A stretch of 64,000 bases of DNA. Origin: Obrimoposthia wandeli (lineage: Eukaryota). The notes under the pieces were generated by a model that had not been told where the DNA came from, did not search any database, and saw nothing but the letters and a program-made list of their open reading frames with translations. The translations under genes and the position numbers were made by a program. Below are positions 1 to 64,000 of this stretch, one piece after another. How positions within the stretch are numbered: position 1 is the stretch's first letter; each line of letters begins with the position of its first letter. The stretch lies in NCBI GenBank assembly GCA_977020255.1, contig CDROCS010000410.1, forward strand, positions 496,001 to 560,000, written 5' to 3'.

Positions 1-1909
1 GAAACGTTAGATCGCCTTGTTGGCCGCTCTTAACAATCACATTTGCCGCACCGACACCATTAAATTCGGTATTACCGAAGTCAGAGCTGTGGGTTATCAC
101 ATTGGCAATACCTGCACCGTCAAAATACACGTTGCCACGCGTCACATTAGACTTGATGACATTACCGCCACCTGCGCCAATAAAGCGTACATCTCCAGAA
201 CTCTCACCACTATCTGTCGAAGCCTCAATCAATGTTTTTTCGCTATACTCCTCTATATTCTCCACCAGGTCGGAAGTCACCCTTACAGTGTCAACACTGT
301 ACTGTAGATCGCTCAGCGAATATCCGGCATGCTTATAACCATTACCTGCAGAGATATTTTCGTTCGCAATATTAGGCGTATAATCACCTCTTTTATACCA
401 AGGTATTGCTCGGTATTTCAGCTCACCGCTTTCTGGATCATTAGCCAGCTCTACTACCACTATTTTGGTGTATGGACCTTGTAATGAAGCATAAATATAG
501 GTGTTCGGTTTACTGTTGGACTTAACGGACTGTACATCAATCTTCGTACCAACAGTTGAAATAGAGGGACCGCCCATTTTACTATCAGACAAGGTAACAT
601 CAGCAGCATCAATGGAAGTGCCACCTCCATAAGTGATCCATTCGTATTCTGTCAGTTTTTTTTCAATTGCGTGGACGGTTACCGACTGCTGATGATCAAC
701 TTTGAGTTTTGAAAGCGTATAAGCACCGTTTCTCTTTACGTTTACAAAACAATTCTCAGATGAAATCTGTTGATCTGCTAAATCTGTTAAGTGATTGCCC
801 TTTTTATACCAAGACGTTGCGTAGTAACTCAGCTTTCCGGTAACCGGATCGTTATGTAACTTCACTTTACTGATTTTGGTATACGTAGCATCAGCAAAAG
901 CAAAGAGATAGGTGTTAGCTTCTGTCGTTGATTTGACACCGTTTACGGCTTGGCTTTCTTTAATCCACTTACCGCCTAAGTTCGCACTCGTCAGTACAAT
1001 TTCATTAGCATTAGCATCTTCTAAGCCTTTCCCTTCGAAATCATTTTTAGTGCCCTTACGCGTGATCTCATTATATGCACCAGCACCTGAGAAATTGATA
1101 TCACCGTGAGCAACATCAGAATAAATACTGTTATAAGCACCGATTCCTTCGAATTGAATATCTCCTCGAGTTTCACTGTAGACATCATCAGCCTGACGGG
1201 TACGCTCGATGCGGTTTGATGCACCGGCCCCCTGAAAGGTAATATCACCGACCTTGCCCTTACGAACTAGTTGGTTATCTGCACCGGCACCTTGAAAAGA
1301 AATATTACCTGTTTCGACTCGAGAGCTAACACTGTTAGCCGCGCCAATACCATTAAAACTAACATCTCCACTAGAGCCTTGGTAACTATTGAACCAGGTA
1401 CGATCTAACTTATTACCCGCTCCTGCGCCAACGAAATGAAGGTTGCCTTGATTTGTTTCATGCCAAAGACGGTTATGACCACCAGCACCCTCGAATGTCA
1501 CATCGCCACTGATGCCTTTGCGCGTTAAAGCATTATAAGCAGCAACACCGCTATACTTTACATTGCCATGATTACCGGTATGGTCAATAGATACCCCACC
1601 AGCGGCTCCGGCAAAAGAAACATTACCATCGCCATTTTTATTTATGTCTGCATATCCTGCTGCACCGTAAACATCTAGATTACCAGTACTGTCTTCAACT
1701 TTCAGGTAAGCAGCGCCCGCATATACTTTATCGTTTCCACTGCCTGTATTTACGGAGGCTCCGATAGAACCAACAGTGATAGTATCATCGCCCCCATAAG
1801 CCTTTATTTCTCCGCCAAATCCAATCGCAACAATGTTATTGTTACCATCATCAGCAGAATAATTTCCCGTAAAGAAGTACTCAACACTTCTCCAAAATGG
1901 TTTACCCAT
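1..1909 (-). CDS. rtxA: MARTX toxin RtxA, N-terminal 636 codons (truncated by window edge)
   Basis: Manual translation from ATG at 1909 gives MGKPFWRSVEYFFTGNYSADDGNNNIVAIGFGG..., the MARTX N-terminus. Gly-rich A repeats (GDVRFIGAGGGNVIKS, GNTEFNGVGAANVIVKSGQQGDLTF) run to position 1. Not in the ORF track because it has no stop in the window. Confidence 0.97.
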   Translation of the reverse strand, partial: MGKPFWRSVEYFFTGNYSADDGNNNIVAIGFGGEIKAYGGDDTITVGSIGASVNTGSGNDKVYAGAAYLKVEDSTGNLDVYGAAGYADINKNGDGNVSFAGAAGGVSIDHTGNHGNVKYSGVAAYNALTRKGISGDVTFEGAGGHNRLWHETNQGNLHFVGAGAGNKLDRTWFNSYQGSSGDVSFNGIGAANSVSSRVETGNISFQGAGADNQLVRKGKVGDITFQGAGASNRIERTRQADDVYSETRGDIQFEGIGAYNSIYSDVAHGDINFSGAGAYNEITRKGTKNDFEGKGLEDANANEIVLTSANLGGKWIKESQAVNGVKSTTEANTYLFAFADATYTKISKVKLHNDPVTGKLSYYATSWYKKGNHLTDLADQQISSENCFVNVKRNGAYTLSKLKVDHQQSVTVHAIEKKLTEYEWITYGGGTSIDAADVTLSDSKMGGPSISTVGTKIDVQSVKSNSKPNTYIYASLQGPYTKIVVVELANDPESGELKYRAIPWYKRGDYTPNIANENISAGNGYKHAGYSLSDLQYSVDTVRVTSDLVENIEEYSEKTLIEASTDSGESSGDVRFIGAGGGNVIKSNVTRGNVYFDGAGIANVITHSSDFGNTEFNGVGAANVIVKSGQQGDLTF

Positions 1910-1931
1910 AGCAAATCTCTTTAATGTTTAT

Positions 1932-2393
1932 TTAAATAGAAAACCACTGCACACTTCGAGTGCAGAGATTGGTTTGTGTATCTAACTTACCGCGGACAGT
2001 ACACACTTTTTGTCCTTTCCACGGCAAGAACACACGACGACGAAGATCGTTTATAATCTTGCGTCCATGACCGAATGGCGCAATCATTTCTGGGATATAG
2101 ATATGCTCGCCAGAATTCCAATCAGAAGGCAAAAGCTCTCTTGAACCAGAAAGTAGCTCATCTCTATTTTTCTCAGATAAAAACGCCCAATTACAAAAAG
2201 CAATTGGGCGGCCTTGGTCATCTTCGTAATAGCAAAATTGATTCAATTCAAAAGCCGGCATAATACGTTGTTGCCATTCAGCAACAACGTAAAAGCGGTG
2301 CAAAGGAGAGTGTTGGCTAAGTACCATCACCCCACCAATCATTGACTGTATTTTTGAATAATCAAGCTTTGCTGGTTGATAGTTAATCTTCAT
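1932..2393 (-). CDS. rtxC: RTX toxin-activating acyltransferase RtxC (HlyC family)
   Basis: 153 aa; SPLH motif, AFCNWAF and EMIAPFGH of the HlyC/RtxC family; directly upstream of rtxA. Confidence 0.95.
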   Translation of the reverse strand: MKINYQPAKLDYSKIQSMIGGVMVLSQHSPLHRFYVVAEWQQRIMPAFELNQFCYYEDDQGRPIAFCNWAFLSEKNRDELLSGSRELLPSDWNSGEHIYIPEMIAPFGHGRKIINDLRRRVFLPWKGQKVCTVRGKLDTQTNLCTRSVQWFSI

Positions 2394-2410
2394 ATATCAA
2401 CCTCTTAATG

Positions 2411-2755
2411 TTATTTTTTGCTGCGCGCAGTTGGCTTTTTTGGTGCTGCTGACACGGTTACAGGTTTAGAAGCAGGTTGTTCTTGCGTCGGCTCTGCGGG
2501 TAAAAAACCAGCCGCAACTAGCTTGTCAAACTCAGCTGCCATACGCGGATCCTCAAGCATGTTTTTAACCATAGAAACCATATACATAAAGCCAGAAGCT
2601 GGCATATGTACCACTTGTTTCAATTCCAGATCAGTATCATTCTCAGCCATCACACCATTGGACATATTTTGTTGATTCTGTCCGACGAAATACAATGAAA
2701 AAATACCTTTATTGTAATTAACACTTGATACTGTTTGTACGAAGTTCTCAGTCAT
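2411..2755 (-). CDS. rtxH: RtxH-like small conserved protein of MARTX loci
   Basis: 114 aa; directly upstream of rtxC as in rtxHCA. Assigned from position and size. Confidence 0.8.
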   Translation of the reverse strand: MTENFVQTVSSVNYNKGIFSLYFVGQNQQNMSNGVMAENDTDLELKQVVHMPASGFMYMVSMVKNMLEDPRMAAEFDKLVAAGFLPAEPTQEQPASKPVTVSAAPKKPTARSKK

Positions 2756-2839
2756 AAATTTACTCTCTTTTTAAAATTAAAAATTACCGCCGACTACTTT
2801 TCGAAGTAAGTCGTTGGCATACTTACAGCCTATAAAAGG

Positions 2840-5038
2840 CTACGATGCTACTTGCAGATTCCACAGGTTGGCGTAGGTGCCATCTAGGTCAAGTAGCTGT
2901 TGGTGCGTTCCTTGCTCCACGATCTCTCCTTTATCTATTACCAGTATTCGATCCGCATAGCGCAGTGTATTCAGACGGTGAGCAATACTGATCACGGTAC
3001 GCCCTTGGGAAATAGCGTCCATATTTGCCATCACCGCAGCTTCAGACTCGTAATCTAAAGCGCTAGTTGCTTCATCAAGCAGTAAAATACCAGGATTTGT
3101 AAGTAGCGCTCGAGCCAGTGCAACCCGTTGACGTTGGCCGCCAGATAAACGACCGCCTTTTTCCCCTACTTGTGCGTCAAAGCCTTCTGGCTGTTCGCGA
3201 ATAAACTCATCGGCGCCAGCCAGTGTGGCAGCCTGCAGAACTTGTGCATCGCTGGCTAAGGGACAGCAAAGGCGGATGTTTTCAGCAATAGTGCCGGAAA
3301 AAAGCAGGCTCTCTTGTAACACAACGCTCATATTACGGCGCAGTGCCACGGGATCGGCAATCGCTAAATCGATACCATCAACCAGCACCTGTCCGTGCTG
3401 AGGAATATAGAGACGTTGCAACAATCGGGTCAGCGTTGACTTACCAGAACCCGAGGGTCCGGTAATGCCGATAAACTCACCGGGTTTAATATCAAGATTA
3501 AGGTTGCGTAACACTTCCTGACCGTCAGCATGATAACGAAATCGCACGCCACTGAAGCTCACGCCACCAGCCAGCTTAGGTACAGATGCTAGACCGCCAC
3601 TGCCTTGCTCCGTATCTTCATCAAGAATGTCACCAATACGGCGCAGTGAAATCAAAGTATGTTGAAAGTCCTGCCAGATCTGGGCAAGGCGTAGGATCGG
3701 CTGTGTCACATTGCCTGCCAACATATTGAATGCAACAAGTTCTCCAGGCGTTAATAAGCCTTGCATCACTAGCGTAACGCCCCACCACAACACTAATGCC
3801 GAGGTCAATTTTTGAATCAAGCCAATTCCTTGCCCCGCCAATATTCCGATCACTTTGGCGCGAAAAGAAGCGCGTACGAAACTGGCTAATTGACGCTCCC
3901 ATTGGCGTGAAAAAATCGATTCGGTAGCCGTCGTTTTGATGGTTTCAATACCGGTAACCGATTCAATCAAAAAGGCGGTATTATCTGCACTTAATTCATA
4001 TTCTCTTGTTACCCTAGCGCGAAGTGCCGGCCCGACAAGCAGCCAAAAAATAAAATACAGCACCAAAGAGCCGATAACGAGCCAAGTTAGCTTAGCGGCA
4101 TACGTAAACATGACAGCTAAAAACAGCCCAACAAAGGCCAAATCCAATACCATGCTCAATGCGGAACCCGTTAAAAACTGACGGATTTGACTCATTTCCC
4201 GAACTCGCGCAATAATTTCCCCCGTCTGACGTTGCTGAAAATAATTAAGCGGTAAAGTAATCAGATGCTGGTAAAGCCGACTGGATAATTCAGAATTAGT
4301 CTTACTGGCTAGATTGGCAAACAGCCAAGCACGAAGAAAACCATAAACAGGTTCAAATACTGCCAGTACCAGCATCGCAATTCCGAGCACCTGTAAACTG
4401 GAAAGGCTACGGCTGACCAGCACTTTATCAATAACATTTTGAAACAATAACGGCGTCACCAAGGCTATTAACTGCAGCATTAAAGACACCAACAACACAT
4501 AGCGGAACTGCGAAGCATGCTTACGAATAGACGGCACAAACCAAGCAAAACCAAATTTTGTTTTTTTAGGAATATCCAACGCTTCCGCCAGCAGTATTAA
4601 CTCTCCCAGCCAGCACTCATTGAACTCCTGCCGTGAATACTCACAACGATCGGCTTGGCCCGGTATAAATACCGTAAGCGTATCGCCCTCAACCCGTTCC
4701 AATACCATCCAACCTTGCGTTGTCAGCATTAATGCTGGTAAAGGTAACGCAGATAGTCGGTCTATAGTCGAGTTGGTTTGACGAGCCCGTAATCCCAGCC
4801 AAAGTGCACAACGACATAAATCGATACTGTCTGCGACCCCTTCCCTACGTCCCAGTTGATGAGTCAATTGCCCAACATCCACAGATAATTTAAAGTGACC
4901 AGCGGCTCTACTTAGCGCAACCAGACCAGGATCTTCGACAGCATCGTTAGCTGGCATATGGTATGCAGCAGCATTTTGTACAGGTGCATGATCTACAGGT
5001 GTATCCGCTACTGGCACCAATGTTTCGATAGCAGCCAT
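2840..5038 (-). CDS. rtxE: Type I secretion ABC transporter (C39-like domain + TM + ATPase), RtxE
   Basis: 732 aa; Walker A GPSGSGKST, LSGGQRQ signature, LLLDEATSALD; second ATPase, downstream of the HlyD gene as in rtxBDE. Confidence 0.9.
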   Translation of the reverse strand: MAAIETLVPVADTPVDHAPVQNAAAYHMPANDAVEDPGLVALSRAAGHFKLSVDVGQLTHQLGRREGVADSIDLCRCALWLGLRARQTNSTIDRLSALPLPALMLTTQGWMVLERVEGDTLTVFIPGQADRCEYSRQEFNECWLGELILLAEALDIPKKTKFGFAWFVPSIRKHASQFRYVLLVSLMLQLIALVTPLLFQNVIDKVLVSRSLSSLQVLGIAMLVLAVFEPVYGFLRAWLFANLASKTNSELSSRLYQHLITLPLNYFQQRQTGEIIARVREMSQIRQFLTGSALSMVLDLAFVGLFLAVMFTYAAKLTWLVIGSLVLYFIFWLLVGPALRARVTREYELSADNTAFLIESVTGIETIKTTATESIFSRQWERQLASFVRASFRAKVIGILAGQGIGLIQKLTSALVLWWGVTLVMQGLLTPGELVAFNMLAGNVTQPILRLAQIWQDFQHTLISLRRIGDILDEDTEQGSGGLASVPKLAGGVSFSGVRFRYHADGQEVLRNLNLDIKPGEFIGITGPSGSGKSTLTRLLQRLYIPQHGQVLVDGIDLAIADPVALRRNMSVVLQESLLFSGTIAENIRLCCPLASDAQVLQAATLAGADEFIREQPEGFDAQVGEKGGRLSGGQRQRVALARALLTNPGILLLDEATSALDYESEAAVMANMDAISQGRTVISIAHRLNTLRYADRILVIDKGEIVEQGTHQQLLDLDGTYANLWNLQVAS

Positions 5039-6423
5039 TATCGTTCCTTCATCGCTTCAGACTGATACTGCTGCAGAGGGCTAAGCAGGTAGTCAATCAC
5101 TCGTCTATCACCAGTACGGATCTCGGCATTAACACTCATTCCTGCCTGCAGCGGCACCTCTTTATCTTCAACTAGCATAGTGCGCTGTGCGATCCTTACG
5201 CGTGCTGGAAAAACTAAACCAAGTTTCTCATCCTTCACGGAATCTCTAGACACATACGCCACCTTGCCAGCGATGGTCCCGTACCGTGTATAAGGGAAAG
5301 AGTCGACCTTAATTTCAACATTTTGTCCGCTATGCACAAACCCGACATCCTTGTTGAGGATCTTCACTTCAATTTCTAATACCGCATCATCAGGCACGAT
5401 AATCATCAACGGCTTAGCAGCCTCTACAACACCACCGAGAGTGTGCACAGCCAACTGCTGTATAACACCGCTAACCGGGGCGAGCAGACTTTGCAGGCGG
5501 AATTTTTCCTGTAATTTAATCAATTGTTGTCTCATTACCGCAATTGAAGCTTGCACCTGATTAAGCTTGTCATAATACTCACGACGGACTTTCGCCAAAT
5601 AACCGTTACGCTGTTCCTGTTTGCTGCTATATTCAGCTTGAAGAACATCAATCCCGGTGTATTGCTGCGACAGCGAGCGATCTATTTCTAACTTTTCTTT
5701 TTCTTGTTCCAGCAATACCACCCGCGGGATCAAATTGTTTTTTGCTAAGGTACGCTGAGCATCTAAACGGTTGTCAATATTTTCAGCCAATTCACCCAAG
5801 CCTATGATGTCTTTTTTACGCGCATGTTGATTGGCTAAATTAACCTTCATCTCACCGTTGATACTCTCTACATTGGCTTCGATTTCTGCCCATTCACTGC
5901 GTAAATGCGCACGCGCAACACTTACTTGTAGTGGGCTAATACCTGTTGGCACAACAAAGCTATTTAACGGGTCGTCACTCAACAACGCCTGCAAACGGGC
6001 TTGCTCTAGTTTTTTAAAATTTAACTGTTCTTGGATCTCCTGGATCCCCGCTTTAATACCAATAGGATTCAGTTCAATCAACACATCGCCTTTTTTGACC
6101 TGCTGACCATCACGGACATTAATAGCAACCACCTCTCCCGGTTCAATTGATTGGATCACTTTAGAATGGCTGGACACCAATAAACGTCCGGCAGCACTAG
6201 CATGGATATCTAACCTACCGATCACCGACCAAATCAGAGTCAACAGCAGAAGCAAGGTCAATGCTAGCGCCGTACGTCGTGTCCAAGGTGCTGGCGGACG
6301 TTCTACAATTTCTAAATAGCCAGGTTGAAACTCATATTCATCACGAGAGCGCTTAATATCTGCAGCCTCATTACGCTGTGCTTTCAACGCTTGACGAATT
6401 GTTCTTAAGTGTTTGATAAACAT
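5038..6423 (-). CDS. rtxD: HlyD-family type I secretion membrane fusion protein RtxD
   Basis: 461 aa; EFQPGYLEIVERPP, single TM, lipoyl-like motifs, C-terminal AEIRTGDRRVIDYLLSPL; 1-nt overlaps with both neighbours. Confidence 0.93.
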   Translation of the reverse strand: MFIKHLRTIRQALKAQRNEAADIKRSRDEYEFQPGYLEIVERPPAPWTRRTALALTLLLLLTLIWSVIGRLDIHASAAGRLLVSSHSKVIQSIEPGEVVAINVRDGQQVKKGDVLIELNPIGIKAGIQEIQEQLNFKKLEQARLQALLSDDPLNSFVVPTGISPLQVSVARAHLRSEWAEIEANVESINGEMKVNLANQHARKKDIIGLGELAENIDNRLDAQRTLAKNNLIPRVVLLEQEKEKLEIDRSLSQQYTGIDVLQAEYSSKQEQRNGYLAKVRREYYDKLNQVQASIAVMRQQLIKLQEKFRLQSLLAPVSGVIQQLAVHTLGGVVEAAKPLMIIVPDDAVLEIEVKILNKDVGFVHSGQNVEIKVDSFPYTRYGTIAGKVAYVSRDSVKDEKLGLVFPARVRIAQRTMLVEDKEVPLQAGMSVNAEIRTGDRRVIDYLLSPLQQYQSEAMKER

Positions 6424-8558
6424 CAGTCTGTTTCCTTACGTAATTCCTGCTGTAAGCGCCATAAACGGGCATAACATCCCTGCAGCGCTAATAACTGTTG
6501 ATGACTACCAGATTCAGTAATATGACCTTTTTCTAGGGTTATGATGCGGTCGCAATGGCGCACTGTTGATAACCGATGAGCGACAATAATAACGGTTCGA
6601 CTGCGGGATATTGCTTGCATATTCTCCTGAATGATCGCCTGTGACTGATCGTCAAGCGCACTCGTTGCTTCATCAAAAATTAGAATTTTAGGATTGGCCA
6701 TTAACGCGCGAGCAATGGCGACTCGCTGTCGCTGTCCACCTGATAATGAACTTCCGGCTTCCGCTAAAATAGTGTCGTAACCAAGTGGAAGTTGTAAAAT
6801 GAAGTCATGCGCGCCAGCTAACTTCGCAGCAGCGACTACGTCTTCTAAACAAGCACTGGGATCTTTTATCGCGATGTTGTTACGCACGCTACGGTTGAAC
6901 AAGTAATTGTCCTGTAACACAACACCTATTTGGCTGCGCAGGTAATCTGGCGCTAGACTGTGCAGTGGTATACCATCGATGAGAATACTGCCGCTTTGTG
7001 GGGTATAAAGCTTCTGCAGCAGACGTGTTAACGTCGACTTGCCAGAGCCCGAGGGACCAACAATACCTAAGCTTTCACCCGCTTGGATATGGAGATTGAT
7101 ATCACACAGTACAGGGTCAAGATTAGGTTGATACTTAAATGAAATATTCTGCATTCGCAACTCACCACAAAGTACTGCAGTAGGGACTTCAGTTCCCTGT
7201 TCCTGCTCTACTGGCAGGTTCAGCATGTCCCCCAATTTGTCCACAGCAACGCGGGTCTGTATAAATTGTTGCCAAAGTTCAACCAGTTTGGCGATCGGTT
7301 GGCTAACATGCGAGGTCATCATATTAAATGCAATCAACTGACCAATAGTCAGCTCTAATGACATCACTTCATTTGCCCCAACCCAGATAACTGCCACCCC
7401 CGTGACTTTCTGCAACAAGGTGACAATATGACTGATCACCCCGTTTAATGTCTGCGTCTGAAAGCCAGCGTCGACCATTTCTTGAGTTTGCGATTCCCAA
7501 CGTCGCTGCATGCTCGGCTCTACCGCTAAGCTTTTGATCGTCTCAACACCGCTGACCGACTCATTTAAAAATGAAGTATTCATAGCCGAAGTCTGAAACT
7601 GGCGTTCTATACGTGCTTGTAAAGGACGAGTACTTAACCAAGCGAGCAAAAAATAAAAAGGTAGACTTGCCAATACAATCCAAGTTAACAGTGGCGATAA
7701 CCAGGCCATAACACCAAAAAATACAAACGTAAACATAACATCGACACAAAGGGTAAGCATCGAACCCGTCAAGAAATCACGAATACTATCGAGTTCCTGA
7801 ACACGGGTAATGATCGCGCCGACTTGGCGTTGTTTGAAATAGAGGAGCGGCAAACCAAGCAAATGACGAAACAACTTAATGCCCAGCTCTATATCAATAC
7901 GGTTGGAGGTATGCGCAAACAAATACTCTCGCATTCCCTTCAACACAACTTCAAAGATACCGACAATCACCAGTACCATAACCAGCACATCAAGCGTAGA
8001 CAACGCATTATGAACAAGTACTTTATCCATAACCACTTGAAAAAAAAGTGGAGTTGCTAAAGCGAGTAACTGTAACATCAATGAAAATAGCAGGACTTCG
8101 GCAAGTAACTTACGGTGGCGGACAAACTCAGGAATGAACCAAGATATATCGAAACGCAAAGCTTCTCCTTGTAACGTGATCACCACACCTCCCCACTGAG
8201 CCTGTAATTCATCGATACTTAACAATGTCGGGCCAGAAGCTTCTGGAGACTGAATTAAAGCCTGGTCAGCAGATATTTTCGCCAACACCACATATAAACC
8301 ATCACTATTCTTAAAAGCCAAAGGCAACATTTTTGCTGATATTTTGGCTAGCTTTAATTTAGAAACGCCTAAATTAACATCGTTGGTTTTAGCAAACTGC
8401 TTAATGATTTTTTTAAGAGATAAGCGATCATCAAATTTTTCACAGGGCTTTGCCTTCGCTCCCGACAACTGCAACAACAATGCTGAGCATGCTAGTGCCG
8501 AAGCTGTAGTTGTATATTTCACAGATGAATTAAGGTCGCTACAGGTAAGATTTTGCAT
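6423..8558 (-). CDS. rtxB: Type I secretion ABC transporter RtxB
   Basis: 711 aa; GPSGSGKST, LSGGQRQ, IFDEATSALD; first gene of the B-D-E order. Confidence 0.9.
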   Translation of the reverse strand: MQNLTCSDLNSSVKYTTTASALACSALLLQLSGAKAKPCEKFDDRLSLKKIIKQFAKTNDVNLGVSKLKLAKISAKMLPLAFKNSDGLYVVLAKISADQALIQSPEASGPTLLSIDELQAQWGGVVITLQGEALRFDISWFIPEFVRHRKLLAEVLLFSLMLQLLALATPLFFQVVMDKVLVHNALSTLDVLVMVLVIVGIFEVVLKGMREYLFAHTSNRIDIELGIKLFRHLLGLPLLYFKQRQVGAIITRVQELDSIRDFLTGSMLTLCVDVMFTFVFFGVMAWLSPLLTWIVLASLPFYFLLAWLSTRPLQARIERQFQTSAMNTSFLNESVSGVETIKSLAVEPSMQRRWESQTQEMVDAGFQTQTLNGVISHIVTLLQKVTGVAVIWVGANEVMSLELTIGQLIAFNMMTSHVSQPIAKLVELWQQFIQTRVAVDKLGDMLNLPVEQEQGTEVPTAVLCGELRMQNISFKYQPNLDPVLCDINLHIQAGESLGIVGPSGSGKSTLTRLLQKLYTPQSGSILIDGIPLHSLAPDYLRSQIGVVLQDNYLFNRSVRNNIAIKDPSACLEDVVAAAKLAGAHDFILQLPLGYDTILAEAGSSLSGGQRQRVAIARALMANPKILIFDEATSALDDQSQAIIQENMQAISRSRTVIIVAHRLSTVRHCDRIITLEKGHITESGSHQQLLALQGCYARLWRLQQELRKETD

Positions 8559-8750
8559 AAAATTAATATTCGCCCACTGAATGTCTATAAACCATTACAA
8601 AACTAAAAATAATTACAATTAAACGTAAACAGCTATAAGTATTAATAAAAAACAATAAAGTTTAATAAAATACTGCAAGGGCGCGTAAAGTATCGTAAAG
8701 ATCTCTTTTCAGCTACATATGCCATTGTTAAATATGACACCTAGTCATAT

Positions 8751-8772
8751 AAGTGCGATCTAAGTCACACTT
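8751..8772. promoter_or_regulatory. Putative CRP-binding site upstream of rtxB
   Basis: AAG-TGCGA-TCTAAG-TCACA-CTT versus consensus TGTGA-N6-TCACA (9/10), about 195 bp upstream of the rtxB start. Confidence 0.55.
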
Positions 8773-9515
8773 TTTGATTCACCGCCCAAGTAACGCTCAA
8801 AATTTGAACTGTATGTTTTTATTAGGTTTTACTTTTAAAATTTATCATTACTTATTTATGGGTAATACTGAGGAAACGACTCAGATTATGCACTGCAAGT
8901 GTTGAATAACTGGCGCGTATAATTAATGGAAAAGTTATTGTTGGCATCTAATTAACCACAGCTCTGAATCTCAGATTAAGTTTGCATTAGTTAAAACATG
9001 TATTTAGACGCTGCGATATTGATTTCGGAACACCGATGACCAACATAGATGAATAAAAATAATCATCATGACTAGGTAGGGTGACATAATAGAATCAATG
9101 GTAAATCGATATGAACATATTACGATTGAGCAACAACTCTGTTGACATCAACCGTCACTGGACAACTTCAAGTTATCCCCCCGGTATTAGACCAGTTGTT
9201 AATATCCTGAACATAAGTGAATAAAGTTAACAATACTATATGAAACAATAACTTATGATTAAGAATGGCTGTATTTTAAAGACGCTGGATAGCTTGTATT
9301 GAAAAGTATTTAATGAGCAGATTGTTCAATTGAATTTGGTATACATAATGGTGGTGAGCGCTTGGTCAGATTTGCTTAATAACAAATACAGAACTATAAC
9401 TACAGAGAGTAATAAATTAAGAAAGACTAAGATTGGGATGTTCGATAAGAGATTGATTTGATATAGATTTGGAAAAGCAGAACGTCAGAAACGCGAAAAG
9501 CACAACACTTTTGAA

Positions 9516-9625
9516 GGATACCCTACAAGCCTCACTCCGGCACTTGAGTTCTCTGCTGCGGTTGCTTCCTTCCGGACCTGGCCGAGTTCACAGAGTATCA
9601 ATGCGGAGGGACCCATAAGGCACCC
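9516..9625 (-). ncRNA. ffs: SRP 4.5S RNA (signal recognition particle RNA)
   Basis: The minus strand reads GGGTGCC...CAGGTCCGGAAGGAAGCA...GGTATCC: conserved domain IV with GGAA tetraloop plus complementary termini. Confidence 0.96.
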
Positions 9626-9758
9626 ATCAAATGTGTTGTGCTTGACAACGAGTGAATTATTAACTATTCACCGATTCTTTGCAACCGTTTATAGCAGTTT
9701 TATTCACTATAAATATCGTTTGCACACTATCCAACCAAGTCGATCAATTCCAGCGCAA

Positions 9759-11645
9759 TTAAATCGCTTGTCGACTCAAGTGCTGTGAAGTAAACATAGT
9801 CGCAGGTACAGGTTTACCATACAGATAACCCTGACCATAATCACAACCTTCATCAACAATGAACTGATGTTGCGCTGGCGTTTCCACACCTTCAGCCACT
9901 ACTTGCAGATTAAGTTTCTTCGCCATCGCAATAATCGCGCGCGCTAATTCTTTATCTTGATCACATTCCATTGAATTCATAATGAAACTGCGATCGATCT
10001 TCAAGGTATCAAACGAATACTTCTGCAAATAACTTAAAGACGAATAACCCGTACCAAAATCATCTAACGAGATGCTGACACCGAGTTGTTTTAATCCAGC
10101 AAGGGATTTAGTCACCTTCTTCTCGTCTTGCAGTAACACACCTTCGGTGATCTCAAGCTCTAACGCACTACCCGGTAACTTATAATGCGCTAACAGTTGC
10201 GCAACGCGAGATACTAAGTTGTCGTCACGTAGCTGTACTGGCGAAATATTTACGGCAATACAGAAATCATCACCAAAGCTATTACGCCATTGTGCAGCCT
10301 GTTTCAATGCAGTACGCAGCACAAAACAACCTAATGCTAAGATTTGGCCATTCTGCTCGGCTAAATTAATAAAGCGATCAGGCGCGACAGCCCCTAATAT
10401 TGGATTACGCCAACGAATCAATGCCTCGGCACCTAATACCCGCTGCGTCTTCACACATATCATCGGCTGGTAATGCACTGACATTTCTTGCTTATCAAGC
10501 GCTTCCGCTAAATGCGATTCTAAATAATGACGTTCACCAATAACGGCGCTCAATTCATCTGTGAAGAAGTTATAATTACAGCCAGTGTCTTTATTCGCCG
10601 TCATCGCCGCTTCAGCTTTTTCAACCAAGGAGATCCCTTCGTCTGCTGGAGAGTCTGCCAAGGCAATACCAAAACACAACTGAGTCGTGATAGTAAAATT
10701 TTCTATCGTCAAAGCTGATTCAAAGGCATGGGTTAAACGGGCAATTAAATCGATGACTTGCTCGACAACATTTTCGTCACGAACCACGATGGCAAATGCA
10801 TCACCCCAGCAACGTGCGACTAAATACTCAGTCGTTAATTGCTGATGAATACGTTGACTGACTTCCAGTAATACTTTGTCCCCTATCGCATACCCATAAC
10901 TGTTGTTAATAGATTTGAAATTACGGATACCAAGGTAAATCACCGCGAGTTCATTATCATCATCCACACTTTCCAGCATGTCATCCATCTGATTAACTAA
11001 TGAAAGCTGATTAGCGATACCGGTAAGGGCATCGTATTCTTGCTGATAAACGAGGGTTGATTCTAATGCTGAGCGGCTATCTTGTTCATGCAATAACGCT
11101 TGATTAGATAAAGTCAGTGCCATTGATTTTTTAGACAGTAGCGTCTGTAATTTACGATTGGCGTGCAGTAATTCCGCTTTTTCATAAAGAATAGTAAGAT
11201 CAGCAATCATCGACTGCTGAAAACGCGCTATCAGTAATTTGCAATGCGGGGTAAATTCACGAGCTTGAGCATCTAAAACACAGAGCGTGCCAAAGGCTTG
11301 ATCATTTGGCCAAGTAAGGGGTAAACCGTAATACGCCATGATGTCAGCGTTAACATTTTCACCTGCAGACCAGGTTAAATCGAGCGCTGCGTCTTCAATA
11401 ACGAGCTCGGCGCGGTTATAAATAACCTGTGCACAATAACAACTCAATTGCTTTGATTCTGACAACAACGGAGATACCACGTTGGCACCGTCGTTCGACG
11501 AAAATATTCGCACATCACTATGGTGAACGCGCATAATTAATGCTGCTGGTAAATTCATAATGCCAGCGATCAACTCTACAGTTTGTTGCCAACCACGGAA
11601 CATAGACTCCGGGATCTCAATAACCTGAGTATTAATATTTAGCAT
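9759..11645 (-). CDS. GAF + degenerate GGDEF + EAL c-di-GMP phosphodiesterase
   Basis: N-terminal GAF (YYGLPLTWPNDQAFGTLCVLD); GGDEF degenerate (CWGDAF); EAL intact (GAEALIRW, DDFGTGYSSL, VAEGVET). Confidence 0.88.
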   Translation of the reverse strand: MLNINTQVIEIPESMFRGWQQTVELIAGIMNLPAALIMRVHHSDVRIFSSNDGANVVSPLLSESKQLSCYCAQVIYNRAELVIEDAALDLTWSAGENVNADIMAYYGLPLTWPNDQAFGTLCVLDAQAREFTPHCKLLIARFQQSMIADLTILYEKAELLHANRKLQTLLSKKSMALTLSNQALLHEQDSRSALESTLVYQQEYDALTGIANQLSLVNQMDDMLESVDDDNELAVIYLGIRNFKSINNSYGYAIGDKVLLEVSQRIHQQLTTEYLVARCWGDAFAIVVRDENVVEQVIDLIARLTHAFESALTIENFTITTQLCFGIALADSPADEGISLVEKAEAAMTANKDTGCNYNFFTDELSAVIGERHYLESHLAEALDKQEMSVHYQPMICVKTQRVLGAEALIRWRNPILGAVAPDRFINLAEQNGQILALGCFVLRTALKQAAQWRNSFGDDFCIAVNISPVQLRDDNLVSRVAQLLAHYKLPGSALELEITEGVLLQDEKKVTKSLAGLKQLGVSISLDDFGTGYSSLSYLQKYSFDTLKIDRSFIMNSMECDQDKELARAIIAMAKKLNLQVVAEGVETPAQHQFIVDEGCDYGQGYLYGKPVPATMFTSQHLSRQAI

Positions 11646-11848
11646 ACTACGTCTCTGTTAATTACACCGCACTACATGACATTGTATTAAATAACGTTGC
11701 ACTAAATAAATTGACTAAATTAAATAGTAACGTGATGTCGATGTCGCTATTCATCTGATGAATAAGGAAGATTATGTATACTACAAGAAAACAAAGCCAA
11801 CACCAAGTTAGATTTATAACAAGCAATAATAATTACCATTTAACTCAA

Positions 11849-13357
11849 CTATTTGGACAAACTTGCGAACCATATTTGAACGGATACCCTATTTAACTTG
11901 ATACCGCTCACACTTATATTATTTGGCAAAGTATAATAATTAAGCGGCCACATAAATTTAGCTAACTTATATTGTAAGTAGTTATTCATTTCACACACAG
12001 ATATATGCGCCATTGCATCAATAACAGCAATAGGACGATGACCAAACTCGGCATCTTCATGGGGAAATACCAACGCCTGATTAATTAACGGATGCGAAAG
12101 TAAAATACGTTCAATATGTTCGGGGTGAATATTTTCACCACCAGAAATAAACATGTTGTCACTGCGTCCAAGAATGAATAATTCACTCGACGGCTTATCA
12201 ACTAATGCCCCTTCACATTTGCTCTCACCAAGGTCGCCAGTGACTAACCAGCCATTATCATCAGTCATGCTGCGTAATGTGCCACGGTAGTAATAACCGA
12301 CACCTAAACTCGCGCCACGTACCTTGATGCTTTGACCGTCAATTTCTAATGAACGATGAGCTAATAACTGGCCGACACCAGCACTGCTATCTGCTCGTTT
12401 AGCGGTAACAGTAGAAGCCATTTCTGTCATGCCGTATCCAGACCAACATTCAATACCCAGTGACTTGGCTTTATCGGTTAAAACGATAGGGATAACCGCA
12501 CCGCCTAACAAGATCCGTTTCAGGCTAATAGCGTTTTTAGCCTGCTCTTTATCAATAGCTGTATCGAGTTCGTGAAGATAACGCTTTAGTTGCGTGGGCA
12601 CTAAAGACGCATGTGTCACAGTTGATAGTTGCTCGACTATATTAGTCGTAGCAGGTAAGACCAATTGGCCACCAGCAAATAACCAACGCCAGACAATCGC
12701 CAATCCTGAAACATGAAATAATGGTAAAGATAATAACCAGCTATCTTGGGCAGTATAAACAAAGGATTGCAGTAACCCTGCCGCTGAATACAAATGGTTC
12801 TCGGCATTATGCGCCACAGCCTTGGCTTTACCGCTTGAGCCTGACGTAAAGACGATACTTGCGAGTCGTTGCGCTTGCCATTTAACATCTGACAGAGGGC
12901 TAGTCCCAACCATTAAAGGCTTTTCAGTGTAAGTAAAGACTAACTGCTTAGCGTCTTCACCCTTTAAATTCACTAATACCTTGAGCTCTGATTCAGCTAA
13001 CCAAATGAATGTCGCGGCCAAAGTTTCTAACTTATCATGTAACTGCTCAGCACTTTGCTTAGGATCGAGTATCACGCAGCAAGCGCCGAGTCGTAAGCAA
13101 GCCAAGTACAGCCACAGTACGGTTAAGTTGTTAGTGCTCACTGCTGCGATTACATTGCCTTCCCGTACACCTTGATCAGTTAACTGCTTAGCATGCTCGT
13201 TAACTAACTCATTAACCTGCTGCCAGGTAAATTGTTGCTCACCATATACCAGAGCGACTTGGTCTGGATCACTGTTAGCCCAATGTAGCCAAGGCCAAGT
13301 AGTAAAGTTAACGTCATGGTTAGTGGCAATTTTGTTATTAATGGTAGCGTTATTCAT
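11849..13357 (-). CDS. menE: o-succinylbenzoate-CoA ligase
   Basis: AMP-binding motif FTSGSSGKAK, YGMTE; last gene of the men cluster. Confidence 0.93.
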   Translation of the reverse strand: MNNATINNKIATNHDVNFTTWPWLHWANSDPDQVALVYGEQQFTWQQVNELVNEHAKQLTDQGVREGNVIAAVSTNNLTVLWLYLACLRLGACCVILDPKQSAEQLHDKLETLAATFIWLAESELKVLVNLKGEDAKQLVFTYTEKPLMVGTSPLSDVKWQAQRLASIVFTSGSSGKAKAVAHNAENHLYSAAGLLQSFVYTAQDSWLLSLPLFHVSGLAIVWRWLFAGGQLVLPATTNIVEQLSTVTHASLVPTQLKRYLHELDTAIDKEQAKNAISLKRILLGGAVIPIVLTDKAKSLGIECWSGYGMTEMASTVTAKRADSSAGVGQLLAHRSLEIDGQSIKVRGASLGVGYYYRGTLRSMTDDNGWLVTGDLGESKCEGALVDKPSSELFILGRSDNMFISGGENIHPEHIERILLSHPLINQALVFPHEDAEFGHRPIAVIDAMAHISVCEMNNYLQYKLAKFMWPLNYYTLPNNISVSGIKLNRVSVQIWFASLSK

Positions 13358-14414
13358 AGACGGTCACAGGTAGCTCTGATAGTGGGAGTAAAGGTAAGCT
13401 GCAATTTGGCCAAGGCTGAACCAGTTGTTGTGTAAAGACATTGACGGTATCTAAGCCGGGGGAAGTTTCTGGAGTAAGTGTTTGTGCCATTCGCGCTAAT
13501 TGCACTAGACCAAAGCTCGATTCCAAGCTTGAGCTGATCACAGCGGTTAATCCCTGTTGATGGGCGTGGGCAATTAACTCGGCGCAATAACCAACGGTGC
13601 CCGTTAGCATAGGTTTTATAACAACAGCTCTAACGACCGCTTTCATCCTTTCATTAGATGAAGGGCTTGCCGAGGAAATAAGGTCGATACCGGCATCACG
13701 CAGGCTTTCATCCCACGCAATCGCAATGCCCGTTTGTTCGGAGAAACGTAAACAATCCTGTGGGGTATGACAAGGCTCTTCAATAAAATCGATGCGGTGG
13801 CGATAATCTGCGGGGATTTTAGCTGCAAAAGCCAATGCTGTGGCTAATGACCAGCGGCGGTTTGCATCTAACCGTAAGCGTAATTGTGGGTATGTCTGTA
13901 GTAAGTACTGCGCGACTTTACTGTCGTTAAGCGCACTTGCGTAAATAGCCCCTTCGCCTGTCGCTACTGTGGCAATTTTTAACTTACATAAGCTACTTTT
14001 CAGTAACTGCTTATGTCTAGTGGTGATTATTCCAATATCAGCAGCCAATAATAACGCACTGCTAGCGTTACTATCATTACCACTGCGATGAATAATTTGC
14101 GGTGATCCATCTTCTAACTCCAACAACGCCATACTAAAACCAAATGCTACCGAGGGATAACAGTCGTTTAGTTCCACGATGCCTTCATCTAACCAGATTT
14201 TAATCACACTTTCTAGTTGTTGTTTTGCTTGTGCTGCTGTTTCTGTACTAAATCCAGGTAAAGGGGCAATTTCTCCGCGCCCTTGCTGCATTATTTCAGA
14301 TCCGCGACTCAGTTCAAGCAACCAACCTTCACGCACGGTAACAGACTGGCCACGTAATATCATGGCGCAGTCTAAAGGTAGCTGATAGTGATATAGCTTA
14401 GCCTTACGTGGCAT
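13350..14414 (-). CDS. menC: o-succinylbenzoate synthase
   Basis: Enolase-superfamily motifs KLKI, RLDANRRW, FIEEP, AWDESL, SSSLESS; men context. Confidence 0.92.
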   Translation of the reverse strand: MPRKAKLYHYQLPLDCAMILRGQSVTVREGWLLELSRGSEIMQQGRGEIAPLPGFSTETAAQAKQQLESVIKIWLDEGIVELNDCYPSVAFGFSMALLELEDGSPQIIHRSGNDSNASSALLLAADIGIITTRHKQLLKSSLCKLKIATVATGEGAIYASALNDSKVAQYLLQTYPQLRLRLDANRRWSLATALAFAAKIPADYRHRIDFIEEPCHTPQDCLRFSEQTGIAIAWDESLRDAGIDLISSASPSSNERMKAVVRAVVIKPMLTGTVGYCAELIAHAHQQGLTAVISSSLESSFGLVQLARMAQTLTPETSPGLDTVNVFTQQLVQPWPNCSLPLLPLSELPVTVYE

Positions 14415-14487
14415 TCATAATGCTCCGGTTACTGTAAATACTATTCATAAAAAGTACTTATTAAAAGCACAGATTAAGCGTACTTAT

Positions 14488-15354
14488 TTAAGGGTTACGT
14501 GGGAATTTGTCAAAATTAGGACGACGTTTTTCATTAAAGGCATTACGACCTTCTTGTCCTTCTTCTGTCATGTAAAACATCATCGTCGCGTTACCCGCTA
14601 ATTCTTGTAAGCCGGCTTGACCATCACAATCCGCATTTAATGCCGCTTTTAAACAACGTAACGACATAGGGCTGTGTTGTAATACTTCACGACACCAACG
14701 CACTGTTTCACGTTCTAAATCAGCCAGTGGCACAACCGTATTCACTAAGCCCATATCAACCGCTTCTTGTGCATCGTAAAAACGACACAAGAACCAAATT
14801 TCACGTGCTTTCTTCTGGCCAACAATGCGCGCCATGTATGAAGCACCCCAACCACCGTCAAACGAACCCACTTTAGGACCTGTTTGACCAAACTGGGCGT
14901 TGTCTGCTGCAATCGTTAAATCGCACATCATGTGTAATACATGACCGCCACCGACAGCATAGCCAGCAACTGCCGCTATCACAGGTTTTGGACAAGTACG
15001 GATCTGACGTTGGAAATCTAATACGTTTAAGTGATGCATACCTTCGTCGTCTTTATAACCGCCGTAGTCACCACGAATACTCTGATCGCCGCCAGAACAG
15101 AATGCATGTTCGCCAAGGCCAGTTAACACAATCACGCCGATTTTTGAGTCGTAACGCGCATCTGCTAACGCTTGCATCATTTCGTTTACCGTTTGTGGAC
15201 GGAACGCATTACGCACTTGTGGACGGGCAATGGTGATTTTTGCAATACCATCTAATGATTTATGAAAGTGAATATCTTGGTATTCACCTGTGCAATCTTG
15301 CCATTCAACGTGTGCGTAAAGTTCTTCTTCGGTAATACCAACTGTTCTGCTCAT
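14488..15354 (-). CDS. menB: 1,4-dihydroxy-2-naphthoyl-CoA synthase
   Basis: [27 protein letters not shown]; highly conserved MenB. Confidence 0.98.
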
Positions 15355-15377
15355 AATAATTCCTGATATTTTTATAT

Positions 15378-15480
15378 AATTAGTTTTTATTAATAGTTTT
15401 TATTAATAGTTATTTGGATTACTTGTTAATAGTTATTTGGATTACTTGTTAATAGTTATTTGGATTACTTATTAATAGTT
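15378..15480. repeat. Intergenic VNTR: three 23-bp units preceded by 13-bp related units
   Basis: TTAATAGTTATTTGGATTACTT(G/A) at 15403, 15426 and 15449, then a partial unit to 15480; TTAATAGTTTTTA-type units just upstream. Confidence 0.9.
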
Positions 15481-16390
15481 AAGCCGCGCTCAACTGTGCG
15501 CGTTTGCTCATCAATTTATGACTGTCCAAGCTGTCACAAACTAATCCCCTAACCAACTCGGCAAATATAATCGGCTGGTCGGCATGGACGTTATGCCCTG
15601 CATCAGCAACGACATGATGGTCCAACTGGCTCGCTTGCGTTAACAACACAAATTTAGGGTCTAACTCACCGCATACCATAGACACAGGGAATTCCGCGTT
15701 TTGTAATTGCGGCAATAAATAACCTTGTTTCGATAATGATGTAGCAGCCAGCATTTTGCTTATCTGCTTGCCGCCATTAAAGCCGTTATAGTCAGCTTGA
15801 ATGTCACTGCGCGTGGCAATTAGCGCGGATCTTTGTTTACTCGTTAATGAAGCAAATACACCTTGCTGATACCAATCGGGTAATACCTGCGTTAATGGTG
15901 ATTCGCTAAAACGTGTCGCCCACGCTAAATCATGCAAGCCACGCTGTAATTGTTCGGCGCTACTGTTTAACCCCGGGTTACCGCTTTCTAATAACATGCC
16001 TGTAATTTTGTACGGCCAATTAACCGCAGGATCACTCGCAATGCTCATAGCAATACGCGCCCCTAACGAATAACCAACCAAGATAACGTGCTCAATTTCA
16101 TACTGTGCTAAAGTCGCAATAATAAGCTGCTGCACATGTTGAAAGTCATTGATTGTCACGGCTTGACTGCCAGCATGGCCCGGTAAATCAATGCAGATAC
16201 ATTGGTAGTCCGATGATAAATGCGCCACGATTTGCTGCCAGTCTTGCGTAGACCCCAGCAAGCCATGTAAAAAGACTAAAGCGGGTTTGATCGCATCACC
16301 CTCTGCAAGGTTGCAGGCTGATTCAATCGATTCTGAATACAGCGGTAATTGCGTTTGTGTTTTGAACATCATGCTAGATAAATTTCGCAT
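15479..16390 (-). CDS. menH: SHCHC synthase (alpha/beta hydrolase)
   Basis: FLHGLLG, GYSLGAR nucleophile elbow, GHNVH; between menD and menB. True start may be a few codons downstream. Confidence 0.93.
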   Translation of the reverse strand: MRNLSSMMFKTQTQLPLYSESIESACNLAEGDAIKPALVFLHGLLGSTQDWQQIVAHLSSDYQCICIDLPGHAGSQAVTINDFQHVQQLIIATLAQYEIEHVILVGYSLGARIAMSIASDPAVNWPYKITGMLLESGNPGLNSSAEQLQRGLHDLAWATRFSESPLTQVLPDWYQQGVFASLTSKQRSALIATRSDIQADYNGFNGGKQISKMLAATSLSKQGYLLPQLQNAEFPVSMVCGELDPKFVLLTQASQLDHHVVADAGHNVHADQPIIFAELVRGLVCDSLDSHKLMSKRAQLSAA

Positions 16391-18248
16391 CTTTCACCTC
16401 GCTGAAAAATTGCTTCAGTTGCTTGGCTGCCGCCCCTGCAGGTGTCACGATCTCGACCAGTAAAGTGCGGATATCTCCGGTCACTTCAGCCATCGGATGT
16501 AAACGGTGATGAATAACAGCCAGTGCGTCTGCTAAGCTCTGAGGTTGGGCGTAATCTAAATCAAACATCGCAGCAGCATGATTAAAGTTAAAGCCGTGCG
16601 GCATTCGATATAACTGTTCTTTATGTTGTTCTGAAACAGTCAACATATCAAAGATCGCCCCGCCGTCATTATTCAGCACCACAATAACGCTTGGGTGCGT
16701 TGGCTTAGAGAATAACGCCAGTGAATTCAAATCATAGAGTAACGAAGTATCCCCGAGCAGACACAACATGCCTTGTTGCTGACCTTGCTGCACACCCGCT
16801 GCGGTTGCTAACAAACCATCGATACCCGATGCGCCACGGTTACTAAATACCGGTACATTAGGTAATGCAGCGAACATATCGAGTAGTCTGACGATAAGGC
16901 TATTACCAATAAATAAACTGGTCGATTTATTTGGTAGAGTTGTAGAGAAGCAGGTGTCTAACGTAGCAGCGAAACTAATCTCGGTTAACGCATTAATATG
17001 CTGCACTTCAATTAACTGTCGCACAGTCACACTCGCAACGGTGAGCACTCTCGCCCACTCATAACCATCAACATCACAGTGCTTCACACCAACGTCAGCA
17101 ATACTGCTGTTGGCTGGTGCCATGTTTAACTGAGCATTCAACTGGCCACGTTCAAACTGTGTCAGCCAAAGCGCTATTGAACTCACAAATTGTTTACAGC
17201 GCTGATGATAAGGGTCTAATTGCCCTGCTTGTGGTGCGATCAGCCAATAATCTTGCCAGTCGTGTTGATCTATAAATTGACCCAAGCGTTTTGATACCAA
17301 CCGAGCGCCAAATTGCACTAAGAGCTCAGCTTCAGCTAACTTATCCTGACAAGCTTGATTCTGTAACCACACATCATAATGCGACCAAGCACTACTACCA
17401 CCCGATTGTGGATCGACCAATACTGGCCATCCCATTACGCCAGCCCATTGTTTAATCGCTAGCATATCAGCAGTGTTCATCGCGCCAATAACCACCAAGC
17501 CCTTGCGATTAATTACTGGTGCTTCCGAATACAGTACCGCGACATTTTTTGACTGATGATCTGCATTATCGGCAACAGACGGGCTTGCCGCTAAATAATT
17601 AATACCGGCAGAATATATAGATAAGTAGCTTTGTTGTTGCGCTTGCCAATCATTGATTCCAGCAAGATAATCACTAAAATCAGCCTCACCACCATAAAGA
17701 GGTTCTGGATAAGGACAGTTGATATGTACCGTGCCACCCACTTGTTGTTGTACTGCCAAGCTTTGATCTATGTTACTGAGCAACCATTGTGGGGTAATGC
17801 TCAAACATGGGCTCGGTAACAACAGTTCATTGCAAACGTGGCTAGAGAATAGACCCGCTTGTTGAATGGCTTGATTGGCTCCACAATTAATTTGTTCTAA
17901 CGGACGGTCGGCGGTTAATAGCACCAACTTTTCTTTGGTTAATCCGCTTTCAACTACAGCTGGCAATAAATTCGCCACAGCAGTACCTGATGTGACAATC
18001 ACAGCGACAGGCGCTTGTACTGATTTAGCTAACCCGAGTGCAAAAAATCCCAATCCACGTTCATCAAAGTGACTGTGTAGGGTTAAATCATCATGTTCTG
18101 CTGCCGCTAATACCAAGGGCGTAGATCGCGAACCCGGTGCCATGCACACATGACGTACACCTAAACGGCTCAATTCTTCTAAAATTAAACTCGCCCATAA
18201 ACGGTTTAAAGGCGCTTGTATCTCTGTAAGCGATTGATTGCTCATCAT
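16374..18248 (-). CDS. menD: SEPHCHC synthase
   Basis: PGSRSTPL, FDERGLGF, TSGTAVAN, NRGASGIDG, GDTSLLYD...NNDGG (ThDP motif). Confidence 0.97.
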   Translation of the reverse strand: MMSNQSLTEIQAPLNRLWASLILEELSRLGVRHVCMAPGSRSTPLVLAAAEHDDLTLHSHFDERGLGFFALGLAKSVQAPVAVIVTSGTAVANLLPAVVESGLTKEKLVLLTADRPLEQINCGANQAIQQAGLFSSHVCNELLLPSPCLSITPQWLLSNIDQSLAVQQQVGGTVHINCPYPEPLYGGEADFSDYLAGINDWQAQQQSYLSIYSAGINYLAASPSVADNADHQSKNVAVLYSEAPVINRKGLVVIGAMNTADMLAIKQWAGVMGWPVLVDPQSGGSSAWSHYDVWLQNQACQDKLAEAELLVQFGARLVSKRLGQFIDQHDWQDYWLIAPQAGQLDPYHQRCKQFVSSIALWLTQFERGQLNAQLNMAPANSSIADVGVKHCDVDGYEWARVLTVASVTVRQLIEVQHINALTEISFAATLDTCFSTTLPNKSTSLFIGNSLIVRLLDMFAALPNVPVFSNRGASGIDGLLATAAGVQQGQQQGMLCLLGDTSLLYDLNSLALFSKPTHPSVIVVLNNDGGAIFDMLTVSEQHKEQLYRMPHGFNFNHAAAMFDLDYAQPQSLADALAVIHHRLHPMAEVTGDIRTLLVEIVTPAGAAAKQLKQFFSEVKDAKFI

Positions 18249-19687
18249 GCGCGTTGTTGCTCCGAGGTAAACAGGTCCGAGGTAAACTGCTCCGAAGAAA
18301 ATTGATTCTCAAGTACGTGCTTTTGTCTTTGATGATAATCAGAACTTGAATGATCATCGTGATAGTCGTGCGTATCAGGTTCAAGCAAGGTTAATAAAGT
18401 CGCGGTTTTACGCTCTAATTCTTGCCATTCACTTTGTGGATCTGAGCCAGGTACAATACCGGCACCAGCAAATAACTGTAATTCACGCCCTAATACCCGC
18501 GCACTACGAATAGCAACGCAAAACTCACTTTGTTGCTGGCCGATATAACCCAGCGCACCACTGTACCAACCACGATCAAACGGTTCGTTTTCGGCAATAA
18601 AGTCTAAGGCTGGTTTACGGGGCAATCCAGCTATCGCAGCGGTTGGTTGTAGGCTAGTGAGCAATTCTGCGTCATCAATACCTGCCATTAACTGCCCGTC
18701 TATTTTGTGCTTAAGGTGCTGTACTTTACGTAATTTGATTAACTCAGGGCTCGTTGCAACTTGCAGGGTTTGGCAACGCGGCTGTAAACGCGATAATAAA
18801 TCATCTGTGACTAAACGGTTTTCGTAGCGGTTTTTTGTATCATTCAATAACCAATTAGCTAACGCCCGATCTTCCACGTCATCTAAACTGCGCGCAGCTG
18901 TTCCGGCAAGCGCTTCAGTATGCAAGTGATCAGCATCACGGCTAAACAGACGTTCTGGCGTTGACCCAACAAAATAATCGTCAGCGTGAATAGCAAAAAT
19001 AAAGTGGAAGCACTGTTGATTAACCTGACGGCTTTGTTGTAAAAACTGCGTCGCTGATAGTGGTCGGTTTAAGGTTAATACTGTTTTTCTGGCTAATACC
19101 ACTTTGGCAAAATATTGGTCGTCGATTGCGGTTAACGCTTTGGTGACCAAATGAGACCATTGTTTGAATTCAGGATAATGATGACGAGATTCAATCTTGT
19201 AAGACTGTGGTAATGGTATTGGCGCTGGTGCAATTAAACTCGCTAAACTAGCCAGTAACTGCGTTTTATCATAACCCGCGTCTGCCATTGCCTCTTTGGC
19301 TACTGACATTTCGGGTAAGTTGACTGATAACTGCCAATGATCTTGCTGACGGGTTAATTCGATTTGCGGTAAGAAGTAGTAATTGCGGTTCGTATTGTCC
19401 GTATTACTAGAAAAGGCTTGCCCGCCCCACATGCGCTGTGGCTGGGTAAATAATGTTTTCGCAAGGCTAACATCATGACAATGACAGCATTTTCCTAGCG
19501 CGACGACTTCTTCATCACCGTCTCGGGATTGCCAATAAAATTGCGGGAATAACACTTGAGCACCAAGCCATTCGATAAGCTCGGTTGAATTTAAGGGCTG
19601 TAAATTAACAGAGATCCGAGTTTGCTCAGGTTGAGCATGGATAACCTGTTGTTGTAATGATGTGATCGCGGCCGTTAGATTTAACAA
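18245..19687 (-). CDS. menF: Menaquinone-specific isochorismate synthase
   Basis: KVVLAR, TPERL, TEALAGT, PTAAIAGLP, FDRGWYSG, EFCVAIRS, AGAGIV; TTG start. Confidence 0.95.
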   Translation of the reverse strand: MLNLTAAITSLQQQVIHAQPEQTRISVNLQPLNSTELIEWLGAQVLFPQFYWQSRDGDEEVVALGKCCHCHDVSLAKTLFTQPQRMWGGQAFSSNTDNTNRNYYFLPQIELTRQQDHWQLSVNLPEMSVAKEAMADAGYDKTQLLASLASLIAPAPIPLPQSYKIESRHHYPEFKQWSHLVTKALTAIDDQYFAKVVLARKTVLTLNRPLSATQFLQQSRQVNQQCFHFIFAIHADDYFVGSTPERLFSRDADHLHTEALAGTAARSLDDVEDRALANWLLNDTKNRYENRLVTDDLLSRLQPRCQTLQVATSPELIKLRKVQHLKHKIDGQLMAGIDDAELLTSLQPTAAIAGLPRKPALDFIAENEPFDRGWYSGALGYIGQQQSEFCVAIRSARVLGRELQLFAGAGIVPGSDPQSEWQELERKTATLLTLLEPDTHDYHDDHSSSDYHQRQKHVLENQFSSEQFTSDLFTSEQQRA

Positions 19688-19815
19688 ATTGCCCCCTTAA
19701 TAAACGACTACTTAAGGGGTAATTTTAGCATGAATATAACAAAAACGAACATCGACCTATACTTAATGGGTATGTATTTGCGTTATTCATAGCCTAGATC
19801 AATAAAATGTTCGTT

Positions 19816-20601
19816 TTAGAAGAAAATAAACTTCGAACCAACAGCCAATAATAACAACGCAAAATAACGTTTTAGCACATGGCTCGGTAATGTATGGGCT
19901 AGTTTTGCGCCTTGTTTAGCAAACACAGTACTGGTAATGATAATGCCAAAGAAGGCGGGTAAATAGATATAACCTAAGCTGTATTCTGGTAAATCAGGGT
20001 TATTCCAGCCCGTAACGATATAGCTGCATACACCCGCTACTGCAATCGGTAAACCACATGCAGAAGAGGTCGCCACCGCATTACGCATTTCGACACGACA
20101 CCAAGACAAGTAAGGCACGGTAAGTGAGCCACCACCAATACCAAATAAAGCCGAGATAGCACCAATCACACCACCGGCGACAGTCAAGCCTGCACCTTTA
20201 GGTAAATCATGTTGTGCTTTTGGCTTCAAATCAAAGCCCATTTGCACCGCAACCGTTAGCGCATAAATACCGATGATCATTTGTAACGTTTCACCGGGTA
20301 AGTAATCGGCAAATATACTGCCGACGACAGCACCGATAACAATGCCTACCGTTAACCGTTTAACCAGCGTCCAATCAATAGCACCTTTACTGTGGTGGGT
20401 TTTAATCGAACTGAGCGAGGTGAAGATAATAGTCGCAAGCGAAGTACCTATCGCTAACTGCGTCAGCACATCAGGTGAAAGGTCTTGGAAGGTAAAAGAT
20501 ACAATTAATGCCGGGACGATAATCAAACCACCGCCGACACCAAACAGGCCAGCCATCAAGCCAGCAGCAGCCCCTAAAATTAAATATACAACCACAATCA
20601 T
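19816..20601 (-). CDS. TauE/SafE (TSUP) family membrane transporter
   Basis: Duplicated GLFGVGGG / LFGIGGG motifs, AIGTSLA and AVATS; ATG 20601 follows an AAGGA RBS. Confidence 0.88.
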   Translation of the reverse strand: MIVVVYLILGAAAGLMAGLFGVGGGLIIVPALIVSFTFQDLSPDVLTQLAIGTSLATIIFTSLSSIKTHHSKGAIDWTLVKRLTVGIVIGAVVGSIFADYLPGETLQMIIGIYALTVAVQMGFDLKPKAQHDLPKGAGLTVAGGVIGAISALFGIGGGSLTVPYLSWCRVEMRNAVATSSACGLPIAVAGVCSYIVTGWNNPDLPEYSLGYIYLPAFFGIIITSTVFAKQGAKLAHTLPSHVLKRYFALLLLAVGSKFIFF

Positions 20602-20736
20602 TGTTACAATTCCTTTTACAACATGCACCTATTCTTGATAAGTGCTTATTTAATACATATCATAACTTTATAAACTACAGGGCTTATATCGCCAGCGCTA
20701 AGTGATTATAAGAGTAACAAAATTGTGGTTAAAATA

Positions 20737-22170
20737 CTAAGACAGCGACAATACACCCGTTGCTAATAGATAAATTGCACCGCCAGCACCGGCTAATAAC
20801 AGTGCTGAATAAACATAATCGCGCTTGCTAAATGTCTGTTGTTTTTCCGCCAATGCTTTTTTATAAATCAATACACCCGGTAAATACAACAGTGCACATA
20901 GCAGCATGTATTCAGCGCCTGCCGCATACACTAACCAAGCGCCGTAAAGCGATGAAACTAATGCAATAAACAAGTCTTTCTTACGGCTTTCAGTAGCACC
21001 GTAGCCTTCACCACTTAACGCCACTTTCACGCCATAGGCGCCAACAAGGAAGTAAGGTAATAATACCGCTGACGTCGCAATGTTTACCAAGGCAAGGTAC
21101 GAGCTTTCTTGGATCAGCGTTAAGATTAAAAACAGCTGCACCATACAAGACGAGAACCATAATGATGTCGTTGCCGCGCCTTTACTGTTTTCTGCCGCAA
21201 ATGCTTTCGGGAACAAACCTTCTTTAGCCGCGATAAAAGGCACTTCAGCGCTTACCACTGTCCAGCTTAATAACGCACCTGATACCGACACAATCAAACC
21301 GGCATTAATCAACATTGCGCCCCAAGGACCGACGATCACTTCTAAAATACTCGCCATTGAGGGATTTTGTAATGCAGCTACTTCTGGTTGAGTCATCACA
21401 CCTAAAGTGAATAAGCTCACCGCGATATACAATATTAACGCCGAGAACAAGGCAATACCCGTGGCTTTCGCTACATCGCGTTTGTCTTTCGCACGGTTAG
21501 ATAGAATGACCGCGCCTTCGATACCGATAAACACCCATAATGTCACCATCATGGTTGCTTTAACTTGCTCTAATACCGAACCTAATTCAGGAGTCTTATC
21601 GCCCCAGAAATCAAGGGTAAACTTGTCGATTTTAAACGCCATGATAACTAAACAAACGAAGGTCAAAATAGGAATGATTTTAGCGATGGTTGCGAATACA
21701 TTAATCAAGGCTGCGCGGGTCACACCACGTAATACCAAGGCATGCATGAACCAAATGAGTAACGAACCGCCTAATACTGCAATCGGCGTATTACCCTGCC
21801 CCATCATCGGGTTTTCAGGGGTATCGACAAAGTAACCAATCGCACTAAAGAACACCACAGCATAAGATACATTAGCTAATAAGTTACAGATCCAATAACC
21901 CCAAGCCGACATAAAACCGATGTAGTTACCAAAACCCGCTTGAGCGTACGAAAAAATACCACCGTTCAAATTAGGGAATCTCACCACTAAATTGCGTAAT
22001 ACAGTGACTAATGCCAGCATGCCACAACCAGTAATCAACCAGCCTAACGTGATTGCGCCAGGGGCTGCTGATACAGCGACATTTTGCGGTAGACTGAAGA
22101 TGCCAGCACCGACCATAGTACTGAATACCAAGGCGACTAACATGCCGAGTCCGAGTTTATTTTCCATCAA
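20737..22170 (-). CDS. APC-family basic amino acid/polyamine antiporter (ArcD-like)
   Basis: GAGIFSLP, WVFIGIEGA, about 12 TM segments. Substrate not determined. Confidence 0.85.
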   Translation of the reverse strand: MMENKLGLGMLVALVFSTMVGAGIFSLPQNVAVSAAPGAITLGWLITGCGMLALVTVLRNLVVRFPNLNGGIFSYAQAGFGNYIGFMSAWGYWICNLLANVSYAVVFFSAIGYFVDTPENPMMGQGNTPIAVLGGSLLIWFMHALVLRGVTRAALINVFATIAKIIPILTFVCLVIMAFKIDKFTLDFWGDKTPELGSVLEQVKATMMVTLWVFIGIEGAVILSNRAKDKRDVAKATGIALFSALILYIAVSLFTLGVMTQPEVAALQNPSMASILEVIVGPWGAMLINAGLIVSVSGALLSWTVVSAEVPFIAAKEGLFPKAFAAENSKGAATTSLWFSSCMVQLFLILTLIQESSYLALVNIATSAVLLPYFLVGAYGVKVALSGEGYGATESRKKDLFIALVSSLYGAWLVYAAGAEYMLLCALLYLPGVLIYKKALAEKQQTFSKRDYVYSALLLAGAGGAIYLLATGVLSLS

Positions 22171-22274
22171 TAATTCCTAATAAAGACCGAGATCCGACAC
22201 AATACGCCAGTAATAGTCTTATTTTCGTTAGTTAATATAATATGATTTAGCGAATTGTATTATATTATTTTATA

Positions 22275-22313
22275 TATGCAAGAATATTCACTTAATTTGC
22301 ATAAATCCAGACA
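22275..22313. promoter_or_regulatory. Possible tandem ARG boxes (ArgR) upstream of the antiporter
   Basis: TGCAA-GAAT-ATTCA at 22277-22290; a second, half-matching box (TGCAT at 22298) starts 3 bp after the first 18-mer, the usual ArgR spacing. Confidence 0.4.
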
Positions 22314-22436
22314 AGTGAGCAAGATTGCCGATAATGTGACCATAACTAAGCATCGCCCTATTAAACTTATCTTTTTTCCTTACATCTTGGCCTTCATTCA
22401 GTTAAAATATGGGGTTCGATTTCTTGCATAATAATA

Positions 22437-25400
22437 ATGATGATGACTGATTCTTCACAACAATATCTATGTCGCAAAACCTACCTTATTGATAGCTTTT
22501 GGCCTGGTAAATTACTCGAATTAAATAACGCGGGTAATATCAAGGTTGCAGGTACTAATGGTGCGGGTAAAACAACGTTACTTAAACTGCCTATGCTGTT
22601 TTGGGGGGCTCGACCTGGGCGTATTGTTGAGCGTAACGCGAACAAGAAATCATTTGCTGCTTATTATTTACCACGTAAAACCAGCTACATCGTGTTTGAC
22701 TATCAGCGTCCGAACGGTACTGACACACCACAATTGTGTCATGTATTAATTAAGAGTGATGGCGACAAGCTGCTGTATCGTTTTATTGATAGCCCATTCG
22801 ATATCAAGATGTACCTAGATGATAACGGCAACATCTTCGCTGATGACGAGATTAAGCGTCAATATAAAGCCCAGCATAAATGCGAAGTGAGTAGCCTGTT
22901 AAGTGTCGATGACTATGCAAGAGTCATTCAAAACCACCGCGACCTTGGCGGCAAGAAATCACTGCGCCCACTACAACAACGTTTTTCAATGAGCCAATCA
23001 CCGATTAAGCACATTGAAAAAGTAGTGACGTCAGTATTCAACAAAATATCTAATTTCGACGTGATCAAACAAATGATCATCGAGATCTCGCAAGATGCCA
23101 TCAGCTCAGAAATGCTCAGCAACAATGTTACCGATATGGTCAACATTGATAAAACCGACATTGATAGCTGGTTAGCGGATCTGCATTCATCACAAGCTAT
23201 TCTTAATTTAGAAGATAAGATCTTATCGTCATTAACTGACATTGACTCACTGATTGAAATCAAAGCCGATCTGCAGCATTTGCATCACCTTGCTGCACTC
23301 TATCAAGACAAGTGTAATCAAGATCAAGTGATCGCTGACACCCGTTTAAAAGACGTGCTAGTCGAACTTGCTGAATTAAAAGAAAACCACAGACAACAAG
23401 TCTTATCGATTGAAGATGCTTGTCACGATGAAGAAAAAGCGCACCGTGAAATTAAGCACGATTTAGATAAGTTAGAACAAGAAAAGATTGATTTTGAAGA
23501 TGATGAAGCAGCGACTTATCAACAACGTGGTTCTGAGCTGTCTGATTTTACCTTACGTTTAATCAATCTAAACAATGAAAAAACCCAGTTAAGTGAAAAG
23601 TCTGCCGATCTAAGCCGCACGTTTACAGAACAACAGCAGCAACAAGAACTTGAATTTAACAAACGCGAACAACAACTGACTAACGAAATTAGCTCTCAAC
23701 AGCAGCAATTAACCAACGCATTAAGCGAAAGTAACCTGCATTACGCGACGCTAGATAGTCAGTTAAAAACAGAAACTCAAGCCTTGATTGATCAGTTAAC
23801 GGAAAAGAAAACACCGTTAGAACACGCTAAGATCTCGCTTAACCTGCAACTTGCACAACCGCAGCTTGATCCGACACTGACACTACAATCACAACAGTTA
23901 CAACAGAATTTAAGCCAATGCCGCCGTAATATTAACGAGCGTCAGGAAGCCTATAACCGCATTGGTAATGAATCACAAAGCCTACGCCAAAAACAGCATC
24001 AAGCATTGCAAACCAATGACCGTTTAAAAATTGAATTAAACCACTTGGCCCAGCAGCACCGTGATGTGCAAGCATTATTAAGCCCAGAGAAAGGTTCTTT
24101 ACATGCCTTCTTGGTTGAACATGTGCCAAATTGGCAAGCGAATATCGGCCGTGTGATTAACCCTGAGTTACTCAAGCACCTGCACCTTGAACCTGAGTTA
24201 TTAGCCGCCTTTGCTGACGCTGCAAAAAATGGCGTGTCAGAAACAGCGCTCACTCAAATTCAAGATTTCTATGGCATCAAGATCAACCTTAACGCCCTAG
24301 AAAATGCATCATTTACCGACAGTGCATTAGCGGAAAAAGAACAGCATATTTCAACCCAAATCGGCGCGAAGAAAACAGAACTTGAGCAACTGCAAAAAGC
24401 CCTTGAGCAGCTAAACAAACAAGTTGAAGAGCTTGATAAACAGTTAATGTCGAGCAAGCAATTATTGTTCAAACAGAACCAATTGCTGACCGGTCTAGTC
24501 AATGAAGAAGATGAGTTAGTCGGCAAGCTAGAGCAACACAAGACCTTAGCGATTGCCCGTATTCAGACTGAATTAGCTGAAACTGAGTTATTGCTAGATC
24601 AAGCACAACAAGCATTAAGCCAAGCTAAAGTTGATTATCAAAGCCGTCACAACGAGCTGAACAACGAACGTTTAGGCGTGCATTGCCAGTTAGAGACAGA
24701 CTTCAATCAACGTATTGATAGCTATCAAACATCGCTAAACAATTTACGTGATGATGCACAAATTGAAATGCAACGTATCGCAGATGCCCTGCAAGCGGCA
24801 TTAAGTGACGCTGGTATTAATGCTAGTATCTTTAACGCCCTAGCAGCGAAAATCAAGCAAACTACCCAAGCTGTTGAGAATGCTAAAATATTCCAACAAA
24901 AAGCAGACAAATATAACAGCTGGTTAGAAACGTCATGGTCACAAGTTGAACCAGGTCGTGAGCGCTTACGTCGTTTAGATACCGCGATACACGGTTTCCA
25001 GCAGCAGTTAAAAGATAAAAAGCAAAACTATCAGCAATCAACTGACAAGTTAGAACAAGAGAAAACTCAGCTTGATAAACAAGTAAGCGATTTAGTATTA
25101 CAATTAAAAGGCTTAGATAACAGCCTCGTAAAACTAGCCGATTACCCTGCTGTGGCTAACGATGATTTACCAGAATACAGCGTTAACAATATCTCTAAAT
25201 TAACCAACAGTCAGATGAGCCTGTTAGGTAAACAGCAAAGCAATGTATTAAGCGCAGTGAGTAAAATCAGCAGCGAGTTAAAACGTTACTCGAAAAGCAC
25301 ACTGCAAACAGGTTGGTTAGAAAACCGCATCGAAAGTGATTCAGAACTGGTTAACTACCGTTTAGAAGAAGCGATTAACAGCGGCGAACAGCTAAGCTAC

Positions 25401-26255
25401 GTGCTGAAAAATGCTAAGTTATTACAAACATCGACCACACATGAAGTTGAACTGCGTGCGAACGATATCTTGTCTATCTATACCCATTTAAGTAACTTTG
25501 ATCGCAACATTACCCGTACTGGTCGTAAACTGTCTAGCCACATGAATGGTAAACAGTTCTTTACTGCCTTGGGTGATATTAAGATTGCTATCCGCACCAA
25601 GATGGACAAGTTAGGTTATTGGCAGCAGCTGGAAAATGTCAACGAGGCATTTGAAGCATACCAAGCCAATACGTCACTAACGCACGATCGCAGTATTCCC
25701 CAAGACTTGATCGACAGCTTAGATGAGCTGTCAGCGGTATTGCCGAAAAATAACAGCATGCAACATAATGAGCTGTTTGATATCGAATTCACTATTGTTG
25801 AAAACGGTCGTACGACCCGTGCTACCACACCGAAAGAATTAGAAGATGTATCATCAACCGGTTTATCTTACTTAGCCTTAATCACCTTCTTTACTGGTTT
25901 AACAACGATGTTACGCCCAGACGAGAGCACAGTGATCACTTGGCCTGTAGATGAATTAGGTGAGCTGCATTCTGAAAACATTCAAGCCATGTTGGATATG
26001 TTAAACCAACACGGTATTCAGATCATGACCGCATCACCGTCAACCGATAAGTCGGTATTACAGTTATTCGATCACTTATACGAGATTGATAGCCGTAACA
26101 AGCGTCTGATCCAAATGAATGTCGATGATGATCCATTAATGGCATTGCTCAATGGTGATGCGAAGCAAGCACTCATCGCTGACTCGAGCATTACGTCATC
26201 AGTAACAACGCCAGTAAACACAGCGTCAGCAACAACTATGCAAGAAGAGGTTTAA
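22437..26255 (+). CDS. SMC-like ATPase (MksB/JetC-like)
   Basis: Walker A GTNGAGKT near the N-terminus, about 900 aa of Q/E/L/K coiled coil, C-terminal SSTGLS signature and WPVDELGEL Walker B/D-loop. Confidence 0.85.
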   Translation: MMMTDSSQQYLCRKTYLIDSFWPGKLLELNNAGNIKVAGTNGAGKTTLLKLPMLFWGARPGRIVERNANKKSFAAYYLPRKTSYIVFDYQRPNGTDTPQLCHVLIKSDGDKLLYRFIDSPFDIKMYLDDNGNIFADDEIKRQYKAQHKCEVSSLLSVDDYARVIQNHRDLGGKKSLRPLQQRFSMSQSPIKHIEKVVTSVFNKISNFDVIKQMIIEISQDAISSEMLSNNVTDMVNIDKTDIDSWLADLHSSQAILNLEDKILSSLTDIDSLIEIKADLQHLHHLAALYQDKCNQDQVIADTRLKDVLVELAELKENHRQQVLSIEDACHDEEKAHREIKHDLDKLEQEKIDFEDDEAATYQQRGSELSDFTLRLINLNNEKTQLSEKSADLSRTFTEQQQQQELEFNKREQQLTNEISSQQQQLTNALSESNLHYATLDSQLKTETQALIDQLTEKKTPLEHAKISLNLQLAQPQLDPTLTLQSQQLQQNLSQCRRNINERQEAYNRIGNESQSLRQKQHQALQTNDRLKIELNHLAQQHRDVQALLSPEKGSLHAFLVEHVPNWQANIGRVINPELLKHLHLEPELLAAFADAAKNGVSETALTQIQDFYGIKINLNALENASFTDSALAEKEQHISTQIGAKKTELEQLQKALEQLNKQVEELDKQLMSSKQLLFKQNQLLTGLVNEEDELVGKLEQHKTLAIARIQTELAETELLLDQAQQALSQAKVDYQSRHNELNNERLGVHCQLETDFNQRIDSYQTSLNNLRDDAQIEMQRIADALQAALSDAGINASIFNALAAKIKQTTQAVENAKIFQQKADKYNSWLETSWSQVEPGRERLRRLDTAIHGFQQQLKDKKQNYQQSTDKLEQEKTQLDKQVSDLVLQLKGLDNSLVKLADYPAVANDDLPEYSVNNISKLTNSQMSLLGKQQSNVLSAVSKISSELKRYSKSTLQTGWLENRIESDSELVNYRLEEAINSGEQLSYVLKNAKLLQTSTTHEVELRANDILSIYTHLSNFDRNITRTGRKLSSHMNGKQFFTALGDIKIAIRTKMDKLGYWQQLENVNEAFEAYQANTSLTHDRSIPQDLIDSLDELSAVLPKNNSMQHNELFDIEFTIVENGRTTRATTPKELEDVSSTGLSYLALITFFTGLTTMLRPDESTVITWPVDELGELHSENIQAMLDMLNQHGIQIMTASPSTDKSVLQLFDHLYEIDSRNKRLIQMNVDDDPLMALLNGDAKQALIADSSITSSVTTPVNTASATTMQEEV

Positions 26256-26258
26256 CCC

Positions 26259-26891
26259 ATGTTTCAAACTACCGTTGAATTATTGTTACAGGGTCATACC
26301 ATTTGTCAGGTTAGTCGACCTGATGCTTATCGCTACCTGTCTGAGCAAAGCTTGTTTGAAAAGGTAAATGATTACCTGCGGTTGATTAACCGTAAAGTCA
26401 AAGTCATTGAAGATGGCCTTGCTTTTGTTGCTTGTTATTGCACGATTGAAGAAGAAAACCGCGCGGATATTCGTCAACAATTACGTCAAGTACGTGACAT
26501 TTTCCGTCCATTGGTTAACTTCTTAGACTTGGCAATGACAGCTCTAGTACACGACTGTGCAATGCGCGCTGGCGATACGATTCGCTTGTCTGAGTTATTA
26601 CGTGGTATTGAAAACGAGCCAACGTTAAAGCAACAATTGGCGCTATTAACCAATAAAGGTATTTTCAAAACCAGCCGTAACGACATTTCTGAACAGCTTA
26701 ACTTCATCCTTAAAAAACTCGATGAAGCAGGTTACGTACAACGCCTTGATACCGGCAGTACCATTTATCAGATCACGGCTAAGATGAACTACATTCACGA
26801 ATTAATTGATTTTATTAATGACAGTGAATCGTTGAAACTCGAAAAACAAGATAACAATATCTTCGATGACTCACAGTCGGAGATGTTCTAA
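26259..26891 (+). CDS. Putative kite subunit (MksE/JetB-like)
   Basis: 210 aa, 3 bp after the SMC stop. Size, position and the C-terminal KKLDEAGYVQR helix fit a winged-helix kite; the assignment is inferred. Confidence 0.6.
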   Translation: MFQTTVELLLQGHTICQVSRPDAYRYLSEQSLFEKVNDYLRLINRKVKVIEDGLAFVACYCTIEEENRADIRQQLRQVRDIFRPLVNFLDLAMTALVHDCAMRAGDTIRLSELLRGIENEPTLKQQLALLTNKGIFKTSRNDISEQLNFILKKLDEAGYVQRLDTGSTIYQITAKMNYIHELIDFINDSESLKLEKQDNNIFDDSQSEMF

Positions 26892-28165
26892 TGTCACAGC
26901 AGCAAAGCGCTTCTGAAGTCGAAAAAATTGCCCAGATAATCCGTAGCTCGTTTGCTAAATCAAACAGTACGATGTTGGCGCAAGCGTATTTCGATGGCAA
27001 TGTGATGGATGATGGTGAAAACACAGCATTATTAGAAATGCTCACCAAAAATGGTCTGATCCGCCCAAGTGAAGAAGATGGCACTTACATGCTTGCCATC
27101 AATTTAAAGCGTATTTTAGACAAGTTATTATTACGTCATGCGTCTTATCGCAAACGTACCGATATCGCTAAAGTCATGCAACACATCGACGGTGATATCA
27201 AATCCTATAAACGTGCGTTATTAATTGGCCAACACAATGAAGTTGCCTTCTATTTAAGCCAAGTGGACGAAGAGCTTTACGGCATTGTTTACGAGTTAGA
27301 AGACAGTGTTAGCGGTTTGTTCGCTGCCATCACCAGTAAATTTGGTTTTGTTGATAGTCTAGAAAGCAAAATTCATGAGAATGAAAAAGCCATCGCTTAT
27401 ACCGAAGGCCTGCTTAACGCATTAGCGGATATTAATCTTAACGATGTTTATGCCTGGTTAGATTGGGATGATGTCCCTGCAGAATTAAGCCGTAAAGTGA
27501 CCTTCTTTATTGATGGTTACCGTCGTATTAACCGTCAGTTAGAAGGCGCTGTTCACCGTATGCGTCAGTTGTTAATGACGCTGCGTAAACAAAATGAACA
27601 AGTTGCGCGTCTCAAAGCTATGTCTAAGTACCTCAAAGACAATCCGATTTGGGAAATAGACGGTTACGATGAGCGTGAGCACATACCAAGTATCTTCAAC
27701 CGCGTAGCCCCTTTACCGTTATCAGCCAGTGTTGATATTAGTAATCAGGTACAGCAAGAAGAACTCACCGATATTTATAACTCGTTGCGCCAAGAAACTA
27801 AGTCAGACGCTGAAACCGTTGATTTACGTAGTAGTGGTCGTATTGATGACTTGCAACAAAAGGCCCGTGAACTCGAAGCCGATTATGTATTGTCGCAATG
27901 TGAAGCGTTATTTAAACAAGTATTAAGCAATAAAGGCGATAGTTTCTCTGCCCTGCACTATTGGCAGCAAGACGGTCAGCTCACTGACATTTTACCTCAG
28001 CATTTATGGCTGAGTATCCTGTATAACGAATATCACAAGTGTGCCCCAGCGGTACGTAAAGTCATGGCCATCGATTTCCCTGATGCCTTAATGACAGATA
28101 TACCGGGGTCGATATTAGTCTCAGGTAATTTACGTGTGAGTGATATTCAACTACAACGCGCTTAA
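26891..28165 (+). CDS. Putative kleisin subunit (MksF/JetA-like)
   Basis: 424 aa, TAATG-coupled to the previous gene; N-terminal wHTH-like segment (LLEMLTKNGLIR) then helical. The assignment is inferred. Confidence 0.55.
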   Translation: MSQQQSASEVEKIAQIIRSSFAKSNSTMLAQAYFDGNVMDDGENTALLEMLTKNGLIRPSEEDGTYMLAINLKRILDKLLLRHASYRKRTDIAKVMQHIDGDIKSYKRALLIGQHNEVAFYLSQVDEELYGIVYELEDSVSGLFAAITSKFGFVDSLESKIHENEKAIAYTEGLLNALADINLNDVYAWLDWDDVPAELSRKVTFFIDGYRRINRQLEGAVHRMRQLLMTLRKQNEQVARLKAMSKYLKDNPIWEIDGYDEREHIPSIFNRVAPLPLSASVDISNQVQQEELTDIYNSLRQETKSDAETVDLRSSGRIDDLQQKARELEADYVLSQCEALFKQVLSNKGDSFSALHYWQQDGQLTDILPQHLWLSILYNEYHKCAPAVRKVMAIDFPDALMTDIPGSILVSGNLRVSDIQLQRA

Positions 28166-28192
28166 TCCCTTCTAAACAGGTACCAATTATCC

Positions 28193-28948
28193 ATGTTTGA
28201 ACTTAAAAAAATAATTGGTACTTGGCTAATGCCACTGCCATTCCTGCTAACCCTTTTTATTCTTGCGGCACTATTATATAAACTCACCCGTTATAAACGC
28301 AGTGGTCAAATCCTATTTTGTAGTAGTTTTATTACATTATTGCTATTAAGCCTAGATCCGGTTGCTACGCGTTTAGCTGCTACATTAGAGTCTCAGTACC
28401 CAAGTTATCAGCATCAAACTGTCGATTATATCCACGTATTGGGCAATGGTCACACGACTGTAGACAGCTTGCCAATCACCAGTCAACTTAGTCCAGCTGC
28501 CCTTGCCAGAACCACTGAAGGCGTACGGATTTATAAACTGAACCCCACGGCCAAGTTAATTTTCAGTGGTTATGCTAGCGGTGATATCAACAGTAATGCC
28601 AAGATGAATGCGCGCTTAGCAATGGCATTAGGGGTGCCTAAATCAGCCATTATATTATTAGAATCTCCTCGTGACACTATCGAGGAAGCTATTGAAAATA
28701 AAAACATTACTAAGGGTAAATCGCTTGTATTAGTTACCTCGGCTACCCACATGCCGCGGGCAATGAAAATATTCCAGCAACAAGGTCTATCCCCTATCCC
28801 GGCTCCGACTGCGCATGTCAGTAAAACTCGCACAGGGATACAACCATTACACTATTATTTCCCGCGAGCGAATCACTTAGCCGTGAGTGAAAGAGCTATC
28901 CATGAATGGTTAGGACTAGCTTGGTTGTCGTTAAAAAATAACCAATAG
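28193..28948 (+). CDS. elyC: Envelope biogenesis factor ElyC (DUF218)
   Basis: N-terminal TMs, IHVLGNG, LIFSG, RDTIEEA, LVTSATHMPRA, HEWLG. Confidence 0.88.
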   Translation: MFELKKIIGTWLMPLPFLLTLFILAALLYKLTRYKRSGQILFCSSFITLLLLSLDPVATRLAATLESQYPSYQHQTVDYIHVLGNGHTTVDSLPITSQLSPAALARTTEGVRIYKLNPTAKLIFSGYASGDINSNAKMNARLAMALGVPKSAIILLESPRDTIEEAIENKNITKGKSLVLVTSATHMPRAMKIFQQQGLSPIPAPTAHVSKTRTGIQPLHYYFPRANHLAVSERAIHEWLGLAWLSLKNNQ

Positions 28949-29181
28949 AACCGACATTCTGTAATTACTCGAAAAATCCCTCAACAATTGTGTATGTAAA
29001 CGTGGGGCAAGTCACAGTTACTGCATTTTATGTAGTTTTATTACCAAAAATTGTCTTATGACAACTTGCCCTAGCGCTAGATGACTCTATAATAATCTCA
29101 TGTTCTTAATTAAAGTCGCTTTGACATAATGTCAGCACTTAGATTAATGAAAAATAGCTTTAAACCATATCGGAGATAGAC

Positions 29182-29937
29182 ATGAGACAAGCACTAGTAA
29201 TGGGTAACTGGAAATTAAACGCAACTAAAGCATCTGTAGAAGCATTAGTTAACGGTTTAGTTGATGCGGCAAAAGAAAATGCAACTGTTGAAGTTGCAGT
29301 ATGCCCTCCTGCTGTTTTTATCCCACAAGTTGAAGCATTAACTGCTGACACTGCAATTACATACGGCGCACAAGATTGTGACGTTAACATTGCAGGCGCA
29401 TTCACTGGTGAAAACTCAGCAGTAATGTTAAAAGAATTTGGCTGTAAATACACACTTGTTGGTCACAGCGAACGTCGTGTTATCCACGGTGAATCAAGCG
29501 AAGTTGTTGCAGAAAAATTTGCTGTTGCACAAGAAAACGGTCTAGTACCAGTTCTTTGTATCGGTGAAACACTAGAGCAATTCGAAGCTGGCGACACTAA
29601 AGCAGTTGTTGAAGCACAACTTCAAGCAGTTGTTACTAAGTCTGGTATCACATCACTAAACAATGCAGTAATTGCATACGAACCTGTTTGGGCTATCGGT
29701 ACTGGTAAAACAGCAACACCTGAAATTGCACAAGACATTCATGCACACATCCGTTCATGGGTTGCTGAGCAAGATGCTGCTGTAGCAAACAAAGTTCAAA
29801 TCCTTTACGGCGGTTCTGTTAAAGGCGCTAACGCTGCTGAATTATTCGGTCAAGCAGACATTGATGGCGGCCTAGTTGGCGGCGCTTCACTAGACGCTGT
29901 TGAATTTTCTAAAGTTATCGCTGGTGCATCTGCATAA
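29182..29937 (+). CDS. tpiA: Triosephosphate isomerase
   Basis: GNWKLN, GHSERR, AYEPVWAIGTG, YGGSV, LVGGASL. Confidence 0.99.
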   Translation: MRQALVMGNWKLNATKASVEALVNGLVDAAKENATVEVAVCPPAVFIPQVEALTADTAITYGAQDCDVNIAGAFTGENSAVMLKEFGCKYTLVGHSERRVIHGESSEVVAEKFAVAQENGLVPVLCIGETLEQFEAGDTKAVVEAQLQAVVTKSGITSLNNAVIAYEPVWAIGTGKTATPEIAQDIHAHIRSWVAEQDAAVANKVQILYGGSVKGANAAELFGQADIDGGLVGGASLDAVEFSKVIAGASA

Positions 29938-30120
29938 TAGCCGATCAAAAGCTAATGTAGAGAGAATATCTGCTCTGCATTAGTGCTAAAAAGTGTAGTA
30001 ATGCTGATTACTCAGTCGTTACGTATTACTGCACTCCTTTCTTATTAAACTTATATTTTAAAAAATAAAACAGCGCCAAGGCATTATTTTGTTTAATGAG
30101 TAATAGTTTCATATGAAAGC

Positions 30121-30134
30121 GTGATTAATATCAC
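30121..30134. promoter_or_regulatory. Palindromic operator-like site upstream of pfkA
   Basis: GTGAT-TAAT-ATCAC, resembling FNR-type TTGAT-N4-ATCAA (8/10). Factor unknown. Confidence 0.3.
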
Positions 30135-30347
30135 TTTAGTAATAAAATAAGTCATAAAGACACAGAAAATAATGACAGACCTAGTTATAATAACTAAATA
30201 GAATATAGCAGTAATAGATAAACTATAAATGGTGTACTAAGCATACAAACAATCGTGCCATCACCTACTGCGATGTACTCTACCCGATAGGGTCAGTACT
30301 TTAACCCAATAAATAAAGTATCATCGATTGATATATTTGAGGCTTCA

Positions 30348-31310
30348 ATGATTAAAAGAATAGGTGTTTTAACAAGTGGTGGTGATGCACCAGGCATGAA
30401 CGCAGCAATCCGAGCAGTTGTACGTGAAGGCTTACATCTTGGCTTAGAAGTTTATGGTATTTACGATGGTTATGCTGGCTTACACGCAGATCGCATCGAG
30501 AAACTAGATCGTAAATCTGTTTCTGATGTCATTAACCGTGGTGGTACTTTCTTAGGCTCTGCACGCTTCCCTGAATTTAAAGAACAAAGCGTTCGTGAAG
30601 AAGCAATCAAGAACCTGAAAAAACACGACATCGATGCACTTGTTGTTATCGGTGGTGACGGCTCTTATATGGGTGCGATGAAACTAACTGAAATGGGTTT
30701 CCCATGTATCGGTATTCCAGGCACTATTGATAACGATATCCCAGGTACGACTTATACGATTGGTTTTGATACTGCACTAAACATCGTTGTAGATGCGATT
30801 GACCGTTTACGTGACACATCAACATCGCACCAACGTATCTCGATTGTTGAAATCATGGGCCGTTACTGTGGTGATTTAACTATGGGCGCTGCGGTTGCCG
30901 GTGGTGCAGAATTCGTTGTAATTCCTGAAAAAGGCTACGATGAAGCTGACTTATTAGCACAGATCCAAGCTGGTATCGATAAAGGTAAAAAACATGCCAT
31001 TATTGCCATGTGTGAACATGTAACTGACGTTAACCAACTTGCGAAACATATTGAAGCAATTACAACACGTGAGACTCGTGCAACTGTGTTAGGTCATTTA
31101 CAACGCGGCGGTACACCAACTGCACGTGACCGTATCATGGCTAGCCGTATGGGTTCATACGCAGTTAAATTATTGCTAGAAGGTGAAGGCGGCCGTTGTG
31201 TTGGTCTAATGAACTCACAAATGGTTCACCACGACATCATCGATTGTATTACCAATATGAAACGTCCGTTTAACCAAGAGCTATTTGATCTGTCTGATTC
31301 ATTATTCTAA
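30348..31310 (+). CDS. pfkA: 6-phosphofructokinase
   Basis: [38 protein letters not shown]. Confidence 0.99.
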
Positions 31311-31422
31311 GCACTAGGCTAAGTTCTATTTCTAAGTACTTTTTCTAAGTACTACTCTTAGCACTATTTCTGGAACTCTCAGCTTTAGAATAAGATGACG
31401 TTAGATTTAAAATGATTTGTAC

Positions 31423-31459
31423 AAAAAAGCGAAACCAACTTACATTGGTTTCGCTTTTT
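31423..31459. terminator. Bidirectional intrinsic terminator between pfkA and uvrB
   Basis: AAAAAGCGAAACCAA-loop-TTGGTTTCGCTTTTT. Confidence 0.85.
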
Positions 31460-31518
31460 GCTATTTATAAGAGGCTATCAACAAGCCCCTATCGCTACTG
31501 TGTACTAGCTCTTAACGA

Positions 31519-33513
31519 CTACTGAATTAATTGCTCACGCAGTTTCGCCACTTTATCTCGGGTCTCACCGGCTTTTTCAAATTCCAGATCTTGTGCATAC
31601 TTATACATCACCTCTTCCAAGCGCACTATCTCTTTACTCAATTCTGCAGGGGTAAATATCGCATAGGTGGCCTTCTGCTCGGCAATATGCATCATTTGCT
31701 GCTCTGGCGTGCGGCCAATATTGAAACCATCACCTACTTTCTTCTTCAATCCGGTTGGTGTAATGCCATGTTTGATATTATGCTCATGCTGTAATTCACG
31801 ACGACGTTCCGTTTCACTAATGGCTTTATCCATCGACTTGGTAATACGATTAGCATATAAGATAGCCTTACCTTCCAAGTTACGCGCGGCGCGACCAATG
31901 GTTTGGATCAGCGAACGTTCAGAACGTAAGAAACCTTCTTTATCTGCATCCAGAATAGCCACTAATGAAACCTCTGGCATATCCAAACCTTCACGCAGTA
32001 AGTTAATACCAACCAGTACGTCAAATACCCCTAAGCGTAAATCACGGATGATCTCAACACGCTCAACAGTATCAATGTCAGAATGCAGATAACGTACCTT
32101 CACGCCATGCTCTGCAAGGTATTCAGCTAAATCTTCAGACATACGCTTAGTCAGTGTTGTTGCCAGTACCCTTTCGCCTTTTGCAACGCGAATGTGGATC
32201 TCACTAAGCAAGTCATCGACCTGAGTATCCACAGGGCGTACTTCAATGATTGGATCTAACAAGCCTGTCGGACGTACAAGCTGCTGTACAATTTCACCTT
32301 CGCAACGATCTAACTCATACTGGCTCGGCGTCGCTGAAACATATAACGTCTGTGGTGAAATAGATTCAAACTCTTCAAATTTAAGCGGTCTGTTATCTAA
32401 TGCTGACGGTAAACGGAAACCGAACTCGACCAATGTTTCTTTACGCGAGCGATCACCTTTATACATTGCACCAATTTGTGGCACGGTAACGTGTGATTCA
32501 TCAATCACTAACAAGCCGTCATCGGGTAAATAGTCTAATAAAGTCGGAGGCGCGTCACCCGGCGTGCGACCAGATAAATAACGAGAATAGTTTTCAATAC
32601 CCGAGCAATAACCCAGCTCTTGCATCATTTCGATATCAAACTGCACACGTTGACTGACACGCTGCTCTTCAATCAGTTTATTAGCTGATATTAATTGTTT
32701 TTTACGCTCAGACAGTTCCACTTTAATGTGTTCAATCGCCCCTAAGATCTTTTCTCTTGGCGTTACATAGTGCGTTTTAGGGTAAATAGTCGCGCGTTCA
32801 GTTGTTTTCTCTATCGCCCCTGTTAACGGATCAAAATAGCTAATGCGTTCAACTTCATCATCAAACATCTCGATACGTACAGCATGCTTATCTGATTCCG
32901 CGGGGTAAACATCGATGACTTCGCCGCGCACACGGAATGTCGAACGTTTGAAATCCATGTCGTTACGAGTATATTGCAATTCAGCTAAACGGCGAATGAT
33001 ACTGCGCTGACTAATCATCTCGCCAACGGATACATGCAACATCATTTTTAGGTAAGACTCAGGATCACCCAAACCATAAATAGCAGATACAGAGGCAATT
33101 AAGATCACATCACGGCGTTCTAATAAGGCTTTAGTTGCGGATAGGCGCATTTGCTCGATATGGGCATTTACAGCGGCATCTTTTTCAATAAAGGTATCAG
33201 TACTCGGTACGTAGGCTTCTGGTTGATAATAATCGTAGTAAGAAACAAAGTACTCGACCGCATTATTAGGGAAGAACTCTTTCATCTCACCGTAGAGCTG
33301 CGCAGCAAGGGTTTTGTTTGGTGCCATCAATAACGTCGGACGATTTAATTTCGCAATCATGTTCGCAACGGTGTAAGTTTTACCAGAACCAGTAACACCG
33401 AGTAGGGTTTGACAGGCAACGCCAGCCTCAAAACTATCAACTAGTTTTTCAATCGCTTGAGGCTGATCCCCGCTGGGAGTATATTCAGAACATAAATCGA
33501 ATAGAATCGTCAT
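31519..33513 (-). CDS. uvrB: Excinuclease ABC subunit B
   Basis: [30 protein letters not shown]-terminal UVR domain; ATG 33513 preferred. Confidence 0.99.
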
Positions 33514-33871
33514 TATTAAAGGCCACAACTTAGCTTATAAAGTATATGTTTCCATAATACCAATTTACACTTAGTGCGCCAGATAAATTATTACTGACAT
33601 AATAATTACTTACCGCGATAAAAATAGGATAATCATTCTAAAATCATTAACAACTGTTAAATGTCAAGCAGTTATCAACAGTGTTTTAAAATATATTTTA
33701 TTTATGGTCGATTTTGATACAAAGAATTTGAAACTTAATTATACACGTGTATAACTTAACGCTAAAATCAACTTAAGCATCTGATTTTAAATGATTAACA
33801 AGCTAAATAAGCACCTTTATATAAAGTGATTTAAAATAACGTCAGTACTAGGTATATACGTGAAACCAATT

Positions 33872-33906
33872 TAATCCACAGAGTTACCCACAGATTTAGT
33901 GGATAA
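33872..33906 (-). promoter_or_regulatory. DARS-like core: three DnaA boxes upstream of uvrB
   Basis: Minus strand TTATCCACT-AAATC-TGTGGGTAA-CTC-TGTGGATTA: box I opposed to boxes II and III, spacers of 5 and 3 nt. Same layout and uvrB-upstream position as E. coli DARS1 as I recall it. Confidence 0.8.
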
Positions 33907-34024
33907 CTTAAGTCATCGAGCCTAATGACTGCTTAAACACCCGAAACGAAGTCTGACCTATTTGTCGAATTCAGAAGTCTATCCCCTAACCTAGCTAATC
34001 ATTATTGACCGCATTAAATTTATA

Positions 34025-35887
34025 CTACCTTTTCTCTTCTACTGCAAAGGTATATCTATTTTTGCCCAAACTCTTACTGATATACATGGCCTCATCAGCT
34101 TTCTTGAGTAAGGCTTGTGCAACATCACCATCATCAGGATACAGTGCGATACCAAAACTTGCGCCAACCGTAAGGGTGCTATCTTTAAAAGGCACTGGTT
34201 GGGAGACGATATTAAGCATTTTTTCTGCAATTGACGTGATGGCGGCTTTTGATTTGAAATCAGTGATAATCAACAGAAATTCATCACCACCAATTCTCGC
34301 TACCGTATCCGTTTCCCGCAAACCAGATTGAAAACGTTTAGCGACGGTTTTCAGTAGGGCATCACCAGCATCATGCCCGTGGGTATCATTGATGTTTTTA
34401 AAACCATCAAGATCAACAAAAACGAAAGCTGCTAGGGTATTATTTCTTTTCGCCATTTCGATAGCCATGGATGAACGATCATTCGCTAGCCTTAAACTAG
34501 GTAAATCCGTTAAGGCATCATGATTCGCGGAATGCTCGTGTTGTTCTTCTATACTCTTTTGGCGAGTAATATCCGTATGGGTTCCGAACATTAGCAATGG
34601 CTTTCCATCACCTGACCATGTCGATATTTTGCCGCGATCAAGCACCCAAATCCAGTGACCGTCTTTATGCCGCATTCGAGACTCACACTCATAATAGTCG
34701 AGACGTCCGTCAAGATGCTTCTGTATTAACTCATTTGATATTTCGAGATCATCAGCATGTGCCAATGCTTTCCAAATCGAAATTGAGCAAGGCTCAAGAT
34801 CCTGCAAACTATAGCCGACAATATTTGCCCAGCGTTCATTAAAGACCGCTTCCCCTGTTTGAATATTCCATTCCCAAGTGCCTACATTTGTGGCCTTCAA
34901 TATATAACTCAATCTTTTTCGTTCTTTTAACAGAGATTCTTGTACTTCTTTACGTACGATGATTTCATGCTCAATACGCTCTTTACTCGCCGTTATGGTA
35001 TTTACAGCCATATTCGCTTTTTGCATTAAATATACGATTGATGAAATAAGCAGTGAAAAAACAATTCCGCCGCCAAAGACTAATGCTGGTAATAACGAAT
35101 TATTTTGGCTGATGAAGCGCGCTGTTGGTCTGCTTGCAATAGAAAAGCGATGACCATATATATCGGCGTCGACGACTGATTCCCAAGCAGAGCGCGGCTG
35201 AACATGCCAATTTTTACTCTTAAATATATCCTGATCATCCATTGTCACTAAATTTCGAAAATACAATTGATCTTCGACATTAAGTCTTTCATGCAAAATA
35301 TAATTCAACCACTCTTGAACACGAAACACCGCGGTCAGAAAGCCTTCAAACTCACCATTAACGAAAATAGGGAAATAAACTAAAAAGCCTTTACCGCCCT
35401 GAACCAATTCAACTGGCGATGTTAATGTCGGGAGTTTATGATCTCTAGATGCCTCTAGCGCTATACGTCGACTATCTTCAAAAGCGAGATTCAAGTTAAC
35501 TGCAGACTCGTTCCCCGCCAAGGGCATGATCCAGCGAACATGGTAAGTTTTATCAACCCAGCTCAACGCTTGATAGCCAGGATCATCCTCTATATAGGAC
35601 TGTACATCGCTGATAAACTCATCTTTGGGTGTGCCTCCACGTACTTCCCAGCGTTTAATCACCCGTTGCAATGATGTGATCCGATTATTTAAATCCACAT
35701 TAATAATATCAGCAATCTTGAGAGCTTGAGCATTGACGGTATTTATACGACTACTATTTTCACGATTTTTTAAAGCAGTCCATAGACCCACGACCAGAGA
35801 ACACAGTAATATGCTCACTAAAATAGGTAAATATTTATGATTAACAGTCACTTTCCCCATTTGTAACATCGCATCGCTCTCTGACAT
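34025..35887 (-). CDS. Membrane sensor (CHASE-like) + PAS/PAC + GGDEF diguanylate cyclase
   Basis: Two TMs flanking a periplasmic domain, GTWEWN PAS, intact GGDEF with RETD I-site; ATG 35887 follows GGAAGG. Confidence 0.88.
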   Translation of the reverse strand: MSESDAMLQMGKVTVNHKYLPILVSILLCSLVVGLWTALKNRENSSRINTVNAQALKIADIINVDLNNRITSLQRVIKRWEVRGGTPKDEFISDVQSYIEDDPGYQALSWVDKTYHVRWIMPLAGNESAVNLNLAFEDSRRIALEASRDHKLPTLTSPVELVQGGKGFLVYFPIFVNGEFEGFLTAVFRVQEWLNYILHERLNVEDQLYFRNLVTMDDQDIFKSKNWHVQPRSAWESVVDADIYGHRFSIASRPTARFISQNNSLLPALVFGGGIVFSLLISSIVYLMQKANMAVNTITASKERIEHEIIVRKEVQESLLKERKRLSYILKATNVGTWEWNIQTGEAVFNERWANIVGYSLQDLEPCSISIWKALAHADDLEISNELIQKHLDGRLDYYECESRMRHKDGHWIWVLDRGKISTWSGDGKPLLMFGTHTDITRQKSIEEQHEHSANHDALTDLPSLRLANDRSSMAIEMAKRNNTLAAFVFVDLDGFKNINDTHGHDAGDALLKTVAKRFQSGLRETDTVARIGGDEFLLIITDFKSKAAITSIAEKMLNIVSQPVPFKDSTLTVGASFGIALYPDDGDVAQALLKKADEAMYISKSLGKNRYTFAVEEKR

Positions 35888-36135
35888 TAAGACCTTCCGT
35901 AGTTTAAAACTGCGTCTTCGCACTGATTCTTTATAACAACCTATTTATAACAACCTATCTAGAATAGCCGTTATATTAATAAAAATGATCAATGTTAAAT
36001 TTAAAGTATTGAAAATGTTAGCCTAACCACAATTTTGAAATTGTTTACTTAAACTACGCTATCAATGATTCTTAACCATCATCGTTCAGATATTCAACAA
36101 ACAAAGCGCAAATGGCATTTTAGCCTGTTTTATCA

Positions 36136-36172
36136 TTGACACTAAAAGCATCTGACCTTAATATTCGCCCCG
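36136..36172 (+). promoter_or_regulatory. Sigma70 stable-RNA promoter of the tRNA-Asn array
   Basis: TTGACA (36136) - 17 bp - TAATAT (36159), then the GC-rich discriminator TCGCCCCG. Confidence 0.85.
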
Positions 36173-36195
36173 TCTTCGAAACAAAGACAAGTAAT

Positions 36196-36271
36196 TCCCC
36201 TTTAGTTCAGTTGGTAGAACGGTGGACTGTTAATCCATATGTCGCTAGTTCGAGTCTAGCAAGGGGAGCCA
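36196..36271 (+). tRNA. tRNA-Asn(GTT) copy 1
   Basis: 76-nt cloverleaf, GTT anticodon, TTCGA T-loop, encoded CCA; acceptor TCCCCTT/AAGGGGA. Confidence 0.98.
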
Positions 36272-36405
36272 AATTATTCTTCATCTCTTATTACATAGAG
36301 GTTGAGAAAAACAGTTGGTTTAATTTTTATCTAAAGGTAAGATGAACGGACTGGCTTCAGTAGAGGCACACAACTTATTAGCTTCAATAGAAGCAAAAGA
36401 ATAAT

Positions 36406-36481
36406 TCCCTTTTAGTTCAGTTGGTAGAACGGTGGACTGTTAATCCATATGTCGCTAGTTCAAGTCTAGCAAAGGGAGCCA
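36406..36481 (+). tRNA. tRNA-Asn(GTT) copy 2
   Basis: Same cloverleaf; acceptor TCCCTTT/AAAGGGA; T-loop TTCAA. Confidence 0.98.
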
Positions 36482-36540
36482 ATTTTAAGTAAAGATTACC
36501 TAAACAACTTATTACATAGTTGTTTATTAAAACGAATAAT

Positions 36541-36616
36541 TCCCTTTTAGTTCAGTTGGTAGAACGGTGGACTGTTAATCCATATGTCGCTAGTTCAAGT
36601 CTAGCAAAGGGAGCCA
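36541..36616 (+). tRNA. tRNA-Asn(GTT) copy 3
   Basis: As copy 2. Confidence 0.98.
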
Positions 36617-36674
36617 AATTTAAGTAAAGAATACCTAAACAGCTTATTACATAGTTGTTTATAAAACGAATAAT

Positions 36675-36750
36675 TCCCTTTTAGTTCAGTTGGTAGAACG
36701 GTGGACTGTTAATCCATATGTCGCTAGTTCAAGTCTAGCAAAGGGAGCCA
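36675..36750 (+). tRNA. tRNA-Asn(GTT) copy 4
   Basis: As copy 2. Confidence 0.98.
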
Positions 36751-36809
36751 ATTTTTAAGTAAAGAATACCTAAACAGCTTATTACATAGTTGTTTATAAA
36801 ACGAATAAT

Positions 36810-36885
36810 TCCCTTTTAGTTCAGTTGGTAGAACGGTGGACTGTTAATCCATATGTCGCTAGTTCAAGTCTAGCAAAGGGAGCCA
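36810..36885 (+). tRNA. tRNA-Asn(GTT) copy 5
   Basis: As copy 2. Confidence 0.98.
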
Positions 36886-36944
36886 ATTTTTAAATAAAGA
36901 ATACCTAAACAACTTATTACATAGTTGTTTATAAAACGAATAAT

Positions 36945-37020
36945 TCCCTTTTAGTTCAGTTGGTAGAACGGTGGACTGTTAATCCATATGTCGCTAGTTC
37001 GAGTCTAGCAAAGGGAGCCA
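36945..37020 (+). tRNA. tRNA-Asn(GTT) copy 6
   Basis: Acceptor as copy 2; T-loop TTCGA. Confidence 0.98.
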
Positions 37021-37080
37021 ATTTTTAAGTAAAGAGTACCTAAGCCGCTTATTACATAGCTGTTTATAAAAAAGAATAAT

Positions 37081-37156
37081 TCCCTTTTAGTTCAGTTGGT
37101 AGAACGGTGGACTGTTAATCCATATGTCGCTAGTTCGAGTCTAGCAAAGGGAGCCA
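37081..37156 (+). tRNA. tRNA-Asn(GTT) copy 7
   Basis: Acceptor as copy 2; T-loop TTCGA. Confidence 0.98.
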
Positions 37157-37215
37157 ATTTTTAAGTAAAGAATACCTAAATAGCTTATTACATAGTTGTT
37201 TATAAAACGAATAAT

Positions 37216-37291
37216 TCCCTTTTAGTTCAGTTGGTAGAACGGTGGACTGTTAATCCATATGTCGCTAGTTCAAGTCTAGCAAAGGGAGCCA
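37216..37291 (+). tRNA. tRNA-Asn(GTT) copy 8
   Basis: As copy 2. Confidence 0.98.
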
Positions 37292-37350
37292 ATTTTTAAG
37301 TAAAGAATACCTAAGCAGCTTATTACATAGTTGTTTATAAAACGAATAAT

Positions 37351-37426
37351 TCCCTTTTAGTTCAGTTGGTAGAACGGTGGACTGTTAATCCATATGTCGC
37401 TAGTTCAAGTCTAGCAAAGGGAGCCA
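37351..37426 (+). tRNA. tRNA-Asn(GTT) copy 9
   Basis: As copy 2. Confidence 0.98.
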
Positions 37427-37524
37427 TATTATCTTTCTTTAACAGAGAAAGTAACAATTAACAATTTACGCTATAATAGATAGTGTAAATTGTTAATTGG
37501 GTTCGTAAGAATCAAAAAAGTAAT

Positions 37525-37600
37525 TCCCCTTTAGTTCAGTTGGTAGAACGGTGGACTGTTAATCCATATGTCGCTAGTTCGAGTCTAGCAAGGGGAGCCA
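37525..37600 (+). tRNA. tRNA-Asn(GTT) copy 10
   Basis: Same variant as copy 1 (TCCCCTT/AAGGGGA, TTCGA). Confidence 0.98.
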
Positions 37601-37851
37601 CTTCTTCATAATACCTATCTACATTTCCTAGCTAAACTACCCATCTAAACTTCCTATTTAAACTTCTTATAGTATTTTTATTTATCCCATCATAAAATAT
37701 CAATCTATCAAAATTCTAAAATAACCTATCTAAACGTCATCATAAAGCTTGCCCTCTATCCCATATTCCTTATCGAAATCAAATAACTCATACTTTTAAT
37801 GTTGCAAAAAGGTTACCCTAAAGTGACAAGGATGTATAATTTATAGGGATA

Positions 37852-39717
37852 ATGAAAATGACGGATTATTTTCGCTGCAACCTCTTTCTAACATTTGTGT
37901 TTTTATGTATGTTGATCAGTGCAGCAGGTTTTAGCTACAACGCATTAAACTCATCATTAGCAGTTCAAGGCAGTGCCGTTAATAGCGCACTAAGTCAAAA
38001 GATAACTGTAGATACCATTACTGATGATAATACAAAGTTACTTACAGATAGCCTCGCGTTAAGCCAGTTATTGATTCAAACAGAGTCTGTTTCTTCAAGT
38101 TGGGAGTCGAATATCAACTACCCGACTCTGCTCCAGCTGATCTTTCCGCAGTTAACTAAAAATTTTTCAGGTGCGACCGACTTATTTAGTTATAAATTTA
38201 AGTTAAAATTCAGTGAAAAAGATAATGTCGTTATCCAGCTATTGAGCACTTTCTCTATTTCACTCCTTATCGCTTATTTATTATGCCTCGTTTCCGTTAA
38301 GCGATTATTAGTTCGTTTAGAAAGAAATATTCTGCACGAAATAGGTAATACAATAGCACCAAAACAGCAGTCATTTCCGGCTGTAACACGTCTTTTAGCT
38401 CAAAACAAAGCACAGCATCATAAAGAATTACAGAGCCAACACGATGAAATTGAATCTCTATCAAAACAAATCAACATGGATAATTTGACTGGTTTATACA
38501 ATCGGTTTTATTTTCGTGGTGAGCTTGTGGATATTTTATCCGAGAAAAAACAATCTCAATCTGCCATCCTCGCATTAGTACGAGCAACAGCGCTGGGACA
38601 TATCAATAAGCACAGCGGTTTTCAACTCGGCGATAGCTATCTAAAAGATATATCCAATATGCTAAAGCAATGTACTAAACGCTATCCTGATAGTCAGTTA
38701 TACCGTGTTTCCGGACCTGATTTTGCCATTATAATTCCTAATATGACTGCGGCCGTTGCACATAAATTAGCGCGAGAAATCAAAGCGAACTTAGATGAAT
38801 ATCAATCGCTACATGAATTAGAAAATGTCGCTTACATTGGTATTACAACCATTCATTCAGGCCATCAGCCCGAGCAAGTGCTTGCCCGTGCAGATACAGC
38901 ATTAGCCAAAGCGCAACTTGAAGGTCCTAACTATTGGGCTTTCCAACAACAAGATAGCCAGCAAGATAATCAAGGTCAATCTTATTGGCAAGATGTGATA
39001 GAAGACATCATCAATAAGCGCAGCCTGATGTTACTGAGCCAACCGGTACAGCCAATTCACCGTAATATGAAAAATTATCAAGAGATATATACCCGCTTTA
39101 TTGGTAGTAATAATGCGGTATTGCCAACGCACACCTTATTCGCGATGGCTCAACGTTTGGATTACACCGTCAAGTTAGACCAACTCATCATTGAAAATAT
39201 TATCAGTAATAGCCGCACTCAAATGGATGGTAACTGTCACTGGGGCGTAAATTTAACCTCGCACTCCGTACAAAGTAGTGCATTCATAGTCTGGTTAGAA
39301 CGCCTATTGTTACGTGAACCAAATATTGCCGCCAATCTTGTTTTCGAAATAGATGAAATAATATTGGAACGTAATATCGTCTCAAGCAAACGCGTGATTG
39401 ATATGTTACGTCGAGTCGGCAGTCGCTCTGCAATTAGTAAGTTTGGCCATGGTATTAGTTCATTCAAATTATTTAAAGAACTCAAACCAAATTATATTAA
39501 GATCGACAGCGGCCTCATTAAATCAATTACTGACGATAATGCCAGCCAACAATTTTTACGCATGATTGTCGATGTCGCCCACCGCATGAGCTGCCAAGTC
39601 ATCGCTGAAGGTGTTGAAGAGTTAGCACAAAAACAATTACTGGAATCTATGTACGTCGACGGGATCCAAGGTTATCTTATCGCCAGACCTGCTCCACTTA
39701 GCAAAATAGCCAATTAA
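37852..39717 (+). CDS. Membrane-anchored, catalytically degenerate GGDEF-EAL protein (CsrD/LapD-like architecture)
   Basis: Two TMs; GGDEF replaced by VSGPDF, EAL by QEIYTR, DDFG by SKFG. Confidence 0.8.
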   Translation: MKMTDYFRCNLFLTFVFLCMLISAAGFSYNALNSSLAVQGSAVNSALSQKITVDTITDDNTKLLTDSLALSQLLIQTESVSSSWESNINYPTLLQLIFPQLTKNFSGATDLFSYKFKLKFSEKDNVVIQLLSTFSISLLIAYLLCLVSVKRLLVRLERNILHEIGNTIAPKQQSFPAVTRLLAQNKAQHHKELQSQHDEIESLSKQINMDNLTGLYNRFYFRGELVDILSEKKQSQSAILALVRATALGHINKHSGFQLGDSYLKDISNMLKQCTKRYPDSQLYRVSGPDFAIIIPNMTAAVAHKLAREIKANLDEYQSLHELENVAYIGITTIHSGHQPEQVLARADTALAKAQLEGPNYWAFQQQDSQQDNQGQSYWQDVIEDIINKRSLMLLSQPVQPIHRNMKNYQEIYTRFIGSNNAVLPTHTLFAMAQRLDYTVKLDQLIIENIISNSRTQMDGNCHWGVNLTSHSVQSSAFIVWLERLLLREPNIAANLVFEIDEIILERNIVSSKRVIDMLRRVGSRSAISKFGHGISSFKLFKELKPNYIKIDSGLIKSITDDNASQQFLRMIVDVAHRMSCQVIAEGVEELAQKQLLESMYVDGIQGYLIARPAPLSKIAN

Positions 39718-39855
39718 AGCCTATAAACCCCAGATAACGTATGGACACTAATGGATTATTAGTCTCTTTACGTTATCAATTTACGTCTTTTCTATTGTAA
39801 CAATGATACAGATACCCGATAATATGGCCTCCTATAGTAACTGTATTACTTCATC

Positions 39856-40437
39856 ATGACCGAATATCTCTTACTACTAGTAAGCACCGTGCTTGTAAAC
39901 AACTTTGTACTCGTTAAATTCTTGGGTTTATGCCCGTTTATGGGTGTGTCTAGCAAATTAGAAAGTGCAATAGGTATGTCCTTTGCGACAACGTTTGTAT
40001 TAACCATCGCGGCAATGTCTTCATACCTAGTTGAAACTTATATTTTAACGCCGCTCGGCTTAGAATACCTTCGCACGCTCAGTTTCATTCTAGTGATCGC
40101 CGTAGTTGTGCAATTTACCGAAATGGTAGTGCATAAAACCAGCCCGACACTGTATCGTTTATTAGGTATTTTCTTACCTTTAATCACGACTAACTGTGCG
40201 GTACTTGGTGTCGCCTTGTTAAACATTAATGAAAAACATAATTTTGTCGAAAGTGCTGTTTATGGCTTTGGCGCTGCGGTTGGTTTCTCATTAGTGCTTA
40301 TATTATTTGCAGCTATGCGTGAACGTATCGCGGCAGCAAACGTCCCGGCCCCTTTTAAGGGTACTTCAATCGCTATGATCACCGCAGGCCTTATGTCTCT
40401 TGCGTTCATGGGCTTCACGGGCTTGGTTAAACTTTAA
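39856..40437 (+). CDS. rnfA: Rnf/Rsx electron transport complex subunit A
   Basis: [28 protein letters not shown]. Confidence 0.97.
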
Positions 40438-40449
40438 CTATTGATAACT

Positions 40450-40998
40450 ATGACTACTATTCTAATTGCAATTATTACCCTTGTTATTCTCGCCGCTTTG
40501 TTTGGGCTCGGCCTCGGCTGGGCCGCTATTCGTTTCAAAATTGAAGGCAACCCTGTCGTTGAACAGATCGATGCAGAGTTACCACAAACACAGTGTGGCC
40601 AATGTGGCTACCCTGGCTGCAAGCCTTATGCGACAGCTGTTGCCAACGGTGAAGAAGTAAACCTATGTGTGCCAGGTGGTGCAGATACAGTTCAAAAACT
40701 TGCCGATATCATGGGCGTTGAAGTTAAGCCAATCGCAGCACAAGAACATGATGCGAGCGTTAAACTCGTTGCGCGGATCATTGAAGAAGACTGCATTGGT
40801 TGCACTAAATGTATCCAAGCCTGCCCTGTTGACGCTATCGCTGGCGCTACACGTGCAATGCACACTGTCATTGTTGATTCTTGTACCGGTTGTAAATTAT
40901 GCGTCGCACCATGTCCGACCGATTGTATCGTGATGGAACCAGTCCAAACAGCCTGGAAATGGCAGTTAGATTCTATCCCAATCGTCAATATTAAGTAG
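40450..40998 (+). CDS. rnfB: Rnf subunit B
   Basis: [13 protein letters not shown] plus two CxxCxxCxxxCP ferredoxin motifs; ATG 40450. Confidence 0.97.
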
Positions 40999-41003
40999 GT
41001 CAC

Positions 41004-43592
41004 ATGATGTCATTAATCGAACAAATCAAAAATGGTAAACTGTGGCGCTATCTTGGTGGTGTACATCCGCAAGAGAACAAAACCCAGTCTACAAGTTTAG
41101 CGATTACTACCGCAAGTATTCCTGAACACCTTATTATTCCTGTTAAGCAACATATTGGCCAAGGCGGTCAAATCATTGTTGCACCAGGTGATCGAGTATT
41201 AAAGGGTCAGCCACTCACAGCTTCAGACTCATTTATGGCTGTGCCTGTTCATGCTCCGACATCAGGTGTAATCGAACATATTGCTCAATACCCTAGTACT
41301 CACCCATCGGCAACACCCGAAATAGCAATCAAACTTGTTTGTGATCAGCTAGATGATGCAATACCAGCACAACAACCATTAGATTATAAACAACTATCAA
41401 CAGCAGAATTACAGCAACATATTAGCCAATCAGGCGTTGCGGGTATGGGCGGTGCAGGCTTCCCTACTGCCGTTAAATTAAGTGATAGACAGCCGATTGA
41501 ATTCTTATTAATCAATGCTGCAGAGTGTGAACCTTACATCACGTCTGATGATGTATTGATGCGTGAACGTGCTGACGATATTATTCAAGGTATTGAAATA
41601 TTACGTCACATGATCAAGCCTGCGCTTTGTGTTATCGGTATTGAAGATAATAAACCTGATGCAGCAAAAGCGTTAGCAACTGCGATCAAAAAACTTAAGC
41701 TAAACGATGATATTGTCGTGCATAAAGTACCGACAAAATACCCGAATGGCGGTGAAAAGCAGCTTATTAAAATGTTAACGGGTAAAGAGATCAGTAAAGG
41801 GCAGATCCCTGCACAATCTGGTATCGTGATGCAAAATGTCGGTACCGTTTACGCCGTTAAACAAGCGATTATTGATCGCCAGCCACTATTAAGCCGGATC
41901 GTGACGTTAACCGGCAAAGCCTTTCCACAGCCACGTAATGTACAAGCTTTGATTGGTACACCGATTAAAGCACTGCTTAACGAATTTGACTGTGATGAAA
42001 ACAAAGCAGCGGCCATTATTTATGGTGGTCCTATGATGGGCTTTACCTTGCCACATGCGCAATTTTCATTAACCAAAACGGGTAACTGCATTTTAACGCC
42101 AATTAAAGATGAGATCCCACAAGTCAGAGAAGCGGATGCTTGTATTCGCTGCGGTGAATGCGCCGAGGCCTGCCCCGTTGATCTATTACCACAGCAATTA
42201 CACTGGTATAGCCAATCGAAAGACGTTAAAAAATTAGCCGATTATAATCTAATGGACTGTATTGAATGCGGTGCATGTAGCTATGTTTGTCCAAGCCAGA
42301 TCCCGCTTGTTCATCAATATCGTATTGCTAAAGTTGAAGTCCGCGAAAGCGATGCTGAACTTGCCGCAGCAGCCATTGCTAAAGAGCGTTTTGAAAAACG
42401 TAATGAACGCTTAGCTGTAGAAAAAGCCCAACGTGAACAACGCCAGAAAGATGCAGCTGAAAAACGCCGTGCTACTGCGAAAGCAGCAACAGGTGAAGAT
42501 CCGGTTAAAGCGGCTATGGAACGTATCCAAAAAGCTAAAGCTGCCGAACAAGCTGTTGATGGCCAAGCAAACAAAGGTTCCGCTGTTGCTGATGCAATTG
42601 CCCGCGCTAAAGCCAAGAAAGCAGCCGCGTCAAGTGATGCAAGTACTGCTCTGCCAGATAATGCTGCAGTTATTGCTGAACGTAAAGCGAGAAAAGCAGC
42701 TGCGAGAGCGCAACGTGAAGCAGAATCTTCGCAACCTGCTGCTGTTACAACGAATCCAGCTATTGCAGCGAAAAAAGCCGCTGTTGCTGATGCAATTGCC
42801 CGCGCTAAAGCTAAAAAAGCAGCCGCTCAAACGGGTACTGACGAATCAGCAATAACACCATCTGTTGATGGAAAGAAAGCTGCCGTCGCTGCAGCTATCG
42901 CTCGTGCTAAAGCAAAAAAACAGACTGCTCAAGCAAACACTGTTGCACCAACGACTGATGAAGCTGAATCACCAGCGCCTGCAGTTGATGCTAAGAAAGC
43001 TGCCGTTGCTGCAGCTATCGCCCGTGCGAAAGCAAAAAAACAGGCTGCTCAAGAAAATACAGTTGCATCAACGACTGATGAAGCTGATTCACCAGCGCCT
43101 GCTGTTGATGCTAAGAAAGCTGCCGTCGCTGCTGCTATCGCCCGTGCGAAAGCAAAAAAACTGGCTGCTCAAGCAAACACTGTTGCACCAACGACTGATG
43201 AAGCTGAATCACCAGCGCCTGCTGTTGATGCTAAAAAAGCCGCCGTTGCTGCAGCTATCGCTCGTGCGAAAGCAAAGAAACTGGCTGCTCAAGCAAATAC
43301 AGTCGCATCAACGTCTGATGAAGCTGAATCACCAGCACCTGCTGTTGACGACAAGAAAGCTGCCGTCGCTGCTGCTATCGCCCGTGCGAAAGCAAAGAAA
43401 CTGGCTGCTCAAGCAAATACCGTTGCACCTACTACTGATGAAGCTGAATCACCAGCGCCTGCTGTTGATGCTAAAAAAGCCGCGATTGCTGCTGCAGTCG
43501 CCCGTGCGAAAGCAAAGAAACTGGCTGCTCAAGCAAACACTGTTGCACCTACTACTGATGAAGCTGAATCACCAGCGCCTGCTGTTGACTAA
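41004..43592 (+). CDS. rnfC: Rnf subunit C; the reading frame stops inside the C-terminal repeats (original end probably 43722)
   Basis: GGVHP, GMGGAGFPT, AECEPY, two 4Fe-4S motifs, Ala/Lys-rich tail. The last repeat continues in another frame to TAA 43720-43722. Confidence 0.93.
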   Translation: MMSLIEQIKNGKLWRYLGGVHPQENKTQSTSLAITTASIPEHLIIPVKQHIGQGGQIIVAPGDRVLKGQPLTASDSFMAVPVHAPTSGVIEHIAQYPSTHPSATPEIAIKLVCDQLDDAIPAQQPLDYKQLSTAELQQHISQSGVAGMGGAGFPTAVKLSDRQPIEFLLINAAECEPYITSDDVLMRERADDIIQGIEILRHMIKPALCVIGIEDNKPDAAKALATAIKKLKLNDDIVVHKVPTKYPNGGEKQLIKMLTGKEISKGQIPAQSGIVMQNVGTVYAVKQAIIDRQPLLSRIVTLTGKAFPQPRNVQALIGTPIKALLNEFDCDENKAAAIIYGGPMMGFTLPHAQFSLTKTGNCILTPIKDEIPQVREADACIRCGECAEACPVDLLPQQLHWYSQSKDVKKLADYNLMDCIECGACSYVCPSQIPLVHQYRIAKVEVRESDAELAAAAIAKERFEKRNERLAVEKAQREQRQKDAAEKRRATAKAATGEDPVKAAMERIQKAKAAEQAVDGQANKGSAVADAIARAKAKKAAASSDASTALPDNAAVIAERKARKAAARAQREAESSQPAAVTTNPAIAAKKAAVADAIARAKAKKAAAQTGTDESAITPSVDGKKAAVAAAIARAKAKKQTAQANTVAPTTDEAESPAPAVDAKKAAVAAAIARAKAKKQAAQENTVASTTDEADSPAPAVDAKKAAVAAAIARAKAKKLAAQANTVAPTTDEAESPAPAVDAKKAAVAAAIARAKAKKLAAQANTVASTSDEAESPAPAVDDKKAAVAAAIARAKAKKLAAQANTVAPTTDEAESPAPAVDAKKAAIAAAVARAKAKKLAAQANTVAPTTDEAESPAPAVD
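42873..43592 (+). repeat. Six tandem 120-bp (40-aa) coding repeats in the rnfC tail
   Basis: Units KKAAVAAAIARAKAKK(L/Q)(A/T)AQ(A/E)NTVA(P/S)T(T/S)DEA(E/D)SPAPAVD(A/D) start at 42873, 42993, 43113, 43233, 43353 and 43473. Confidence 0.95.
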
Positions 43593-43723
43593 GATTGCTG
43601 CTGCAGAAACAACAGAAGTAGCAGACTCACCTGCCCCTGCTGTTGATAACAAAAAAGCAGCTATTGCCGCGGCAATAGCAAAAGCGAAAGCAAAAAAACT
43701 AGCCCAACTTGGTGACAAATAAC

Positions 43724-44773
43724 ATGGCATTTAGATTAGCAAGCTCTCCCCACAATCACAGTGGTAGCAGCACCAGTAAACTGATGCGTACCGTTATTTT
43801 GGCTACAATCCCAGGTATCGCCGCACAATGGTATTTCTTTGGTGCCGGTAACCTCATTCATATCGTCTTGGCTTGTTTTGCAGCCATCGTGACTGAAGCT
43901 GTGATCCTGAAGTTACGTAAACAACCGATACTCAGTCGAATACAAGATAACAGCGCTTTATTAACCGGCCTATTAATCGGTATTTCGATTCCTGGATTCG
44001 CCCCGTGGTGGATCAGCGTCATGGGTGCAGTCTTTGCTATCGGTATTGCCAAGCAGCTTTATGGGGGCTTAGGTCAAAACATCTTCAATCCCGCAATGGT
44101 TGCTTATGTGATGCTGCTTGTATCATTCCCACTGCAAATGACCACTTGGCCACCTGTAAGTGAAATAACCGGTTATGAATTGTCATTATGGGATATCTTT
44201 AATGTTATTTTCACCGGACTTACATTAGACGGACATACAGCCCATCAACTGATGCAAAATATTGATGGCATCACTATGGCAACCCCGCTGGATACTTTAA
44301 AAACAGGTCTAGCAATGGGTCATACCGTTGCAGAAATACAAACCAAAGAACAATTTAGTTGGTTATCCGGTTTAGGTTGGGAATGGATTAACTTAGCCTT
44401 CCTTGCTGGCGGCGTGTATTTAATGAGTAAACGCGCAATTCTATGGTATATCCCTGTCGGTTTATTAGGTGGCTTGTTTGCCATTAGCTTCATCGGTTAC
44501 CTGTGGGAACCTGATTCAGTTGGTTCACCAATATTCCACCTGTTCTCAGGGGCAACCATGTTGGGTGCGTTCTTTATTGCAACGGATCCAGTATCAGCAT
44601 CAACAACACCTAAAGGTCGTCTTATATACGGTGCATTAATTGGTGCATTAGTTTATATGATTCGAACTTGGGGCGGTTATCCAGACGCAATGGCGTTTGC
44701 AGTATTGCTCGCAAACATGTGTGTGCCATTAATTGATTATTATACTCAACCCCGTGTATACGGTCATAAATAG
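43724..44773 (+). CDS. rnfD: Rnf subunit D
   Basis: MAFRLASSPH, KQLYGGLGQNIFNPAM, DGITMATPL (FMN site), ATDPVS. Confidence 0.97.
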   Translation: MAFRLASSPHNHSGSSTSKLMRTVILATIPGIAAQWYFFGAGNLIHIVLACFAAIVTEAVILKLRKQPILSRIQDNSALLTGLLIGISIPGFAPWWISVMGAVFAIGIAKQLYGGLGQNIFNPAMVAYVMLLVSFPLQMTTWPPVSEITGYELSLWDIFNVIFTGLTLDGHTAHQLMQNIDGITMATPLDTLKTGLAMGHTVAEIQTKEQFSWLSGLGWEWINLAFLAGGVYLMSKRAILWYIPVGLLGGLFAISFIGYLWEPDSVGSPIFHLFSGATMLGAFFIATDPVSASTTPKGRLIYGALIGALVYMIRTWGGYPDAMAFAVLLANMCVPLIDYYTQPRVYGHK

Positions 44774-44782
44774 GAGATCACC

Positions 44783-45418
44783 ATGTTAGTATCAATGAAA
44801 AAAAATGGTGCAGTCCTGGCCATATTTGCATTAGCTTGTACTTCTGTTGTTGCCATCACCAATGCTGTCACAAAAGACCGTATTGCAGAGCAAGAACAAA
44901 CTCAGCTGTTGAAAATTATTAATCAGCTATTACCAGAAGATAGCCATGACAATAATATATTTGAAAGCTGTAAATTAATGACCAATGAAGCGCTATTAGG
45001 CTCTTCAGAGCCACAACGTATCTTCACTGCGACCAAGAATAATGAACTCGTCGGTTATGCGGTTGAAGGGATTGCTCCCAAAGGTTATAGCGGTAATATT
45101 AAACTCGTTGTCGGTATCGATACCATAGGTCAAGTAACTGGCGTACGTATTCTTGGTCACAATGAAACACCAGGGCTGGGAGACAAAGTTGAATACCGAA
45201 AGTCTAATTGGCTAGATGACTTTGTTGACCAAACGCTCACTACTGAAAATGCACACACTTGGGCTGTAACGAAAGATGGCGGTGACTTTGATTCCTTCAC
45301 TGGTGCTACAATTACACCCAGGGCTGTGGTAGGTTCAGTGAAAAACATCCTTACTTTTTATCAGTCAGAACAGTTTTCTAATCTAAGCAGCGCACCTTCT
45401 TGTTGGAGTAAATCATGA
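44783..45418 (+). CDS. rnfG: Rnf subunit G
   Basis: [29 protein letters not shown] (FMN-binding motif). Confidence 0.97.
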
Positions 45419-46116
45419 GCCAATATCGTGACATTATCTACCAAGGGTTATGGAAAAATAATCCCGGTTTAGTACAAGTGTTAGGGCTTTGTCCTCTACT
45501 TGCTGTAACAGCAACCGTGACCAATGCAATGGGCTTAGGCATCGCCACTTTATTAGTTCTCGTTGCCTCTAATACCACTATTTCATTGATACGCGAATAC
45601 GTACCAAAAGAGATCCGTATTCCTATTTTTGTGATGATCATTGCCTCGTTTGTTACCACGGTACAGTTATTAATGAATGCCTACGTTTATGAACTGTATC
45701 AATCGCTTGGTATTTTCATTCCGTTAATCGTAACCAACTGTATTATTATTGGTCGCGCTGAAGCATTCGCATCACGTAATAAAGTATTACCTTCTGCCGC
45801 TGATGGCTTCTTTATGGGTCTAGGTTTTGCCAGCGTATTGATCGTATTAGGCGCGATTCGTGAAGTCCTGGGTCAAGGTACCTTATTTGATGGTATGGAT
45901 TTGCTATTAGGCGATTGGGCAAGTGTATTGCGTATTGAAGTATTCCATGCAGATACCAGCTTCTTACTCGCAATACTCGCACCCGGTGCATTTATCGGCA
46001 TGGGCTTTTTAATGGCTTTGAAACATGCAATTGATGCACAACTCGATAAACGCCATAAAGCGCAGCCTGTGATTGAAACCGAACCCGTTGTCGAGACTGA
46101 ATCGTCAACAAGTTAA
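45415..46116 (+). CDS. rnfE: Rnf subunit E
   Basis: [34 protein letters not shown]. Confidence 0.97.
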
Positions 46117-46228
46117 TTATAAAAATGAGGCTACACTGCTCTACAACCAGCGGTGTGGCTTTAATACTCATTGCATTAAACAGCTGATTAGAACTAGCTG
46201 TGATTGATATCATCTATAGGATCAAGCT

Positions 46229-46870
46229 ATGAACAAGGATAAACGCCGCATCATTTTAGAGCGTCTGCGTGATAACAATCCCCATCCTGAAACTGAGTTA
46301 AACTTCTCTTCAGCATTTGAATTACTTGTAGCTGTAACACTGTCGGCACAAGCAACCGATGTCAGTGTCAATAAAGCCACGGATAAACTATTTCCAATAG
46401 CTAACACACCTCAGGCTATCTTTGATTTAGGGGTTGAAGGGCTAAAGACCTATATTAAGACCATTGGCTTATACAACTCGAAAGCCAATAACGTCATTAA
46501 AGCCTGCCAGATATTAATAGAAAAACACAACAGTGTGGTACCTGAAAGTCTTGAAGACTTAGTCGAGTTACCAGGTGTTGGTAGAAAAACGGCGAACGTA
46601 GTATTAAACACCGCATTTGGTTGGCCGACAATTGCTGTTGATACGCATATTTTTCGCGTATCAAATCGAACTAAACTCGCTATGGGTAAAAATGTAGACC
46701 AAGTAGAAGATAAGTTACTTAAAGTCATACCTGCTGAGTTTAAAGTAGATGTACATCATTGGTTGATCTTACACGGTCGTTATACCTGTATCGCCCGTAA
46801 ACCACGCTGTGGTTCTTGTATGATTGAAGATCTATGTGAGTTCAAGGATAAGATCTACCCTGAAGAATAA
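46229..46870 (+). CDS. nth: Endonuclease III
   Basis: LSAQATD, HhH LPGVGRKTANVV, VDTH, C-x6-C-x2-C-x5-C cluster. Confidence 0.99.
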   Translation: MNKDKRRIILERLRDNNPHPETELNFSSAFELLVAVTLSAQATDVSVNKATDKLFPIANTPQAIFDLGVEGLKTYIKTIGLYNSKANNVIKACQILIEKHNSVVPESLEDLVELPGVGRKTANVVLNTAFGWPTIAVDTHIFRVSNRTKLAMGKNVDQVEDKLLKVIPAEFKVDVHHWLILHGRYTCIARKPRCGSCMIEDLCEFKDKIYPEE

Positions 46871-46909
46871 TGACTATCCCCCAATAATCCAATAATCCAA
46901 TAATCCAAG

Positions 46910-46931
46910 ATCCAGCAATTCGCTGGATTTT
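46910..46931 (+). terminator. Terminator after nth
   Basis: ATCCAGC-AATTC-GCTGGAT-TTT, preceded by three CCAATAAT repeats. Confidence 0.6.
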
Positions 46932-47025
46932 ACTTCGTTTCAAGGTTCATCTTCAACGGTAAATTGTAAACAGAGATGAAAATATATAAGCTAATGATAT
47001 TTAGTGTAAAGACACTGTTTCAATA

Positions 47026-47054
47026 TTGACTTGAAGTACCATTAAACTTACAAT
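47026..47054 (+). promoter_or_regulatory. Near-consensus sigma70 promoter about 520 bp upstream of mgtE
   Basis: TTGACT (47026) - 17 bp - TACAAT (47049). Confidence 0.7.
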
Positions 47055-47085
47055 CCGCTCGAATTAATTAAGCAAAGGAAATAAC

Positions 47086-47121
47086 ATGGAAAGCGATCAT
47101 TGTAGGAGAGCCTATATATAG
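47086..47121 (+). CDS. Candidate leader ORF 1 (MESDHCRRAYI, 11 aa)
   Basis: AAGGA RBS 6 nt before the ATG, just after the promoter; tandem AGG AGA Arg codons. Confidence 0.4.
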   Translation: MESDHCRRAYI

Positions 47122-47398
47122 ATGTTGGATACTAAATAATAAAATCCCCTCCCTCTATTTATACCTCTCTCATTATATAAAACGTCCATAATCTAAAATA
47201 TCCATTATGATTAGACGAATTCAACTCATTATAAATAATTACTCGTTACGATTTTTTAATCGTTATCGTCAGTATTAATAACTATTATATTGAATCATTA
47301 ACTGTGTTTAAAGATTGGCTACATTGTAATAATCAACGATCATTACTCATATCAACACAGCTATAAATAAAGTAAGCAATTGATAAATAGGAAAGTAA

Positions 47399-47452
47399 AT
47401 GGAAATCGACATTCCTCCTAGTCTACTACCAATCCAGAGATGCGATGTGTAG
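47399..47452 (+). CDS. Candidate MgtL-like proline leader peptide (MEIDIPPSLLPIQRCDV, 17 aa)
   Basis: AGGA RBS 6 nt before the ATG; Pro at codons 6, 7 and 11; ends 124 nt upstream of mgtE. Confidence 0.55.
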   Translation: MEIDIPPSLLPIQRCDV

Positions 47453-47576
47453 TGGTATGTGAAATTATATTTAATACGTTTAATTAAAATACAAAAAATC
47501 ACAATAAAAATATCCCCGCCATCGCTGTTATTAAAATTATAAAAATATTTAATCCTATTATATTGGAGGACTAATC

Positions 47577-48845
47577 ATGTCCAATAATACAGCGCTTATA
47601 AACAATGAAAATACATTAACATTAAATAATGACATTAATCATCCGTTTGAATTATGGAATAATGAAACGAAACATAAATTAATTTCGTTTTTAACAAACA
47701 ATTCAATCGAAGAACTACGTCATTGGTTTAGTAATAAAACATTAAATCAATATTATCAAATAAAGAAATTATCATTAGATAATATTGATTTAAAAAAACT
47801 ATTACCCGCTTGGCTACTTGCCGATATCGAGTTATTAGCAACAGCTAGCAGCCCTGTCTTTTCGGTAATATCACCAGATTCTCCTCTACGACTAAATCAT
47901 ACTATGTCTGTTGCAGAGGCAGTGATCCACATAAAATCAATGAACACAGACCTTAACGCTCAAGCGGCCATGATTGTTGACCAGTATGGACGTTATTATG
48001 CTCTGCTGGAGTTGCACACGCTGCTTCAGCATGATGAAGAGTTGTTATTAGCAGATATCGCATTACAAGTTGAACCTTGCCATGTGGGTGAAGATCAAGA
48101 GTATGCAGTCAACCAACTTAAAATTTCCAATTCAGAATACCTACCTATTGTCGATATACGCGGACATCCTGTTGGCTTATTTCAATGGCAGCAAGCCTCT
48201 CAGGTGATGCAAGTTGAGCAGACGGAAGACGTCAATTTACAGATGGGTATTCAAAGCAGCCTAGACGAACCAAGCTATCTAGATATGTCGGTCATTGATC
48301 ATGTGCGTAAACGAATCATTTGGGTTTTAGGCTTAGCTGCTATCGGGATTTTTTCAGGCATGATCATTCAGAGTTATGATGATGCGATAGCGGCATTAAC
48401 AATACTCGCGTTGTACATGCCTATGATTGCAGACACTGGTGGTAACGCCGGGAGCCAATCAGCTACCGTGATTGTGCGTTCATTAGCACTGGGGGAGTTA
48501 AAAGTTAAAAACTGGTTAGCCGTTGTCTGGAAGGAATTACAAATCGCTACCCTAATCGGTTTAGCGCTGGCTGCAGCTTCATTCATAAAAGTCGAATTTC
48601 TATCAGGTAGTGCCGTATTGCCGGCTAATATCACCTTAACATTACTAGGCTCAGCAATTGCATTGGCCTTGTTTCTACAAGTGCTTACAGCGACTGTTAT
48701 TGGTGCTACCTTACCTTTAATCGCTAAATCCTGCCGACTAGATCCAGCCGTTGTAGCAAGTCCAGCTATCACTACCTTTGTTGATATTACTGGGTTACTG
48801 ATTTATTTCTATATCACCACGACATTACTAGGTATTGCCGCTTAA
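47577..48845 (+). CDS. mgtE: MgtE-family Mg2+ transporter (CBS pair + TM domain)
   Basis: PMIADTGGNAGSQ and DPAVVASPAITTFVDITG motifs; GGAGGA RBS; divergent N-domain. Confidence 0.92.
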   Translation: MSNNTALINNENTLTLNNDINHPFELWNNETKHKLISFLTNNSIEELRHWFSNKTLNQYYQIKKLSLDNIDLKKLLPAWLLADIELLATASSPVFSVISPDSPLRLNHTMSVAEAVIHIKSMNTDLNAQAAMIVDQYGRYYALLELHTLLQHDEELLLADIALQVEPCHVGEDQEYAVNQLKISNSEYLPIVDIRGHPVGLFQWQQASQVMQVEQTEDVNLQMGIQSSLDEPSYLDMSVIDHVRKRIIWVLGLAAIGIFSGMIIQSYDDAIAALTILALYMPMIADTGGNAGSQSATVIVRSLALGELKVKNWLAVVWKELQIATLIGLALAAASFIKVEFLSGSAVLPANITLTLLGSAIALALFLQVLTATVIGATLPLIAKSCRLDPAVVASPAITTFVDITGLLIYFYITTTLLGIAA

Positions 48846-48902
48846 TCATCTCGATTTAATCTCAACAGTCATCATAATCGAAAAGTAAAATCAGGATATA
48901 TA

Positions 48903-49979
48903 ATGTTATATTTCAAGGCTAAAAATACAAGAAATCAATACACATACGCGGTCAAGCTTAAACTTTCGCTGCAATGGCTAGCGACTATTACAATGGCTAT
49001 TTTGATGCTTGGTTGCTCGGAACCTCAGTTAACAAATAGCACTTTTAAAGGTCAAACCATGGGCACATTTTATGACATAAAAATAGCTCACTTTCCATTA
49101 ACGACGAGTGAACAATCTTCTATTCATGCTGAAATAGACCGACGTTTAGAGCAAGTCAATGAGCAGATGTCGACTTATCGCCCGCACTCCGAGCTATCCC
49201 GCTTTAATCTAAGCCCAGCTATTAATAACTTTCCTGTATCAGAAGCGACGGCAAAAGTGGTTGCAGAGTCGATTCGAATACACGAGATCACATCAGGTGC
49301 ATTCGATGTCACACTTGGCCCTCTTGTTAACTTATGGGGGTTTGGTCCCGCTGATGTGCCGCAGCAAAAACCAACAACGGATATGATTAAAACAGCACTA
49401 TCACGGGTTGGTATTCAACACCTAAGTAACACTAAGCATACTCTAAGTAAGAATATAGATAGTCTTTATGTCGATTTATCCGGAATTGCAAAGGGCTATG
49501 GTGCTGATGTTATCGCTGAATATTTCGAGTCATTGGGGATTGAGAATTATATTGTGGGCCTTGGTGGCGATTTACGAGCAAAAGGAATTAATGGGAATAA
49601 TTTAGATTGGCAAATTGCCATTGAAAAAGCATCAACAACAGAACATTCGGTGCAGCATGTCGTCAGTGTGGGCAATAACGCTATCGTCACATCAGGTAGC
49701 TATCGTAATTATTATGATCTTAATGATGAACGTTTTTCTCATACTATAGACCCCATAACAGGCCTGCCAGCACAACATAACTTGGTTTCCGTGACCGTGA
49801 TCCACCCCTCTGCGATGACTGCAGATGGCTTTGCGACTGCATTTATGGCTATGGGCGAAGAACAGGCAATAACATTAGCAAAGCAGCAAAGGTTAGCTGT
49901 GTACATGATCTATAAGTCTGGTGACTCGTTTAAAGAAATATTTACGGAAGAGTTCTCACCTTTCTTTCAACCTGATTAG
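48903..49979 (+). CDS. apbE: FAD:protein FMN transferase (lipoprotein)
   Basis: LMLGC lipobox, GQTMGT, DLSGIAKGY, VTSGSYR, SHTIDP, ADGFAT. Start may be downstream. Confidence 0.92.
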   Translation: MLYFKAKNTRNQYTYAVKLKLSLQWLATITMAILMLGCSEPQLTNSTFKGQTMGTFYDIKIAHFPLTTSEQSSIHAEIDRRLEQVNEQMSTYRPHSELSRFNLSPAINNFPVSEATAKVVAESIRIHEITSGAFDVTLGPLVNLWGFGPADVPQQKPTTDMIKTALSRVGIQHLSNTKHTLSKNIDSLYVDLSGIAKGYGADVIAEYFESLGIENYIVGLGGDLRAKGINGNNLDWQIAIEKASTTEHSVQHVVSVGNNAIVTSGSYRNYYDLNDERFSHTIDPITGLPAQHNLVSVTVIHPSAMTADGFATAFMAMGEEQAITLAKQQRLAVYMIYKSGDSFKEIFTEEFSPFFQPD

Positions 49980-50024
49980 CATTTATTAACAACACTTGGT
50001 TAATTCATATAATCATTAATTATC

Positions 50025-50060
50025 AAAAAGGCGCGTTCAATGGATTGAACGCGCCTTTTT
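50025..50060. terminator. Bidirectional terminator between apbE and satP
   Basis: AAAAAGGCGCGTTCAAT-GG-ATTGAACGCGCCTTTTT. Confidence 0.9.
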
Positions 50061-50095
50061 ATTTTACTGTTATATAAACATAGACTTAGCTATGA

Positions 50096-50659
50096 TTAAA
50101 AAACAGGTTTACCTACAGGTAATACTTCACGGCCATATTCGCCATTCAGGATTTGTGCCATGCTGAAGTACATAGCGCTTAGACCACAGAAGATGCCAAC
50201 ATAACCAGCGATAACGCCAATTACTGCACTACCACTAAAGTTGTGAGCAGCAAGCAGGAAGAAAAGTGCTGTTAATGAAGCGAATACGATCTGCTTTGCG
50301 CGAGGGTAACGTAATGAACCGATGAATAAGCCAGCAGTAAATAGACCCCATAACAGCAGGTACCAACCCATAAAGCCAGCAGGACTCGCAGCAACACCCA
50401 TTTTCGGCATCAAGATCAGAGCAACTAATGTTAACCAGAAAAAGCCATACGAAGTAAATGCTGTAGTACCAAACGTATCATTACGTTTGTAACATAAAAT
50501 ACCCGCAATAATTTGGCTAATACCACCGTAAAAAATACCCATCGCAAGTATCATAGAATCCATTGGGAAAAATCCCGCATTATGGATATTTAATAAAACG
50601 GTAGTCATACCGAAGCCCATTAGGCCCAGTGGTGCTGGATTAGCTAGTTGTGTAGACAT
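50096..50659 (-). CDS. satP: Acetate/succinate transporter SatP (GPR1/FUN34/YaaH)
   Basis: LANPAPLGLMGFGMTT signature. Confidence 0.95.
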   Translation of the reverse strand: MSTQLANPAPLGLMGFGMTTVLLNIHNAGFFPMDSMILAMGIFYGGISQIIAGILCYKRNDTFGTTAFTSYGFFWLTLVALILMPKMGVAASPAGFMGWYLLLWGLFTAGLFIGSLRYPRAKQIVFASLTALFFLLAAHNFSGSAVIGVIAGYVGIFCGLSAMYFSMAQILNGEYGREVLPVGKPVF

Positions 50660-51182
50660 TAATAATAAAACCTGTCGGATATAAAGAGGCGGCGATTGTA
50701 GGTTAATAATTCTAAGGGAGCAATTACAAATAGTTTAAAAATCCAACTGATTAACGCTTTTAGTTATTTAAATATGGATATTAATCTATATAAACAAATT
50801 AAATGTCATGGATTGTATTAATAATTAAATAATATTAAAAATAAGAAACCGCACTATAAGCTCATGTTTATAATGATTATATAATTAATATCGTATCGGG
50901 ATTGAGACTGGTATTAACCTGTTCACCGAGTGGTAATTACATGGGGATAATTAATTTAAATTTAGTTATTCTCATTATTCATAATAAACAGTCTAATATA
51001 TCAATAAATTATATACACGTGTTTTTATATTGTTATGAATATAACAATGATTTTATTATAACTTAATAATATATTAATTTTTAATTAGGGGGTTGGGGAA
51101 TTAAGGGATTACTTGTGGATGCAAGTAACTGAGCGTGAGTCATCACTCACACTCATGGCTACCGTATTACTATATTACTGTA

Positions 51183-51623
51183 TTACCATTCGCCAACGTT
51201 TTGCATTGAAGCCCATGGTTCTTGAGGTGTTAGTCTGTCACCTTTTTGCAATAACTCGATAGATATGCCATCCGGAGAACGAATGAATGCCATGTAACCA
51301 TCACGTGGTGGACGGTTAATAATAACACCAGCAGCTTGTAGTTTTGCACATGTTGCGTAGATGTCGTCAACTTCATAAGCAAGATGACCGAAGTTTCGAC
51401 CACCTTCATACGCTTCTTCATCCCAGTTATAGGTAAGTTCAAGCGTTGGTCGAGAAGTTTGTTTAGCTTGTTCAGCATCGCCAGGTGCGGCTAAGAAGAT
51501 AAGAGAAAAGCGTGCAGCTTCATAATCATTACGTTTAACTTCGATTAGACCAAGTTTATTACAGTAAAAATCTAAAGATGCTTCTAAATTTTTAACACGA
51601 ACCATAGTATGTAAGAATTGCAT
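51183..51623 (-). CDS. gloA: Lactoylglutathione lyase (glyoxalase I)
   Basis: FLHTMVRV, LELTYNW, FGHLAY, SPDGISIELLQ. Confidence 0.9.
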   Translation of the reverse strand: MQFLHTMVRVKNLEASLDFYCNKLGLIEVKRNDYEAARFSLIFLAAPGDAEQAKQTSRPTLELTYNWDEEAYEGGRNFGHLAYEVDDIYATCAKLQAAGVIINRPPRDGYMAFIRSPDGISIELLQKGDRLTPQEPWASMQNVGEW

Positions 51624-51650
51624 AACACGTCCTATTACAACTGAGTGATA

Positions 51651-52541
51651 TTAAAGAGTCGGTTGACCCAATGATATCACAACGCGTTGATTTTTTTGTC
51701 GTTCAATAATATTACTATTTGATGCTATTTGGCTTTTCTCACCATAACTATTGGTTTTAATTTCGAGATTATCAAAGCCGTTTTCTAAGAAGTACTGCTT
51801 AATATTCTCAGCGCGTAGCGAAGAGGTTTCTAAATTTTGTAATTCATCACCATAGCTCGCAGTATAGCTGTCTACAACAACGACATTAATGTCAGGACTA
51901 TATTGTAAGAATTCGCTAATCATCGCTAAGCGTTGCTGACTTTGTTGCGTCAGTTCATCACTTGATGCATTGAAATCAAGTACTGAATAAGCAATATCAT
52001 CCAAGCTATAAGGTAATAGGTTACTGACACACTCTAAGAATTCTTGATATTTATTTTGGAAGTTCACAGAAGACAAACCAACACTAATAAATTCACCGCC
52101 GCGATACCAATCTCGGAAATAAAATGTTGGGTAATCACCAGAATCTAAAGCATCAAGCATACGCCAAGCAGGTTGTTCACTCACATATCCTGAAAATTGG
52201 CGATAGAGTTTCACATCAGCAAGATCTTTTGCTGCACTACCCGGTTTCCAACTTGGTGGAACCGAACGTAATGAGGCCATTTCAGCTTGAGCAGGTAAAC
52301 GTTTCATGTCTAATTCAAAATTAAGGTTAATTAATTTAGATGCTCGACTGGTGAAAATAGCTTGACCATAACGAGGAATATCATGTTCCAGACTGCACTG
52401 TACGGGCGTAGAACGACTATTTTCCCATTGAGAAAACTCGTAATTAGCCGCATAGTTTTTCATGCTAGCTGAAGCACTTGTTGAACCGACAGCAACAAGT
52501 GAAGCAATTATAAAATGTTGACAGTTATTCATACGGTTCAA
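51651..52541 (-). CDS. motY: Sodium-type polar flagellar motor protein MotY
   Basis: Signal peptide, QCSLEHDIPRYG, C-terminal OmpA-like domain, NQRVVISLG. Confidence 0.9.
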   Translation of the reverse strand: MNRMNNCQHFIIASLVAVGSTSASASMKNYAANYEFSQWENSRSTPVQCSLEHDIPRYGQAIFTSRASKLINLNFELDMKRLPAQAEMASLRSVPPSWKPGSAAKDLADVKLYRQFSGYVSEQPAWRMLDALDSGDYPTFYFRDWYRGGEFISVGLSSVNFQNKYQEFLECVSNLLPYSLDDIAYSVLDFNASSDELTQQSQQRLAMISEFLQYSPDINVVVVDSYTASYGDELQNLETSSLRAENIKQYFLENGFDNLEIKTNSYGEKSQIASNSNIIERQKNQRVVISLGQPTL

Positions 52542-52570
52542 AATCCTGTTTCTTCGAGGCTTATATTAAC

Positions 52571-52597
52571 TTATCGGTATTGAGGTAAATAACTTGA
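52571..52597 (-). promoter_or_regulatory. Sigma28 (FliA)-type promoter of motY
   Basis: Minus strand TCAA-N15-ACCGATAA versus consensus TAAA-N15-GCCGATAA. Confidence 0.75.
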
Positions 52598-52837
52598 GTA
52601 TCTTTTCTCAAAAAATTTAAAAAACCTCAAAATACTGAATAAGGTAAAGGCACTTTAAATGACATTCCCTGTCGATAATCCCGACAACTACTTGTTGATT
52701 ATCCCGACAACTAATAGTCAATTATTAAAAACTAACAGCCAATTAGTAAAAACTAACCTGAAATTCGCAAAGTTGATTAGAGGGCATGCGATTATTATGG
52801 CATAATCCCAACCAAGTCAACACTAAAAAATGATCAC

Positions 52838-53530
52838 ATGACCACAACTGAAAAATCAGCTTTTAGCCAACGATTCCGTGGCTACTTCCCTGTTGTTATC
52901 GATATCGAAACAGCCGGATTTAATGCACAAACAGATGCTATGTTAGAGATCGCCGCTTCTATCCTCGAAATGGATGAAGATGGTTATCTTAAAATTTCGC
53001 ATACTTTACACTTTAACGTTGAACCGTTTGAAGGCGCTAATTTAGAACAAGCAGCTTTAGATTTTACCGGTATCGACCCGACCAATCCACTACGTGGCGC
53101 AGTTCCAGAACGTGACGCGATTACCGAAATCTATAAAGCCGTTCGTAAAGGCTTGAAAGATACAGGTTGTCACCGTGCGATCATGGTTGCTCATAATGCC
53201 GCTTTCGATCATGGTTTTTTAAGTGCAGCATCGAGTCGTGAAAAGATTAAACGTAATCCTTTCCACCCTTTTGCTACATTTGATACAACGACGCTTGCTG
53301 GGTTAGCCGTAGGTCAAACTGTACTTGCTAAAGCATGTATGGCTGCCGGTATCCCGTTTGATCATAAACAGGCGCATTCCGCTAAATATGATACCGAACA
53401 AACAGCAAAGTTATTTTGCTTTATCGTCAATAAATGGAAAGACATGGGCGGTTGGCCACTTGCTGTGCCAGAAGACGAAGTTGAAGTTGAAGCCGTAAGC
53501 GATGAGTCGCCAAACGCTGACGCTGAATAA
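52838..53530 (+). CDS. rnt: Ribonuclease T
   Basis: [30 protein letters not shown]. Confidence 0.98.
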
Positions 53531-53779
53531 ACTATTATGCCCCTTGGTAACAACAGTCGATTATGATATTCACATAATTCATCATGTTGTAACTATATGG
53601 GGCAAAATTAACCTTTTATTATTAAAATCACATCAAAATCGTATTTCTAGCGCTTTAAATACCAGCCATTCATAAAACCTGCATAATTACCTACAAATAG
53701 ACGTAAAATACCCTTATCTTATTCACTATAGTTTTATATACTACATTTAATGAAATTATTAACATTGGAAAGTAGATAA

Positions 53780-55105
53780 ATGAATCCTGTCGTTATCGCG
53801 GTGCTCACTATGTTAATCCTCAGCTTTATGCGGATTAATGTTGTTGTCGCACTCACAATTAGTGCCATTTTAGGCGGCTTAATTGGTGGTTTACCTTTAG
53901 AAGAAGTTATTGCAGCGTTTAACTCTGGTTTAGGTGGTGGTGCGTCAATTGCATTGAACTATGCCATGTTAGGTGCGTTTGCAGTTGCTATCTCAAAGTC
54001 AGGCATTACTGACATATTAGCGGCTAAAATCGTTAGTCGTTTAGGCTCTGCTGGTAGTCAACGCCAAATAAACGGTTTTAAATACGGTTTACTGTTTACC
54101 CTACTATTAGTCGCAATCTCATCACAGAACGTTATTCCTGTTCATATCGCATTTATTCCGCTACTTGTTCCACCGCTACTTGGTGTGATGAATAAATTGA
54201 AATTAGACCGTCGCGCAGTCGCTTGCGTGCTAACATTCGGTTTAACAGCAACGTACATGTTCTTGCCAATTGGTTTTGGTGGTATTTTCTTAAATAACAT
54301 CCTGCTTAAGAACCTGAATGATAACGGTGCAAACGTTGTTGCCGAACAGTTACCAACGGCAATGGCACTACCCGTTCTCGGTATGGTTATCGGTCTTATT
54401 ACTGCGGTGGTATTTAGTTATCGTAAGCCACGCGAATATTCGGCTGAAAGTGAATTAACAACGAAAGAAGTACAGAAAGTTGAATATAATCCTCGCCATA
54501 TAATCGTGGCGATGGTTGCAGTTGTTGCTGCGCTGAGCTTACAGTTAATCTACGATTCAATCATTCTAGGTGCACTAACAGGTTTCATTATCTTTACCCT
54601 CGGCGGTGTGATCAAGTTCCACGAAACTCAAGACATCTTTACGCGCGGCGTACATATGATGGCGATGATTGGCTTTATCATGATTGCCGCATCAGGTTTT
54701 TCTGAAGTGATGAAAGCAACAAGCGGTGTGGAATCGTTAGTTGGTTCGATTGGCGGTGTAATTGGCGATAACAAGGGCTTAGCGGCGCTATTAATGCTCA
54801 TCACTGGTCTATTGGTGACTATGGGTATTGGTTCGTCTTTCTCGACTATTCCAATCCTTGCAACTATCTATGTACCACTAGCGCTACAATTTGGTTTCTC
54901 TCCACTTGCTACTGCATCACTTGTTGGTACAGCTGCAGCACTTGGTGATGCCGGTTCACCAGCGTCAGATTCAACATTAGGTCCAACGTCAGGTCTAAAC
55001 GTGGATGGTCAGCACGACCATATACGAGACTCTGTAATTCCAACATTCATCCATTATAATATTCCGCTTATTATCTTTGGTTGGATTGCTGCAGTTACAC
55101 TGTAA
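53780..55105 (+). CDS. Na+/H+ antiporter-family (YuiF-like) membrane transporter
   Basis: [42 protein letters not shown]; multiple TMs. Confidence 0.85.
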
Positions 55106-55125
55106 TCGTACAATACCTATAAACC

Positions 55126-55238
55126 TCTGTGCAGAAAAATATTATTGCTATCGCAAACATACATGGCCATGGATGGCCTTGTCTAAGCGAACATGGATGT
55201 CTTGAGCGGTTTGCAGTATCAATGATTTAAATCGCAGA
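55126..55238. repeat. Possible MITE/REP-like palindromic element
   Basis: Two CATGGATG cores (GGCCATGGATGGCC, ACATGGATGT) inside imperfect inverted flanks ATTGCTATCGCAAAC / GTTTGCAGTATCAAT. Confidence 0.35.
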
Positions 55239-55243
55239 TATAG

Positions 55244-55270
55244 AAAAGGGAAGCAATTGCTTCCCTTTTT
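55244..55270. terminator. Bidirectional terminator between the antiporter and grxD
   Basis: AAAAGGGAAGC-AATT-GCTTCCCTTTT. Confidence 0.85.
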
Positions 55271-55334
55271 CATATGTTCATTATAACTAGCAACGATTAA
55301 TACCGCCGACTAAACATAATCAAACCAACAATAA

Positions 55335-55664
55335 TTACTCAGCTTTTGCTTTTGCAGCAGCTTCAGCGATTAGTGGCTGTAATTCACCTTGTTGGAACAT
55401 TTCCATGATGATGTCACAACCGCCAACAAGCTCGCCGTCAACCCAAAGTTGTGGGAATGTAGGCCAGTTAGCGTATTTAGGTAGTTCAGCACGGATATCT
55501 GGGTTTTGCAGGATATCAACGTAAGCAAATTGCTCACCACAATTGATTACAGCTTGTGATGCTTGTGAAGAAAAACCACAGCTAGGTAGTTTTGGTGAAC
55601 CTTTCATGTATAGGATGATTGAGTTCTCAGCAAGTTGCTGTTTAATTTTATCTAAAGTTTCCAT
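55335..55664 (-). CDS. grxD: Monothiol glutaredoxin Grx4
   Basis: CGFS active site, WPTFPQL, GGCD; start METLDKIKQQ at 55664. Confidence 0.97.
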   Translation of the reverse strand: METLDKIKQQLAENSIILYMKGSPKLPSCGFSSQASQAVINCGEQFAYVDILQNPDIRAELPKYANWPTFPQLWVDGELVGGCDIIMEMFQQGELQPLIAEAAAKAKAE

Positions 55665-55992
55665 TGTGTCCTCACAAATCTTAGCGTTTACATCTATTGT
55701 AGTTATAATTTTTAAAACTCTAACTATAGAATGCATTATATAAATACAAATTTAATTAATCATTTTATGCTAATTATAGCTTCGTTAACACCGTTAATTT
55801 GTAGGGTTATTTTGTTTTATATTTAGTCTAATTGTTAAAATTTTACTTTGCTGGTTACAATTTATTAATTGAGCAGTACAATTGCATTCAAATGCTTGAA
55901 TATATTCAACGCTAGCGTTAGTATTCTTGCAATAATTAAATCAATAATGAGCAATGGATAGCCACAGGCTATCAATACATAAGGAAATACCT

Positions 55993-56577
55993 ATGAGTAT
56001 TACACTACCAGCTTTACCGTACGCGCAAGATGCACTTGAACCACATATCTCAGCAGAGACTCTTTCTTTCCACTACGGCAAACACCACAACACTTATGTG
56101 GTTAAGCTTAATGGTCTAATCGAAGGTACACCTTTTGCTGAAAAGACATTAGAAGAAATCGTTAAATCTTCTACTGGTCCAGTATTCAACAACGCTGCGC
56201 AAGTATGGAACCACACGTTCTACTGGAACAGCCTTACTCCTGCTGCAAAAGGCCAACCTGAAGGCGCTCTAGCTGACGCTATCAACGCTAAATTCGGTTC
56301 TTTCGAAGCGTTCCAAGCTGCATTCAACGATAAAGCTGTTAACAACTTCGGTTCAAGCTGGACTTGGTTAGTTAAAAACGCTGAAGGCGAATTAGAAATC
56401 GTTAATACTTCTAACGCTGGTACGCCAATCACAGAAGCTGGTGTTACACCGCTAATCACTGTTGATCTTTGGGAACATGCTTACTACATCGATTACCGTA
56501 ACCTACGTCCTAGCTACCTTAACGGTTTCTGGGCACTAGCTAACTGGGATTTCGCTGCCGCTAACTTCGCAGCTTAA
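55993..56577 (+). CDS. sodB: Fe superoxide dismutase
   Basis: [28 protein letters not shown]; ATG 55993 follows AAGGA. Confidence 0.96.
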
Positions 56578-56655
56578 TTTACCTGTTAGCCTTAGGCTAG
56601 ATGGTAATAAATCGATGTATTAACATATCGCCTATATTAATATATCGATTGTATA

Positions 56656-56693
56656 AAAAAACCGATAGTGAAGTAATTCACTATCGGTTTTTT
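56656..56693 (+). terminator. sodB terminator
   Basis: AAAAAACCGATAGTGAA-GTAA-TTCACTATCGGTTTTTT. Confidence 0.9.
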
Positions 56694-56791
56694 GTTATTG
56701 AGCTAGTATTACCTATACTAAATTGTTATTCTTCCCGTCATTAGATTGATGACAAGGATGTTATTACTTATTTTTAAAGACCGAGGTCGTT

Positions 56792-56881
56792 ATGAATTTT
56801 AGTAGTACATTTAAAGCCATACTCACATTATCTATTCCAACAACCCTGATGTTTACTGTTCTATACTTATCAATAAACTAA
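56792..56881 (+). CDS. Candidate 29-aa single-pass membrane protein (MNFSSTFKAILTLSIPTTLMFTVLYLSIN)
   Basis: GAGG RBS 5 nt before the ATG; about 20-residue hydrophobic stretch; fills the sodB-recR gap. Confidence 0.55.
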   Translation: MNFSSTFKAILTLSIPTTLMFTVLYLSIN

Positions 56882-56936
56882 ACTACCGCTCTTATTAATA
56901 GGCTCTTATCAATACGTTAAGCAGCTATTCACAGCA

Positions 56937-57539
56937 TTAGTAAATTTGTTGTCTACCAAGTAATGAATGGGACAAGGTAGTTCCATCAACATACTCTAAT
57001 TCACCACCCACAGGTACGCCATGCGCAATACGGCTTGCTTTTACGCCATATTCTTGTGCTATTTCAGCAATATAATATGCAGTCGCTTCGCCTTCCACTG
57101 TTGGATTGGTTGCCAAGATAAGCTCTTCATAATGGCCAGACGCTAATAATTCTGCTAATTTATCTAAGCCAATTTCGTCCGGGCCGATACCATCTAATGG
57201 TGATAAGTGACCCATCAAGACAAAATATTGACCACTGAATTGATTGGTTTGTTCAATCGCCGCAACGTCCGCAGGACCTTCAACAACACAAAGGGTCTTT
57301 TCAGTTTGACGTTTTGGATTTGCACAAATAGCACAGATATCTAATTCAGTCAGCGTGTTACACTGTTGACAGTGGCCAATTTCGATCATTGCTTTCTCTA
57401 AAGAATGCGCCAAAGAGACAGCACTATCACGCTTACGCTCTAAAATATGGAAAGCAATACGCTGGGCAGACTTAGGGCCAACACCCGGTAAAATTTGTAG
57501 ATCATTAATTAATTGATCTAACAAGGGACTGAACTTCAT
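56937..57539 (-). CDS. recR: Recombination mediator RecR
   Basis: [12 protein letters not shown]4 zinc finger, Toprim, [14 protein letters not shown]; start MKFSPLL at 57539. Confidence 0.98.
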
Positions 57540-57880
57540 TAATAACTCCAAAAAATGCCGGTACAAGCTAAATCTACCGTCTATATTGAGCGCAATACTA
57601 CATTAAATCGCACGCTTTAGCATATAATTTTACTTGAGATTAAACGTCTAAGCTGCAGATTTATTCGATGTTTAGCGCCGCGTTAACTAGACTTTAAATA
57701 AGCGTTAAAATATATACAATAAGGACTAAATAATAATGTTAAATCCCGAGATCTGTTCGTTAGCGTCCAGGAAACACATTAAGCCTCTACAATAGCTGAT
57801 TTGTGTTGTGCTCAGACCTTTCAGCCGTTAAACTTTGCCTCCCAAATTATTGGTTGCGCTAAACTCTCACAGGTAACATT

Positions 57881-58171
57881 ATGATTAACCACTTTAGTGT
57901 GCTTGGTATCAAGCCGAACGCAAATGAAGATGACGTTAAAAAAGCCTATAAACGTCTATCGAATCGCTTTCACCCAGATAAATTACTCGGCGCATCAGAC
58001 GATGAAAAAAAGCATGCTGAAGCTCAGCTGCAACGCGTAAGAAACGCCTATGAAGTGCTTTCAGATCCGAAGCTAAAACGCGAATTTGTAAAAAACTTCA
58101 GTAACGTTATTGTGACCGACCCTGCTGCCGCAATGCGCGAGCTGTGGGATCAATTTTATTCTATAAGTTAA
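57881..58171 (+). CDS. atcJ: Short J-domain co-chaperone, AtcJ-like
   Basis: 96 aa; HPD motif (RFHPDKL) and C-terminal P-X7-W (PAAAMRELW), as described for Shewanella AtcJ. Confidence 0.88.
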   Translation: MINHFSVLGIKPNANEDDVKKAYKRLSNRFHPDKLLGASDDEKKHAEAQLQRVRNAYEVLSDPKLKREFVKNFSNVIVTDPAAAMRELWDQFYSIS

Positions 58172-58184
58172 TTTCTGAGCATTT

Positions 58185-58673
58185 ATGACAAAAGCACTAG
58201 ATCTATCACGTATTGATGAATTAAAAGAAAATGCATACAGCAATATCGAATCTTATAACGATCCCGATACGCCGGATGCACTTGCTGAATTTACCAGCCA
58301 AATGAAGGCTGTTTTATTAGCTGATCCGCAGTTACTTGAGTCTGTACCTGAGTACTTGCCGATTGCGCTTTATGACAAAGTTAAGTTTCCACCTGAAGCT
58401 AAAGTTCAGTGGGCTCACTGGGTCAAAGAAGGTATTCAGCCTGAGTGGGATGATTTTAAAACCACTGTCGCATTTAATAAGGAAGATTTACCGCTTGTAT
58501 TAGCTGTAAAAAACTTCTCTGAGACCTTATTAATCGAGAGCTGTATCGTCCTATTCTTATTGGCAAACGAAAACCAGTCGACGCCGACTAGCCGCGCTCA
58601 AGAAGAAGATGATAATGACTATCTAGATAGCGAAGAAGGTTATTACGATCAATTTGACGAGGATGAGCATTAA
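58185..58673 (+). CDS. atcA: AtcA-like cold adaptation protein
   Basis: 162 aa, acidic tail; second gene after atcJ. Assigned by operon order. Confidence 0.7.
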   Translation: MTKALDLSRIDELKENAYSNIESYNDPDTPDALAEFTSQMKAVLLADPQLLESVPEYLPIALYDKVKFPPEAKVQWAHWVKEGIQPEWDDFKTTVAFNKEDLPLVLAVKNFSETLLIESCIVLFLLANENQSTPTSRAQEEDDNDYLDSEEGYYDQFDEDEH

Positions 58674-59434
58674 TGAAGAGCTTAATTGAAACTGCCGTAA
58701 TTGAGATCAAGCAACTTGCAGATGTTGAACCACAACAAGCAAGTAAAAAGTTTGAGTTGATGGCGAGCACCATGACTGATGATGTTTTGGTTGAAGTAAT
58801 CGAGCAGATGGATATCGTGACGTTAACACAGATAAACAGTCACCATGATATTTCTTGCCCTTCTATCATGTCAGAGTTAATGACCCCTGAACAGATCCGC
58901 GACATCGTTTGCCAACAACCGCTGTACTGGGAAGAAAAAGTAAAAAACAACGCCGATGAATTAATTCAGCACACGTTTGATTTTCTAACCTACCTTATTC
59001 GTATTCAAGAGAGTGAAGCGAAACAAGCGGCTATTTTAGAATGTATTGCTGAAGATCAAGCTGGTCTGTTTTATCTGTCGATCCCGTTTATTGAATACCT
59101 GTTAGCACCGAAGGTAGAAGCAGATCACCACAGCCATATCACAGACAATTATGATGATGAAGATGATGGCGAAACAGTTGGCTTTACAGACCGTAGTGTT
59201 GAAGAAGAAACACACAGTTTAAGTATTGACGATCCGCGTAGCTTATTAGCGTTGATCCGTGAACTTGCGCCTGAAGTTGAAAAATCAATTAAGAACTTAC
59301 TGCGTAGCGAAAACTCAAGCTGGGTTGCTATCATCGACAGTTTCGTGAATGAGTTAGTACTGCAAGCAAAAGAAAAGAACGCAGTAGAAGACGAATACGA
59401 AGAAGTTGATGACATGTTTAGCTTTCTTGATTAG
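58673..59434 (+). CDS. atcB: AtcB-like cold adaptation protein
   Basis: 253 aa, very acidic, TAATG-coupled to the previous gene; third gene. Assigned by operon order. Confidence 0.7.
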   Translation: MKSLIETAVIEIKQLADVEPQQASKKFELMASTMTDDVLVEVIEQMDIVTLTQINSHHDISCPSIMSELMTPEQIRDIVCQQPLYWEEKVKNNADELIQHTFDFLTYLIRIQESEAKQAAILECIAEDQAGLFYLSIPFIEYLLAPKVEADHHSHITDNYDDEDDGETVGFTDRSVEEETHSLSIDDPRSLLALIRELAPEVEKSIKNLLRSENSSWVAIIDSFVNELVLQAKEKNAVEDEYEEVDDMFSFLD

Positions 59435-59445
59435 GGACTCCGTTA

Positions 59446-60339
59446 ATGCAAATTGTACTAAGAGACAGTAATCAAGGTCCTTTTTTAACGAAAGTATTAG
59501 ATTATGCGCAAGCAGAATCGTTATTGGATGAAGCTCAACTTGCTGAAATCAAAAACAAAGCGATACTAATGAGCCTTAAGCTAGCAGATAAGTTTTATAA
59601 TAAACATAAAATGCACCTACTAGAAAATGCCGCGTTCGATGTGATTGGCGTGGCTAGCTTAGGATTGATGTCGCTAAGTAATAACGACAAAGCGATAGCA
59701 TTTAAACTGCTTATCGGACCAAATGGCATGGTAAAGTCCTTCCAAAAAGGTTGGAGCATGCTTAGCCGTGTGAGTAAGTACAAGCTAAACGGTAAATCAA
59801 TATATGGCGATATTGATCCGCTGCTACTCGATAAAATATCAACACCGAGTGATGCGGATGAATGGCAAGGTTGGCAAAGCTACCAAGACGCACTATTAGA
59901 CTTTAATAGTGAAGAGTCTATTGTCGGTCTGCTAAGCCAGTTTTACGCGCAGTCTACTTATGATCCACTAGACTGTTTAAGCTTAGAAAACGTGTTTGCT
60001 GAAGTCGTGTTATATCGTCTTCTTTTTGGTCCAATAAAAGTAAGACCAAATCTGAAGCAAAATATCGCTAAGATTGAACTGGATGATGCTTGGTTTACAC
60101 TTGAGTTCATTGAACAACAAGTTGAACACGCATTGTTTGAGTTACCCTCGACACTGGCTGAGACTATCAAAGCAGACCAAGGTAAATACTTTACCGCAGG
60201 TTTGCTGCGCACATTAACGTTTGCTAGAAACTATCGAACACTGCGTTTAGATAACGCAAGCCCAGAACGTTTAGAGCGATACGAAGATAAAGAAGGCCTT
60301 ATTGGTTTATTAGGCTGGCCTGTTTATCTTGTCATGTGA
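59446..60339 (+). CDS. atcC: AtcC-like cold adaptation protein
   Basis: 297 aa, fourth gene, followed by a terminator. Assigned by operon order. Confidence 0.7.
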   Translation: MQIVLRDSNQGPFLTKVLDYAQAESLLDEAQLAEIKNKAILMSLKLADKFYNKHKMHLLENAAFDVIGVASLGLMSLSNNDKAIAFKLLIGPNGMVKSFQKGWSMLSRVSKYKLNGKSIYGDIDPLLLDKISTPSDADEWQGWQSYQDALLDFNSEESIVGLLSQFYAQSTYDPLDCLSLENVFAEVVLYRLLFGPIKVRPNLKQNIAKIELDDAWFTLEFIEQQVEHALFELPSTLAETIKADQGKYFTAGLLRTLTFARNYRTLRLDNASPERLERYEDKEGLIGLLGWPVYLVM

Positions 60340-60382
60340 TAGTTAAATAAAATAAATAGTTTTAAACAACGATGAATAACAG

Positions 60383-60416
60383 AACGGGAACATCCAATTG
60401 GGTGTTCCCGTTTTTT
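60383..60416 (+). terminator. Terminator of the atc operon
   Basis: AACGGGAACATCC-AATT-GGGTGTTCCCGTT-TTTT. Confidence 0.85.
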
Positions 60417-60468
60417 ATGAGTAGTAATATCTACGCAAAATATATGTATTTTGTGAAATAACAGCTAT

Positions 60469-60520
60469 AAAAAATGGCAAGTACCAGTCTTATATTAAGA
60501 AAGGTTACTTGCCATTTTTT
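60469..60520 (-). terminator. Hairpin downstream of ybaB
   Basis: AAAAAATGGCAAGTA...TACTTGCCATTTTTT. Confidence 0.7.
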
Positions 60521-60577
60521 CGCAGTGTTTTAGTTAACAGATATTAAATATCAGTTAACTATGCTCTAGTTAAAGAA

Positions 60578-60907
60578 CTAGAAAGGCATTTTCATACCTG
60601 GTGGTAATTTCATACCGCCAGTAACATCAGCCATTCTTGATTTGTTTTCTTCTTCAACACGACGAGCAGCATCGTTGATGGCAGCAGCGATAAGATCTTC
60701 TAACATCTCTTTATCGTCTTCCATCAATTCAGGATCGATTTGCACACGACGTACATTGTGGCTACCAGTCATAGTGATTTTAACCATGCCAGCACCAGAT
60801 TCGCCAACTACTTCCATGTTAGCTAGGTCTTCTTGTACTTTAGCCATCTTGTCTTGCATTTGTTGAGCTTGCTTCATTAAGCCGCCCATTCCGCCTTTAC
60901 CAAACAT
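60578..60907 (-). CDS. ybaB: YbaB/EbfC nucleoid-associated protein
   Basis: [37 protein letters not shown]. Confidence 0.98.
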
Positions 60908-61065
60908 ATTAAACTCTCTTTCTATTGTCTACCGCGAACAACAATAAATGAATACTGATTGTTGCGCATTGAATATCCATACTATATGGGTATCACTGGA
61001 AAAAAATCAAGGTTGATAACGATTGATATCAACACTATAAAAATTATAACGGCGCTATAACTGCA

Positions 61066-63594
61066 CTATAACGGCACTATTGAACTATCATCAATGACTG
61101 CGCCGAGACGGTTCATAAAGAACTGAATATACTTATCATCATACAAGTTTTTAGTCGCATTCGCTAAGCGTTGTTGATAAATTATTTCTTCAAGTTGCGC
61201 TGGCGTTGATTTGTTTGGGTTTTCACCAAAATTAATCACTAACTCAACTGTTTCAGACAGCACTTCTTGCAGCGCTTCAGTTAACTGCTGACGAGATTTG
61301 TCATTGGTCACGTAACGTTGGTCAGGATTCATGGTCAAAGTAACACGACCAGGTTCATGTTCCATAACACTGTGCAGAGCCATTTGGCGAACTCGCCCAC
61401 CTAAACTCATCTGATTGATGTAACCACACCACGGATCATTTTCATCACGTAATTTGTTATCTAGTCGTGTAATGGTGGTTGATTTAGCCGATTTCTGGCC
61501 CTGAAATGCCGGTGACAAATCATTAATATCAACAGCAACCTGACTGAAACGATCAATTTGACGTACCGCAGGTTCTGCAAAACCTTGTGCAGGTGCTTGG
61601 TTGTTATAACCCCCCTGCCCTTGGCTTTGTGAATAGCCTTGATCTTGGTACTGTCCTTGGTCTGGATAGTTACCTTGGTCCTGATACGAATCAAGAGGTG
61701 GCAACTCGTCCCATGTCGGGGGAGACGATTGCTGTGTTTGTTGTTGCTGCATAGGTTGGCTTACAGGGGCGTTAAAACGACTCTGACTAGCGGGTGTATG
61801 CTGGATAACAGGTGCTACCGCTTTTTTCGGCGGTACATACGACGATTGAGCCTGTTCACTCTTCGCCGCTGTCGACTTTTTTGCAGTTGTACCTAAGCGA
61901 CTACGTAAAAAATTACGCGTTTTACGTCCTTGGTCAACAGTGTTTTCAACTACAGGCGCTTGCGCAGGTACTTGACTCTGAACTTGTTGCGACTGTACTT
62001 GCTGCTGCGGCGCTTCTTGCGGTTGTTGTTGCGCAGAGTTAATTGGTTCGTGTTGTATTGGCGCAGCTGGTGTCGGTGCGATATTCATCGGCTGTGGCGC
62101 GTATGCTGGCACGGCACTATCTTGTGACGCGACATTATTTTGCGCATAACTCTGTGGAGCTGCAGCACTTTGTAGATAAGTAGCTTGCGGCTCAACACTT
62201 TGTTGTTCTACATTTTGTGGTTCGACATGACCCATCGCTTGCGCAGCTTGTAATAGCTCGTTTTGCTCTAGGTTTAAATTCATCACCGCGTCATCAGCTT
62301 GTTCTGTTGCGACGACTGGTTGTGCTTGCTGCTGCAGTGATTCAGTTACTGGAACTGGTGCTTGTACTGAAACCGGAGCTTGTATTGTAGCAGGCTCAGG
62401 CACTTCAGAAACGGGAGTTTGCGTAACTGGTGCAGCCACTACTGTTTCAGTCACTACTGGTGCGATTGCTACAGGTGCAGGTGTTACATCTCTCTCAGGC
62501 GCTTGTAAACGCCCTTGTGGACGAAACGCTAACATACGTAATATCGTCATTTCTAACGCACTACGTGGATCTGGAGCAAGCGGTAATTCTTTACGACCTG
62601 TTAAGGTAATTTGATAATACAGCTGCACATCTTCCGGTGACATTTCGTCACATAAAGCTTTCACTTTATCTGCATTCTCGGAATCTACCACGGATGACGG
62701 CAAAATTTGCGCCATCGCAATGCGGTGTAACAAGCTTGCTAATTCAATGTGCAGTTGGTCGAAGTCAGGCCCTAGTGAGCTTACTTCGGCAATTTTAGCC
62801 ATGCAGTTATTAGCATCACCACTGACAATTAAGCGCAGTAGTTGCAGCATATGGGTGTGATCTAGCGTACCCAACATATCTAACACTGTTTGGTATAATA
62901 CTTCACCCGCACCATGAGATAATGCTTGGTCGGTTAGACTCAAGGCGTCACGCATACTACCATCAGCTGCTTTCGCGATTGCATTTAATGCTGACAATTC
63001 GTATTGGCAATGCTCGCGCGATAAAATATGCACTAACTGCTGAGAAATCTGCTCAGTCGTTAGAACTTTTAAATGGAACTGCAAGCAACGCGATAAAATA
63101 GTAATTGGTAATTTTTGCGGATCAGTTGTCGCCAGTAAGAACTTCACATATTCAGGTGGTTCTTCTAACGTTTTTAATAACGCATTAAAACTGTGCTTAG
63201 AAAGCATGTGTACTTCATCGATTAAGTACACCTTGAAACGGCCACGAGCAGGTTTATATTGCACGTTATCAAGTAACTCACGCGTATCTTCCACTTTAGT
63301 TCGCGATGCCGCATCGATTTCGAGCAGGTCAACGTAACAACCTTGATCGATCTCTACACACGTAGAACATTCGCCACATGGAGTACTCGTGATGCCTTTC
63401 TCGCAATTTAAGCTTTTGGCTAAAATTCGTGCAATGGTGGTTTTACCCACACCGCGCGTACCACTGAGCAAATATGCATGGTGTAAACGGTCTTGCTCTA
63501 GCGCATTAACTAAAGCGGTCAGCACGTGTTGTTGACCAACAACTTGCTGAAAATTATGCGGGCGCCATTTACGCGCTAAGACTTGATAACTCAT
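61066..63594 (-). CDS. dnaX: DNA polymerase III subunits tau/gamma
   Basis: YQVLARKWRP, GTRGVGKTT, IDEVH, SRC; long Q/P/A-rich linker. Confidence 0.99.
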   Translation of the reverse strand: MSYQVLARKWRPHNFQQVVGQQHVLTALVNALEQDRLHHAYLLSGTRGVGKTTIARILAKSLNCEKGITSTPCGECSTCVEIDQGCYVDLLEIDAASRTKVEDTRELLDNVQYKPARGRFKVYLIDEVHMLSKHSFNALLKTLEEPPEYVKFLLATTDPQKLPITILSRCLQFHLKVLTTEQISQQLVHILSREHCQYELSALNAIAKAADGSMRDALSLTDQALSHGAGEVLYQTVLDMLGTLDHTHMLQLLRLIVSGDANNCMAKIAEVSSLGPDFDQLHIELASLLHRIAMAQILPSSVVDSENADKVKALCDEMSPEDVQLYYQITLTGRKELPLAPDPRSALEMTILRMLAFRPQGRLQAPERDVTPAPVAIAPVVTETVVAAPVTQTPVSEVPEPATIQAPVSVQAPVPVTESLQQQAQPVVATEQADDAVMNLNLEQNELLQAAQAMGHVEPQNVEQQSVEPQATYLQSAAAPQSYAQNNVASQDSAVPAYAPQPMNIAPTPAAPIQHEPINSAQQQPQEAPQQQVQSQQVQSQVPAQAPVVENTVDQGRKTRNFLRSRLGTTAKKSTAAKSEQAQSSYVPPKKAVAPVIQHTPASQSRFNAPVSQPMQQQQTQQSSPPTWDELPPLDSYQDQGNYPDQGQYQDQGYSQSQGQGGYNNQAPAQGFAEPAVRQIDRFSQVAVDINDLSPAFQGQKSAKSTTITRLDNKLRDENDPWCGYINQMSLGGRVRQMALHSVMEHEPGRVTLTMNPDQRYVTNDKSRQQLTEALQEVLSETVELVINFGENPNKSTPAQLEEIIYQQRLANATKNLYDDKYIQFFMNRLGAVIDDSSIVPL
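61856..61882 (-). other. dnaX -1 ribosomal frameshift site
   Basis: In-frame A AAA AAG at 61882-61876; the -1 frame reaches TGA at 61858-61856. Confidence 0.7.
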
Positions 63595-63699
63595 AACAGT
63601 TCAATGATTACTTAATATAGACAAGCACTAATATGCTCGGGACTGAAAATAGCTGGCAGTCGGCCACCAGCTAATCACGATAGTTAGAATGATTGCGGA

Positions 63700-64000
63700 T
63701 TATTCGCCGTCAAAATCAACTAATTTAGTAATATTAACATTAAGATTCTTCAATACAGTTTCACCACCTAGGTCTGGTAGTGAGATAACAAATGCAGCGT
63801 CTTCAACAATACCGCCAAGCTGACGGATTAAAGAAACCGTCGCCGCCACAGTACCACCAGTTGCTAATAGATCATCAACGATAAGTACTTTATCGCCTGC
63901 GTCTACTGCGTCTACGTGAATTTGTAATGTATCAGTACCGTATTCTAACTCGTAGCTTTGTTCAATCGTTTTACGCGGTAGTTTGTTCGGCTTGCGCACT
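63700..64000 (-). CDS. apt: Adenine phosphoribosyltransferase (3' part; 5' end outside window)
   Basis: [28 protein letters not shown]. Confidence 0.97.

Follow-up and report, generated by a model that had tools for sequence, protein, structure and literature searches.

Three coupled genes at 22437-28165 of the stretch of DNA that was analysed (64,000 nucleotides, hereafter the window) encode an SMC-like ATPase (B), a kite subunit (E) and a predicted kleisin (F). Judged from alignment with a syntenic locus, the triplet is a four-gene operon that has undergone clean deletion of its fourth gene, G, which encodes a Toprim protein. We think it probable that the nuclease-deleted B-E-F triplet serves as an SMC motor with a nuclease-independent and most likely chromosomal role.

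Organization of the locus

The three open reading frames lie on the plus strand. Direct reading of the sequence confirmed their tight coupling, described in the initial annotation, with a gap of 3 nt between B and E (TAA ccc ATG) and a TAATG overlap between E and F. The features of the locus are as follows.

20737-22170, minus strand: APC-family basic amino acid antiporter, upstream neighbour
22171-22436, plus strand: intergenic region, presumed operon promoter region (by inference only)
22437-26255, plus strand: B, SMC-like ABC ATPase (DUF3584), 1272 aa (Pfam PF12128)
26259-26891, plus strand: E, kite subunit of the MksE family, 210 aa (Pfam PF21980)
26891-28165, plus strand: F, kleisin, 424 aa (predicted fold and predicted binding of E)
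28166-28192, plus strand: deletion junction, 27-bp spacer before elyC (aligned to contig C1957 of Moritella, syntenic locus L011)

The neighbours were correctly named at the outset as a transporter and elyC-tpiA; the transporter is the APC-family antiporter, and the genes downstream of the triplet are elyC, tpiA and pfkA. Two weak sigma-70-like matches were seen upstream of B (22308-22335 and 22379-22408, 9/12 positions), and in a scan for promoters and terminators such sites were no commoner than in shuffled sequence.

The three proteins form a putative SMC-kite-kleisin set

Pfam family DUF3584 (PF12128) spanned B from end to end (aa 17-1218, E 4.6e-187). A long coiled coil separates the two halves of the ATPase head, in which we located Walker A at aa 39-47 (GTNGAGKTT), the Q-loop Gln at about aa 164, the signature at aa 1140-1145 (SSTGLS) and Walker B at aa 1171-1173 (..VDE). 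With few exceptions, the residues of these motifs were identical in at least 90% of 31 aligned members, and many in 31/31. The DUF3584 match and the conserved motifs bear out the description of the 1272-aa protein as a split ABC ATPase with an SSTGLS signature. The PADLOC model JetC1 aligned with B over ~50 aa only (E 0.0022), and a sequence search of the PDB with B returned no relative.

The 210-aa protein E had been described as lacking any recognisable motif, a statement that did not hold, since it matched the Pfam MksE family PF21980 (E 4.9e-8; bit score 33.9, threshold 27). PADLOC models gave no match to E of the window, and the E proteins of its relatives matched JetB1 at E ~0.002 only.

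The same had been said of the 424-aa protein F, and here it stood as regards family matches: neither Pfam nor the PADLOC models matched F, a profile search of the PDB gave no sequence-level link to kleisins, and alignment of the F profile with one MukF sequence using hhalign was not significant (probability 2.8%). It did not stand as regards the predicted fold. The structural model of F (pLDDT 86.4) comprised an N-terminal winged helix (~aa 1-79), a helical bundle (92-250), a flexible linker (251-331) and a C-terminal winged helix (332-424), and its best structural matches, both in Foldseek and in VIA, were MukF and JetA. Prediction of the E-F complex gave an ipSAE of 0.81 compared to 0.01 for the best control, the ipSAE mark being one reached by 51/78 solved complexes and 2/108 mismatched pairs. 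Runs shared at least 81% of contacts with a partner pLDDT of at least 81, and placed the interface for E on aa 234-277 of F. F was strongly conserved, linker and C-terminal domain included. F is thus predicted to be a MukF/JetA-type kleisin that binds E.

We rejected the suggestion that an effector is hidden in F, since kleisin domains and linker take up the whole chain. The proposed identity of the triplet, SMC, kite and kleisin, is therefore supported by the Pfam kite match, the predicted fold of F and a complex prediction that passed its controls, and the recommended HMM searches placed B in DUF3584 and E in MksE, with F unmatched.

A reversed-order family with a facultative nuclease

Comparison of related loci identifies B-E-F-G as an undescribed, reversed-order four-gene relative of Wadjet, in which G remotely resembles JetD. 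The order SMC-kite-kleisin was found in 31/31 related loci and in every locus examined in a sample of 301 genomes, and is general in the family rather than, as the initial framing had it, a peculiarity of this locus. Nor does the family lack a nuclease partner. G (DUF7281), a Toprim protein of ~300 aa that matches PADLOC JetD1 at E 3e-9 and retains the invariant Toprim Glu and the DxDPxG motif, directly follows the kleisin gene in 21 of the 31 related loci. B was carried by 108/301 sampled species of the same taxonomic order; 62 of these carriers (57%) had G and 46 (43%) did not, with B intact in the G-less carriers. Among the 301 genomes, G almost never occurred without B.

The source assembly is mixed (1.35 Gb) and holds three further B-E-F loci, each with DUF7281, so that the four loci comprise two of Moritella, one Colwellia-like and one Photobacterium-like. 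An F-like gene was present in only 3/72,556 plasmid records, and an IncC plasmid carries the four-gene form with CBASS as its neighbour. In one plasmid copy, B was interrupted by an IS256-like element.

A word-based protein search with F retrieved Moritella proteins only, and the wider family was revealed by an exhaustive profile search. NCBIfam searches with B, E and F yielded nothing useful, profile searches of the PDB with E and G found no relative, and the PADLOC Wadjet models failed to recognise the B-E-F(-G) family. We found nothing on the family in the literature beyond a Shewanella fitness screen, with Petrushenko et al. (2011) lying outside this comparison.

Repeated loss of G and conservation of B, E and F

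The absence of a Toprim nuclease from the locus, stated in the initial annotation, was borne out, as tblastn with 14 G proteins against the window gave no match better than E 0.45. The syntenic Moritella contig carries a 906-bp G exactly where the window has its 27-bp spacer, and the two sequences are highly identical up to the stop codon of F and again from the start of elyC. The junction sequence of the window also occurred in Moritella sp. F3 and JT01, and at least three junction types were present in Moritella. The possibility that these Moritella spacers are remnants of G was rejected, as they contain no recognisable G sequence; a 22-aa remnant of G was seen in one Colwellia locus. At least eight changes of G state were counted on the B-E-F tree. 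We show here, on the evidence of tree and junctions, that G was lost repeatedly and independently in Moritella, Colwellia and other lineages.

An effector encoded elsewhere, the remaining suggestion of the initial annotation, was not found in the form of DUF7281. No DUF7281 was detected across four G-less genomes, and each of the three copies in the whole 1.35-Gb assembly adjoined its own B; an orphan jetD elsewhere was therefore rejected. A JetA-type Wadjet was likewise not found in Moritella or Colwellia genomes. The genes downstream of G-less operons varied by lineage (elyC, an acyl-CoA dehydrogenase, a protease, a LacI regulator), and no conserved fourth gene was found beside them.

The frames of B, E and F in the window are full length. 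Comparison with Moritella sp. F3, which is also G-less, gave a dN/dS of 0.028-0.034 at a dS of 0.37-0.46. Across G-less pairs, dN/dS was ~0.03 over a dS range of 0.37-1.2, and G-plus pairs gave similar values. These substitution rates show B, E and F to have been under strong purifying selection after the loss of G. Repeated loss of G, together with this constraint, suggests that the triplet has a job that does not require the nuclease.

Other SMC complexes in carriers

The triplet occupies the same core position across Moritella and is inherited vertically. Because the mixed assembly cannot be assigned to one organism, we took the inventory of condensins from named Moritella genomes. Smc (~920 bits) and ScpA were present in these genomes, and searches for MukB and JetA found none, which answers the earlier call to look for mukBEF and smc-scpAB. 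PF04310 had no match in Moritella and Colwellia genomes. A Moritella-type Smc was also present in the source assembly, as was a single MukBEF locus (contig C3840), which is unlikely to belong to Moritella because every Moritella genome searched was devoid of MukB.

Smc, ScpA and MukB were all undetected in 31/108 carriers (~29%), and in 10/10 Colwellia genomes. G was kept in 25/32 carriers without ScpA and MukB, as against 34/73 with ScpA (raw counts in which kinship is ignored). That G is commoner where other SMC complexes are missing fits poorly with a simple story in which loss of the nuclease makes a condensin.

Proposed function and alternative explanations

By analogy with MukBEF and JetABC, F would close dimers of B into an ATP-driven ring and carry E on its middle part, and the ring may entrap DNA or extrude loops. 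Where G is present, it would be recruited beside the kleisin and cut the DNA captured by the motor; in the Moritella of the window, the complex would not cut. Candidate chromosomal jobs are long-range organisation, back-up of segregation and tolerance of DNA damage, and the complex would work beside canonical Smc-ScpAB, much as MksBEF does in P. aeruginosa. The fixed core position, the scarcity of F-like genes on plasmids and the carriers in which no other SMC complex was detected speak for such a role. So do data from three Shewanella species, in which cofitness links a DUF3584 gene to both of its neighbours and all three genes are required for motility and for resistance to cisplatin (bioRxiv 10.1101/072470). 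Of the options initially raised, a secondary condensin remains the best reading, though not as the characterised MksBEF of P. aeruginosa, whose operon is mksFEB.

The CBASS neighbourhood on the IncC plasmid counts against a chromosomal role, since it points to defence as the trade of the family. Nuclease-free B-E-F might still be an immune system rather than a chromosome organiser, recognising small circular or foreign DNA and entrapping it, compacting it or disturbing its partition, in parallel with the action proposed for Smc5/6 on episomes; restriction of extrachromosomal DNA by Smc5/6 through entrapment or compaction has been discussed (PMC10586767). Such defence without cutting would suit a remote relative of Wadjet (G against JetD1, E 3e-9) with a copy beside CBASS on a conjugative plasmid, and in which G, like an accessory immune gene, is present in some Moritella lineages and absent from others that are nearly identical. 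We nevertheless regard it as unlikely, given that the locus sits at one core position with vertical inheritance across the genus, that B-E-F is the sole SMC complex detected in 31/108 carriers, and that the Shewanella phenotypes, cisplatin sensitivity and motility, were seen in assays to which no plasmids were added.

Less probable again is the replacement of DUF7281 by an unrelated nuclease or effector encoded elsewhere and docking on the kleisin. The strong conservation of F, including its linker and C-terminal domain, would be in keeping with this, as would the docking of MksG on the kleisin of C. glutamicum (PMC10123090). The four G-less genomes without DUF7281, the assembly without an orphan copy, the lack of JetA-type Wadjet in Moritella and Colwellia and the lack of a conserved fourth gene argue against it, although sequence searches are blind to a non-homologous partner. 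Defence systems without their effector commonly decay, and B is split by an IS256-like element in one plasmid copy; even so, it is very improbable that B, E and F became useless when the nuclease was lost and are on their way out. That explanation is contradicted by a dN/dS of ~0.03 sustained over a dS of 0.37-1.2 in G-less pairs, by full-length frames and intact ATPase motifs, and by intact B in the 43% of carrier species that are G-less.

On the favoured reading, a nuclease-independent SMC motor, one may tentatively go further. It is possible, though we would not yet call it probable, that B-E-F(-G) represents an unrecognised major chromosomal SMC lineage of marine gammaproteobacteria, with a facultative Toprim nuclease and almost excluding MukBEF. 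The family is common (108/301 species of the order). Defence-system models have missed it, annotation lists its kleisin only as a hypothetical protein, and no other SMC complex was detected in many of the genomes. Reviews have speculated that MukBEF and MksBEF arose from Wadjet-like defence by loss of the nuclease, as inferred so far from deep comparisons. If our suggestion is true, B-E-F(-G) would be a living intermediate between plasmid-cutting Wadjet and nuclease-free condensins. In sister lineages of Moritella, one and the same chromosomal site holds the operon either with or without the Toprim gene, the motor genes being equally constrained, and near-isogenic pairs (for example, Moritella dasanensis and its sister lineage) would then allow a direct test of the passage from defence to condensin. 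Such natural strain pairs could be used to ask what a disarmed SMC defence motor does.

Comparison with known systems

The window proteins gave no Pfam matches to MukB, MukF (KicB) or MukE. MukB is longer than B (~1490 aa versus ~1270 aa), and the gene order of MukBEF is opposite to that of B-E-F. The Shewanella cluster Sama_0592 to Sama_0594 (Price et al.) belongs to the same Pfam family and has two unannotated cofit neighbours. On the strength of Pfam family and neighbours it is probably the same operon family as B-E-F, but its published description goes no further than a 'smc-like chromosome partitioning protein' whose phenotypes concern cisplatin and motility (bioRxiv 10.1101/072470), and no kite, kleisin or Toprim partner was recognised there.

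Wadjet (JetABCD, also MksBEFG or EptABCD; types I-III) has the order kleisin-kite-SMC-nuclease, published as mksFEBG for the Wadjet-type operon (PMC10123090), whereas B-E-F-G runs SMC-kite-kleisin-nuclease. JetD models are ~345-430 aa long, compared to ~300 aa for G. The PADLOC Wadjet models for JetA and JetB missed the window proteins, and that for JetC reached only E 0.002. Unlike Wadjet, the copy in the window has no JetD-type nuclease and holds a fixed place in the core chromosome.

MksBEF of P. aeruginosa is likewise a set of SMC, kite and kleisin without a nuclease, present alongside Smc-ScpAB, and has been proposed to descend from a JetABCD-type system that lost JetD (PMC10586767); the kite of the window falls in Pfam MksE. 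The two are set apart by published operon order, which is mksFEB in P. aeruginosa (bioRxiv 10.1101/2020.05.18.101659) and B-E-F in the window. They differ also in that the present family lost its nuclease recently and more than once, with the presence of G still varying among members of one genus.

Organisation of the triplet

The open reading frames at 22437-28165 had been described in the initial annotation as a triplet of coupled genes, and this was confirmed, with a 3-nt gap between B and E and a TAATG overlap between E and F:

22437-26255, co-oriented with E and F: B, 1272 aa, SMC-like ATPase matching Pfam DUF3584 end to end (E-value 4.6e-187)
26259-26891, co-oriented with B and F: E, 210 aa, kite matching Pfam MksE above the curated cut-off
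26891-28165, co-oriented with B and E: F, 424 aa, zero matches in Pfam, NCBIfam and PADLOC

GC content was even across the region. An APC-family basic amino acid antiporter lies 5' on the opposite strand, and elyC, tpiA and pfkA follow 3'. F was 97% identical to a protein of Moritella sp. F3, and the host of the locus is a Moritella. B contains a Walker A motif (GTNGAGKTT), the Q-loop Gln, an unusual signature (SSTGLS) and a Walker B motif (VDE); nearly all of these residues were identical in at least 90% of 31 aligned members, many in all 31, and this conservation extended to the nuclease-free members.

The third protein as a predicted kleisin

An exhaustive profile search with F produced 421 clusters of ~400-420 aa, and all the named F-like proteins that were looked up are annotated as hypothetical. 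No sequence-level relation to MukF or JetA was found by a profile search of the PDB or by hhalign against one MukF. The confident AlphaFold model of F (pLDDT 86.4, from a 95-sequence alignment) begins at the N terminus with a winged helix and a long helical bundle and, after a disordered linker, ends with a second winged helix. In a Foldseek comparison with 350,542 PDB chains, for which an earlier model from a shallower alignment was the query, the 14 highest-ranked chains were all MukF or JetA, with E-values that were marginal (best 1.6e-3).

Complex prediction, which the initial annotation had proposed, was run on F and the kite and passed, scoring 0.81 where the highest-scoring of three controls gave 0.01; among solved complexes 51 of 78 came up to this mark, and among mismatched pairs 2 of 108. 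Prediction runs agreed in at least 81% of contacts, with a partner pLDDT of at least 81, and the predicted contact comprised residues 234-277 of F, where the bundle passes into the linker. Kleisins bind kites at this same position. The prediction supports binding of F to E, and the models present the third protein as a probable kleisin.

A fourth gene and its deletion in the window

Three further DUF3584 loci were found in the assembly holding the window, each in the order B-E-F and each with a fourth gene (G) of ~300 aa. G matched Pfam DUF7281 (E-values 1e-30 to 1e-39) and PADLOC JetD1 (3e-9), with weak matches to JetD_C and the Topo VI/Spo11 Toprim. An alignment of 17 G proteins contained invariant Glu-Asn, YRG and DxDPxG residues, the catalytic pattern of a Toprim domain. 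We compared the window with C1957, a contig from a syntenic second Moritella that carries G. Identity was high as far as the kleisin stop codon, resuming at the elyC start; exactly the 906-bp DUF7281 gene was missing from the window, with a 27-bp spacer instead.

The initial annotation had also suggested an effector encoded elsewhere. This was not borne out, since no DUF7281 was present anywhere in four genomes with G-less operons, and the three copies in the whole assembly each lie beside their own operon. The assembly (1.35 Gb, 6912 contigs; relevant contigs C253, C1957, C2105 and C3840) is a mixture containing at least two Moritella, one Colwellia-like and one Photobacterium-like bacterium, so that results of searching the whole assembly cannot be assigned to a single organism.

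At 28179-28222, the G-less spacer forms a hairpin of 12-13 bp with elyC codons 7-11, and the start codon of elyC lies inside it (-17.8 kcal/mol, z -3.2); spacers of G-plus alleles differ from the G-less one. The hairpin may be a trace left by the deletion, or it may act to slow translation of elyC.

Distribution and repeated loss of G

A set of 31 loci was examined, drawn from Moritella, Colwellia, Ferrimonas, Idiomarina and Photobacterium. The reversed order remarked on in the window was seen there but is not special to it, as all 31 loci were ordered B-E-F. G came next in 21. The initial interpretation is partly supported: its SMC-kite-kleisin make-up was retained, but not the idea of a stand-alone system, since the family normally includes a nuclease next to the kleisin. 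The presence of G changed at least eight times on the B-E-F tree, and at least three types of G-less junction occurred within Moritella: one common to the window, sp. F3 and JT01; one in M. dasanensis, where the spacer is 164 bp and the B-E-F genes are nearly identical to those of the G-plus C1957 lineage; and one in a basal lineage. The B-E-F genes of JT01 (L024, compared with the window and with L017), which has the window's deletion junction, cluster with those of the G-plus strains PE36 and DT_65 (support 98); its deletion allele may have been moved by homologous recombination or be an old polymorphism. One metagenome-assembled Colwellia genome (locus L046) retains a 22-aa remnant of G, 3' of F at 8321-8386; the gene after it (343 aa) is encoded on the opposite strand.

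The GTDB order containing Moritella was sampled evenly, at 301 species genomes. B was carried by 108, with G in 62 and without it in 46; G without B occurred in 2, both weak matches. Of the 62 genomes with both, 58 had the start of the DUF7281 match 2.2-2.7 kb beyond the point where the B match ended, with both matches on the same strand. Three of the other four had ordinary metabolic genes inserted between F and G, and the last had B and G on separate contigs. Beyond the order DUF7281 was rare (7 further genomes among 351 sampled across the phylum, all lower-scoring). Separation of F and G by inserted genes was seen at L055 (2582-7232) and at L031 (8293-12517) with L057. One insert contains L,D-transpeptidase, aminotransferase and alcohol dehydrogenase genes, and that of Colwellia psychrerythraea GAB14E (~20 kb) has among its genes those for acyl-CoA dehydrogenase, a LolA-like protein and an AMP-binding enzyme. 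The junction of F and G resembles a hot spot for insertion and deletion.

Chromosomal role or defence

Selection on the nuclease-free core was estimated by comparing the window with Moritella sp. F3, both carrying the same deletion (dS 0.37-0.46). The dN/dS values for B, E and F were 0.034, 0.029 and 0.028, respectively; other pairs with both members G-less gave 0.03-0.05, and G-plus pairs were no lower. The low values in G-less pairs indicate that B, E and F perform a function independent of G.

For the cellular role of the trio in the window, we infer from indirect evidence that B, E and F probably work on the chromosome. The locus occupies one core position throughout Moritella, and plasmids rarely carry an F-like gene (3 of 72,556 records). 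In the 301-genome sample, B and MukB were close to mutually exclusive, occurring together in 3 genomes against ~41 expected if independent, uncorrected for phylogeny. The DUF3584 operon was the sole SMC-kleisin system detected in 31 of the 108 carriers, which were without Smc, ScpA, MukB or, where tested, a JetA-type kleisin, and in 10 of 10 Colwellia genomes (G003, G004, G007-G014; loci L028-L043), which were without canonical Smc, ScpA, MukB and the JetA family. A transposon fitness screen in three Shewanella species found that DUF3584 and its two neighbours are cofit and that resistance to cisplatin, as well as motility, depends on them (bioRxiv 10.1101/072470). Moritella carries Smc and ScpA, and the trio there would therefore be a second SMC complex.

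Other evidence points towards defence: G is related to JetD, its presence varies among close relatives, and a plasmid copy of the operon (IncC, Enterobacter hormaechei) adjoins CBASS. That copy (L058; conjugative plasmid pVIM-Exn692, NZ_OR497351.1) is a complete B-E-F-G at 819-8569, with B interrupted by an IS256-like ISSod4 transposase; the CBASS comprises nucleotidyltransferase, ThiF-like, MPN and SAVED genes, and an ImmA/IrrE-HTH pair is also adjacent. G was kept in 25 of 32 carriers without ScpA and MukB compared to 34 of 73 with ScpA (Fisher p 0.003, uncorrected for phylogeny). This higher retention where no other SMC complex is present fits neither simple story, chromosomal or defensive.

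Comparison with known systems

The canonical MukBEF operon is ordered mukFEB. MksBEF operons are ordered mksFEB (bioRxiv 10.1101/2020.05.18.101659), and the canonical nuclease-bearing order is mksFEBG/jetABCD (PMC10586767, PMC10123090). In the literature searched we found no mention of DUF7281, functional discussion of DUF3584 by Price et al. alone, and no description of a Wadjet type with reversed order, although an earlier mention of the branch is possible. Unlike the known operons, the B-E-F-G family runs SMC-kite-kleisin-nuclease, and its nuclease gene adjoins the kleisin gene; in C. glutamicum, MksG docks on the kleisin subunit (PMC10123090). Loss of JetD from a JetABCD-type system has been proposed as the origin of P. 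aeruginosa MksBEF (PMC10586767). The locus in the window is a Wadjet/Mks-like SMC system of reversed order and divergent parts that has been naturally disarmed, and its architecture and evolutionary history are well supported. In the B-E-F(-G) family, the step of nuclease loss has been caught happening repeatedly and recently.
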